NCBI RefSeq assembly: GCF_036365525.1
Contig: NC_090376.1
Location: 104,019,924-104,083,923, forward strand
Reading direction: 5' to 3'
Length of the DNA stretch: 64,000 bases
Origin: Heterodontus francisci
Taxonomy: Eukaryota
A program made the translations under genes and the position numbers. Of this stretch, positions 1-64,000 are shown piece after piece. Position 1 is the first letter of the stretch; each line of letters starts with the position of its first letter. The notes below the pieces were generated by a model. It made no database searches, was not told the origin of the DNA, and was given only the letters and a program-made list of their open reading frames with translations.

Positions 1-249
1 AATTAACAGCCAGTTCAAAACGGAATTGTAACAAACATATTGCATGAGACTCACTCACAGTGGTTGTATCTATGGTAACAAGAATGCACCCTTTGAATCG
101 CTGTCTCCAAATGGCTGTTTCTATGGCAATGAAAATGCACCTTCCTATAACTTCTGAGGGTTGCTGGTTCTTAAAGCAATACTGATCCCTTGAAAATCTT
201 AAAGGGAAACCGCATATTCCGAAAAAAAACTACAGGACCTTGACAGGGC

Positions 250-830
250 AGACAGTACAAGAGCAATATGTTGAATTTGAATAAGACACTTGTTCGACCT
301 CAGCTGGAGTATTGGGTCTAGTTCTGGGTGCCACATTGGAGAGAGTACAGAAAACATTCACGAGAATGGTTCCAGGGATGAGGAATTTCAGTTATGAAGA
401 TACATTGGAGAAGTTAGAACTGTTTTCCTTGGAGAAGAGAAGGCAGAGAGGAGATTTGATAGGGGTATTCAAAATCATGAGGGGTCTGGACAGAGTAGAT
501 GGAGAGAAACTGTTTCCACTCATGAAAGGATCGAGAACGAGAGGGCACAGATTTAAAGTATTTGGTAAGAGAAGCAAAGGTGACATGAGGAAAAACCTTT
601 TCACACATCAGGTGGTTAAGGTCTGGAATGCGCTGCCTGAGATCATTGTGGAGGCAGGTTCCAATGAAGCATTCAAAAGGGAATTAGACAGTTATATGAA
701 AAAGAAGAATGTGCAGGGTTACGGCAGAAGGCGAGGGAATGGAACGGAGGGAATTGCTCTATCAGAGAACAAGTGTGGACACTTTGGGCCGAATGGCCTC
801 CTTCTGCACTGTAATGATTCTGTGATTTCC
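250..830 (+). mobile_element. CR1 LINE 3' fragment (ORF2 C-terminus plus 3' UTR)
   Basis: ORF 312-833 has CR1 C-terminal motifs (LFSLEKRRQRGDLI, RTRGHRFK, VVKVWNALP). 3' UTR ends ggcctccttctgcactgtaatgattctg. Confidence 0.85.
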
Positions 831-1373
831 TGAGATCCATGTGCCGCTCTCCAGCAACACTGTCACAATTTCAGAACTGTCTTGGTGTTCAGTTCCATTT
901 CATCCTTCACCTCATCTGGTGCTTTAACAGTAAATTTCCTTTCTTCCTTTCCGGTTTCAATGATTGAAAACTTCAATGATTCTTAGATGGTTTGATCGTT
1001 TTTCACAACGTTAATTATGTAGCTATGAGGGGAGAACTAGCTAAGGTTAATTGGGTAAGTAGACTAGAATGCATGGCGGCAAATGAACAGTGGAAAAGCT
1101 TTAAAGAAACAATTCAAAATGTTCATCAAAAATACATTCCATTGAAAAACAAAAATGCAGCAAGAAAGACTCATGTGAGGCTCACTCAGGAAGTTAAGGA
1201 TAGTATTAGATTAAAAGAGGCTTGCAATGTTGCAAAAAGTCTGAGGATTGCGAGTGTTTTAGAAACCATCAAAGGGCCACCAAAAAGTTGAAAAAAAGGA
1301 AAAAATAGAATGGTCCTGTAGTTTTACTGTAGCCAGTAATATAAAAACAGATTTAAGAGCTTTTATAGGTATA

Positions 1374-1971
1374 TAGCTTTTATTAGTAGGGGGATCGAGT
1401 TTCGGAGCCACGAGGTCATGCTGCAGCTGTACAAAACTCTGGTGAGACCGCACCTGGAGTATTGCGTGCAGTTCTGGTCACCGCATTATAGGAAGGATGT
1501 GGAAGCTTTGGAAAGGGTGCAGAGGAGATTTACTAGGATGTTGCCTGGTATGGAGGGAAGGTCTTACGAGGAAAGGCTGAGGGACTTGAGGTTGTTTTCG
1601 TTGGAGAGAAGGAGGAGGAGAGGTGACTTAATAGAGACATATAAGATAATCAGAGGGTTAGATAGGGTGGATAGTGAGAGTCTTTTTCCTCGGATGGTGA
1701 TGGCAAACACGAGGGTACATAGCTTTAAGTTGAGGGGTGATAGATACAGGACAGATGTCAGAGATAGTTTCTTTACTCAGAGTAGTAGGGGCGTGGAACG
1801 CCCTGCCTGCAGCAGTAGTAGACTCGCCAACTTTAAGGGAATTTAACTGGTCATTGGATAGACATATGGATGAAAATGGAATAGTGTAGGTCAGATGGTT
1901 TCACAGGTCGGCGCAACATCGAGGGCCGAAGGGCCTGTACTGCGCTGTAATGTTCTAATTCTAATTCTAAT
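1374..1971 (+). mobile_element. Young 5'-truncated CR1 copy with (TTCTAA)n tail
   Basis: Nearly identical to 41376-41980. ORF 1418-1846; tail aattctaattctaa. Interrupts the older CR1. Confidence 0.92.
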
Positions 1972-2590
1972 AAAAAAGGAAGAGAGGAGCTAAAGTAAAT
2001 GTTGATCCCTCAGAAGCAGAGACATGAGAAATTATCATGGGGAATGAGGAACTGGCAGAGGCATTGAACAAATATTTTATGTCTGTATTCACAGTAGTAG
2101 ACACAAATTTCATACCAGAAGTAGACAGTAACCTCGGAGCTAAAAAAAAAAGAGGAAATTAATAATCAGCAGAGAAAAAAAAGTAGAGAAACTTGAGAGA
2201 CTAAAATCCGACAAATCCCCAGGACCTGATGGCCTAACCCTAAGAGTTCTAAAAGACATAGTTGCAGAGATAGTGGATGCGCTAGCTACAATTTTCCAAC
2301 ATTCCTTAGATTTCAGTATGGTCCCATCAGATTGGAAGTTGGCAAATGTTACAACACTTTGAGAAAGGAGGGAGAGGGGAAACTGTGAACGACAGGCCAG
2401 TTAGCCTATCAGTAGTTGGGAAAAAGCTGGAATCTGTTATGAAGGAAGTCTTAACAATTCACTTAGAAAAGAACAGTATGATTAGAACAAGTCAACATGA
2501 TTTTAATAAAGGGAAACCCTGTTTGACAAATTAGAGTTTTTTGAGAATGCAACTGGTAGGGTCAATAAAGGGGAACCAGTAGATGTAGTA

Positions 2591-2950
2591 AGAGACGACT
2601 TGAAACATAAGATTCTGAGGAGTCTTGACAGGGTGGATGTGGAAAGGATGTTTCGTCTTGTGGTAGAATCTAGAACTAAGGGCCACTGTTTAAAAATAAG
2701 AGGTCACCCATTTAAGACAGAGACAAGGAGAATTTTTTTTCTCGGAGGGTCATGAGTCTTTGGAAATCTCTTCCTCAAAAGGCAGTAGATGCAGAGTTTT
2801 TGAATATTTTTAAGGTAGAGGTAGATAAATTCTCAACAAGCAAGGAAGTAGGCGAGAATGTGGAGTTGAGGTTACAATCAGATCAGCCATGATCTTATTG
2901 AATGGTGGAGCAGGCTCAAGAGGCCAAGTGGCCTACTCTCGCACATAATT
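2591..2950 (+). mobile_element. CR1 3' fragment nested in the older CR1
   Basis: CR1 C-terminus and 3' UTR (gatcagccatgatcttattgaatgg...ggcctactc) sit between the host codons VDVV and YMDF. Confidence 0.75.
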
Positions 2951-3075
2951 ACATGGATTTCCAAAAGTCTTTTTATAAGGTGCCACACAATAGGCTAATA
3001 GGCAAAATAAGGGCTCATGGAATTGGGGGCAACATATTAGCATGATGGAGGATTGGTTAACAGAGTGGGCATAAA

Positions 3076-3344
3076 TGTTAGAGAAACCTCCAAGCCTGTT
3101 TGTGAAGACACGAAGACGAGGATTCATATAAAAATATATATTACACACACACACACGTGTACAATAAACTAATCAACCCCCAACACCTGTTCATCCCATT
3201 ACCTTCAACTACTAGGTATTTAACATCCATGAAATGCACTTAAGACGAAGAGATTCCCTCTTCTCTTTAAATACATACATATACAATGAAAAAGGAGACA
3301 ATATAATACATTATACTATTAACCTTCAACATCAGCTATTAACA
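3076..3344 (-). repeat. 3' LTR of the copia element
   Basis: Starts tgttagagaaacctccaagcc like 8206. Shares the block 3158-3230 with the 5' LTR. Adjacent to the polypurine tract. Confidence 0.75.
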
Positions 3345-4150
3345 TATTGTATATTCCCCCCTTTTTTAAACAAAAAAAACTTGTTTAAAGGAATTACAAA
3401 GCGATCTTAACATAACAAAATTCCATGTTTTCCTAATTCATCATAACACAAGAAGGACCTCTTCGAGGACATCCAACAATTTCTTTGAATAAGCCCCCTC
3501 TTCATAAAACTATCCGACAACTGATGACTTGCGATGACCCATTTTATTTCGGCAATTTCTTTTCTTTCCAACATTTCTTTTGTACTCGCGAGATCAATCC
3601 TCAACCTCTTCTCTGTGAAACATTTTTTGTCGAATGGACATTGTCCTAAAGAGAATGATCATTTATATAGCATTCTATCGGAAATTCTTTTCTCCGATTG
3701 CCCCTTATATAAGAGTTCCTTTAAAATTCTTGACAAATACAGACCCATATCTCTTGCTTCTATCAGTGCAAGTGTCTCAGCAGCTCAAGTGCTTTTAACT
3801 ATCCTCTTTATTTTCTTTGATTTCCAGTCTAATGGGCAACATTTATCATTTCTTCCCACCAAAAAATATAATGAACCCTGCGGCACTCAAATAACCATCG
3901 AGAAGATTAGCGTCTGAGGCGCCAGTAAAAATGATTAATTTCATTTCTTCTGGGTCACCCAATGCTGGAAACTTGAATGTATATTTGTCTAACCTCAATC
4001 TCTTCAATATCTTATTTGCTTTCAACACTTCCCCAACAGTAGCATGTTTCAGCATGGTGCTCAATTCTAATACATCATAGCAGGCATTTGGCCGAGTTTG
4101 TGTGTGCAACCAGTTTAATTGCCCGATTAAGCTCCTTAACTGCTTCTTCC

Positions 4151-4484
4151 TTTTTTTTATTTTAGAGATACAGCACTGAAACAGGCCCTTCGGCCCACCA
4201 AGTCTGCCGACCATCAACCACTCATTTTATACGAATCCTACATTAATCCCATATTCCCTACCATATCCCCACAATTCTCCTACCACCTACCTACACTAGG
4301 GGCAACTTACAATGGCCAATTTACCTTTCAACCTGCAAGTCTTTGGCTGTAGGAGGAAACCGGAGCACCCGGCGGAAACCCACGCGGTCACAGGGAGAGC
4401 TTGCAAACTCCACACAGGCAGTACCCAGAATCGAACCCGGGTCACTGGAGCTGCGAGGCTGCAGTGCTAGCCACTGCGCCGCCC
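4151..4484 (-). mobile_element. tRNA-derived V-SINE (HE1-like)
   Basis: Pol III A/B box head, V-domain gcgtgggtttc..cgggtgctccggtttcctcc, CR1-like 3' end and A-rich tail. Inserted in the copia RT. Confidence 0.9.
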
Positions 4485-7400
4485 TTAGTTGCAGAGTCTT
4501 CCTTTTGTGAGGAACTGACCCAATTTATTGGGATCCTATTAACATTCTCTAGGTAAGACTGTTGATTTAGGATTACTCTCAACTTAGTCTGCCTAATATT
4601 CAACACTATATAGTTGAACGCTCCGGAAGCCTGACTTCCAATTTTAAATTCCTGCAGAACTTTATCTACCAGAAGTTTCTCAAATGCCGTAGATCCTCTC
4701 CATGGAAAATCATCTATGTGCATCAAAAAAATGCCTGCTAGTTTTTCTTCAAAGTACCAATAAAACAATGCTGGATCTGCTTTTAACGGAATACAACCAG
4801 CTTTTAGTAGGACGGACCTAACTGAAAAACACCACACCCTGGATGCATCATTTAGCCCATAAATACACTTGTTATCTTACATAATTTCCCGTCTATATCT
4901 CCAGTTTCTTTTGATGGCTTTAAAAATACTTCCCTTTGAAATTTCTCCCCTTCAAACATGCTGCTTTGATGTCAATGGACTTACATTCCCATCAGTGTGT
5001 TGCTAAAAGGGCTAGAAAAATCCTTAAACTTGCTTTTCCCGCTGTTGGGAGTTTACTCTAACTTCTTGGTTGCTATGCCAAATCCCCGACCTACAAGTCT
5101 GCCCTTAACTTTCCATTGGGAAGTACTTTCTCTGGACAGATCTATCTATGGGACAATGCCGGGTGTCCTCTATTTGGTAGCTCCATCTATATTCCAAACT
5201 CTGTCCAACTGTCAAGCTCTTTGTTTTGCATCTTTTACTAACTAACCATCTAACTTGTTAGTAGCCACTAGAGCTTCTCTATCGAGCGTAAGGGCTCCTA
5301 ACTCTTGTGGCGCTCCTTGCCTGCTATCTGGTCCTTGCTCTTGTGAAACCATGTCTATTAGATTTACGATTCCTTTCTAGACTGCTATTACTCGACCTGT
5401 GCTTCCTATAACCAGAATTCCTTTCACAAGTTAGTGACCTTTTCCTTGGAGTATGATCATCTTCAGACCCACTGTCGGAACTTACACTACGTTTTCTGGC
5501 CTTCCACATTTTCACTTCCTTCTGCCAATCTATAGGTCTGATATCCTGTCCCTTGTCTTGCACAGTCAGCCAATGTTTGTATTGCCCTGTGGCCTTTCGT
5601 GCCCTTCCTATAATGGTAACCTCCCTCTATTCTAGTCCCTTCTGGCACATACATCACTCGAGTCCCAACTTTTGGTAGTTGATCTTATGGATAAATGGCC
5701 TAACCATGATCTGAATTATCACTTGGTCCACTCTCAGTTAGCAAATTATCTGCCACAATCTGTTGTTCATAAAGGCCCAACATATATGCCAGCAAAGTAC
5801 ATGATGCATCATCAGTGTTCATCATTTATTCAGATTCTGTCAATGGATAATCAGTACCAATAAGCTGCAAGGAATGGACTCTAACAGTTTATTTGCCATG
5901 TTGCAAAATTACCGTTTTACCATCAGTGCCTATAATTTTTCCTGGGCCTCTCCATTCTTTCTGCCCTTCTCTTTTGTGGTATATCATGTCCCCAGTATTA
6001 TTATTTTCTGATGGGCTGATTGGATACCTCAAAGCTCTCCTGATTTTTTTCTGAAACTTCCACCTTAATAAATGCTCTTCTCTCTGCATGCATGGAATTC
6101 AAATGTTCTGCAAATATTGAACTATCTGTAGTCCCCTCTGAAGCTGGGGGATGATCCCACGTTACTGAAGGCTTTTTTTTCAGATTCTGCCACAAACTAA
6201 TTGATATGGACTGTAGTCCCCAACTATTTGAAGCGTGTTTCTCACATGTACTGTCCATGCCAGAGCAGTCATCAATTTACAATTTGGTTGGTCGGCTGAA
6301 CTTTTTCAGAGCATTTCGCCAATCATGGCATGCTTTCTCTCACGAATCCCATTACTTAAAGGACTTTCTGCTGTCGTGTGCATTGCTACAATATTCATAT
6401 TTTCACACATACTCCTGAACTCATCGCTGGCAAATTCTCCTCCATTGTCAGTTAGAAATCTAGCCAGTGCTTCCAGTCCTTTTCCAGTCCACCTTTCCAT
6501 TATCTTGTCCACTATTACTTTTTTGTCTTTACTATGAATTACCGTTGACAGACTGAATCTAGTCGCTAAGTCTATAAAGTGTCTTCAATAAGTTTGGTAT
6601 AGTCATCTATTACCCCTGCATCTTTTAACAGAATCTTCAACCTATGACAAGATGGATGTGCAAACTGTTGATGTAGTTTTGAAATAATTTGCCTTTACTC
6701 CTTTAAATCCCTACCTCGGAATGCCACTAATACCTCTTTAACATCCTGCTTAGAGATGTTAGGTCTAGCTAAAGAAATACAATCATGTCTCGACTGTGTA
6801 AGCCGCAAAGCTAAAAATTTCCCAAAGACAATCGCCTCATCATGTTTCATATCCAATTTCATTGGAGCTTTTTTCATACAGATTACTTAACAGCAAAGGT
6901 ATTTCACTGGATACTACATCCGTACTAATAAAATGTTTTATACCTGCTATTTTACACAGAATTACCATTCTTTTTAGCAATTTCAATGTGTTGTCATCCC
7001 CAAACCTGAAAACAGGTAGAGCTGTCATTCTTTGACCTTCTTTAAGGAAGACAGAAGTAACACCTTAACCAGTCCACTCCACATACCGTGGATGTACACC
7101 CATTGCCTAGTACTTTGCAATAAAACGCATCTGCGACTAGGACACTGATTACCAGACTGAAGCTTCTCGTGACCAGTACAATTCCTTCTTATTGATCAGG
7201 AGCATCATCCTCACCTTCGGAATCTTCCATGTCATGTGTAATCTCAAAAACCCTGTTAATCTTTTTTGGACAATGCAACACAATGATATTTTGAGACATA
7301 TCGGAAACACCTGTTGACCACCCCTTGGTTATTCCTGGGGTTCCTCCTTCTGCCATAATTGCCCAATTCCTGCCATATGTTACAGTTGCCAAAAGGGTCT

Positions 7401-8190
7401 CTATCCTCATTCATATTTTGTGTGATTCCCCTTTTGTACTGACATTTGGGCCCCATATTTGTATGGCCTCGAGGAGCATTGTATCCTCCACCTTCAGCGT
7501 CTTTGCTGAAAATCACATTTGCGCCATGAAAGCAGCTAGAAAGGAATGTTTTCCCAAGAAAATTTCAGGGTGTCAGACATCTGATCAAAAAGCATATCTC
7601 TTTCTTTGAATCGAACTCCGGATAATACCAAGAGTTCGATATCCCAGCACAAATCCAACAATTTGAAGGCAAGTATTGATCTAGGAATTTACAATTTGGA
7701 TCTCTGCACCCTTGTATATAGTCGGTTAAACTCCATAATATATTCCTCTATGAAAGAATCATCCATTTTCCTAAATTTATCAAAGTCCGATCACGCCTCA
7801 TAAGCACTCAATAAGTCATCTTTCAAATAAATTTTATTCATAAATTTTAAGAGATTGTCCAAACCTTCCTCATTGTCCAAATGATGAGCCTGTAGCTCTG
7901 AGAACACTTTGCCCCTGATCTTGCTTCTAGCGGGAAGTGCAAAGGCTATTCCTTGCTTCCTTGTTGATAAAGATGGAACCCATGTCCATAGATCAGCTTC
8001 ATTCTTCCATTGATTGTAAGGTTCGGCTCCACAAAACAGCTGTGAAAATCATATCCCTGACACCTGGTTTCGGTCATCTTTCTTCCAAAAAAACCTCCAA
8101 TTACAGTCTTTTCAAAAAAACCCTCCAATTCTAATCTCCTGTCTGAAAACAAATCTAAGTCTCCAATCTTCACTTTCAGGCAGTTGCCTG

Positions 8191-8204
8191 ATCCTCTGCT
8201 ACCA
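8191..8204 (-). promoter_or_regulatory. Primer-binding site complementary to initiator tRNA-Met
   Basis: Plus strand ATCCTCTGCTACCA equals the 3' 14 nt of vertebrate tRNA-iMet, 1 nt from the LTR end. Confidence 0.9.
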
Positions 8205-8205
8205 A

Positions 8206-8809
8206 TGTTAGAGAAATCTCCAAGCCTGTTTGAGAAGACAACACTGAGACTAGAATGCTTTGGTGGAGACTGCTTATTGCTTGCCATAGAACTTCCTTCT
8301 CAACTTCTCAGGGCGGCACAGTGGCGCAGTGGTTAGCACCGCAGCCTCACAGCTCCAGCGACCCGGGTTCAATTCTGGGTACTGCCTTTGTGGAGTTTTC
8401 AAGTTCTCCCTGTGTCTGGGTGGGTTTCCTCCGGGTGCTCCGGTTTCCTCCCACATGCCAAAGACTTGCAGGTTGATAGGTAAATTGGCCATTATAAATT
8501 GACCCGAGTATAGGTAGGTGGTAGGGAAATATAGGGACAGGTGGGGATGTGGTAGGAATATGGAATTAGTGTAGGATTAGTATAAATGGGTGGTTGATGG
8601 TCGGCACAGACTCGGTGGGCCGAAGGGCCTGTTTCAGTGCTGTATCTCTAAACTAAACTAAACTCCTAACACCCAACCAGTGCTGGCTGGCTCTTCTTTA
8701 TGTATACACATTTGAGTACAATTAACTAATCAACACCCAACACCTGTTCACCCTATTCCCTTCAACTACTAGGTATTTAACATCCATTAACAGAACGCAG
8801 ACACCAACA
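8206..8809 (-). repeat. 5' LTR of the copia element (contains a V-SINE)
   Basis: tgttagag...caaca; flanked by the PBS and the TSD. Confidence 0.85.
8311..8664 (+). mobile_element. tRNA-derived V-SINE (HE1-like) with (TAAAC)n tail
   Basis: gggcggcacagtggcgcagtggttagc A box, ggttcaattc B box, V-domain and CR1-like tail. Confidence 0.92.
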
Positions 8810-10599
8810 ATAAATAGGGCATTTTCAAGTTGGTAGGCAGTAAATAGTGGAGTGCCATTTGGATCAGTGCTGGAGCCTCAGCTATTTACAATCTATATTA
8901 GTGACTTAGGTACATTACTTTCTGTCTCCATCTAAGTTTGTGGATGATACAAAGATAGGTGGAAATGCAAGCTGTAGGGAGGACACAGAGGTTGCAAAGA
9001 CATATAGATAGGTTAAGGGAGTGGACAACAAGATAGCAAATGGAGTATAATTTAGGGAAGTCTCAAGTTATTCACTTTGATCATAAGAACAGAAAAGCAG
9101 AACATTTTTTAAAAGGTGTGAAACTCGTAAGTGTTGAAATTCAAAGAAACTGAGATGTGCTTGTACAAGGAACATGAAGTTAGCATGCAGGTACATTAAG
9201 CAATTAGGAAGGCAAATGGCACGTTGGCCTTTATTGCAAGGGGATTGGAGTACAGGAATAAAGAAGTCTTGCTACAATTATACAGGGTTTTGGCAAGACC
9301 ACATGTGGAGTACTGTGTGCAGTTTTGGTTTCCACATTTAAGAAAGGATATACTTGCATTGGAGGCTGTACAGCTAAGTTTCATTAAATTGGTCTCTCGG
9401 ATGAAGGGGTTGTCTTACGATGAGACGCTGAGGAAATATGCCCATGTTCTCTGGACTTTAGAAGAATGAGAGGTGATCCCATTAATACATACAAGATTCT
9501 GAAGGGTCTGGTTAGGGTATATGCTGAGAGAATGTTTCTGAAACACTGTGGCACAGTCTCAGGATCAGGGGCTGATCATTTCGGACTGAGATGAGGAGAA
9601 ATTACCACTCAAATGGTTGTGAATCTTTGGAATTCTGTACCTCAGAGGGTTGTGGATGGTCCATCATTGAATACATTTAAGGCTGGGATAGATAGATTTT
9701 TGGTCTCTCGGGGAATCAAAGGATATGATGAGCTGGTAGGAAAGTGGAATTGAAGCCCAACATCAGCCATGATCATATTGAATGTTGTCCACGTCGGGGT
9801 CCTGTGGGGTGAACTCAGGGTGCTGGCTAATGGAGGGAACTGTTACAGTCACAGGGGCCAATTGAATTTGGTGGCGGGGTGGGGTTGGGGTGGGGTTGGG
9901 GTGGGGGAGGGGGAGGTCAAGACTTAAGGATAGGAATTCGTTTGCATCACAGGCAGGGGAACGTGACTCAGCAATGATACTGAGGAGGAGTTTTGGAGGT
10001 TCAAGGGTGACAAAATCGGCATTTTGATGGTTACGGGTGTAGGAACAGGGGGGAGGGATGGCACGAGTAAGTTTACAGTCTGAGGTAATGGGGGGAGGTT
10101 CAAGGGTCACAGATGGAAGGTATAAGGTAACATTGGGTGGGTCAAGGGTAATGCATGCAGGCTGGAAGGTGGCAGGAGGTGGTTGGAAGGTGGGGAGACT
10201 TGCCTTGGTTGTCACACGCACCATTTTTCCAAATGATACTGGAAACCATATGGCCATTCAAGGAGTACCAATTGATTGGGAGGAGATCAATGTTGGGTGG
10301 GTGAATTTCAGTGTGGATATAGTGTTAGGCACACACAAGCTACCTGCTCATTACTTCAATGGTAGAGCTGCATGGCAAAACAAGGGTGATTTCTAATGCA
10401 GGTCTCATTCTAACCGTTGCAAAGCTGCAAGGACATGGGTCTCATACACCCAATACTTCTATTACAATGGGAAGAGGAGCAGAGAATGTGACTGAGGAGG
10501 GCTCTTGCAGTTCAGCGGCTGATGCCACAATGCCAGCAGCAGGCAGCACAAGAGGATGAAGCTGCTCGGAATGATGCATCCAGGGAAGGCATTATAGAA

Positions 10600-11560
10600 G
10601 ACAGGTGCTGATGCATCAGTGAGGACAAGGACAAACTATCTTCAGATGTCAGAAAGGCTATGCCAGATACGTCTGAGCATGTCACGTGAGATGATCACTG
10701 AAATTTGTAGGATCATTCAGCATGACCTGCAACCACATGGTTTTGGTGGGAATCCCAAGACAGTTGCCCTCAGGGATCCTGTTGCACTGAATTTCTTTGT
10801 TAGTGGTGCTTTCCAGGGCTCAACAGGCAACATATGTGGCATCTCACAGGCTGCTACTCCTAGGTGCATCAATGAGGTGACCAATGCCCTATTCCATCGT
10901 GCCAATGATTTCACCTACTGCCCTGTAGATGAGCACAGCCAGGCAACAAGGTCTGCGCCCTTCGGCACAAATTGCTTATTTCCCTAGATTGCAACGGGTG
11001 ATCGACTGTACTCGTGTAGCCATTGGAGCTCCCTGGGAGCAGCCTACTGGATTTGAGAATCGTAAAGGCTTTTACTCTTTGAACATTTAATTGGTTTGTG
11101 ACCACAGGTGAAAATTCATGCAGGTCTGTGTTCATTTTCCAGGGAGCTGTCATGACTCATACATTTTGCAAAACTGACAGCTACCAGGGAGTTTTGAAGC
11201 ACCAGCCCAAGCTGACGGGTGTATCCTGGGTGACCAGGGTTATTCCCTTTGGACATGGTTAATGGCACCAGTGCGGCATCCTCAAAGTGCAGCTGAACAT
11301 TCATACAATGCTGCTCACCCATCCACCAGAGCCGTTAACAAACATCATTGGCTTGCTAAAAATGCACTTCTGCTGCCTTGACCAGAAGACTCTTCAGTAG
11401 ACACCACAGAGGATCTCACAAATAATCATCATCTGCTGTGCACTGCACAACATGGCAATGCAACGTGGACATATTTTGTAGGCAGAGCAACGGGAGGAGT
11501 AGCAGTCCTCCTCAGATGAGAATGAATATGAAGAGCCCGAGTAGGAAGCAACTGATGTGA
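10600..11560 (+). pseudogene. Harbinger DDE transposase (HARBI1-like) pseudogene
   Basis: ALNFFVSGAFQGSTGNICGISQ, VIDCTRVAI, NRKGFYSLN, FPGSCHDSYIL, GDQGY and CCALHN motifs, with stops and frameshifts. Confidence 0.88.
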
Positions 11561-12372
11561 TTGAGCATTTTATGAATGATAGGGCCATGGAGAGATAGGG
11601 GCATCAGAGAGAAACTTATCTTTTGGCGTTTTAAATCAAGAGTGATGCACTTAGCTAATTAAAGCCCAAACATAAAAAGAACTTCAACTTTGCAGAGTGT
11701 TTAGATACCCCTGTGAGCTGAATCATTGCTGTAATGTAAGAGCAGGCCTCTTTGAACATCAACAATTGCACCAACAGTGGAAATGTGATGAACGCACTGT
11801 TATGAACTTCATTGTAACCTACCTGCATCTCCATGGAAATAGTTTCTTGCATCCTGCCATCACCCCTCGAAAATAAGCTGCTACACCGTTACAGCTCTTT
11901 GAGTAGACTGGCACATCAAAATGGATCCAGATTGCAATGGAGCCACAGCAGCTACAATACTAGGCAAGTAAAAGAGAGCCTACAAAATTTACATTGGAAG
12001 GCACATCACGATGGAAACTGTGAAAAATCTTCAAGCTACAAGCAGCTGTCATTGAAGACTGAAGGCACAGACGCCAAATATAACACCATGTTCATTTTCT
12101 ACAATCCTTTGTAAGCATAAATGCATGCCAGCCATAAGGCAACAATAATCATTATCCTTTTCAGCTGGTAAACTTCAAATTATCAGGATGTATCAAAGAT
12201 TAAATCAAATAAATACATTTAAAAATACATGTACACTATTCTAAACACCCGTGCCACCTTCATGCTCATAATTCCTTCAGTTTCCATTTCCTACCACCAC
12301 ATCTAGGTGCAACCCTGACTTTAGCAGCTGAGGTGGAGGCATCTGCTCATTATGCTGCCCCACTGCCCTGGA

Positions 12373-14880
12373 TTACCGTGGTGGGCGTCCTCGACAGGTA
12401 TGGGGCTTGAGGGCTCCATCCGCCTGGGGGTCTCCAGCACTGGTGTAGGAGCAACCCCCTTGGGCTTGTCTGCAGGACGTACGAGGGTCAATGTCAGGGG
12501 GAGGGGAAGATAAGACACTCCTTACTCTAGGGGTGTCCTGAGAGGAAGGCCCCGGGGCAGCTGGCACATGCTCCTCCTCCATCTGGGTGCACGATGGCAT
12601 CTGCTTGTCTCCCTGAAGGGAAGGGGTACCCAGAGGGATGTCCAGGTTCCTCGTTGCCCTCTTGCTTAGACACCGCTGCATAGAGCTCATGGCTACAGCA
12701 ATGGAGTGCATGTCAGAGCACATATGGGACACGTGCTCAACCAGATTCACCTCAGGGCTTGCCTAACTCTCAAAAGAAGCAGCCATATGCTCATATGCCT
12801 GGGACATGACAGACATTACAGCTTGCATGGACTCCTCCATGGCACACGCAAAGCCACGCATGACCTCAGGCATCTCCAAGATACTTTCTCCACAATTTCG
12901 CTGCACTTCCAGCAGACTTCTTGGAGCCTCAAACAGAGGATCATTATCAGTGTGAAGCTGAGCAGGGGTCTGGTCGCCAGCAGACCTCTGATTGACAGGG
13001 GACCCAGCTGTAACATGCTCCCTCAACTGCTGGGCCATGTCTGTGTCATGTCCACCAGATTGCGACCCTGCTTATCTCCAAATCCCTGTGGACCATTTGG
13101 ATGTATCTGCACTAGGGAGGTGGAAGAAGAGGCAGGTGATGGTGCACCCTTGGGGGCATTGGCAGCATCATTCCCAGAGGTGTTGTTTTGGGTGTCACGG
13201 GGTTCTGTTGCTCGAGTGCAGGCACCTGCGGTGGAAAAACAGAGTGTCACACACACAACAAGTGGACTCTGAAGAGTTATAAAAAACTGACTTTGTCTTT
13301 TAAAAATTAACCTTTATTTTGAAAAGTGATCAAATGGCCGCTAAAGAGAAAAGCTTGGCCTTTGTGTATTCAAACTGTCTGACAAGGATGAAGGATAAAA
13401 CTTCAAAGCTAAGAGGTGTCAACTGAACCCATCCTACACCCGTCTTAAAACATTCCAAAATGACCTGGGCCATTTTGCAATCACCTTGGGGAAGAGACCA
13501 GACCGTTTCCCACGAGCAGGCAAGAAGTAACACAGCTTTAAAAAAAGACAGCTTAGAAAGACAGTAGCCAGAGAGAGAGAGAGAGAAGGTACATCCAGAA
13601 GCTTGTTTTCCAGCAAGCCAGAAGGCACATGCCCTGCTGTAGAATCCTGCATCTGCACTAGACAGCAGTGAACTAGAAGTGTCCCACAGTCTTCAACTGC
13701 ACTTTCAAATCAAGCGAGAAATCTACAATCATCTCAGGCCTGCATCCATTGAGAACTTGATTTCCAAGAGAATTCAGCAGGTTTATCATGACCTCCCCCC
13801 CACTAAAAATCACTTTCCCTCTTTTCCCCTCTCGACCTGTCTTTTCGTCTGTTTGTGTGTGTGTGTGCATGCGTGTATTCGTGCGTGTGCATACACAAAT
13901 GCTTGAATGCTTGAGTAAAAGCAGTTGCAAAAATTTCAGGATAAGGCGTATTGATTAATAAACAATTGATTTTCTTTTTTTTAAAATCAACAAGAAAACC
14001 TGTCGCTCTCTGTTTGTTCGAAAAATAAAGCAACAAGGGGTTAAACCCCAATATCAAAATACACTTGCTGCAGTAAGGTGAGGAGATGAACAGTGGGAAT
14101 CACCCAGATCACATCACGTGGCCGTAACAAAAGGCACATTAAGCATCATCACATCATGAGGTCAACACTTTTTCACACGTTCCTCCTGTGTTCACATATG
14201 GCTGCAACAGTAAATTTCATACTTCATTCTTGCGTCTGGACATCCTGCCTCGCTGTCTGCAATCACTCTACCTCCCTCCTCTCCAGCTGTCTCTGCTGCC
14301 TCCTCCTCTACTGGCATCAGGATTCTTATGTTCAGGCATTCCTCCACCTGTTTTGGTCCACTCCCTTTGGTTGTGGGATTGTTCTTCTGACAGGAGAAAG
14401 TGCAGATTTAATGGCATGTCAAATGATGCCTCACACTCATTGTCTAAATGCATCGATATTCGGAACGGTCAGTCGAACACTGCATCCAAGCACAAATATA
14501 TGCCAGACTTACACACTCTGCACAATCATTTGGTATACGGCACCAAGGCTGATCATGCATTCGAATGGATGCCACGACTGCCCACTGTCATAAACACAGT
14601 CTCACGGAAGCAAAGAGAAAAACACTTTTACAACATCGGAAACATCACCTACCCTTGCTTATCTGGGCATGTCATTGAGATGTTTCCGACACTGTAACCA
14701 GGTGCTACAAGGGACCCCACGGTTCGTACCTCCTCCGCCACATCCATCCAAGTCCCCTTGGTCAGGTGTGAGGGTCTTCTGAGTCCATCCCTTGGGAAGA
14801 GGACCTCCTGTCTTTCCCTGACAGCCTGGAGGAGAACCTGCAAGGAGGCATCACTCAACTGTGGGGCGTGATGCTGCCTG
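12373..14880 (-). pseudogene. Spliced Harbinger Myb/SANT-like DNA-binding protein pseudogene (three exons)
   Basis: Exon 1 ~14880-14653 (SDASLQVLLQAVRERQEVLFPRDG..WMDVAEEV; donor GTAGGT). Exon 2 from ~14386 (HNQREWTKTGGG). Exon 3 from 13225 (acceptor ttttccaccgcag). Confidence 0.75.
13275..14129 (+). repeat. Solo LTR in an intron of the Myb-like gene
   Basis: Ends gtaaca; imperfect 4-bp TSD gaag/aaag; (TG)n tract and AATAAA; architecture like the other LTRs in the window. Confidence 0.6.
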
Positions 14881-16796
14881 CCATTGGTGTGGGTGGTTAT
14901 GGCAGCAGAAGTTAAGTCTGAAGGGGAGTTGGTGCTGGGTGGGAGAGATTGCTGTGAATGAGGAAGGGTAAAACAAACTGTTATATTAATGATTATTTTC
15001 TGCTGATCCTGCATGCTTACGGAATTATTTATAACTATGCTGTTAATGATGCTTTGAGGATCAACGGTGGGTTCCACCAATGAAAATCCATGCCCGCCAC
15101 AGGAACAGTGATTTATATTTGTAATCATGGGGAAACGACAAAAGGGCGGTAGTGGAAGTGCTGTCAAGTTCCGATTCCGCTGTCAGGAACACCGCGAGAT
15201 GCATAAAATACCGTCTAATAACTCTGTTTCTCCTTTCACAGATGCTTCCAGACCTGCTGAGCATTTCCAACATTTTCTGTTTTTATATCAAAGGCGACTC
15301 ATGGGCATGTTCCAGGAAATGCTCGGTGCATCAGGCAGTCTGCCAACAAGCTTGCACGCAATGGCTCAGAGCACAGATGATTCCAGCTCCACTTTGTGTC
15401 AAGCCTTCATGCAGAGGTGATAATGTGATAAGATGTGATAATTTACAAAGATAGGAGAAGACAAGAGAGCAAGGTAGCAATAAGGGAATTAATAATCTGA
15501 GTGTGACAGGAAGGGAAGATTGGAAGGAAGCAAAACTGGTAATAGGAAGTCGAAAAGTAATAAGCAAATTTAGAAGACAGTCGGAGCGAAGGCAAGCATC
15601 AAATAGAATCAGAATGTGGAATAATGTTAAAGAGACAGAGTTAAGGGCATTCTATCTGAATGCATGCAGCATTTGCAACAAGGTAGATGATTTGAAGGCA
15701 CAAATAGAGGGAAATGGGTATGATTTAATTCTAATTACAGAAACGTTGTTACAGGGTGACAAAGACTGGGAACTGAATATTCAAGGACATTCGTCATTTA
15801 GGAAGGATAAGCAAAAAGGAAAAGGAGGTGGGGTTGCATTCATAAAAAGGGATGGGATCAGTACGTTAGTGAGAGAGGATCTTAGATCGAAGGAGCAAGA
15901 TGTAGAATCAATTTGGGTGGAGCTAAGAAACAGCAAGGGGCAGCAACCATTAGTGGGAGTTGTTTATGGGCCATCAAACAGTAGTAGTAATGTTAGGCAT
16001 GGCGTAAATCAGGAAATTAGAGGTGCATGTACCATGAGTACTATATTAACAATGGGCCATGTCAATTTACATATAGACTGGGTCAACCTAATGCTGTGGA
16101 AGATGAATGCCTGGAGGGTGTATGAGATGGGTTTCTGGAGCAGTATGTTGAAGAACCTACTAGGGATTTGGCTATTTTAGATTTAGTATTATGTAATGAG
16201 AAAGGGTGAATTAATAAACTTGTTGTAAAGGAGCCTTTGGGAAATAGTGGCCATAATATGACAGAATTTTATATTAAGTTTGAAAGTGCTATTGTTCATT
16301 CTGAAACTACGGTCTTAAATCTGAACAAAGGAAACTGGCAAGTTGGCTATGGTGGATTGGGAAAATACACTAAAAACATTTGACTGCAGATAGGCAATTG
16401 CTAGTATTTAAAAAAGTACTACATGGTCTGCAACAAATGTACATTCCTTTAAGACACAAAAACCCAACAGGAAAGATGAATCAACCGTGGCTAACAAAAG
16501 AAATTAAAAATTGCATTAGATCAAAGGAAGTGGCTATAAGGTTGCCAGAAAAAGTGGTAAGCTGGATGACTGGGAGCAATTTAGAATCCAGCAAAGGCTG
16601 ACGAGAGACTGATAAAGAAATGGAAAGAGAATATGAATGCAAGCTAGCAAGAAACATAAAGGTGGACTGTAAAAGCTTCTTTAGATATGTGAAAAGAAAA
16701 AGATTAGCAAGGACGAAAGCAGGTCCATTACAGGCGGAGACAGGAGAATTTATAATGGAGAATAGGGAAATGGTGGGGAAACTGAACAATTACTTT

Positions 16797-17591
16797 AGCC
16801 CCTTCGCCGTCGGGAAAGGTGCCAGGGCGGCAATGAAGATTGGTACAGCAGAGGCCCGCCACCGACTTCAATGGCAGCAGGCCCCGTACCGATCACGGCG
16901 GTAAGGCCTTTTTGCCCCCACCCCGCTGCTTGGTGATGGGACCCGCATTAAAATATGTAAATGCCTACTTACCATTCGTCCCGCAGCAATTTTGCCATCA
17001 CATTGCCATCTTCATTCTTGCTGCTGACAGTGCCTTGCCTTCGAATCCCCGGGCAAGGAAACGTGGCACGACACCTGTGGGAGGCAGGGGGGTGGAGGAG
17101 GTTTTTTCCCTCTGTGCAACGGGGGCAGTGGGGCTACAAGGCCTCAGATTGGTTGAGGTTTGATGGGAAGGGGTAAAGGACAAAGGTACCGAACTTTGGG
17201 GGATGGGGGATGGGGGGGGTGGGGGCAGGAGTGTTATTCAATGCCATGGTGGGGGGGGGGGGTGAGGGGAGAAAGAGAATGCCTGGAAAGCTCACTGCAT
17301 TTCTTTGAGCAAAACCTTCACTTAATTTGTCGTTTAAATTTTAAATGTTCATTCAGGGCTGACAGCCCTTTAGAAATGGCACCGGCGCCTGCACATTGAC
17401 ACCGGACATTGCTGCCGGGTAATGGCTCACCCGCCCCCTCCACGTCATCGTGGAAGGTGTGTGCCATGGTCATGCAAATGAGTCTCCGCATTTGAAATCG
17501 TGGCGGCTCTATGACGTAGTGCCTGTGCGGGTGGGCCGCATTTTGTTACATCCGCCACCTACTTCGGCGGCAGAGTCTTAAAATGCCGCCC
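16797..17591. mobile_element. Harbinger-type non-autonomous element
   Basis: Right TIR aaaatgccgccc; TTT on both flanks; host CR1 resumes directly after it. Confidence 0.6.
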
Positions 17592-17644
17592 TTTGTGTCA
17601 GTCTTCATGGAGAAAGATACTCAAAATCTCCCAGAGATATAAGA

Positions 17645-18745
17645 TTCCCCGCTCTGTGGTTGACAGGGCCATCAACCGTGTCCAACCCATTTCCTGCATT
17701 TCTGCCCTCACCCCTTCCCCTCCCTCCCAGAACTGTGACAGAGTTCCCCTTGGCCTCGCTTTCCACCCCACCAGCCTCCACACCCAAAGGATCATCCTCT
17801 GCCATTTCCGCCACCTCCAGCATGATGCCACCACCAAACATATCTTTCCCTCCCCTCCCCTGTCAGCATTCCAAAGGGACCATTCCCTCCGCGACACCCT
17901 GGTCCACTCCTCCAATACCCCTGAGACCTCGTCCATTTCCCACAGAACCTTCCCATTCAATCGCAGGAGGTGTAACACCTACCCTTTTACCTCCTCTCTC
18001 CTCACCATCCAAGGCCCCAAACTCTGCTTTCAGGTGAAGCAGCGATTTACTTGCACTTCTTTCAATTTAGTATACTGTATTCGCTGCTCATAATGCGCTC
18101 CTCTACACTGGGGAGACCAAACGCAGACTGGGTGACCACTTTGCAGAATATCTCCACTCGGTCCGCAAGCATGATCCCGAGTTTTTGGATTCTTGCCATT
18201 TTACTTCACCACCTTGTTTCCATGCCCACATTTCGGTCCTCAGCCTGCTGCTATGTTCCAGTGAACATCAACGCAAGCTCGAGGAACAGCATCTCATTTT
18301 CCAATTTCAGCCTTCTGGATTGAGTTCAATAATTTCAGGCCATGAGCCCTATTATTTTTTGTTTTTTTATTTATTTTTATATATATATTTATTTTCTTTT
18401 TAATGATTTATTTTTTATCACATGCTAGTCTTAAACTTATTTTTCTTGTTTTTGCTTTTGTACAGAGCTGTTTATTATTCTGTCATTACCACTCTCTCTG
18501 GACTCATGCTTTGTCTTTCGCTACAACTGTTTAGCACTCCATTTGCATTCTATTCCATGACATCTGTGATTAAATCTCTCCCCCCTCCGTCCTATCACAG
18601 TCCTTCCTTCTTGATCTTCTTCCCACAGCCAACCACCCCCCCCACCTTTCACCTGCTCAAAGACTGTTACATTTCTAACTTTTGCCAGTTCTGATGAAGG
18701 GTCACAGACCTGAAACTTTAACTGTTTCTTTCTGCACAGATGCGG
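17645..18745 (+). mobile_element. Penelope-like element 3' part (RT thumb/linker, GIY-YIG endonuclease, pLTR with hammerhead motif), Neptune-type
   Basis: DRVPLGLAFHP..SLRDTLVHS..RRRCNTYPF linker; FTCTSFNLVYCIRCS*CALLYTGETKRRLGDHFAE is a GIY-YIG domain. Confidence 0.88.
18687..18723 (+). ncRNA. Minimal type I hammerhead ribozyme motif (Penelope pLTR)
   Basis: agtt-CTGATGA-agggtc aca gacct-GAAAC-ttt-aact: stem I, core and stem II are present; the stem III palindrome is mutated in this copy. Confidence 0.7.
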
Positions 18746-18800
18746 TACAGAGGGATCTGGGTGTCCTGGTACGTGAATCACAAAACTATAGAATGCAGGT

Positions 18801-20523
18801 TGCTATGAGTGCTTCTATATCTTTTAAGTTTTTTTTGAGGACTCGTATTTTAGAGCTAGACATTGGTTTATTCTGGGAAAACTGAAAAGACTCCACGGGC
18901 TGAATTTTATTAGTGTGCTGCACATTACTGTGGCACACATTGAAATATTACACGCAGGGGCTCATTTAAATATAGGGGGCGGAGCAGCTGCCCCCGATGA
19001 CATAGAGGAGGTGGCCGCCACATCCCCAGCAATGCCAACCGGCGCCGCCTCGTAGGCGCCAGCGCCATTTTTAAAGGGCTTCAAGCCCTTCATGAGAGAT
19101 TTAAATATTTAAAGGTGCCAGTTGATAAATATTTCAATAAAAATTTAATTTAACTTTGAATCCCCTCTCCCATCCCCCCAATGAGCACGCAAAACATAAA
19201 TTGACATATGCACCGAAAAAAACTTTTTGAAATTCTGAACTCTCTCCCCACCCCCCTGACCGAAGTTCAGCATCTTTGACCCTCAACCCTTTCTCACCAT
19301 CCCTACTCCAATAGGAATAGTTTTCCCCCGCTCCCCCATCCCACCCTGATAATTTTAGTCCTCCCACCTCCCCATCAGTGTCTCGCCTCAGAACTCCGCA
19401 AGATGCGGCCGGCACCTATAATATTGCCATGGGACAGCCGACCGGTCCAGTTAAGTTCATTACCGTTTATTTTAATGCATTTTAATTATTTAAATGAAGG
19501 CCCCGTCGCTTGGTGGTGGGGAGGCTGTACCTCCGCTGGTAATATGCAGCATGTCCTTCTTGGCATCATGGGTCGTGGTGGGCCACTCCTGCTAGCATTT
19601 TACGGGCCTCCCTGCCATGAGCCACGGCATTGAGGGGCTGGTAAAAATCCAGCCCCATGGATTAGTTTTTAAACCAGAGTCGCTGAGAGGTCTGGCTTTG
19701 AAAACAAAGAGTTACTGGAAGGCACCTGTTTTCAAATAATTACCTCGGTCAAGATTTATTGAGGTCAGGAGGCTTGTCTCTTGTGACACTATTTATGGTT
19801 TTGCTTTTAACCCTGAGTTGGGAAATGGGCAATTGTTTGAAGAGACAGTGGAGAAAACATGCCAGGAAGAACAAACCACCCCAACTCAGTTTGTTCCAGC
19901 AGTTTGGAAAAAGCCTGCCAGTTTTCCATCACTCGAGGAGCTAAAAAGCAGACTGAAAATTTGGCTGCATTCCTCCTGTAAGGCCTGTGTCTGAAACCTC
20001 TATTGCTGCATTTCCTGGAAGTCTACTGAAACTGATAGTCAACATCGCCTGAAAAGAACTGTTTTAGGAAGATACTAGTGACAGCCATCTATACGTATTT
20101 GGGACACCAAACCAAAAAAGGACATCTTTCCATATCTTCTCTTTCTTCAAGAATTAGCAAGTATTTAACCCAAGGGTTTTTTTTTGTGGTTTTTTTTGTA
20201 ATAGAGCACTAAAATGAAAATCCCTGTATTTTTCCGGTTAACCAGTGTATGTGTGAGAGTGTGAAAGGGCAATTTAAAAAGGGAACTTTAATATTTCAAT
20301 CTGTGTGTTTATGCTTTACTTCATTACTGGTTAGGACTTATTTTATAATAAACTTATATTGTTTGTTTATTAAAGAAACCTGGTTGGTGTGTTTTATTCT
20401 GGGATAAAAATAGAGTCTATGATTGACCGTATCGGTAAGTGGGAAAAAATTTAAATATATGTTGTGACCCGTGGAAAAGTGGAACCAGAATAAATAGTTC
20501 ACTCCTCCTGCCTCAACGTAACA
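18801..20523 (+). repeat. Solo LTR interrupted by a MITE
   Basis: tgctat...gtaaca with 4-bp TSD AGGT (18797-18800, 20524-20527) inside CR1 ORF2. Confidence 0.8.
18897..19655. mobile_element. Harbinger-type MITE
   Basis: TIRs GGGCTGAATTTT / AAAATCCAGCCC; 3-bp flanks cac/cat. Confidence 0.8.
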
Positions 20524-22519
20524 AGGTACAGCAAGTGACTAGGAAGGCAAATGGAATGTGGTCGCTTATTACAAGGAGAATAATAAATAAAAGTAAGGAA
20601 GTTTTTCTACAGCTGTACAGGGCCTTAATGAAACCACATCTGGAGCACTGTGTACAGTTCTGGACTCATTACATAAGAAAGGATAAAACTGCATTAGATG
20701 CAGTTCAGAGAATGTTCACTCAACTGAATCCTGGGATGAAGGGGTTATCTTACGAGGAACGGTTGAGCAGGTTGGGCCTATACCCATTGGAGTTTAGGAG
20801 AATGAGATGTGATCTTATTGAAGCACATATGATTATGAGGGGACTTGACAGGGTGGATACTGGAAGGATGTTTCCATTTATGAGCGAGACTAGAACTAGG
20901 GGACGCTGTTTAAAAATAAGGGCTCTCGCATTTAAGAGAGAGATGAGAAGAATTTTCTTTTTCTCTCTAAGGGTTATTAGTCTGTGGAATTCACTTCCTC
21001 AGAGAGCGGTAGAGGCTGGGTCATTGGATACTTTCAAGGCTGTGTTAGATTCTTGATAGACAAGGGAGTCAAGCGTTATGGGGGGCAGACAGGAAAGTGG
21101 AGTTGAGGCCACATTCAGATCAGCCATGATCTTACCAAATGGCAAAGCAGGCTCACAGGGCTGAATGGCCTACTCCTGCTCCTAATTCGTATGTTTGTAT
21201 GCTCATATTTGCTAGTTTCATGATTTTGAACACCTTTATCAACTCTCCCTGAACCATTTCTGTTCTATGGAGAAAAAACCCCCAGCTTCTTTTGTCTCTC
21301 CATGTAACTGAGGTCCTGCATCCCTGGTACCATTCTGCTCTGCACCATCTCTGAGGCCTTGGCATCCTTCCAGAATTGGGCACAATGGGCCCAATAATAA
21401 TGCAGAGGCGAATAGCGAGGAGGGGTATGGTATTAGCAGTTGGGAAACCCGAAAGAAGTTTGGGCACATGAACATGCCCAATTTCCACACGGATAGCTGA
21501 TTATCATATTACTTCTAGGTTTTGCACCTTCGATATGTGTCAACAGACATGATGCACCAATGGATGAGGCAATCTCAACTCAACTGTTTAAAAATCCAAT
21601 TCAAAGATGGAACTTGGAGGATTAGGAAGTATTTGGAAAGAGACTGTAATGTTAGAACATGGATTCAGTATGTTCAAAGGTTGCACACCTTTTCAACAGC
21701 ACCTCACTTAATTGCTACTGTGCGGACCAAGGAACAGGAAGGAGGTAATCTTCCACAGCAAAGCCAGGAAGAAACCTGCTGCTGTTATCAAGAAGGTATG
21801 GTTAGAGGTGGCTGGAGAGGCCAGCAGCAGAAGTATTGTGCCCCAGATCTGGATCCATTGCAGAAAGTGGATTATGGCCTAATCAGGTCAGGAAAGGTGA
21901 GTATATTTGCAGATTCACCTACATTCTGTAAGGCACAAAAGCAAAATATTGAAGGTGCTGTAAATCCGAAATAAGATCAGAAAATTCCAGAAATATTCAG
22001 GTCAGGCAGTATCTATCGAGAGAGAAACTGAGTTAATGTTTAAGGTCGAGATAACTTGTTGTCAGAAAGTCATCACTGTTCTGATGTTAAATCATTGACC
22101 TGATGGTTGCCGGCCAACAGCATCCCAATAGTTGGAACAAGGATCTGAGAAGCCTTCCTCAACCTCTGCTAGAGCCACAGAGTTTGCACCACATAGGAGC
22201 AGTAGGAAACAGAAACAATAAGCATTGTAATTCATGAAGGGTATGCACAAGTTTGTTTGTGAAAATATTATACTCTTAAGTTTCCTTTTATTCCACAAAT
22301 TTATTAACTTACACCACTTTTCTATGTTGCTGGGTGTCAATTCACCTTTTTAGTTGCTTGTTGATGAATGTGAAGGCATGAATTGATGAGGATCAATAGG
22401 GCAGTGGACAATGAGCAGACAGCAGTTACAGCACTGCTTTGTATCAGTGGGGTGACAGGCAGAGGGGCCAGGGATGTGATTGTTACTTTGGTTCAGCATG
22501 AGTAACTGAACCTTCCAGT

Positions 22520-24200
22520 TCTGAGGGAAGCCCTGGTATCCTGAGCATTGCGTGTCCCACCTTTATCTCCTTCCTCCTATTCATCCTCCTCTTCATTTGA
22601 ATCTTCATCAGATAAAGAGTGATAAGTATCTTATTTCTCCTCCACCTCTAGTTTTCACTGCTGTACTTTGTTGTGCAGAATGCAGCACATCATGATTACA
22701 CAGGAGACCTTTGCAGGTGAATACTGAACGGGACGTCCAGACCTGTCCAGACACCTGAAGTGGATCTTCAGCATGCCGATGGCTTGCTCAGTGACACATT
22801 TGGTAGTCATATGGCTGTTGTAGCACTCTTGACATTCATTGATGGGGTTCCTCAAAGGTGTTGTAAGACTGAGAGACTATTTGCTGCTTGACAAAAAGAG
22901 ACTTGACCAATTTATCCATCATGCTCTGCAGTTCAGTTGAACTAAAGTCTGAGTGCGTTTGCAAAACAAGGAGGTCAGCGAGAACAAACTGTGAATACGT
23001 CTACCAGATCTCAGGAGATTGAACCAATTGCCAAGAGTTGCAAACAAAAGCCTACGTGACAGACCTGGGGCACCTGGAGCGTTGCTCGGGCTTGGGGATC
23101 AGACTCCGAGAACTGTTGCATGAGCATGGAACAAGTGGATGTGTCAAACAATCATTGCTGAAGCCCCTTCCTCACCCCATTGTTTAACTGTATATAAGCC
23201 TGAAGAACCCCGAGTAACCTTGCTACAGTTAAAGGAAAGAGTGACCTGGTCAGTCACTGAGAAGACTACAATCAACATGGGCTTGTCCTCTCACCGGCGA
23301 TAGTATATATACTGTCTGTGTATCTGTTTAATGAATAAAGAGTTTGTTAATTGCCAATAATGTACTTCAACTATAAGCTACACTAAATCTTGACAGTGTA
23401 ACTTATGGTGGAAGTACATTAAGTTTTGACAGTGTAACTTATAGTTGAAGTACATCCAAATAAATCATTGTGGTTTGACTTCTGTCTGACTGGTTTAGTT
23501 GTGTCCTTAGTAAACCTTGTGTCCGAACTGAGTAACAAGTATGGGTTACAGTGTCATCAGTCAGGTTTTAAGTGGGTATCTTTTGTCACCTAGCAGGCAC
23601 CCCGTTGGGGTTCTACGAAGTTTGATCCTGGCAGGGATGTTGGTTTTCTGCATTATGAAAGTATCATGAGAGCGCCTAGGCAATCTAGCACAGACCTGCA
23701 TGAAACTTTTCTTGTGGTCACAGACTAACTGAACATTGATGGAATGAAACTGTTTACAAACAGTCCTGACTGATCTGGATTTGCTTGAATAGCTATGTGC
23801 GCACAATCGATGGCACCCTGTACCCGTGAGAAGCTAGTAAGAATCCAAGTGCCCATTCATGTTGGCTGTGGTCAAAGGGGAAGCCCTGGTAAGCAATCTA
23901 TCCACCACCTGCCTTATGTATTTATGTGCAGCAAACTATGAGACCCTCACTTTGTCTTGGTAGAGCCCTGGAAAGAAACAGAGGCAAAGAAATTTAGGGT
24001 GGTGGCAACTTTCACAACCACTGGTAATGTGTGGCTACAGATCCTGCTGGGAGCAGGTATTCTTCTCAAGGCTGCAGATATCTGCGATACCTGATGTAAT
24101 AGTCTCAGCCTCCTGAAGAATTGCTCTGTCCAGAAGAACTTCTGTCTGTACACCTTGTTAGGCTAGTAGTACCTCCTGAAAACTCAACTGCTCTGTTGGT
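22520..24200 (-). pseudogene. Harbinger DDE transposase (HARBI1-like) pseudogene split by a solo LTR
   Basis: TLNFFASVSFQGS, FHSINVQLVCDH, SHDTFI, LLGDKRYPL, EQAIGMLKIHFRCLD and CCILHN motifs. Confidence 0.88.
22862..23550 (+). repeat. Solo LTR
   Basis: TGTAA...TTACA termini, 4-bp TSD GTGT, TATA-like tatataag at ~23192 and AATAAA downstream. Confidence 0.88.
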
Positions 24201-24791
24201 CCCTCTCTGATGTCCACCTCTTGCTCCCTCCACAGCAGGCACTTACTGCTGCTGCTGACTCCCTTCTTCGTTTGAAGTCCAACTAAAACAGCCATGATAC
24301 CACACATGTTGATGTTGTGTGTGTGAAGACCTCTGAACTGCACAAGTAAGTCTCTCACAACAAGTACTCTCACAAAACCAATTCCCAAAGGGAACTGTGA
24401 AAGCAGCTGTGAACACACCATTTTTATTATCTCAGCACTGCTGACCTTTCACTAGCTCAATCTCACCTCCATTTTAATAGCAAGTTTCCCAACATGTGCA
24501 GGAGGCATTAATCCAATTGCAGTGAAAATTGCATGTATTGACCCTAATTTAAATAGTAAAATCACGAACCTGCCTCTCCAGAGGGGATTACTTGCTATAC
24601 CTACACTCACTATGGTTTAATAGAAAATAGCCGGGTTGTGCTTGCTTTTTAGAATTTTGCTAATTTAATGCCCTCCCCCCCCCCACCCTGCCCATCACAA
24701 GAGATTTAAAATTTCCCCCAATATTCCAGTTCAGGCCTAACCAGTGATTTATAAAAGGTGAAGCAATATCTTCTGTGCTTTTGTACTCTAT

Positions 24792-25457
24792 GGTAATAAT
24801 TTCAACTCCCTCATGATTGGCAGGAGAGGATTGGGGAGTTGGGGGTGGGGCGGGGGGGTGGGGGGGTGGGGTGCAAGAGTTTTAAATCATTAAATTTGCA
24901 AAATCAAAACCCAACCCTCCATGAATGCATCTGCTTCTATTTTAAGCATGAAGGGTTTTGGGATGTCCAAATAATCTGCTTGAGAGAGGCGGGTTCATCA
25001 TTATAGTATTCAAATGAGTCTCTGATCCTGATATTTTGGCAATGATTTAAATTTAATGCCTCTTGCCCAAGTTTCCCAGGGTTCATGAAACCCAATGGCT
25101 AAAGGGAAGCAAGACAAGACAGAACCAGCAGTAAAGGGCCTTTAAAAAAAAAATCACAGCTGTGGGCAAGGAGAAAGAGTACTCCCCCCACCCTCTCAAG
25201 CAAATCTTCTGCGATCACTGACGCATCCAACCCATCCCTCAAATTTGCAATCCCTCTTGGCTCTCCCTCTCCCATTTATCAACCACCCCCCGATTTCTCC
25301 AAACTCAGGACCTCATCTGGTCCCATTTCCCCTCGTTTGCCAATCCTCCTCCCCTGCATCAGCCCCACGTTAAATTCGGCAGGTCACTCATTTTCCCAGG
25401 CTTTATGGATTTCCCTTCATCAAACATGTTCCCCAGCTCCCCGTAAATATTGTAGTC
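24792..25457. mobile_element. Non-autonomous DNA element (Harbinger-like), degenerate
   Basis: Interrupts CR1 with a ~3-bp duplication; similar to 63570-64000. Confidence 0.5.
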
Positions 25458-25741
25458 ATGCCTCTGTTTATAAAGCCAAGTAACTCATACTTTTTATTTT
25501 AAACAGCCTTCTCAATTTGTCTTCTGACCTTCAAAGATTTGTGTATGTATACCCCCGGTCTCTCTGTTCCTGCACACAAAGTTGTACCATTTACCTTACA
25601 TTGCCTCTCCTCATTCTTCCTCTCAAAATGCATTACCTCACACTCCTCTGCATGAAATTTCACCTGTCACATGTCTGCCTAATTCACTAGTTTGCCTATG
25701 TCCTGCTGAAGTCTGTTAAAATTCTTCTCACTGTTTGAATG

Positions 25742-26112
25742 TGTCCACTGTGGCTCAGTTGATAGCACTATCACCTCTGAATCAGAAGATTGTGGATTTA
25801 AGTCCCCCTCATGATTTATGAATGCAAAAATCTAGTCTGACACTCTGGTGCAGTACTGGGGGAACACTGCATTGTCAAAGGTGCTGTCCTTTGGATGAGA
25901 TGTTACGTCATGTTCTGTCTGCTTCCTTAGGGTGTTGTAAAATATCCTGTAGCACAATTCAAAGAGGAGGACCAGAGTGACCCCTGGTGTCCTGGCCAAT
26001 ATTTATTCCCCAAACATCACAAAAATAGATTACCATGAGTACTACATTGGTTATAAAGCACCTTGATTGTCCTGAGCAGTGAAAGCCACTCTATAAATGC
26101 AACTTTCTTTCT
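25742..26112 (+). mobile_element. DeuSINE (SacSINE1-like) tRNA-derived SINE
   Basis: tRNA-like head gtggctcagttgatagc; Deu-domain-like cctggtgtcctggccaatattta; tail ctataaatgcaactttctttct. Confidence 0.75.
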
Positions 26113-26575
26113 TGAACACATTTCCAAGCATTGTGTTGTATGCAAACTTTGAAATAATGCCCTGAATAGCCACTATCCATCAAAAAGAGCAGTACTTACC
26201 CCTGGGGTACACTGCTATAAATTCCCTTCCAGTCTGAAAAGCATCCATTCACAACTACTCTATGCTTTGTGTCCCTTAGCCAATTTCATATCCATGCTGC
26301 CATTGCCCAATTAATACCATGGGCTTCAATTTTTCTTATAAGACTATTATGTAGTGCCTTATAAAAATGGCTTTTGAAAGTTCATATGCACATTAACCGT
26401 CTCTATTACTTCATTAAAGAACTCAAACAAGGGAGTCTAACATGATTTGCCTTTAACAAATCCATGGTGGTTGTCACTTATTCATCCATAGCTTTCCAAG
26501 TGACAATTTATTTATTGCCACTACAAGTTTCCCCACTATTGACATCGGGTGAACTGATCTATACTTGCTGACTTT

Positions 26576-27291
26576 GGGCTGGAGTTTGGATTGGAGGCAG
26601 GGCTCCTGGCATTGGGCCAGAAAGGCAGGGAAAACCATCTCTGCCTTTTCGTGCCACCCCAGAGCGACCCTCTGATCTTTTTAAATCTAAGTTTCAGGAG
26701 CTGGGATCCCCATCCATTTTAAGATGGGGATGCTGCCTCCAAGAGCTGTCGGCCAATCAGAGGGCCGGCAGCTCAGCAGTATTGGCAGCACCACTGGGAG
26801 AAGTGGCCACTGCCAGTACTGCAGAGGCCTTGGACCCAGGCCCAGTACTGCAACGCCAGACCTCAGGTAAGCGAGGCAGGGTTGCCGCGGCCAGTCTGGA
26901 AGGCTGCGGCGAGGCGGGTGGAGAGGTGTTTGTTCAGATCAGGGGGAGGGGAGTCCTGGGGTTAAACTGGTTCCCAGGGATCCTCCATGGGCCACAGATT
27001 GCCCTTAGAGGAGGGACCCCCCCACCAAGCCCGCAGGGAGGGGGCCTCATGTAACAAGTTGTTCTCCCTGCATGGCAGAGGCCCCACCCGCTGCTGGTAA
27101 GATCCCAGCAGTGGTGGGAAGAGGCCCTTAATTGCCCATTAATAGGCCACTTAAGGGCCTCAATTGGCCTCTGGGTGGTAACGCCATCACTGGCCTACCC
27201 CACCCGAGAAGACTGACTCTCTGCTCCCCACCACCCATCACGATATTCCACGCCTACGACCCCGCCTCAAGGCCCACATAAAATCCCGACC
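26576..27291. mobile_element. Harbinger-type MITE with internal palindromes
   Basis: TIRs gggctggagttt / aaaatcccgacc; TSD TTT. Confidence 0.75.
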
Positions 27292-27689
27292 TTTATCTCT
27301 CACCCCTTTTACTTAACATTTAAGTACTGCAAGGACCCCTTTAAATTTTAGCTGGTGAGAGGATTTTCCTTTCGGTTACTGACACGTTTCTGGGTGAGTC
27401 CAGCACATGGCAATTCAGTCACTGGGGCTTAATGAAAAGGTCCTAATTTAAATAGGTCCTTAGATAAATCTGACACAGTGGTGTAAATATGCATGTACTT
27501 CCTATCCATATTTAAGGTGTAAGCTATTAAATGGTCATGGCGCAGTTGAATTGCTAGGTCCCCAACTCTAAAATAACAGCACTCACACACCAGAACAAAG
27601 CAATACGAACTGTAAAATAACAGCATGGGAGGTGATAACCTTGACTTCATCCTGGTCCAGAGACCAATATCCTGCCTCTTGAATGACGC

Positions 27690-28290
27690 CAAAGAACTTA
27701 TTTTTGGTTTCATGAACGGCAGCTTAATGGCATTGACCTTAAGTCCAGAGGGTTCCAGTCGATACAAGCCCTGATTCAAACATCGCCAGTGCTCTTGCCA
27801 AGACTCGATATTTATTAGAATATCATTCATATATTGGATGACAGCCCTGTTACAGTGGAATCCTTGAGGGAGGACGTGTTCTTCAAAATTAAAGGCTAAT
27901 TTGTACTGTGCATCGGGGCAACAGACTCCAGAACCCATTCAAGGTATCGCTCAGTGAATACCAATGACACTAATAGAGCAGCTTGGCTAACAACTCTGGG
28001 TATGAGGCAACAAAAGGAGTTGCCTTTGGAGTACCTTTAATTCCCTGTAATCAACAGTCACTCACCAAAAGCCATTTCATTTGTGCATGGGCCACAAGGG
28101 GAGAGTTACTCTCTGACACACCATTCATTTTCCTGATCAGCCTCTTATGCTCTAAACGTGTTATTGTTGCTCACAAGCTATTCACACCTTTCTCTGAGAG
28201 GTATACAGTCTCTTTGGAAGGGGGTGGAATAGTCCCCTCAACCTGAAAACTCGTATCTATTTGCCCATATTCATGTTTGTGCCCGACAAA
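27690..28290 (-). pseudogene. Degraded reverse transcriptase fragment, spuma/Loki-like retroelement
   Basis: Across frameshifts: HKHEYG..SNSP/WP..TVDYREL..TPFVA..NGFWS..QYKLAFNF..LPQGFH..QYMNDILI..GLKVN. Confidence 0.65.
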
Positions 28291-28659
28291 GACTGTCTGA
28301 TGTCTTTGCCTCACCTGTCAGACCTCAGGGTCAGGGACAAAGACTCTAATTTTAAGTGAGGGACAGGAACAGAGCATGTAAGGATGGAAGAGGGTGGTGA
28401 ATTCACAACTTTGTGAGATGTAGATGCCTGGTCAATTTTAACAGCCAAACAATATTTCCATAATGCCGCAGGGTTTCCCAGCAAATTGATGCATCTATGG
28501 GTGTCCTGGCTGCTCAGATGGAATTTCCAGTTGCAGTCCTGCCACTACTTAATGTGTCAATACACCAGTTCAAGGGAGCCTGCATTCAAGTCAGGTCACA
28601 CATTAGAGGGATTATACCTCAAACGGATTGGTGGTAAACGTGTAGATGGCTGCAAAGAG

Positions 28660-28845
28660 GAAAGTTGGCCCTCAGATTCTGTGATGCCTCCCTGGTGAGG
28701 ATAATCACTTTAGTGAGGAGTAGTAAGAAAAAGAAAACATGGCAGCACAATGAAAAAGTTGTGGCTTGAAGTTACTCAGGAAGCCAGCAGCAGGAATGTG
28801 ATGCTGAGCACAGTGTAGAAAATGACCTGACCAGGTCAGAAAAGA
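28660..28845 (+). pseudogene. Harbinger Myb/SANT exon 1 remnant
   Basis: RFCDASLV...WLEVTQEASSRNV...NDLTRSEK, homologous to the exons at 14653-14880 and 21690-21896. Confidence 0.6.
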
Positions 28846-30699
28846 TCAGTACAGGTTCTTCTTTATCCATTTCTTGCAATGCAGCTCCTTTCACTCCTTT
28901 CTATCCTTCCAACACCATTCACACTCCTCACCCCGACATCACATTCCTCAGCACCAATCACAATGGTACACTGTAGCACCTCTCATCCTCACTCCTTATA
29001 CGTGCTCACCTCTCACTGCTGCCAGAAAAGACATCCTCATTTCATCTCTTCTAAATTGCTCACCCTGCATCTCACTCAGCAAACCTTCTCAATTCACACT
29101 GCAGACACTTACTGCAAATGGTGACATCACCACTCCCATAACATATTTACATAGAATTAAAAAAAGGCCATTCGACCCAACTAATCCAGTAGTGTTAATA
29201 CTCCACTCAAGTTTTCTCCTATTCTATCTATCTCATCTCAGCCTGTTAGAGTATCTCTCCATTCCCTTTTCTCTCAAGTACTCATGAGGTTTCTTTTAGA
29301 AAGCATCTATTGATATCAAGGCCTTTTTAAATTAGTATTCTGAGCAGCCCTGATACAATCTTGCCTGGGTTCCCCTAGCAATGATGCCAACTTCTCTGAA
29401 TCCCGTGAAGCAGTTTTTGATATCAGAGGGGTCTGGACTGCATCTTCGGACCCAGATTTGCATGTTACTCATGAGGTTCTTGCCACTGTAGCGGCAGCTT
29501 CACTGCCACAGCGTTGCTGTCATTTTGAAAACATGGCAGGGTTGCAGACTTTTTCTAATATTAACTCCTGGCCCAAACCTTTCCTACCTTTCATGGGGTG
29601 GAAGGTGGGGTGGGGTAGGGTAGAGATTAAAATAGAGGCCATTGACTCTCCCCAACTTAACTGCCGCCCAGTGAGAATGGTGTGTGGCATGGGTTAAAAC
29701 TTTAAAATTCTATCTCCTGGCTTTAACCCATCATCTTCCTGGCCATTTAAATTTTTAGGAGCCCAAATCAGGCCATTGTCAAGGCTCCTGAAAAAGGCAG
29801 TTAACATTCAAAAACTGGGAGGCATGATGTAGAACTAACTGAATGTCGGGGAGTTCTGTGCTGTCGGCTGCCCAGCAACAGACCCAAGGTAAGAATTAAA
29901 GATTTTCCCCTTTTAAAACTCTTTATGGGCCAAGATGAGCAGGAATTCCTGCCTGAGGAACCTCAAGGAGAACTTGGGCCTCCCCAGCCCTGGCCTTCCC
30001 CTCCTCCCCCCGCCATCTCACTGGAACATCCGATTCTTGATCTCATGCACAGCCCTCCTTCCACTGACCGACGAAAATCCTATGGATTCACAGCTGTGGC
30101 CTCCTGGCGCTAAATTCCTACTCCCACCTGCTGGCCAGGCAGTCAATCTGGCCAGATGTCAGGCTGAAGTTGGCAGTTATTTAAAGGAGAGTCTGCCGTT
30201 AAAAAGAAAAATCGGCAGGTTTGTTGCCTGCCAGCGGGCTCCCTTGCACCCTTCTCACCCTCCAGTGATATCAAGGTCAAATTTTCTACTCCCTTTTTCA
30301 CATATACTTTGTGAGACATTACTACGACCGTTGATCTCTCACTGCTTTAGGGTGCCCTACAAGACCAGATTGCACCACAGGAAAAAAGCCGATTGGTATC
30401 CAACTACATTTACCCACCTTGGTCCCATATCCGAGTATTCAAACTTGGCAAAAACCTACCTAAGTTTTGAAATTTTTGACTGACATAGCCTCAACAGCTT
30501 TTGGGAAAGAGCATTCCAGATTTCACTACCCTCTGTGTGAAGATGTGCTTCCTGACATCACTCTTACACAGCTTATCTCGAATTTTGAGTTCATTCGCTG
30601 TTGTTCTACATCAGAGTTGTCCAACATCAGGCCCGTGAGCCAGAATCCACCCCGCCAAAGGTTTCGATCCGGCCCACTGATCCTGTGTGACTGAGAGCG

Positions 30700-31371
30700 G
30701 GCTGCCCGTGGCTTTGGACTAACGGCAGGATCTCTGGGACTGGCCAACAGCTACTGGAGGAGGGGCATAGCTTGGCTTTGATGAACGGCTCTCCTTTTAA
30801 AGTGTACCTCAGATGGCGGGGGTAGGTGGGACATGCGCCTGATGGGCGACAGACACCTGTCGGTGATTGGTCACTGTCCGTGACTAATAGTGGGCTGCTT
30901 AAGCGCTGATTGATGGTTCGCGGCACAGGTGCACTGGGATCGGCCACTCCTGCTGTTTTCGGGCGGTTCAGGGAGTGAGCGAGTGAATGGGAGTGGCTGC
31001 TGCAGGGAAGAGGGAGAGGCAGGCTGAGAGGAGATCAGAAAGCGGGCCAGCACACAGCCAGAACCGTGCTGAGGGAGTACAGAGAGAGAGAGAGACAGGC
31101 AGTCTTTTAATCCATCACTGGCCTGTGAAGGTGGGTGGGAGAGAGACAGAGGGAAAGAGCCTGGGGACAGATATAAAGACAGAGATGTGGGGTGGGGGGG
31201 GGGGGGGGGGGGGAGAAAGAGAGACACACAGACACAGAGGGGAGAAAGGGGGGGAGAGATGGACACCGAGAGAGGGAGAGATGGACACAGAGAGAGGAGA
31301 AAAAGAAATCAAGATTACTCCTGACAGTTGGACATGCATCTGAATAATCCGCATCGCTACCTCAGGTATGT
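30700..31371 (+). promoter_or_regulatory. Possible host promoter and first exon
   Basis: No recognisable TE match; relatively CpG-rich. ATTGG (CCAAT) at ~30866 and GGGCGG at 30961, purine-rich leader, then ATG CAT CTG...CTC AG|GTATGT donor at 31365/31366. Confidence 0.35.
31078..31305. repeat. (GA)n, poly-G and purine-rich low-complexity tract
   Basis: agagagagag runs and a long G run at ~31194-31213. Confidence 0.8.
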
Positions 31372-32883
31372 GGCCAGACATTGTTTTTGCTTCTACAAAA
31401 GTAGTCAATGTCAGGTATCTCACTAAATCAGTGCTTAACATAGTGAAGAGAAGCTAAGTTAATAAATCAGTCTTCTCATTTAAAGCTTGTTCACAAAAAT
31501 ACACATTTTTTGTTGTTTTAATAGTAAGAAAAATTTACAAAGCCTTTATCTTTCCAAAATTGGCTCACCGACCCCCTACATAGGACATAAATTTCATTGT
31601 GGCCCCTCACGTGAAAAGTTTGGACCCCCCCCCGTTCACACTTCCCCCAACCCCAGAGGTAATAGTTTCACTCTATCTACCCTATCAAATCCTTTAATCC
31701 TCTGAAACACACCAATTAGTTCACCCCTTAATCTTCTGTACTCAGGGAATACAAGCCTATTTGATGCAATCTGTCCTCATAATTAACCCTTCCAGTCCTT
31801 GTATCATTCTGTGCAACACCCACTCCTAGGCTAATATATCCCTTCTGAGGGCAAGAGCCCAAAATGGAATGCAGATCTCCAGAAGCTGTCTAACCAGAGC
31901 TCTATACAACTGAAGTATACTTCCACCCATTTGTGTTTTTGCCACCTTTAACTGCGAAGGCCCTGTATCAAAATGCTGTCACTAGTCAACTCTGTTTTGG
32001 TTGCCCTTGATGTTGATCATATGGAGGCTCCACTATTTAATAACATTCTACAACAAACATACCCTATATGTGAATCCACTTGGAGCTGTTGCCATTCATC
32101 CAATTGAAAGCAGGCAACAAAATGGACAGTCAGGGGTCAGTGTTCTGATCACGTTCCATTCTCAGTTCCAATATTTGAAGCCAAGAGCTTTGGACTATGA
32201 TCCCAAGGGTCCACAAATGTGCTGAATTTCTGCCTTTATTTCTTCCATATGAATGCTCATTCTGTGATCCCATTTTGTTTTGCAGCCATTGCTTTGGCCC
32301 CTAGTCCAACAGTATCAGTCGTTATCATTTTTTTCTTAACCTAAAGATATTATGGGTGTAACAATGACTTTAGTGTGGCCCCTCAGCAACCTAATCCCTT
32401 CTACTTTAAAGGTCAATACCTCATTGACTGGCCTCTGTCCTGCCTCTCCAAATATGACCAGAACTCAACATATGCTTTCTTTATAAAGTCCCCTATAGTT
32501 CAGCTGTGAGACCAGACCCGGTAGAACTGATCTTCGACCTCTGGAAGTAAGCCCTCAAGAGGGTGATAGGCTATATGAGTTCTTTGAGGATCACTCTGAT
32601 CCATAGAATAAATGAGACATTTCTGCTCTTCAAAGTTACATGCTGATTCTTTGGGTATTTATCATAACTAAAATTCTAATCTATGAACATAGGAACAGGA
32701 ATAAGTCATTTAGCTCTATGAGCCTGTTCCACCATTCAATGAGATCATCTGCAATCTATCTCCATATACGCACCTTTGTCCCATAATACCTTTGGTTTAC
32801 AAAAACCTAAGATTTAAAATTTACAATTTATTTAGGATCAATTTCCATTTGTGGAAGAGAGTTCCAAACTTCTACCACACTTT

Positions 32884-33554
32884 GGTCGGGATTTTAGTTA
32901 GGCAATGGGGTCTTGGCCACTGGCTAAAGCGACAGCCCCGTGTCGACTCCTCTGGAGAAAGCCCACCAAATCAAATGGCAAATGGGCATGTAAAGTGGAC
33001 AGCAGCAGGCCTTCCCCGGGGACAAGGACCCTGGTGATAGAAATCCTGCCTACTGAGAGCTGTCAGCCAATCAGAGGCCTGCAGCTCTTTAACTAAGCAG
33101 TGCCGCCGTGGCTGCTGCCGCGGATGGACTCACCCCAAGGGACTGGAGCCAGGCCACAGGTATGTCTGGGAGGGGTTGAGGGGTGGGGGTCATAGGGGAG
33201 GGGTGTAGGGGCTCAGCAGCAAGGGGGTGGCTCCCAGTGGGGCCCCTCCTTCTCAATGCTGGGTCCCTCGTTCAGGCACTAGGTGCCTTTTAATGAGGGA
33301 GACCCACTGAGCTGGCATGCAACCCACACGCCACTGGGCTAATACTGGCTGTGGTGGGATAAAGCCCTTAATTGGGCATTAAGGGCCTCAAGTGGCAGTG
33401 GGCGCAGGAAGGCCATTTACAGGCCTTCCCACCCCAGACTTAGTTTGGGGGTGGGGGGGCAGGAAGATGGTGGGGTACGCCTCCGCCATCCCACCTAATT
33501 ATGTACTCTTCCTGCCTCCAAAGTTGCCGTGGGTGACAGCATACAATTCTCCCC
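32884..33554. mobile_element. Harbinger-type MITE inside a minus-strand CR1 3' end (~32685-33630)
   Basis: ggtcgggatttt / aattctcccc ends; same internal palindromes as 26576-27291. Confidence 0.7.
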
Positions 33555-34944
33555 ATTGTGTAAGGAAGTGTTTCCTAATTTCACACCTGAAAAGGTCAGG
33601 CTCCAATTTTTAGACTATGCCTCCAGGTCCTAATCTTGAGTTGAAAGTTAATCAAAGAATGGGTTCTTTATTATTAAGTAACAGGTTTACAAGAGAGCTC
33701 TATAACACATGTGTGATGAGATGACTACTCTAACTGAGCTATCATGTGATTGTTGGTGTCACTTCCTGTGATGACGTGTGATGTACTCAGACTGTTAAAG
33801 TGCTATTACAACAAATTATTCAACATGCCTACCATTAAGGGCACTGTATTGCCAGGTACACTAAGAAGGACTCATACTTTGAAACACAATTGTGTGTGTG
33901 CGTGCACATTTGTGTTCATGTTTGTATATGTGCGAGACTATTCGTGTAAGCTCCGTGGTTTTTCTTGAATCTATTTCAAACATTTATTGTAGGTGCTATA
34001 TATTTCATAGTACAGTAGAATTTTGCGTTGCATGTCTGATCTAATAAAGCTTAATATTTAATTCAGATATTTGAGTGTGCTCTCATTGCTTCTTACAATT
34101 CTCATGTCCGAACCATATAGTGACCTATCAATGGTGGAAGGTTACATCCTACAGAGTCCAGTTATCTTTGCAATAAATTTTCACTGCACCACTCCAAAGC
34201 CAATATATCCTTCCTAATCTGTGAAATAGATCCTTTCTCTGATTCTAAAACTCCCTGAATTGTCATTCGCTACCTGGCCGTTTCAAGATACCAGACAAAG
34301 CAACTAAGGATGCGTCCCCATGCACCTTTGTAAAAGACTTTTTCAATCATCCCAAGTCAAATTGTGCATATAGCCTTCTTCTCGACTCATGGATCAAAAT
34401 CCATTAATTGATTCAGATCTTCATTGTGAGCAAATGGACCTAATTTTTTCATGAAAAGAGACAGTTTATCTGTTTCTCAGGGCATGTGTGCCTTGTGGTG
34501 GTTTTCAGAACAGCACCAGCAACTACTTCAGTTAGTAGGGGGCTAGTAACAGTGATGGATCTGATTCACATAATAAAAAGGATATCTTGGCCATAGGAAG
34601 GATATACTGGCTTTGGAGTGGGTGCAGTAGAGATAAACTACAAAGACACCTGGACTCTGTCGGACGTAACCTTCTACTCTCCGATTCTACTAAATATAGG
34701 GATACAGTCAGCACTTCTGGCAGTAAAGGCAGATATAAAGATGAATCTGTGGCTCCATTTCCATATTAGTATTCTTGATGTGGAGGCTTTTGCAACTTGA
34801 CCCGAGTGGGGTTCAGGTATTATTGCTCACTGTCTCAGACATTGAACTGTCTGCAAGAAGCTCTGTGTTTTCTTGGTCAGCTCATCTGACTCAACATTTC
34901 AACCTGAAGCTCTATTTACTCTTTCTTCTGAGTTAATTGCATAA

Positions 34945-35230
34945 GCACTTTAATTTTAAAATTCTCAAGTTTAAATTCTTCCATGGCCTCCTTATCACTG
35001 TAACCTTCTCTAGCCCTAGAACCCTCTGAGAACTCTTCGTTCCTCCAAATCTAGCCTCCGTGCATCCCCCAATTCTTCCCTTCCACCATCACCAATTAGC
35101 CATCTAGGTCCTCGGCACTGGAGTTCTCCTCAAACTTCTTCACCTCTTCACTTCTCTCTACCTTTAACATGCTCCTTAAAATCTATATCTTTGAACAAGT
35201 ATTTGGTCACCTATCCTTGTTTGGCTCAGT
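34945..35230 (+). mobile_element. Probable L2-clade LINE 3' fragment
   Basis: ttttaaaattctc...ccatggcctc...cctttaacatgctccttaaaa...tttggtcac resembles L2 3' ends; degenerate. Confidence 0.45.
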
Positions 35231-35234
35231 TTAT

Positions 35235-36100
35235 ATCAATAAAATAAGGTGGTAAATGGAAGAGTAGGGCTGATCAGGGACCAAAAAGGGGAATTACACA
35301 TGAAGGCAGGTGGAATAGCAGAGGTGCTAAATGAATACTCTGCATCTGTATTTGTCAAGTAAGATAATGCTACCCAGACCACGGTGAAAGAGGAGGTAAT
35401 TAATACACGAGAAGGATTTAAAATTGATAAAGAAGAAGTATTAGATAGGCTGTCTGTACTTAAAGTGAATAAAGCACCAGGACCGGCTGATGTGCATCCA
35501 AGGATATCGAGGGAAGTGAGAGTGGAAATTGCAGAAGCATTGCCCATAATTTTTCAGTCTTCCTTAGACTCAGGGGTGGTGCCAGAGGATTGGAAATTTG
35601 CAAATGTTAAGCCCTTGTTCAAAAAAGGATGTAAAGATAAGCCCAGCAACTAACAAGGCAAGGGAATATACAATGGATGGTAGGACCATAGGAAGTACAG
35701 AGGGTCAGCGGGACCTTGGTGTACTTGTCCATAGGTCACTGAAGGCAGCAGCACGGGTAGATAAGGTGGTTCGGAAGGTATATGGGATACTTGCCTTTAT
35801 TAGCCGAGGCATAGAATATAAGAGCAGGGAGGTTATAATGGAGCTGTATAAAACGCTAGTTAGGCCACAGATGGAGTACTGTGTACAGTTCTGGGCACCA
35901 CACTATAGGAAGGATGTGATTGCACTGGAGGGGGTGCAGAGGAGATTCACCAGGATGTTGCCTGGGCTGGAGCATTTCAGCTATGAGGAGAGACTGGATA
36001 GGCTAGGGTTGTTTTCCCTAGAGTAGAGAAGGCTGAGGGAGGGACCTAATTGAGGTATACAAAATTATCAGGGGTATTGATAGGATAGATAGAAAGAAAC
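35235..36100 (+). mobile_element. CR1 ORF2 fragments (internally deleted or two abutting pieces)
   Basis: KAPGPADVHPR..VPEDWKFANVKPLFKKG, then a jump at ~35653 to QRDLGVLV..LVRPQMEYCVQFW. Confidence 0.85.
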
Positions 36101-36104
36101 TTTT

Positions 36105-36198
36105 TGAAAGGTCACAGACCTGAAACGTTAACTTAGCTTCTCTCTCCACAGATGCTGCCAGACCGGCTGAGTATTTCCAGCACTTTTTGTTTTTATTA
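36105..36198 (+). mobile_element. Penelope pLTR-derived short insert (partial hammerhead)
   Basis: aggtcacagacctgaaacgttaact...gatgctgccagacc...tttttatt, same family as 36556, 38298 and 52929. Confidence 0.75.
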
Positions 36199-36555
36199 TA
36201 CATATCTAAATACTTGCAAGTAAGATATCCCCATTAGGAGACAGCTATTAAGTAAACCAGGTACATTCTCAGTACAGAATTTCAAAAAATTACTGAAACC
36301 ACTGCATATTTATTCACCTTAAAGACAGCTTGGAAACATCAGAATACTTGATCTGAACCTATCAATTCTAAAATTATCATGTGATCCTTTTGCATCATAT
36401 GCTAATATACCAGCAGTTGGTAATATTATAAACATCGCACTCTTATCAGATTAACAACTGAAACCTAGACAGGTTGTCTCCAAACTAGCAGTAACTATTT
36501 ACATAAATCTTTGGATGTTTCCTAAATTGATGAAATAAACGTCCAGCTTACTTAG

Positions 36556-36751
36556 ATAAAAGCAAAATACTGTGGATGCTGGAAATCTGAAACAAAAACA
36601 AGAAATGCTGGAATCACTCAGCAGGTCTGGCAGCATCTGTGGAAAGAGAAGCAGAGTTAAGAAGGGTCACTGACCCGAAACGTTAACTCTGCTTCTCTTT
36701 CCACAGATGCTGCCAGACCTGCTGAGTGATTCCAGCATTTCTTGTTTTTGT
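36556..36751. mobile_element. Penelope-derived mini-element with a perfect 70-bp inverted repeat
   Basis: Arms 36591-36660 and 36683-36752 are exact reverse complements; 14-bp TSD tccagcttacttag (36542-36555, 36752-36765). Confidence 0.9.
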
Positions 36752-38297
36752 TCCAGCTTACTTAGCTTTGGTGTGCGGAATACTAATAACAATCTAAACC
36801 ATGCGTTAGCCTTTATCACACAGAATACATTCTCAGGATAAAAGTTATTAATGCTGACTTCTGTACTGTTAAGGTAGTTTTCCTGTTATGTTATACACTA
36901 TCCCAAAAATGTAACACCAACTCTAAAATTACAGAACTTATACAGCCAAACAGAACAACACTGATTCTGAAAAAAATGCACTCACACACATGAAAAGAGC
37001 AACACTGACTCCAACGTAATAGGAATGATAGGGAGAATCATAGAAACATGTAATGACAGCACAGGAGGCAGCCATTCAGCCCCTTGTCCCTATGCCACTT
37101 TTTTGACAGAGCTATCCAATTAGTCCCACTCTTCTGCCCTATCCTGAAAGCTCTGCAACATATCCTCTTCAAATTATCCAGCTATCCTTAAAAGTTATTA
37201 TTGAACCTACTTGCATCACCCTTTCAGACAATGCATTCCAGATCATAGCAATTTGTTACATTTGTTGTGTATTCAGGGTAAATCTACAGGAGGCCTTTAC
37301 TGGGAAAGCCATACTGAAACTTTATTTACACCTACCAACAGAGAGGGCAGAAGTAAGGCAGTATAACAGTCAGTCAGTTCAATACAGTACACTACACTCT
37401 TCTCATTTAAAAAAAATATATAAAAGTAAAATGGAACATAAACATAATGTCCCAGAATACAACAATACCCTGAAATTTAACAGGTTGGGTTGCCTGCTTT
37501 TTGTTATAATCACAACTAAAACATATATGACCAATATTTCTAGAGTAATTTGCATATTAAAAATATTTTTCCTTAAAACCAGTATGTCTGCAACACAAAT
37601 ATCACCATTGACAATAAGTAATGAAAAAAGCATCATACTTCTTCTTTCAATTTACCAATCTGGCTTCTTTCTCTTTCTGTCTGGGTATTTTCTTCAATTT
37701 TCATTTGTAATGAGAATATTTTTACATTGTCTGATGCAACATAAATGAGATGCTTGGAGTTGAGTTGATGGATGATCTTAAAACAGGTTTCTTAACAGAA
37801 AACAAGTATATACAGTACAGTACTATCTATTTACAAGACTTGCCTCTTGGTGTTACAGCAGCAGAATGAGACTGACATGTAATCACATGACCACATCCTG
37901 GTACTCAACTCATTAGCATACTAAGATCTTAAAGGGACATCACTCTTAAAGGCAATCATACAACAGTCCCCTTCTTTCCAAAGATAAGTCTCGTATGCTA
38001 AAAGTAAGAACATATAAAATTAGATAATATCAAAATTATTTACACATGGGTAGAAATTATGAACTTTACAAATATAGAGGCTTAGCAGTCCATATATCAT
38101 TTCAGTGGTTTGACAACTCTTCCAGATCTGGTTATGGTATAGCTTTCTGGGGATGTGGATTTCACCCTCGGTTGTCCTGTGTTTGCAAACATATAGTCAA
38201 TGCGTTGGCTGCTGACCTGTTGATCTGTCATACCCCCACCATCGAAGCATGCTTCCTCGAGCCCGCCATGTGCAATTGGAATACTGCACAACTCTCT

Positions 38298-38483
38298 TGT
38301 CCTATCTACACCTTCTCCTTTGTTATCTCTTGCCCCACCCCTGCTTTACTTGCTTATAACCTTTCACATTTCTAATATTTGCCAGTTCTGAAGAAGGGTC
38401 ACTGACCTGAAACATTAACTCTGCTTCTCTCTCCACAGATGCTGCCAGACCTGCTGAGTATTCCCAGCATTTCTTGTTTTTAT
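38298..38483 (+). mobile_element. Penelope pLTR-derived insert with hammerhead motif
   Basis: 13-bp TSD tgcacaactctct (38285-38297, 38484-38496); motif agtt-CTGAAGA-agggtc act gacct-GAAAC-att-aact at 38384-38420. Confidence 0.85.
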
Positions 38484-39370
38484 TGCACAACTCTCTCAGC
38501 TGGCTTTGGTTTCTTCTCAAAACCACTCCCCTAGATGTTGTAATCTCATAGAACCTGGGCTCACCGCACACTCCGGACAACTCTGCAGGCAGCCATGTTT
38601 TCATGACCCTGACCTTTTGTCCTACATGTAGCTGAGGTATTGATTCTGTGCAATCCCTCATTTCCAATTGGTATCATTATTTTTACAGCCTGTTTTACTG
38701 GTTCTGTAATTGTTTGAACATAAGAACTAGGATCAGGAGTAGGCAATTCAGCCTCTCGAGCCTGCTCCGCCATTCAATACGATCATGGCTGATCTCATCT
38801 CGGCCTCAACTCCACTTTCCTGCCCATTCTCCCTAACCTTTCAACCCATTACTAACTAAAAATCTGTCTGTCTCCTCCTTAAATTTACTCAATGTCCAGG
38901 CATCCACCACACCCTGGGGTAGTGAATTCCACAGACTCACAACCCTTTGAGAGAAGTAACTTCTTCTCATCTCTGTCTTAAATCTGCTACCCCTTATCTT
39001 AAAACTATGACCTCTTGTTCTAGATTACCCCACAAGAGGAAACATCCTCTCTATGTCTACTTTGTCAATCCCCTTAATCATCTACATACCTCAATTAGAT
39101 CTCCTCTCATTCTTCTAAATTCCAGAGAGTATAGGCCTAAACTGCTCAATGTCTCTTCATAAGACAAACCCTTCATCTCTGGAATAAATCTAGTGAACCT
39201 CCTCTGAACTGCCTCCAATGCAACTACATCCCACCTCAAGTAATCGGACAAAAACTGTACGCAATACCCCAGGTGCAGTCTCACTAATGCCTTGTACAGT
39301 TGCAGCAACACTTCCCTACTTTTATACTCTATTCCTTTAGCAATAAATGCCAAAATTCCATTTGCCTTCC

Positions 39371-41980
39371 GTTTGAGGACTCGTCTACGGAGGTAGTATG
39401 GGCCGAGGTTAGAAACAGGAGAGGTGAGGTCACCCTGTTGGGAGTCTTTTATAGACCTCCAAATAGTTCCAGAGATGTAGAGGAAAGGATAGCGAAGATG
39501 ATTCTCGACAGGGGCGAGAGTAACAGGGTAGTTGTTATGGGGGACTTTAACTTTCCAAATGTCGACTGGAAATACTATAGTTCGAGTACTTTAGATGGGT
39601 CAGTTTTTGTCCAGTGTGTGCAGGAAGGTTTTCTGACACAGTATGTAGACAGGCCAACCAGGGGCGATGCCACATTGGATTTGGTACTGGGAAATGAACC
39701 CGGCCAGGTGTTAGATTTAGATATAGGTGAGCACTTTGGTGATCGTGATCACAATTCGGTTAGGTTTACCTTAGCAATGGGCAGGGACAGGTATATACCG
39801 CAGGGCAAGAATTATAGCTGGGGGAAAGGAAATTATGATGCGATTAGGCAAGATTTAGGATGTGTAAGATGGGGAAGGAAACTGCAGGGGATGGGAACAA
39901 TCGAAATGTGGAGCTTATTCAAGGAGCAGCTACTGCGTGTCCTTGATAAGTATGTACCTGTCAGGCAGGGAGGAAGTTGTCGAGCGAGGGAGCCGTGGTT
40001 TACTAAAGAAGTTGAAGCGCTTGTCAAGAGGAAGGCGGCGGCTTATGTTAGGATGAGACGTGAAGGCTCAGTTAGGGCGCTTGAGAGTTACAAGCTAGCC
40101 AGGAAGGATCTAAAGGGAGAGCTAAGAAGAGCAAGGAGAGGACACGAGAAGTCATTGGCGGATAGGATCAGGGAAAACCCAAAGGCTTTCTATAGGTATA
40201 TCAGGAATAAAAGAATGACTAGAGTTAGATTAGGGCCAATCAAGGATAGTAGTGGGAAGTTGTGTGTGGAATCAGAGGAGGTAGGGGAAGTGTTAAATGA
40301 ATATTTTGCGTCAGTATTTACAGTAGAGAAAGAAAATGTTGTCGAGGAGAATACTGAGATTCATGCTACTAGGCTAGATGGGATTGAGGTTCACAAGGAG
40401 GAGGTGTTAGCAATTTTGGAAAGTGTGAAAATAGATAAGTCCCCTGGGCCAGATGGGATTTATCCTAGGATTCTCTGGGAAGCCAGGGAGGAGATTGCAG
40501 AGCCTTTGTCCTTGATCTTTATGTCGTCATTGTCGACAGGAATAGTGCCGGAAGACTGGAGGATAGCAAATGTTGTCCCCTTGTTCAAGAAGGGGAGTAG
40601 AGACAGCCCTGGTAAATATAGACCTGTGAGCCTTACTTCGGTTGTGGGTAAAATGTTGGAAAAGGTTATAAGAGACAGGATTTATAATCATCTTGAAAAG
40701 AATAAGTTCATTAGCGATAGCACGGTTTTGTGACGGGTAGGTCGTGCTTCACAAACCTTATTGAGTTTTTCGAGAAGGTGACCAAACAGGTGGATGAGGG
40801 TAAAGCAGTGGATGTGGTGTATATGGATTTCAGTAAGGCGTTTGATAAGGTTCCCCATGGTAGGCTATTGCAGAAAATACGGAAGTATGGGGTTGAAGGT
40901 GATTTAGAGCTTTGGATCAGAAATTGGCTAGCTGAAAGAAGACAGAGGGTGGTGGTTGATGGCAAATGTTCATCCTGGAGTTTAGTTACTAGTGGTGTAC
41001 CGCAAGGATCTGTTTTGGGGCCACTGCTGTTTGTCATTTTTATAAATGACCTGGAAGAGGGTGTAGAAGGGTGGGTTAGTAAATTTGCGGATGACACTAA
41101 GGTCGGTGGAGTTGTGGATAGTGCCGAAGGATGTTGTAGGGTACAGAGGGACATAGATAGGCTGCAGAGCTGGGCTGAGAGATGGCAAATGGAGTTTAAT
41201 GCGGAAAAGTGCGAGGTGATTCAGTTTGGAAGGAGTAACAGGAATGCAGAGTACTGGGCTAATGGGAAGATTCTTGGTAGTGTAGATGAACATAGAGATC
41301 TTGGTGTCCAGGTGCATAAATCCCTGAAGGTTGCTACCCAGGTTAATAGGGCTGTTAAGAAGGCATATGGTGTGTTAGCTTTTATTAGTAGGGGGATCGA
41401 GTTTCGGAGCCACGAGGTCATGCTGCAGCTGTACAAAACTCTGGTGAGACCGCACCTGGAGTATTGCGTGCAGTTCTGGTCACCGCATTATAGGAAGGAT
41501 GTGGAAGCTTTGGAAAGGGTGCAGAGGAGATTTACTAGGATGTTGCCTGGTATGGAGGGAAGGTCTTACGAGGAAAGGCTGAGGGACTTGAGGTTGTTTT
41601 CGTTGGAGAGAAGGAGGAGGAGAGGTGACTTAATAGAGACATATAAGATAATCAGAGGGTTAGATAGGGTGGATAGTGAGAGTCTTTTTCCTCGGATGGT
41701 GATGGCAAACACGAGAGGACATAGCTTTAAGTTGAGGGGTGATAGATATAGGACAGATGTCAGAGGTAGTTTCTTTACTCAGAGAGTAGTAGGGGCGTGG
41801 AACGCCCTGCCTGCAACAGTCGTAGACTCGCCAACTTTAAGGGCATTTAAGTGGTCATTGGATAGACATATGGATGAAAATGGAATAGTGTAGGTCAGAT
41901 GGTTTCACAGGTCGGCGCAACATCGAGGGCCGAAGGGCCTGTACTGCGCTGTAATGTTCTAATTCTAATTCTAATTCTAA
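39371..41980 (+). mobile_element. Young 5'-truncated CR1 with near-intact ORF2
   Basis: Open frames 39372-40733 and 40730-41893 (APE C-terminus, RT PQGSVLGP/FADDTK), one frameshift, (TTCTAA)n tail. Inserted antisense in the older CR1. Confidence 0.95.
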
Positions 41981-44405
41981 TTACCTGCTGTACCTGCGTA
42001 CTAGTTTTCTGCAATTCATACACAAGACACCCAGATCCATCTGCACCAAAGCACTCTGAAGTTTCTCTCCATTTAGATAATAATTTGCCTTTCTATTCTT
42101 CCGACCAAAATGGATAACCTCACACTTATCCATGTTAAACTCCATCTGCCAAATTTTGGCCCATTCACCTAACCTATCCATATCCATTTGTAAATTTCTT
42201 ATTTCTTTATTGAAACTTACGATCCCACCTATTTTAGTGTCATCTGCAAATTTGGCTATAACACCTTCTATCCCTGAATCCAAGTCATTAATATAGATTG
42301 TCAATAGTTGGGCCCCGAGGACTGAACCCTGTGGCACCCCACTAGTTGCATCTTGTCAACCAGAAAAAGACCCATTTATCACGACTCTCTGTTTTCTGTT
42401 GGCTAGCCAATCCTCGATCCAAGCTAATAAATTGCCCCTAACCCCATGTGATTTTACCTTGTGTATTAACTTTTTGTGCGGCACCTCATTAAATGCCTTC
42501 TGGAAGTCCAGATATACTACATCTACAGGATCCCCATTATCCACTTTGCTTGTTACAGTTTCGAAGAACTCTACCAACAAATTAGTCAAACACGATTTAC
42601 CCTTCATAAAACCATACTGACTCCGATGGATTGTGTTTTGACTTTCTAAATGTCCTGTTATTACTTCCTTAATAATAGATTCTAACAATTTCCCAATGGC
42701 AGATGTTAAACTAACTGGTCTATAGTTTCCTACTTTCTGCCTCCCTCCCTTTTTGAATAAGGGTGTTATATTAGCTTTTTTCCAATCTGCTGGAATATTT
42801 CATACATCCAGGGAATTTTGGAATATTATAAACAATAGATCCACTGTCTTCACTGCCACTTCCTTTAAGACCCTATGATGTAGGCCATCAGGCCCTGGGG
42901 ACTTGTCTGCCTTCAATCCCAATAGTTTGCTCAGTACTTTTTCCTAGTGATGATGATTGTTCTAAGTTCCTCTCTTTCTATAACCTTTGCATTACCTCTT
43001 ACTATTGGGATGGTACTAGTGTCCTCCACCGTGAAAATTGAGGCAAAAGACTGGTTTTGTGTCTCTGCCATTTCTGTGTTCCCCTCTATTAACTCCCAGT
43101 CTTATCCTCCAAGGGACCAACATTCACTTTAGCTACTCTCTTCCCTTTTATATACTTATAGAAGTTTTTGCTATCCGTTTTTATATTTTGCATTAGTTTT
43201 CTTTCATAATTTACCTTTGCTCTTTTTATTACTTTTTTAGTAACCCTTTGTTGATCTTTTAAAAATTCCCAATATTCCAGACTGCCACTGGCCTTTGCAA
43301 TATGGTATGCCTTAGTTTTTGTCTTTATGTTATTCTTAACTTCCTTGCTTAGCCATGGATGTCTTTCCCCCCTCTTACAATCTTTCTTCCACTCTGGAAT
43401 ATATTTTAGTTGGGAGGAATTAAATATGTCCTTAAACATCTGCCACTGCTCATCAACTGTCCTACCTTTTAGTCTTCCTGCCCAGTCCACTAGGGCCAAA
43501 TCTGTCCTCATGCCTATGTAATTACCTTTGTTTAACTCCAGAACGCTTGTGTGGGACTCCAGTTTCTCGCCCTCAAACTGAATTTGAAATTCTACAATGC
43601 TATGATCACTCTTCCCTAGAGGATCCTTAACTATGAAATTAATTAATTCTACCTCATTACACAATACCAGATCTAGAATAGCCTGCTCCCTGGTTGGTTC
43701 CACAACATACTGCTCCAAAAAACAATCTCGAATACATTCAATGAACTTCCCTCGAGGCTACCCTTGCCAATTTGATTAATCCAGCCTATACGCATATTAA
43801 ATTCACCCATGATTATTGCCATACCTTTCTTACAAGCCCCCAATATTTCCTGGTTTATACTGTGCCCCACTGCGGAACTACTGTTTGGGGATCTATAGAT
43901 TCCTCCCACCAGTGACTTCGTTCCCTTGTTATTTCTTATTTCTACCCAGACTGATTCTACGTCTTGATCTCCAGTGCCTATATAGTTTCTCACTACGGTA
44001 CTGATCTCTTCCTTTACTAACAAAGCTACTCCACCTCCTTTTCCTTCCTGCCTATCCTTCCGAAATACTGAGTACCTTTGGATATTCAATTCCCAAACCT
44101 GCTGTCCCTGCAACCGCACATCAGTAATCGCCACTAAATCATACCCATTTGTCTCTATTTGCGCCGTTAACTCTTTTTTTTCCTGAATGCTTCGTGCATT
44201 CAGATACAAAGCCTTTAAGTTTGTTATGTTATCAAATTTCCTTACACTTGCATGATTCCTTGGTGCAATATGACGTTCACACGTTCTGTCCCTTCCTTTT
44301 ATTTTCTGGTAACAGTCAGCCTCATCACTAACCTGCACTCCTACCTTCTCCTTTTACTTTGAATTCCTAATTTTCCATGCAACTGAACCCTCCCCCCTCT
44401 ACTAT

Positions 44406-45362
44406 TTAGTTTAAAGCCCTATCTACAGCCCTAGTAATGCGATTCACCATGACTCTGGTCTCAGCATGATTCAGGTGCAGCGTGTCCCATCGGAACATCT
44501 CCCTCCTTCCCCAGTACTGGTGCCAATGTCCCATCAATATGAACCCATTTCTCCCACACCAATCTTTGAGCCATGCATTTACCTCTTTAATCTTTTTGAC
44601 CCTGTGCCAATTAGCTCGTGGCTCAGATAATAATCCAGAGATTATTACCTTTTTGGTTCTGCTTTTTAATTTAACCCCTAGCTGCTCATATTCCCTCAGC
44701 AGAACCTCTATCCTCATTCTACCTATATCGTTGGTACCTACGTGGACCATAACAACTGGAGCTTTCCCCTCCCACTCCAAGTTCCTCTGCAGCCCAGTCG
44801 AGATAACCTGAACCCTGGCACCAGGTAGGCAACACAGCCTTCGGGACTCTCGATCCTGGCCACAGGGAACAGTATCTATGCCCCTAACTACACTATCCCT
44901 GATTACGACTACATTTCTCTTTTCTCTCTGCACTTGAATGTCTCCCTGTACCACGGTGCTATGGTAAGTTTTCTTAGCCTCCCTACAGTCCCTGCTCTCG
45001 TCCACACAGGGAGCAAGAATCTCGAACCTTTTGGACAAGGACAAGGGCTGAGGCTCCTGCAACACTACCTCCTGGATCCCTCTACCTGCCTCACTCATAG
45101 TCACACCCTCCTGTCCCTGACCACTGACCGAATTCAAGGTATTTAATCTAAGGGGTGTGACTGTCTCCTGAAACACAGCATCCAGTTAACTCTTCCCCTC
45201 CTTGATGTGTCACAGTGTCCGAAGTTCAGACACTAGCTCATCAACTCTGAGCCGGAGTTCCTCAAGCAACCAACACTTGCTACAGATGTGGTCACTAGGT
45301 TCCACAACAGGGTCCACCAGCTACCACATCATGCAGGTACAACACATCATTAGGCCCTGCAT
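44406..45362 (-). pseudogene. CR1 ORF1 (zinc finger/coiled coil plus SGNH esterase domain)
   Basis: 256-aa open segment with GDS-like, GTND and DxxH blocks; the upstream part contains stops. Confidence 0.85.
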
Positions 45363-46749
45363 CTCTATTTTATTTAATTAGATTTTAATTTGTTTTTTAA
45401 ATTTCCGACTGGTCTTTAGTTTTTTAATCTTCTTTAGTTTTTAGTTTATATACTAATAATTGATCAAATCTTACTCGATATTTGATTTCAATTATATTAA
45501 ATTAAAAACCATTTTGTAAAGCGTAACTGCATTCTCTGTTTAAGCAGTTGGAACACAAATAGATATCCAAGGCTTTCCAGCTCACGCTGGAAAAATTGGC
45601 ATCCATATTCCTGCTGTTGTTTTCCGTTAACACTTGCTTTAAGAACTTGTTTTAAGACCTAGTTCTGTGACTCTGTACTGTCTTCCCTTTAAAAAAAACT
45701 GTATTTTCTTTAGACTCGCTGCTTTGATTGACAGAAGCAAGTGTTTTGCAATGCTTATCTGTTTATCTAGCTTCCAGCACTCCAGTGTGCCTGTTCAGCT
45801 GTGTAATAGGCATTTCAAGTGCTTTTTTTGCTAGAGTTTATTTATACAGAAGATCAATAGGTAATTCTTCATGCTTGAGTGGTTTTATGGGTTTTTAAAA
45901 GTTTAGCTGAGTGAGTGCAGGCTCTGCAGCCTTTGAGTGATTTAATGGGTTTCTATTTATAGCTTTAGCTGTGAGCTGGATGAATGGAGGATTCCACACT
46001 TTTTGCTGTTGGATGCTTCCTGTAATGGCGCCGACCTGATCAGCATGGGGGAGACATTGAAAAAAAAACATCAGCCTGAGGGAGGGATTGAATTTTCCCT
46101 GTTTTTTCACTGAGCCATTTAAAAAAATCAATTTTGGAAGCACCTCAAACCTTTCATTTTCATCAGGGATTCCTGGACTGACGGAACACTGACTCACCCG
46201 CACACAGTGATTGATTTGCAGCCTGTCATTTGGCGCTAACTCTTCTGCAGCTTAAAATGAGTTTTGTTTTCTCTTTACAGTGTTTGGGCCAGTATTTTTT
46301 TTTACTTTTTCTCTTTTCACTGTAGAGATGGCAGTTATTAAAGCTGTTTTCCTATGGTCTTCAATCTTGGATTCTGTCTTCTCACCAACACTGCCACCAT
46401 GTATTGAGAAGCTTTTTATGTTGTCTAAAGCAACATAAATGAGATGTGTGGAGTTCAGTTGATTGAAGATCTTAAAACAGGTTTATTAACAGCTAACAAG
46501 TATATACAGTGCAGAGCTATCTATTTACAAGACTTGCCTCTTGGTGTTACAGCAGCAGAGTGAGACTGGCATGTAGTCACATGACCACATCCTGGTACTC
46601 AGCTCATTAACATACTAAGATTTTAAAGAGCCTTCACTCTCTCCCAACATCTCAGACTGTGTCAAGCCGAAACTTTGACTTTGACTATCAACTCCACTTA
46701 ATGGTTGGGACTGTGAAATTGATTAATTAGTCCTAATAAAGACCCTGAC

Positions 46750-47590
46750 TCACTTTGCTCCACCGGTGGATTCTGTGACCGGCAAACATGCAGTTTCTTT
46801 GTGACTTGCACTTTCTTTCTGACTTTCTCTTGGGACTATAGGAATTTGGAGAATAGAAGGGTTCTCATGCTCTCTCTTTGTCAGATTTCCTCTTTTAAGC
46901 AATTGATCTACATGACACTGACAGAATCTCTCCCTAATCGTCACTAGATATGTGAATGCACCTAGTCTTTTTACAACAACTTCAAACACATACTTCACCT
47001 TATTACCGCTGTGGTTTTTCACCATGACCTTCTGACCTGCACTTAACTCTCTAAGTTTCATGCCATGAGTATCATGACTCATCTTCACTCTGTCTTGCTT
47101 TTCTCTTACTTTTTTATTGACATCAGGCTTAAGCAAACTAAACCTTGTCCTAGGATTGTGTTTAAACACTAACTCATAAGGTAAGCAACCTGTTGTAGAC
47201 AGTGGGTTATTCTTTAAGAGAACATGGAAATTACTACCTAGCCTGTTGCCTAGCAAATACTTCTGCGAGGGCCGCTTCACAATTTGTACACTTCTTTCTG
47301 CAGCACCATTTGATGCTGGGTGATATGGTGGTATTAAAGTATGTTTGACTCCATTCGTACTCAGAAATATTTCAAACTCTTCTGACGTAAACTGTGGACG
47401 ACTATCTGACAATAAAACATTTGGCGACGTATAAATTGCAAACCAACTTCTCAAAACCTCAACAGATTTGGCATTCACGCTATTGTGCACAAACTTAACA
47501 TTTATCCACTTGCCATAGCTATCAACTAAAACAAAATACTCCTTACCTTCCACTTCAAAGAAATTAACCTGTATTCATTCCCACAGTTTC
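46750..47590 (-). pseudogene. Gypsy integrase core fragment
   Basis: VLVDSYGKW..LLSDSRPQFTSEEF..PPYHPASNGAAERSVQ; continues past the MITE to ~48370. Confidence 0.85.
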
Positions 47591-47594
47591 CTTG

Positions 47595-48339
47595 GGGGAA
47601 ATGTTATGCTCTCCCCCACGGCGGGTTTGGAGGCGGGGAGAGCATGTAATTGGGTGGGATGGTGGAGGAGGGTAACCTGCCACTTTCCCGCCTCTGCTGA
47701 AATTAAGTCCATGCTGAAATTCCCATCCTGGTGCCAATTGAGCCCATAAGTGACAATTAATGCTCAGTTAAAGGGCCTCATCCTGCCGCTGCTGCAATTA
47801 GCCCAGCGACAAGTGGGCCTGTCAATGCACGGGGAGCACGGTAAAAAAAACATATGGGTTGCTTGCCAGCTCCAGGGGTGGGGGAGGGTCCCTCATTTAA
47901 AGAACTTAGTGCCTGAACGAGGGATCTGGCATTAGGAGGGGGGCATGCTGACAGCAACCCATGTCCTTGCTTCCAATCCTCTTACACCCCTCTCTCCCAT
48001 AACCCCCACACCTGGAGACCTCTCCCACTCTGACTTACCTGTGGCCTGGGTTCAGTGCCACTCCTAGACCTCGGGTGGGTGCTCCTACGGCATCAGCCAC
48101 CACCTCCACGGTGGCACTGCTCAGTTAAAGAGCTGTTGGACTCTGATTGGCCGGCAGCTCTCTGAGGGTAGGACTTCTGTCGCAGGGGTCTTTGATCCTG
48201 TGGAAGGCCTGCCACTGTCTAGTTAAGTGCCAAATTGGCACTTGACTCAGCAGTCCTCCCACAGAAGGGGCGACGTGGAGTTCTTGTGGCACTTTTGCCA
48301 GAGGTTTAGACCTCCATTGCCCAATTAAAATTCCAGCAC
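47595..48339. mobile_element. Harbinger-type MITE inserted in the integrase
   Basis: TSD TTG; ends ggggaaatgtt / aaaattccagcac; family palindromes present. Confidence 0.75.
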
Positions 48340-48396
48340 TTGTGTTTGACCATGGAATGAAAAGAACCTTGGTTGATCATGTCTCATTCTGAGAAA

Positions 48397-50580
48397 TGTT
48401 GTATGATTGCCTTTATGTGTGATTCCTTTTAAGAACTTAGTATACCAATGAGCCAAGTACCAGGACACAGTCATGTGACTCTTCAATCAACTGGACTCCA
48501 CACATCTCATTTATGTTGCATAAGACATCATAAAAGAACTCATGACATGGTGGCAGCTGTGGTGAAAAGACAAAGTTTGAGGTTGAAGACCACGGTTAAA
48601 ACAGTTCTGAAAATAACCTTTCCTAGAGCCAGTAGAGATAAAGTTCAAGTAAAATACTGGCATAAACAGTGAAAAAAGAACTTACCTCCAGCTATAGCAG
48701 ACAGAGCACAGAACAACAGGCTACAAGTAAATCAAGTGAGTCATTGTGCCAATGGGCAAGAGATACCGCTTTGAAAAAGAAAGCTTTGAAGTCCTTCACA
48801 ACATTTTTTTTTCAAAAGCTCTGTGTAGAAAAAAAATGAGTGGAAGACCCGCCTCCTTTCCCGAGCTGATCGAGGTCAGGGCCATTACAGGAGGCCTCCG
48901 TTAGAAAAAACGTGGGAAAACCCAGATCACTGCAGAGCCTTCATCCACACAGCCAAAGTTTTAAAAACCCATTAAACTACTCAAGTGTGAATAAAAGCTT
49001 CCATTCACAAAGCCACAGTAAAAAAACATTAAAACCACTGGAGTCTAAAGATCATAAAAAACTCTTTAAAAAAACCCCATTGAACTGCCTATTGAGCAGC
49101 CGTGTAAACAGAACAGGCTTAAGTGTGGAAGCAAGATAAACACACACACAAGCAAACGCCTGCTCCTATCAATCAAAGCAGCTAGTTTAAATAACAGACG
49201 GTTTCTTAAAGGGGAAACAGTGAAGAGTAATTGAACAAGTCTTAAAGCAAGTTTCAAGCAAAGAACAGCAGTAAGGTGGATCCCAAATTTCCCAGCATAA
49301 ACTGGAAGGCCTTGGATATCCGATTTGAGTTCCAACTGTTCAAACAAAGATTGCAGTTATTCTTCACAGACCAAATAATTGCAGAACCAGAAAAACAGGC
49401 TGTAAAAATACTAATAGCAGTTGGAAATTAGGGATTACACAGAATCAACAGCTCCAAACTATCTGATGAGTACCAGAAAGATCCCGCAAGGATATGGAAA
49501 ATGCTCAAAGATCAGCTCTGATTATGAGTGAATTTTAGAATTCACCACCTGAAATTGATGTCCTGCAGGCAACAGCCACAAGAATCAATAGACCAGTTCA
49601 TCAGTAGATGCCGTAGTAAGGGCAATGAATTCGACTTCTCATAAACTGAGCATTCGGATGGAATAATGGAACTAGTGATTGTATCGACATCCAATGAAGA
49701 GTTTCAGAAAGACCTCTTGGGGATAAAGAAAGATCAAAGTATTGATGCACTGCTGGAAGATGGCAGGAAATATGGAGCCATTGGAGCTGGACAACAGCAC
49801 CTGCAAGCACTAGTGAGAGCCAACAGCATCGGCACTATAATCAGGTCAAAAAGAGCAAGAAAGTTGTGTGGTAAGTGCAGTCTGTCCCACCCATAGAGAA
49901 ATTGCCCTGCATTTCACAATCTGTGCAAGGCGTGCGGTGCGAAAGGCCACTGGGTCCACCATTGCAAGAAATCTGGCTCCAAAGACATGGCCAGAAGCCG
50001 CAGCAGGAAAAAAACAGAAGACAGGCACAGGAATAGGGCAGCAGCAGCAAGGAGAGCACCAGAGACCTGCGTAAACACAAGCAGATACACGAAGTCCACA
50101 GTGAAACAGACCTGAGACAAGACTCAACGATGAGTAATTCTCAGCCAGAAGATGAACAGGCATTCCACATTGTAAACCTGACACATCACGTTGATGAAGT
50201 CAAACAACTGGAAGCTTTCGCCGCTACTAACATCATTGTGTCCAAAGAAAGCTGGCAAACACACTCAGGGTCAAGATTGACACCAGCACCAGTGAAAATA
50301 TCCTACCAGTCTGAATACTCAGATATTTAACGGAGTTGTTGGAAATCAGTGATACAACCAACAACTGCCAGGCTATCTGCATACAGCAGGCATGCAGTGG
50401 CACACTAACAATGCAATGCAGCTATGGTAAGTCGGCATGTAAACCACAGACATTCTACCTTGTAGACACGAGTGGACCAGCAGTGGCAGGATTACCAGCG
50501 TATAAGGACCTCAACATCATAACTATCCACGAGGTCACCAAGGTAGCAATTACAGCAGAAGAGACCAAGGGTATCTGCAT
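48397..50580 (+). mobile_element. 5' part of a Gypsy element (LTR, PBS, gag, protease), same family as 37706-46638
   Basis: Internally deleted LTR 48397-48547; PBS TGGTGGCAGC-t-GTGG matches the tRNA-Leu 3' end; gag knuckle CKACGAKGHWVHHC; protease VKIDTS at ~50270. Confidence 0.8.
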
Positions 50581-51132
50581 TGAGTCACAGTTCCTCCAGG
50601 ATTTCAGTAGTTCTGGTTTGGAAAGTGTCAGCGACCTCTCAGATGCCACACCAAGAGAATGAAGATACAAACTCAGCTGGTGAAAGCTCTTTGTCACCAG
50701 GCAGTGTTCCCTCACACTCCAGCGACTCAGGAGAAGAGATTTATGTTGTCACTCCTGAGAAGCAAAAGCTGGAAGTGGGGAGCATTGTCAAGGGAAAATC
50801 TCCAAGGACCGGAACCCACTTGCAGACTCTGGCCAGCATCAAACAGTGCAGTCTGGAAATCCAGCAACAGCACAACAATGCCGTGCCTTCACTTCTGCTC
50901 TCTAGACAACTGCCAGCACCACAACGAGCCAGAATGGACAGGTACCTTCATAAGACCAAAAACTCTTCCCCCAACAAGTCCTCGACTTTGAGCCCCAATC
51001 CTTTAGACGCAGAGCATAAGGAGAAGCATATGGCATGCAATATCATAAGGTGCCATATAAATAAAAGTTCTGTTTTTCACTTTTTTTCCACACAGCCAAA
51101 CAGAGCAGCATAAGTTTCTGAACTAACACCAT

Positions 51133-52627
51133 AGACTGGATTTTATGGGCCACTCTGAGGCGAGGTCGGAGGTGGGGGAGGCCGATAGAATCGCAATGGG
51201 TGGCGGGGACGGAGGGCTGGTTGCCGTCTGTCACCAAGTGATCTTACCGGGGGAGGGAGAGGCCGACTGTGGCATTCCTGCCCAGAGGCCAATTGAGGTC
51301 CTTAAGTGGCCTATTAATGGCCACTTAAGGGCGTCTTCCCATCGCCACTGGGATCTAACCAGCGACGGGGTATGCCTCTGCCACACGGGGAAGGCACCTT
51401 GTGGACAATCTGTGACCCACCAAGGGCCCTGGCCTGCAAACAATGCACCTCTCACGGCCTACCTACGACAGGCTTTATGAACACCCTACCCACCCACCCA
51501 CAGCCTCCCTCGCTGTGGCCTACCAGACTGGCGCCAGTGACCCCACCTCACTTACCTGAGATGAGGGGTTCCAGTGCTAGGCCTCGGTCCAAGGCCTCTG
51601 CAATACCGCAGTGTCCACCATTTCCTGTGGTGCTGCCAACGATACTGCTGAGCTGCCAGCCCTGTGATTGGCTGGCAGCTCTTAGAGGCGGGATCTTTGT
51701 CTTTAAAGAGATGGGGATCCCAGAACGGGACACTTAGGCGGATTTTGTTTCCAGCCCGACATCGGGTTTCGTGACAGGCAGGTTGGAGAATTGCAGCTGC
51801 AGTGGCTGCTGCGGAACCCGATGCCGGAATTGCCGGGCATGATCTTCCCAGCGGTGGGGAAGCTCCGGGGTGGCCCCTCTGCCACTCTGCAATGGGACCC
51901 TGGATTAAATATTTAAAATACCTATCTGCATACATTACCACATCATCCGTCGCGATCTTCCCATCCTTCCCAATCTTCAGGGTAACGTACGGCACTCACG
52001 CACCTTTGCTTTCCCATCCAGTAGAAGCTGGCATCACCAAGGAGGGGAAGGGGTCGCTGCTGCATTTTGAGAATAGATGGGGGTGGGGAAGGGGTCAACT
52101 TTGCACGGTGTGTGAGGATAAGTGGGGGGGAAGGGGCAACTCCATATTGTGTGTAAGGATAAGGAGGGCAAGGGACAACTCTGCAATATTTTGTGGATAT
52201 GGGGAACAACTCTGCACTATTTAATTTATGGGGTGGAGGGGTCAACTCTGCCTTATTTTGAACTGTTTGCAGGGCTGGATACCTTTAAAAATGGCGCCAG
52301 CATCTGCTCCAGCATCAGGTGATGCTGTGAACAGCATAGCTAATGCTGCCCTCGCCAGAACATTGTGGGGAGCGTCCACCGTCAATATGTTAAGTGGCTG
52401 CCCGTTGCATAATCATGGTGGCGCGGCTCCCATGCGGGGCTGCCACCATTTTCTGCACCTGCCGCTGCTCCCAGCAGCAGGACAACAAAATCCAGTCCTC
52501 AACCTTCAAAACACTGGAAGATCACTTCAGGGGTTGGGGGGTGTGGAAAATGAAAAGGCTGAGGTGGAGCTCCCCCCCGCTGTTTCAGTCAGCGCCGGGA
52601 GACCCGCCTCCTCCACAAAATCCAGCC
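51133..52627. mobile_element. Harbinger-type MITE with a second MITE (51737-52498) nested inside
   Basis: Outer ends agactggatttt / aaaatccagcc; inner ends ggcggattttgtt / aacaaaatccagtcc with flanks tta/tca. Confidence 0.7.
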
Positions 52628-52928
52628 AGGATATCGACTATGAAATTGTGAAAAAAATGTACAGAGCAACACTGGGTCTAAAACAATGCAGAGCAACACT
52701 GGGCGGAATCTTGTGACTGCTGAGGCATTCCTGACGGTGGGACCAGAAAAGTTCTTGTGTTTCCCATGCGATTTTGTATTTAAATTAGCCATGCGGCGAC
52801 AGACACGGGGAACAGGTGGGATCATGCAATGGGGGAGGCCTTTCGCTCTCAACAGCTTTGGAAACCATTGAAGACACATGAATGCCAACAGACAAAATTC
52901 TCCTACAGTGAACAAGGTTTAAGAAGAA

Positions 52929-53117
52929 CAAAAGAAAATACTGCGGATGCTGGAAATCTGAAATAAAAACAAGAAATGCTGGAAATCCTCAGCAGGTCTG
53001 GCAGCATCTGTGGAGAGAGAAGCAGAGTTAACATTTCAGGTTCTAAAGAAGGGTCACTGACCTGAAACGTTAACTCTGCTTCTCTCTCCACAGATGCTGC
53101 CAGACCAGCTGAAGGGG
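52929..53117. mobile_element. Penelope-derived inverted-repeat mini-element in the 5' LTR
   Basis: TSD taagaagaa (52920-52928, 53118-53126); absent from the 3' LTR (single taagaagaa at ~57407). Arms ~52990-53040 and 53061-53111. Confidence 0.88.
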
Positions 53118-56100
53118 TAAGAAGAATACTGGGCCCCAAAGAAAAGCAAGAATTACCTACAAGCAAGAACTACCTCCAAAAGGACTACAGTGAGCTTGAA
53201 GCACAGTCACAAGAAAGTCTTCTGATATTGCCTCAAACCTCTCGACTTTATTTTTTTCTTCTGCTCTTTTCTGTCTCTATTTGCATGTGTGTATTGCATA
53301 TGCATGCTAGTGTGGTGCATGGCATGTATCGGTAGGCGTTAACTAAATTAGAGTTTAAGTTTAAATTTTAATAAATTTCACTTTTCTTCTTTAAACCGAA
53401 GAAGACCTGTTTGTGCTCATTTCTTTGCCTTATAATTGGAAAGCGGTGAACAAGTATTCACCAAGGGGGAGCTGAAAACACGGTGTGTTTAAATTAAATC
53501 CTGTTACAATAAGACCAGGTGAAGGCTGAAAGAGAACCCTAGACATCTTCCTCAACTGGTCATAACAGAAATTTGGGTTCCAGCATCCGGAATTTGACCC
53601 ACAGACAAACAAGAGAAATTGGAAGTGGGAAACCAAATTGTTCCCAAAATAAAAGAGCAATGTTTTAACACAGGTTTTCTTGAGGTTGTGTGTGATTGAA
53701 TACTAACATGTCTGCAACTGAAGCGCAGGATGGAGTAACTTGGGATAAGTTAAAAGCACTGTCTATGGAGGAGATGAGAAAAATGGCTGAACAGTGTGGG
53801 ATCACTGTACGTGGCAAGGCTAGGAAGTCTCAACTCCTAAGGCTAGTGGCCAACCATTTTCCCTTGAATCTGAAGAAGTAGAAACAGGCTTAGAAGCAGA
53901 ATCCGACAGGGTATTGTTAGCAAAGGTACAATTGGAACAGAGGAAACTTGAATTAGAAGAAAGAGAAAAAGAGAGAGGCAGGAGAGGGAGAAAGAGAAAG
54001 CCTTCCATAAGGAACGGGATGAGAAAGAGAGAGCCTTCCAAAAGGAACAAGAAGAAAATGAAATGCAGGAGAGAGAGAAAGAAAGACAGGAGAAGGAATG
54101 ATAGAGAGAGGAAAGGGAGAAAGAAAGAATATTCCGGAAAGAATGTGACGCAAGTTGAAGCAGCTTGAGCTAACTGAGGGCAACAGAGTAACCCCAGTGA
54201 AAGCACAGCCAATATGGAGGAGCGTAATTCAGGGCTGGGTACAAAATTGCTAAAACTCACTCAACTAATTCCAGAATTTAATGAGGAAGATGTGGAAGCA
54301 CTTTTTGTATCTTTTGAGAAACTGCCAAAGGCAGCTAAAATGGCCAGCTGAGACCTGGTCTATTTTAATACAAAGCAAGCTAACTGGAAAAGCCATGAGA
54401 TTTATTCCTTGTTGCCAGATGAGAGTTCATCAAATTATGAACTGATCAAAAATGCTATCCTCAGGGCATATGAATTAGTACTCCAAGCCTACCACCAAAT
54501 GTTTAGAACCCTCACAAAACAAGCTAATCAAACTTATCTGGAGTTTGAAAGAAGTAAGCAGCTGGCTTTTGACCAATGGCTGAGGGCTCTTAAAATACAG
54601 CTCAGCTATGAGACTCTCAGAGAAGTAATTCTGTTAGAGGAATTTAAAAACTCTCTCCCACGCTCCATAAAGACACATGTCAAGGAGCAGCGGATTCAGG
54701 GAGCCTGGCAAGCGGCCGTTCTGGCCGATGAGTTTGCTTTAATTTATAAGTCGGTTTCCCAGGGAAGAACCTTTCCTAATCACCCCCACAAATCCAAAAA
54801 GGACAAAGGTAGGGAAGGAGATCTCCGGCGAAGCAGTCCTGGGAGCAAAAGGAAATTAGGAGACACAAGGGGCCCTCCTCCAGCCAAAAAGGAAGGCGCT
54901 GTGAGCAAGAGTGAGACCTGGAGACCTGTGTGCTTCCATTGTAATAAGGCAGGGTATTTAAAAGCTGACTGCTGAAAACTAAAGGGGAAACCGGTAGGGT
55001 TAATCAGGCCACACCCGCTCAGTAAAGACGGGACCTGATGGAAAGTCCAGCAGAACGAGCTGTGGCTTTAACTGCAGTAAGAGTGCAATGCAGTAAGCTT
55101 ACAATGACCAGTGCAGGAAAAGTTAATAGGATTCCTGAAGGTAATCAGGGTTTTTTGTCTGAAGGGAAAGTAACCCCATACCCCTCGGGTGGGGCAAGCA
55201 AGCCCATAGTGAGTCTCAGGGACACAGGGACCAGTAGATCCCTTTTACTGGGAAATGGCCTGACCTTTCCCGCAGAGAGTACAGTGAACACCAAAATGGT
55301 GGTGAATGGCATTGGAGGGTGGAGTATGCCTATACCTGTACACAGGGTGCACCTAGAGTGTGAATCCGTTTCGGGACCAGTGACCGTAGGGATTGTCTCT
55401 AGTTTGCCTGTGGATGGGATTGACCTGTTCCTATGTAATGATCTGGCGAGGGTGAAGGTGGTAGCCCCCACAGTAGTGAAAGAAAGACCGCAGGAGGTCA
55501 GAGAGACAGGGTGGTGGCAGGAGATGGTTCCTGCAGTTTCCCTGAATGTGTAGTGGATCAAGCCATGATCAAACCAGCTCTCCCAGAGGAGACTGCATTG
55601 GCACTGCAGGCAGATGACCATGAGGCCTGCCAGTCTGAGACTTTCTTTGGAAAGTTAGGAAACCCAGGGAATTAATTAAATGGATTTTCCCTAGGTGAGG
55701 CTCAGCGTGCCGACCCAGTTTTGCGAGAGTTAGCACAGGCTGCCCAGTCTGAAAGTGAAGCAGATGGAGTCCCTGATTGCTACTATTTAAAGAATAGGGT
55801 ACTGATGAGGAAATGGAGTTCTCCTCACAGACCTGAAAGCAAGGAGAGGACAGTCGTTCACCAGTTAGTGGTGCCACAGAAATACTGGGGAGAAATATTA
55901 AGAAGGGCCCATGAGACTACAGTGGCTGTACTTGCCGGTATACGAAAGACCAATGCCTGCATAAGACAACGGTTTGACTGGCCAACACTCCATAAAGATG
56001 TGGTGGAGTACTGCAGGAGTTGCCACATGTGCCAGGTTGAGGGAAATCCCAACCTACAGTGAAACCTGTACCTGTAAGTCCTGGACCGGTGTTAGGAGGA

Positions 56101-56913
56101 TCCTCCAGCAGTGGGCTGGTGAACTGTAAGAGACCCCGCCGAGAACAAAAGGGGACAGGCAGGCACACGGCTGGCAAAAGTTTTGAAAGAGAAGGGAACA
56201 AAGTGACTAAGAGGGCAGATTAAAGGAAGTCTGGAAGGAATCCTGGATGGAAACCTCTACTGTCTGGTCAGCTAACCCTGAGAAATTTAAAAAGTTAGAC
56301 CCCACATCCTCCTATGTAAATGCAGACTCTAGAAGCACTCCACCAAAGTTGTTAACAGCATTTACAGGAACTTACCAAGACAAAGAGAGACTTCTAGAGG
56401 GCACAGAAACCATAAGGGTGATGCATCACCTTGCCAAAGTGTCACAGGAGAGTGCAGTGAAGTCTGCACAAATAGCTGCAGGTAGGAGTGTCCCAGAGCA
56501 TAAAGGGGAGATTAACAAAGAATCCTCCCTTACAGTCTGAGCAAAAGGGAACCACCCATCCCCTGAAGCCAAAGCACTGAAAGAGAGTTCAGGATTGACC
56601 TGCCCACAACTACGTTTCCTGGAAAAAACATTACCTCAATAGGACCAAAATGCTAGGCAGTCATGGGAATGGGCAAACTGAAGAAAAGCTTTCCCAAAGA
56701 ACCACATGGCTACTGGAATGACAAAAAAGGGAAAATTAAAGCAGCAATGGTACCCAGAAAAGATATTTCTAATAGGCTTCAAGATTGCTGAATAATTGGA
56801 AATGAATGAGAGAAATGCATGGATTTCCTTTCTGCATCTTATATTTCTCTCAAACCTTTTAATGAAATGCGCCTTTTTTTTCAAATCGCATTTCATTCCC
56901 CTGGGTGTGTAGG

Positions 56914-57846
56914 TGTCATGCAGGCCCCCACCTGCCAAGAATGAGACACATATTTCACCACATGAACATTAAAACTTAAAATTGTTGCTGGGATGAAAAG
57001 AGGGCCTATCACAAGGAGTTGCTAAGCCCTTGACTGGAAAGACATTTGCATAGGAACAGACAGTACTTGGAAAGGAAAAAGGGGTCACCTCCTGACACAT
57101 TCAATCCACAATGGCTTTTTGATTACCAGACATTGAGGGTAGAGGGACTCGCATTCCAGGTTAACTGCTAAAATGGCCGAATACACAAACAGACGTGGTC
57201 AGACCAGTTTAATCACATGACTAACTGGCTGTTGGAGGTTTTTGAATTTGAACCTGCCACAGCGTGTTTGAAAGTCAGAAAGCTGTTTACTCCTGGACTG
57301 AAAAGACCTCTCTCCTGTCTGCTCTCTTCTCGTTCTTAACAGCTTCAGAAACCATCGAAGACATATGAACACCAAGAGAGAAAGGTTTCCAACAGTGAAC
57401 AAGGTTTAAGAAGAATACTGGGCCCCAACGAAAAGCAAGAATTACCTACAAGCAAGAACTACCTCCAAAAGGACTACAGTGAGCTCGAGGCACAGTAACA
57501 AGAAACTCTTCTGATATTGCCTCAAACTTCTCCACTTTATTTTTTCTTCTGCTGTTTTCTGTCTCTATTTGCATGTGCGTATCGTGTATGCTAGAGTGGG
57601 GCGTGGCATGTATCGTAGGCATTAACCGAATTAGAGTTCAAGTTTAAGTTTTAATAAATTTCACTTTTCTTCATTAATCCTAAGAAGGCCTGTTTGTGCT
57701 CATTTCTTTGCCTTATAATTGGAAAGCGGTGAACAAGGATTCACCAAGTGGAGCTAAAAACACTGTGTTTAAATTAAATCTGTTACAATAAGACCAGGTG
57801 AAGGCTGAAAGAGACCTCTAGACACCTTTCTCACCTGGTTGTAACC
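56914..57846 (+). repeat. 3' LTR of the Gmr1-like element
   Basis: tgtcatg...gtaac; 57335-57846 aligns with 52848-53567. Confidence 0.85.
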
Positions 57847-60769
57847 TGCCACCGCACACAGCCAGCCTCATCAAATCAGCCACTACACACCCTGGATGCT
57901 GCCCTCCTCCCTCCCCGCTCCTCCATGCATCCGAGACCCCACCCTGTCCTGCCTGACTATCCTTCACTGCTCATTCATGTACCCGAGACCCCACTCTTCC
58001 TTCCCTGACTACCCTCCCCGCTCCTCCATGTTGTCCCCACCCATGCCGTCGCTGCCATCCCCTGAGATGATTCACCCCTGCTGATACTGAGCCTGGAGGC
58101 AAGCATCCATTCCAGTGCTGGCGTGGAGGTAAACATTCAGTGCAATGCTGGCCTGGAGAAGAATATCCATTCCAATGCTGGCATTAGTTTAGTAGCTGAG
58201 TGAAAGAGAGAAGAGCACACTCTTGAGACTCAATTGCACAAATCTGAGTGTTTCACACCACGTTGAAGCATTCGTGAACCAGGTGGCATGGGACTATCAG
58301 TCACCATTCAGTTAAGCTGGCAGATAGGACTAAATGCGTAGGGTATTGAGTATTCATGGCATGTAAATGAATGCAAAGCTACAATCTGCCATCGCGCTTG
58401 GGGAACCCCAGAACACTGCAAACCCGCCAACGACTTAATTCCTCTAAAATATCCCCCATGAGGAATCTGAAAAAACACCTCCTGCCTAATTATATCACTT
58501 GCATTGCCACCAAATCTGCGGTGGACTGCATAAAATTCCCCCCACTGGATCTAAAACAATAACAGTCAGACCTTTGGGGTCTGAATTCATCAACGTCCTA
58601 AACCAGATGCCATTCCAGCAGCTCGCCAGAATGCAGAAGCCAAAGGACCAAAGCAAATTTGTTCTCATTAGAATAAATCAGGTGAGCTGCACAATCCAAT
58701 CTGGCACACCGACAGAACTCGCTTATGGAGTTTTTACCAATTTACCCCACGTCAAGGCTCAGCTGTAGTTTTGGGAAAAGGAGAGATGTGTGAAAAGGGG
58801 AGGCTAGAGTAGGCTGGTATCTTCTGGAGCAGGTTTTTGGGCCTTTTTTGAGCAGCCTCCAGTGGTCGCTTTAAGGATCACCAATTAGGCTGCTCGAGAT
58901 CCCGAAATGGCAGTGAACAGATTTAGGAGTCCAGGTCTGAAATGAGCGCAGGAATCTCATTTTGACATTTAACTGAGCCCTGCTCTCACTTCATACATAC
59001 CCTGGGTCACCTGACAAAGAAACAAGCCCTGATTCATTTCTAGTCACCTAAAAGGCCATGCAGATTGGGTGCTGGCCTCTGCACTACGAAATTGATTGTT
59101 GTCATGCACAGCAAAGGCATGTCCTATTCATAAATTTAAACCTGGACTGTAAGCACAGAATCATCTGGAATTGAATTTTATTTTTTTTAAATGAACCAAA
59201 ATGGACATAAAAATGCTGCAATAAGATGGTTGCCGAGGTTCAGGTGACTTTTTCAATTTTGGCCCGAGACTCAGAAGTATCTCAAGTATCCGGCAGGTTC
59301 CTAATTGAATGATCATGGGTGGAGTGCCTCCCTTGGATGGATGTACCAATATGAAACCATTTATGGAATTCACACCTCCTATTGTTTGTGGTCCTACCCA
59401 AAATGCACTGTCTATGGACTCCTAGACTCACTGTCTCTGAGCTCAAAATTTTAGACAGCTGTAAGAAACCAGTTAAATCATAATTAGATGTAAATGGCCA
59501 CCATCCATCCCCCATTGTGTAGCCATGGCTTCGAACTTCAAATCATTCTGGGTGGACAATAGGAGTATTGATCAGGTGGTCTCATGATCGAAACTAAACA
59601 CAACTCGCAGATCTTATTACTCCAAGCACCAGGGAGAGGGCAGATAACCTGAATGGCCAATATCAGTTGAAAGTTGTCTGTATCGTATAACGATATTACG
59701 TTGAAAGTGCACATTTGCTAACAGGTAATAGTTTTGGCTTATACATAAATTAGTTAATCTGGAGCACAATTTTACAGATGGTAACTAAACATTTTATAAC
59801 TGAATAACACATGCAGTAACAACCACTCTACTTTTTGCAGAAAAGCTTTTTGTTAATAATTATCTTGTCAGAGATGATACATAATCGATAGTGATAGACT
59901 GAGATATAGATATGTGAATTTAAGAGAATTGCTTTATTGAAGAAACTGAAGGGTGTTCTTTATTTGTAATTATGTATGTTTAATTTTGTCACTAGCTTTG
60001 GTGAGCAAATGACATTTTGTCCATCAGAAGTTCTGTTGTTTCTGAATTTTAGAATCCAGGTCCCAGCTTAACAGCCTGTCAAGATGAATAAACTAGTCTT
60101 GGCTACCTACCGTTAATCTCTCTGTCCCTTCCTGTCCCACTCTGCTTTTTCTGTGTATGACTCTTCTGAAGTACTATCTGCTCCATCCTATAAAATTCTT
60201 CTTATTTGGAGATCACTGTCCTTTTGTCGGCTGCCCTGTCTTCAGACACATATTACAAGCAGGTGGAGAAATTGCACAAACATTGGCCATCACAGGTTAA
60301 ATTGTCTTGTGACAATAGCAGTGTGAAAAATGGTCTGTCTTCCTATTACCGATTATTTTTACTGCCTCACCTCAATAACCATAGTAACAATCCTCTCCTT
60401 GAGTTTCATGGTTTATTGGATGAATTTGCACTCCTGACACAGTGTCAGAGGTCATCCAATAAAATACATCTACCACCCTGTGACACGGTGTAGGCTAGCT
60501 CTATTCTGTGAACAAAAGTAATTTGCAATGGCATTGCATACTATTTTGTTTGCTAGCTAGCTAATACAGTTGTGCTGCTCTCCATTGATATTTGTATGCT
60601 TAGCTACTTTATTTATAGGGAGAAATGTGTTTTAAATCGGACTGTGATTTGATGGCATTAGGTTGGCTATACACTTTATATAAAGATTAATTTTCTTTAA
60701 TGTCCATGGCTGAGTCAATAATTTTGTCAAATGTCCATTGTGCAATATGTCGGTGCCTATCCCTGGACA

Positions 60770-60960
60770 CAGAGCCCTCCAGGTTCTCAAAGGCAACAGT
60801 GAAAATACTGCTGGCCCAACTGAGGCAAAGGAGGGAGGCCCTTTTTGCAACCGATAACGGTTGCCAAAGGAATGTACTCAGACCCACTTGAAGGAGGTGA
60901 TGAAGGCAATTGGAAACAACTCACATCATGATTTAGTGCCACATATGAGGCAAGGCAAGG
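60770..60960 (+). pseudogene. Harbinger Myb/SANT exon remnant
   Basis: PSRFSKATVKILLAQLRQRREALFATDNG resembles the other Myb exon 1 copies. Confidence 0.5.
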
Positions 60961-61349
60961 AGAGTATGCCATATCTTCTAAAAGGCACCATACTAAGCAT
61001 ATCTGCCACTTAAAATGACCTCCCTTTACAGTGCTTCAAGAAGGCTGGTGATGAACAGGGTCCCACTCTGCTATCATCGGTTCCCATGAGATGGCAAGGG
61101 AGCCTTTTACATCTTTGCCTTTGTCTAGAAGTGCTCCTTTACTAAACACTATGCAATGCCCAACTCCCAATCTCAGAATTCAGCTCCCACCAGAAATGAA
61201 ACTGAGGCTTGATCATCCTAAAAGGCATAATTACAAATTCATACGACCTCATGGCTGCCAGAAATGCAGTACATGATATAGCTTCCTTGCTTGGCAGAAC
61301 AGACCAGTTCCATTTATTGGATCATATACATTCGTACACCTTATTTTCA

Positions 61350-61854
61350 GCTTATACACACTACTGAGTCAGCGGCGCTTGAGATGGCTTGGCCATGTGA
61401 GCCGCATGGAAGATGGCAGGATCCCCAAAGACACATTGTACAGCGAGCTCGCCACTGGTATCAGAGCTACCGGCCGTCCATGTCTCCGTTATAAAGACGT
61501 CTGCAAACGCGACATGAAATCGTGTGACATTGATCACAAGTCGTGGGAGTCAGTTGCCAGCATTCGCCAGAGCTGGCGGGCAGCCATAAAGACAGGGCTA
61601 AATTGTGGCGAGTCGAAGAGACTTAGTAGTTGGCAGGAAAAAAGACAGAGGCGCAAGGGGAGAGCCAACTGTGCAACAGCCCCAACAAACAAATTTCTCT
61701 GCAGCACCTGTGGAAGAGCCTGTCACTCCAGAATTGGCCTTTATAGCCACTCCAGGCGCTGCTTCACAAACCACTGACCACCTCCAGGCGCGTATCCATT
61801 GTCTCTCGAGATAAGGAGGCCCAAAAAGAAAAAAAAAAAAAGAAAAAAAAAAGA
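61350..61854 (+). mobile_element. Young 5'-truncated RTE-clade LINE
   Basis: RLRWLGHVSRMEDGRIPKDTLYSEL..GRPCLRYKD, C-terminal CSTCGRACHSRIGLYSH, A-rich tail and TSD attttca (61343-61349, 61855-61861). Confidence 0.9.
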
Positions 61855-62018
61855 ATTTTCACAAGAAATTTCTTCAAATGAAACATTGGATATTTATTAG
61901 TCACTGACAGGTCATTTAATCTCTGGTAATTCATGCCATACCATATTGTCTTGTCATTCTTGAAATAAGCAATAGGGACAAAACCCAGGAGGTCTGTGTA
62001 GGAAAAATTGTCCCGTGC

Positions 62019-62620
62019 TCAAATAGCTCCTCCATTGGCTTCTCTCTGTGTTCCTATTTGTAGTTCAAGGGATTGAATACACACATTCCCTGACAGGGTT
62101 ATTCTCTTTACGCTCATCCTTTGCACACCTTGCCTATATAACCACTTTTCTGAGTACTGAAGCTGAAAATTTTGTAGGAGTTCCTCAACTTGCTGTCTCT
62201 GTTCTGGTGATAAGTGGGAAGCTATAGTAATCTTCAAGGAATCATCTTTGCTTGGAGCTACCACCTCAATGTTATAATCGTCCTTGCCTTCCTTCATCAA
62301 GACAGGACATAAAGGGTCACCTCCTCGCAGTCAAGGTAGCAATTCAACATTTTCACTGGAACGCTTGATATTTACACCACCATAAACGTATCTCAAACAC
62401 AATTTGCATTGCCGTGTTTCTCCAATACAGTATACAGAGCTTTTTGCTTTAGCTTACTGGCAGCAAATTAAAACCCTCTGTCCAACCTAGCATTACAGTT
62501 GTACCAGAGTTTGACATGGGTTTGTGTATGCTCAAAACATTCCTCAGCGTGTTCTTCCAAAGCAGACAAGTTCCATTTCAACTTCAGAATGTACTCCTCT
62601 ACCATTTTTCTCCAGACCAT
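62019..62620 (-). mobile_element. Probable degraded LTR-retrotransposon pol fragment
   Basis: SHLSPEQRQQVEELL and NVGQRVL resemble Gypsy integrase-tail and pre-RT linker motifs; heavily decayed. Confidence 0.35.
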
Positions 62621-63206
62621 GAAATTTTGATCGGTATCAATATGATTCTATTGGGGAGTGGGTCCAGTTGATTTGCTCTTGCAGGGAGCCAGCACAGACA
62701 CAACAAATGGCCTCCTTCTGTGCTGTAACTATTCTATGATTCTATGATTCTAATTGCCATCTGTACAGTAACTCAAACAGCAGGAACCACGTTGATTCCT
62801 GTGATACCAGGGAAATATTACAATAGCTGTTTGCCATGATGTGTCTGTTGGAGAGATAATGTGTCCTTCAGTGTGCCATTAAAAATTTCCAACTGTGCAT
62901 CCATTTGAGGATGATTATGGGGTGTTATGAAACAGATTAACATAGCACTGATCCCACAGCTATGGCCTATATTTTGCGGTTAGCAGCGAAGGAATGGTGC
63001 TCTCCCTTCATTGCACTTATAGCCATCTATAGGTTTTTACAGGCTTTTGAATGAGAATGTGCTGTTATTGAGCATATGATCCAGCACAGTGCCCTCTATG
63101 GGGGATCTGGCACCTGCGTGAACAGGGTAAGCCAACAGCGTGGTTCTACAACCAATCAGATTGAAGAATCTCACTGGGGCACATAGTGGGGAGTTTTGAA
63201 CTCACA

Positions 63207-63567
63207 GTGGCACAGTGGCGCAGTGGTTAGCACCGCAGCCTCACAGCTCCAGGGACCCGGGTTCGATTCCGGGTACTGCCTGTGTGGAGTTTGCAAGTTC
63301 TCCCTGTGTCTGCGTGGGTTTTCTCCGGGTGCTCCGGTTTCCTCCCACAAGCCAAAAGACTTGCAGGTTGATAGGTAAATTGGCCATTATAAATTGTCAC
63401 TAATATAGGTAGGTGGTAGGGAAATATAGGGACAGGTGGGGATGTTTGGGAATATGGGATTAGTGTAGGATTAGTATAAAATGGGTGGTTGATGTTCGGC
63501 ACAGACTCGGTGGGCCGAAGGGCCTGTTTCAGTGCTGTATCTCTAATCTAATCTAATCTAAAAAAAA
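63207..63567 (+). mobile_element. tRNA-derived V-SINE (HE1-like) with (TAATC)n tail
   Basis: A/B boxes (tggcgcagtgg, ggttcgattcc), V-domain and CR1-like 3' end; highly similar to 8311-8664. Confidence 0.92.
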
Positions 63568-64000
63568 TATATGGGTTTAGGTGAGGTGGGCGGGTTAAAT
63601 TGTTAAAAATCTGAATCTCGGTGCCAACCCGTCCACTTCCAGTTTTAACAGAGGTGGGACATGCTTGAGTGGCAAAGCTACTCCAAAAAGGTGGGTTGCC
63701 ACATTAAACATTATAATGAGGCTGCAAATCACATTTTTATTCACCATTTGAAATTTAGCCCTGGCCGGCCGGGTTTCCCAGGCCTCAGGAAACACACCAG
63801 CTGATCCAAGGTGAGGGACTGCTGGATCAAGAGATAAGTGCATTTCCAATTACCTGCTGAATACAGTGTGCCTGCCTGGCCAACCCTCAGTGATCAGACA
63901 CACCCTCAACACTTCTGATCTCCCCCACTAGGCCTCTGACCTGTCCCACCTTCAGGCCTCCAACCTCCCTCTCCCACCCCCAGGCCTCCAATCTCTCCCC

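What the first reader, a model, noticed from the sequence alone, without database searches (positions are those of the whole stretch)
18687..18723. Minimal hammerhead ribozyme in the Penelope terminal repeat, spread through the window as short copies
Seen: the cross-copy consensus (18687, 36105, 36661, 38384, 53039; degenerate reverse copy ~22030-22070) is AGUU-CUGA(U/A)GA-AGGGUC-NNN-GACCU-GAAACGUU-AACU. Known: this is the type I hammerhead core, and Penelope-like elements carry minimal hammerheads with a palindromic stem III thought to cleave as dimers. Inference: cleavage after GUU. No single copy here matches the full consensus.
Basis: partly seen in the sequence, partly recalled or inferred. 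Interest (0 to 1): 0.7.

Follow-up and report, generated by a model that had tools for sequence, protein, structure and literature searches.

The report
Uncut hammerhead heads shark Penelope stubs
This is the known minimal hammerhead self-cutting RNA motif in the end repeat of a very abundant Penelope-type jumping gene in a shark-like genome; its short copies start sharply at the motif's front edge and carry it uncut, so they are likely copies that ran off the capped start of the element's RNA, and whether the motif still cuts is untested.

Summary
The motif is real. It is a minimal type I hammerhead in the pseudo-LTR of a Neptune-type Penelope-like element (12,481 exact 33-nt copies genome-wide, 0 control). 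All five window copies have a damaged or missing core or stem III. This kind is published (Cervera 2014).

The copy ends add something:
- 15 of 53 unselected 5' ends lie within 3 nt of the first base of stem I; none lies clearly in the 80 nt upstream. Genome-wide: 5,836 versus 42.
- An initiator, a TATA-like box at -29 and extra G point to a capped RNA start there.
- 3' ends fall at two tail sites, 68 and 104 nt past the cut site.
- Dispersed copies show no pile-up at the predicted GUU cut (3' ends 19 versus 21).

So the uncut RNA is the template. Subfamilies keep the fold by compensatory changes, but younger ones carry U17 and U4C, so cleavage may be weak. A 68-bp subtelomeric satellite runs from the cut site to the first tail end. 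This scan noted the run-off reading before, in this and other genomes.

The parts
17643..18743 (+). 5'-truncated Penelope-like element (family A): end of RT thumb, Cys-rich linker, broken GIY-YIG endonuclease, 3' UTR/pseudo-LTR; tail cut off 24 nt past the cut site by a CR1-like piece
   Evidence: 81% to near-full-length copy L084 over 17643-18525; 40 scored genome hits at 80-84% out of 8,279 candidates; CR1-like piece from 18744 matches 42047-41992
18687..18723 (+). Minimal type I hammerhead motif: stem I 18687-90/18720-23, core 18691-97, extra A 18698, stem II 18699-703/18707-11 (G.U closing pair), GAAA 18712-15, predicted cut between 18719 and 18720; G16.2>U at 18717 breaks the stem III palindrome
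   Evidence: monomer MFE is exactly stems I+II, -6.6 kcal/mol; relaxed descriptor hit
18684..18690 (+). Initiator-like site; predicted RNA start at 18687 or 18688 (inferred from where short copies begin); this subfamily has no TATA box at 18655-18663
   Evidence: 5'-end statistics; upstream words; initiator consensus recalled
38298..38483 (+). Pseudo-LTR copy (subfamily B1) from -121 to the first tail end; TATA-like box 38355-38359; hammerhead 38384-38420 with G16.2>A; 13-bp target duplication 38285-97/38484-96
36105..36197 (+). Short copy (A-U closed stem II, older A0 type) starting at -25 inside a CR1 remnant; lacks C3-A6
36556..36751 (.). Head-to-head double insertion: minus arm with long tail reaching -2, plus arm from -26 with short tail (G-C closed stem II, young B2 type); 14-bp target duplication 36542-55/36752-65
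52929..53117 (.). Head-to-head double insertion: minus arm reaching -12, plus arm starting at -32 (53040) with G5>A; 9-bp target duplication; empty paralogous site at about 57395-57420
21935..22104 (.). Old inverted pair: minus arm with degenerate hammerhead 22068-22031 and tail; degenerate plus-strand motif start at 22078
15219..15290 (+). Tail-only copy beginning within 1 nt of the predicted cut site

Best explanation
The motif is a minimal type I hammerhead in the pseudo-LTR of a Neptune-type Penelope-like retrotransposon; it likely forms the first 37 bases of the element's capped RNA, and the short copies are likely cDNAs that began at one of two tail sites and ran off that capped end with the ribozyme uncut. 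Shown: the motif, its host element, the hard 5' boundary, the two 3' ends, 12-14 bp target duplications, and the lack of a pile-up at the cut site. Inferred: a promoter in the upstream pseudo-LTR starts RNA at the A or G of stem I; the element protein binds the tail and primes from a nicked target, often on both strands, giving head-to-head pairs with one long and one short tail. Predicted, untested: cleavage at GUU needs two motifs paired through the 4-6 nt palindrome or the element protein, is slow, and would decap the RNA and so switch it from message or template to a spent form. The copy at 18687 itself is likely inactive.
For: Host element: EN+pLTR query gives 8,279 candidates; L039 shows pLTR, tail and ORF start in tandem; the RT is 32-33% identical over about 400 aa to a PF00078-positive RT of a second family. 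5' ends in 943 kb of unselected DNA: 15 of 53 at -35..-30, 0 clear and 1 ambiguous at -36..-115, 14 long. Genome counts 5,836 at -33..-31 against 42 at about -41 (about 100-fold after rough filter correction). Same edge in 20 of 30 family C loci, whose upstream sequence differs and has no AG (by eye). In the 100 rows listed (counted by eye), -32 is G in 86, and G precedes an AG start in 19 of 47, or 19 of 27 without element-derived junctions, against about 27% expected. Exact 8-nt reiteration of the 5' end: 55 against 0 control. TATA-like words at about -29 in B1, B2, C and part of A0. 3' ends of 171 held copies cluster at +66..+76 (77) and +101..+109 (64), like the two RT starts in PMC11167929. 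32 of 40 head-to-head pairs have one long and one short tail, none two long. Structure kept across subfamilies: pair 10.1-11.1 is A-U, G.U or G-C; 10.2-11.2 is G-C or A-U; an unrelated family keeps the core with wholly different stems.
Against: No RNA end was seen: the 21 runs offered were contigs only. Extra G can also come from terminal transferase activity (own knowledge). Family A, the one at 18687, lacks a TATA box. In D. virilis the start lies 46 nt before a 75-nt intron whose end meets helix I (PMC2377424, PMC4209133), so a cap-proximal ribozyme is not universal. For catalysis: U17 in A and B against C17 in 22 of 32 family C copies, G.U at 10.1-11.1 in A and B1, U4C linked to the G-C pair in 21 of 29 readable edge copies and 5 of 10 unselected copies; the intermolecular stem III is worth only -1.7 to -3.5 kcal/mol and no predicted dimer MFE is the active fold. 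Pfam did not recognise 7 of 7 decayed A/B fragments or the 4 window fragments.
Confidence: 0.65

Rival explanations
1. The motif no longer cuts in the young lineages and is kept as a protein-binding or promoter element of the pseudo-LTR. This is compatible with the run-off model.
For: Shift from C17 to U17 and to U4C in younger subfamilies; no cut-site footprints in dispersed copies; catalytic mutants did not affect insertion in vitro (PMC11167929); U4C lowers activity in vitro (PMC3088659, passage).
Against: The youngest subfamily has the canonical G10.1-C11.1 pair; ten of eleven core positions, the extra A and the palindrome are unchanged across six groups; U4C still supports viroid infectivity (PMC3088659, passage).
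Confidence: 0.3
2. The 5' boundary is not a transcription start but the place where a 5'-3' exonuclease stops at, or the RT leaves, the folded and protein-bound ribozyme in a read-through RNA.
For: The boundary coincides with the base of stem I in families with different upstream sequence; family A has no TATA box.
Against: Extra G and the initiator and TATA spacing fit a cap; stem I is only 4 bp; an RT moving 3' to 5' would stall at the 3' side of the fold.
Confidence: 0.15
3. Cleavage is frequent and central: the ribozyme cuts unit-length RNA from tandem transcripts, and the cut RNA is the template.
For: Single cases end at the site: a family T junction amplified in 18.7-kb subtelomeric units, 57-nt and 29-nt tandem units in L345 and L342, the 68-bp satellite; 4-5 of 53 unselected 5' ends at -2..+2 against about 2.3 expected.
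Against: 3' ends at the site 19 against 21 at +7, and 8 of the 19 are another element inserted at TTAA; 5' starts at +1 are 316, many being deletions or stem I microhomology joints, against roughly 180 true starts at +5; 5 of 40 shorter arms at -2..+4. Nearly all copies span the site.
Confidence: 0.1
4. The short copies are a separate SINE- or retrozyme-like family that spreads from its own master copies.
For: Very high copy number, fixed ends and target duplications.
Against: Each short type has the same diagnostic letters as a long pseudo-LTR subfamily; no shared 5' flank; monomers are dispersed, not tandem units each with a core as retrozymes are defined (bioRxiv 10.64898/2026.07.22.740005).
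Confidence: 0.07
5. The boundary is a 3' splice site (branch-point-like word plus CAG just before the core), as in D. virilis Penelope.
For: Families A and B have an acceptor-like sequence there; PMC4209133 maps the D. virilis intron end to helix I.
Against: Family C lacks the AG yet starts at the same place; copies keep the G of the AG (86 of 100); no common upstream exon in 30 edge loci.
Confidence: 0.04

Closest known systems
Minimal hammerheads of metazoan Penelope-like elements (Cervera and De la Pena 2014, PMC4209133; parts 1-2 of 4 read)
   Same: Type I, in the pseudo-LTR, short helix I, extra base between 9 and 10.1, palindromic 15.2-16.2, thousands of solo copies from truncated elements, sequence families with covariation.
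   Different: Sharks are not named in the parts read; G.U or A-U at 10.1-11.1, U17 and U4C here; that text does not map copy ends or place the RNA start at the ribozyme.
Poseidon element PAc of Anolis carolinensis (Frangieh et al. 2024, PMC11167929; parts 1-2 of 4 read)
   Same: Two internal RT starts about 35 nt apart that define the tail, both strands extended, uncut RNA as dominant template, no RNA ends found at the cut site.
   Different: Poseidon clade; ORF starts inside the ribozyme, whereas here the likely start codon is about 125 nt past the cut site; cleavage was shown there with protein and is untested here.
Neptune/Nematis endonuclease-positive PLEs (Craig et al. 2021, PMC8557442; passages)
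   Same: RT then CX2-5CxxC linker then GIY-YIG, partial tandems, inverted 5'-truncated copies, optional tail.
   Different: Clade placed by motif only; no tree against named references.
Animal non-LTR retrozymes (bioRxiv 10.64898/2026.07.22.740005; part 1 of 5 and passages)
   Same: Non-coding, derived from PLE pseudo-LTRs, type I hammerhead.
   Different: Retrozymes are tandem units each with a full core; the short copies here are dispersed monomers and the 68-bp satellite unit has no core.
D. virilis Penelope and Adineta Pen2a pseudo-LTR promoters (PMC2377424, PMC3846280; passages)
   Same: Promoter inside the pseudo-LTR; TATA plus initiator-like words in Adineta.
   Different: D. virilis start lies about 120 nt before the ribozyme; the Adineta passages do not relate the start to a ribozyme.

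Membership tests
Minimal type I hammerhead of PLEs | Core CUGANGA and GAAA with stems I and II | tested here: met
   met by the A/B1/C/T subfamilies, with U4C in most B2 copies
Minimal type I hammerhead of PLEs | Unpaired base between positions 9 and 10.1 | tested here: met
   A in 141 of 143 parsed copies and in family T
Minimal type I hammerhead of PLEs | G10.1-C11.1 pair | tested here: inconclusive
   met in B2, C and T; G.U in A and B1 (the 18687 copy), A-U in A0
Minimal type I hammerhead of PLEs | Palindromic 15.2-16.2 for dimer pairing | tested here: met
   C-G in every subfamily, decaying as a CpG; broken in the 18687 and 38384 copies
Minimal type I hammerhead of PLEs | Location in the pseudo-LTR of a PLE | tested here: met
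Minimal type I hammerhead of PLEs | Self-cleavage as dimer or with protein | not testable with these tools
   only contigs available; genomic footprints not in excess
Neptune-type EN+ PLE | RT followed by C-terminal GIY-YIG domain | tested here: met
   RT similarity E 1e-63 to PF00078-positive family T RT; GIY-YIG-like motif read in L039 and L012 frames; no direct Pfam hit on A/B fragments
Neptune-type EN+ PLE | CX2-5CxxC linker between RT and EN | tested here: met
   C-x4-C-x2-C in L039, L012 frames; definition from PMC8557442
Neptune-type EN+ PLE | RT groups with named Neptune elements in a tree | not tested
   no named reference set fetched
Non-LTR retrozyme | At least two consecutive tandem units each with a complete hammerhead | tested here: not met
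   window and sample copies are dispersed; satellite unit lacks the core; L345 has three cores in tandem but two lack the 3' arm of stem I
Rfam hammerhead families | Covariance model hit | tested here: not met
   none among 21 matches at E<=10

The most novel reading that the evidence does not exclude
The ribozyme cut and the cap together set template boundaries for a telomerase-like RT. The RT starts in the tail; at the capped end it can jump to the cut 3' end of a downstream pseudo-LTR through the shared 33 nt, a retrovirus-like strand transfer that would give full-length copies; on a cut RNA it runs off at +1 and restarts at +68, and repeated rounds seeded a 68-bp satellite now spread over several chromosome ends.
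Probability: 0.15. Interest if true: 0.8.

Novelty: new member of a known kind. Interest (0 to 1): 0.46.

Why it matters
The role of the hammerhead in Penelope-like elements is open (PMC8557442 calls it unclear; PMC11167929 found it dispensable for insertion in vitro). Here some 280,000 insertions (rough estimate from 44 in 943 kb) map the template: it starts at the ribozyme, is copied uncut, and begins at two tail sites. That gives exact constructs and exact RNA ends to test. A ribozyme at the cap would act as a decapping switch, not a unit-length cutter. The subfamily series (C17 to U17, A-U to G.U to G-C, U4 to C4) is a natural allelic series for asking whether cleavage was tuned down as the element became more successful.

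Tried and rejected
Rfam scan: no hammerhead model hit; the miRNA-like hits are the head-to-head arms. Pfam on decayed A/B fragments: no informative hit. RNA: 21 runs, all contigs, best share 0.24; four laid, family sequence present in all four organisms, depth highest over the tail, but ends cannot be read. Pile-up at the cut site: not found for 3' ends, 5' starts at +1 (the +5 control is swamped by a CT slippage deletion, about 13 of 100 rows are true starts), 5' starts at -2 (only about 21 dispersed rows on C1-C3, 7 of them beside another element; no matched control was run) or inverted arms (loci picked by a cut-site junction were left out). Telomeric giant element: the 18.7-kb subtelomeric unit holds fragments of a second PLE and a CR1, no long ORF set, and lies over 35 kb from the telomeric repeats, so it is read as a segmental repeat. 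Type III fold with a cut just before stem I: needs GUC, which families A and C lack. DPE-like role of the palindrome: spacing differs by 3 nt between families with the same 5' edge. Further +68-to-internal restarts in held loci: none. Lunse et al. 2017 and Arkhipova et al. 2017 were not held; only their titles were seen, and they or unread supplements may already describe shark variants or copy ends.

Full report
Numbering used below: the predicted cut lies between -1 and +1 (GUU|AACU); the first base of stem I is -33.

Observation. The sequence at 18687-18723 has stem I, the core, an extra A, a 5-bp stem II and GAAA as described. The other cited copies exist. A descriptor without the stem III test finds 18687 and 38384 and nothing in 100 shuffles; with it, no window copy passes. 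Rfam does not detect the motif.

Host element. The 18687 copy ends a 5'-truncated element from 17643 to 18743 that is 81% identical to a near-full-length copy. The genome is 6.0 Gb; the endonuclease-plus-repeat query had 8,279 candidates, 40 scored. Locus L039 shows pseudo-LTR, tail and ORF start in partial tandem. The RT is 32-33% identical over about 400 residues to a second family's RT that hits PF00078. A C-x4-C-x2-C linker and GIY-YIG-like motif follow, the Neptune/Nematis layout of PMC8557442 (passages). 'Shark-like' is my reading of the CR1 content, genome size and earlier scan notes; no call names the organism. An exact 33-nt pattern occurs 12,481 times, control 0. An HMM finds 54 hits, 44 insertions, in 943 kb of unselected DNA, about 280,000 genome-wide as a rough figure.

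Is the fold under selection? Clustering 80 long copies gave subfamilies at 14% (C, A0), 7-10% (A, B1) and 3% (B2) divergence. Pair 10.1-11.1 is G-C in C, A-U in A0, G.U in A and B1, G-C in B2; pair 10.2-11.2 is A-U in C and G-C elsewhere (143 of 185 copies parsed, sample biased by the search patterns). An unrelated family T has the same core, extra A and palindrome with different stems and GUC. Within 29 family A loci, stem I has 3 changes against 13 expected (P 0.001), the core 11 against 17.7 (P 0.06), stem II 23 against 20; most copies are decaying neutrally, so this mainly reflects the master lineages. Against full activity: position 17 is C in 22 of 32 family C copies but U in A and B; U4C travels with the G-C pair in 21 of 29 readable edge copies and 5 of 10 unselected ones, and U4C lowers activity in vitro (PMC3088659, passage). 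The intermolecular stem III is -1.7 to -3.5 kcal/mol and the predicted dimer folds are not the active form.

5' ends. Of 53 usable hits (one cut by a locus edge was dropped), 15 start at -35..-30, one is ambiguous at -39/-33, none clearly at -36..-115, 14 extend past -115, and the rest scatter from -27 to +23. Genome-wide, starts at -33..-31 number 5,836 against 42 at about -41 (filters of 4 and 5 non-native letters). In the 100 listed rows -32 is G in 86; extra G is enriched before the start (19 of 47 AG starts; by eye). Fifty-five copies repeat the first 8 nt exactly, control 0, as expected at a hard template end. Family C shows the same edge in 20 of 30 loci and has no AG acceptor. TATA-like words sit about 29 nt upstream in B1, B2, C and part of A0 but not in A (this check was prompted by an earlier scan note). 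The site fits the recalled initiator consensus.

3' ends and geometry. 3' ends of 171 held copies cluster at +66..+76 and +101..+109; 20 of 74 simple copies gave a clear target duplication, 15 of them 12-14 bp. In 32 of 40 head-to-head pairs one arm has the long tail and the other the short; none has two long. This matches the two internal RT starts and two-strand extension of the Anolis element (PMC11167929).

Cleavage footprints. 3' ends at the site: 19 against 21 at +7, and most of the 19 have other causes. 5' starts at +1: 316, of which 10 of 30 inspected are inverted arms joined through stem I complementarity and about 8 are small deletions or insertions, against about 180 true starts at +5. 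So under about 1% of copies start or end there, with no clear excess. Single cases do fall on the site: a family T junction, tandem units in L345 and L342, and a satellite. One search gave 9,487 matches, and 79 of the 100 listed are in or at arrays near the ends of C3 and C4. The unit is 68 bp, 94% matched, from +1 to +68 with 2 nt of ambiguity. L355 holds 25 units between a partial ribozyme and the long tail; L356 holds two units with a 12-bp target duplication. 44 of 354 units match the pattern, so the satellite has tens of thousands of units. These are few founding events, found by patterns aimed at the site, so chance or DNA slippage is not excluded.

RNA. Only contigs were available; the family is present in four organisms' runs, but ends cannot be read.

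Model. A promoter in the upstream pseudo-LTR likely starts RNA at stem I. The protein primes in the tail and runs off the capped end, giving 100-140 nt insertions with an uncut motif. Longer copies come from read-through or tandem RNA. Cleavage, if it occurs, needs a partner or the protein and would remove the cap.

Prior knowledge. The motif and its solo copies are described in PMC4209133 (parts 1-2 of 4). I found no paper placing the RNA start at the ribozyme or describing cap run-off copies, but two relevant papers were not held and no supplements were read. Other papers seen: bioRxiv 10.64898/2026.07.22.740005 (part 1 of 5 and passages), PMC2377424, PMC6765202, PMC3846280 (passages). Earlier notes of this scan give the same run-off reading in this and other genomes, and 66-bp tail arrays in other genomes; they are not independent support, and my reading was recorded before I saw them.

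Verdict. Real feature, new member of a known kind; interest 0.46 for the mapped template ends and the testable allelic series.

Noticed in passing
G000:C4:0.40 Mb, 1.22 Mb and 1.70-1.73 Mb; C3:214.25-214.33 Mb; loci L350-L356: 68-bp subtelomeric satellite made of the pseudo-LTR piece from the predicted cut site to the first tail end; no catalytic core; L355 and L356 show it embedded in a normal short copy.
   Followed up: partly
G000:C1:68,400-120,000 (L137-L142) and ends of C16, C23, C25, C32, C37, C40: 18.5-18.8 kb subtelomeric tandem unit, 99% identical, oriented to the chromosome end, holding a CR1 and fragments of a second Penelope-like family whose hammerhead stops exactly at GUC and is joined without homology to an RT fragment.
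   Followed up: partly
L110, L113, L115 at 1495-1540: Intact family T hammerhead with 6-bp stem I and GUC site, preceded by an initiator-like word and followed by an acceptor-like polypyrimidine-CAG.
   Followed up: partly
L039:375-505; window 38417-38438: Acceptor-like sequences (branch-like word, pyrimidine run, CAG) just after the cut site and just before the likely start codon; no donor lies between the predicted RNA start and them.
   Followed up: no
L345:1460-1640 (minus strand); L342: Tandem units of 57 nt and 29 nt that end exactly at the predicted cut site inside head-to-head insertions.
   Followed up: partly
L332, L335, L336, L338, L341, L346, L347; window 18897: Another repeat, probably a DNA transposon, inserted at the TTAA that spans the cut site in 7-8 copies; its end also occurs in the window.
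   Followed up: no
window 39288-41893 and 1340-1971: Young CR1 LINE with long open frames (481 and 390 aa) and a 98-100% identical 3' piece 40 kb away.
   Followed up: no
window 54352-56062 and 46750-47574: LTR-retrotransposon remnants (SCAN/gag-like, protease-like, integrase-like frames); labels from recalled motifs, not from a call.
   Followed up: no
window 10598-10987 and 14649-15182: Harbinger-like transposase and Myb/SANT-like fragments; labels recalled.
   Followed up: no
window 52880-53470 and 57360-57750: Local duplication about 4.3 kb apart that supplies the empty site for the 52929-53117 insertion.
   Followed up: yes
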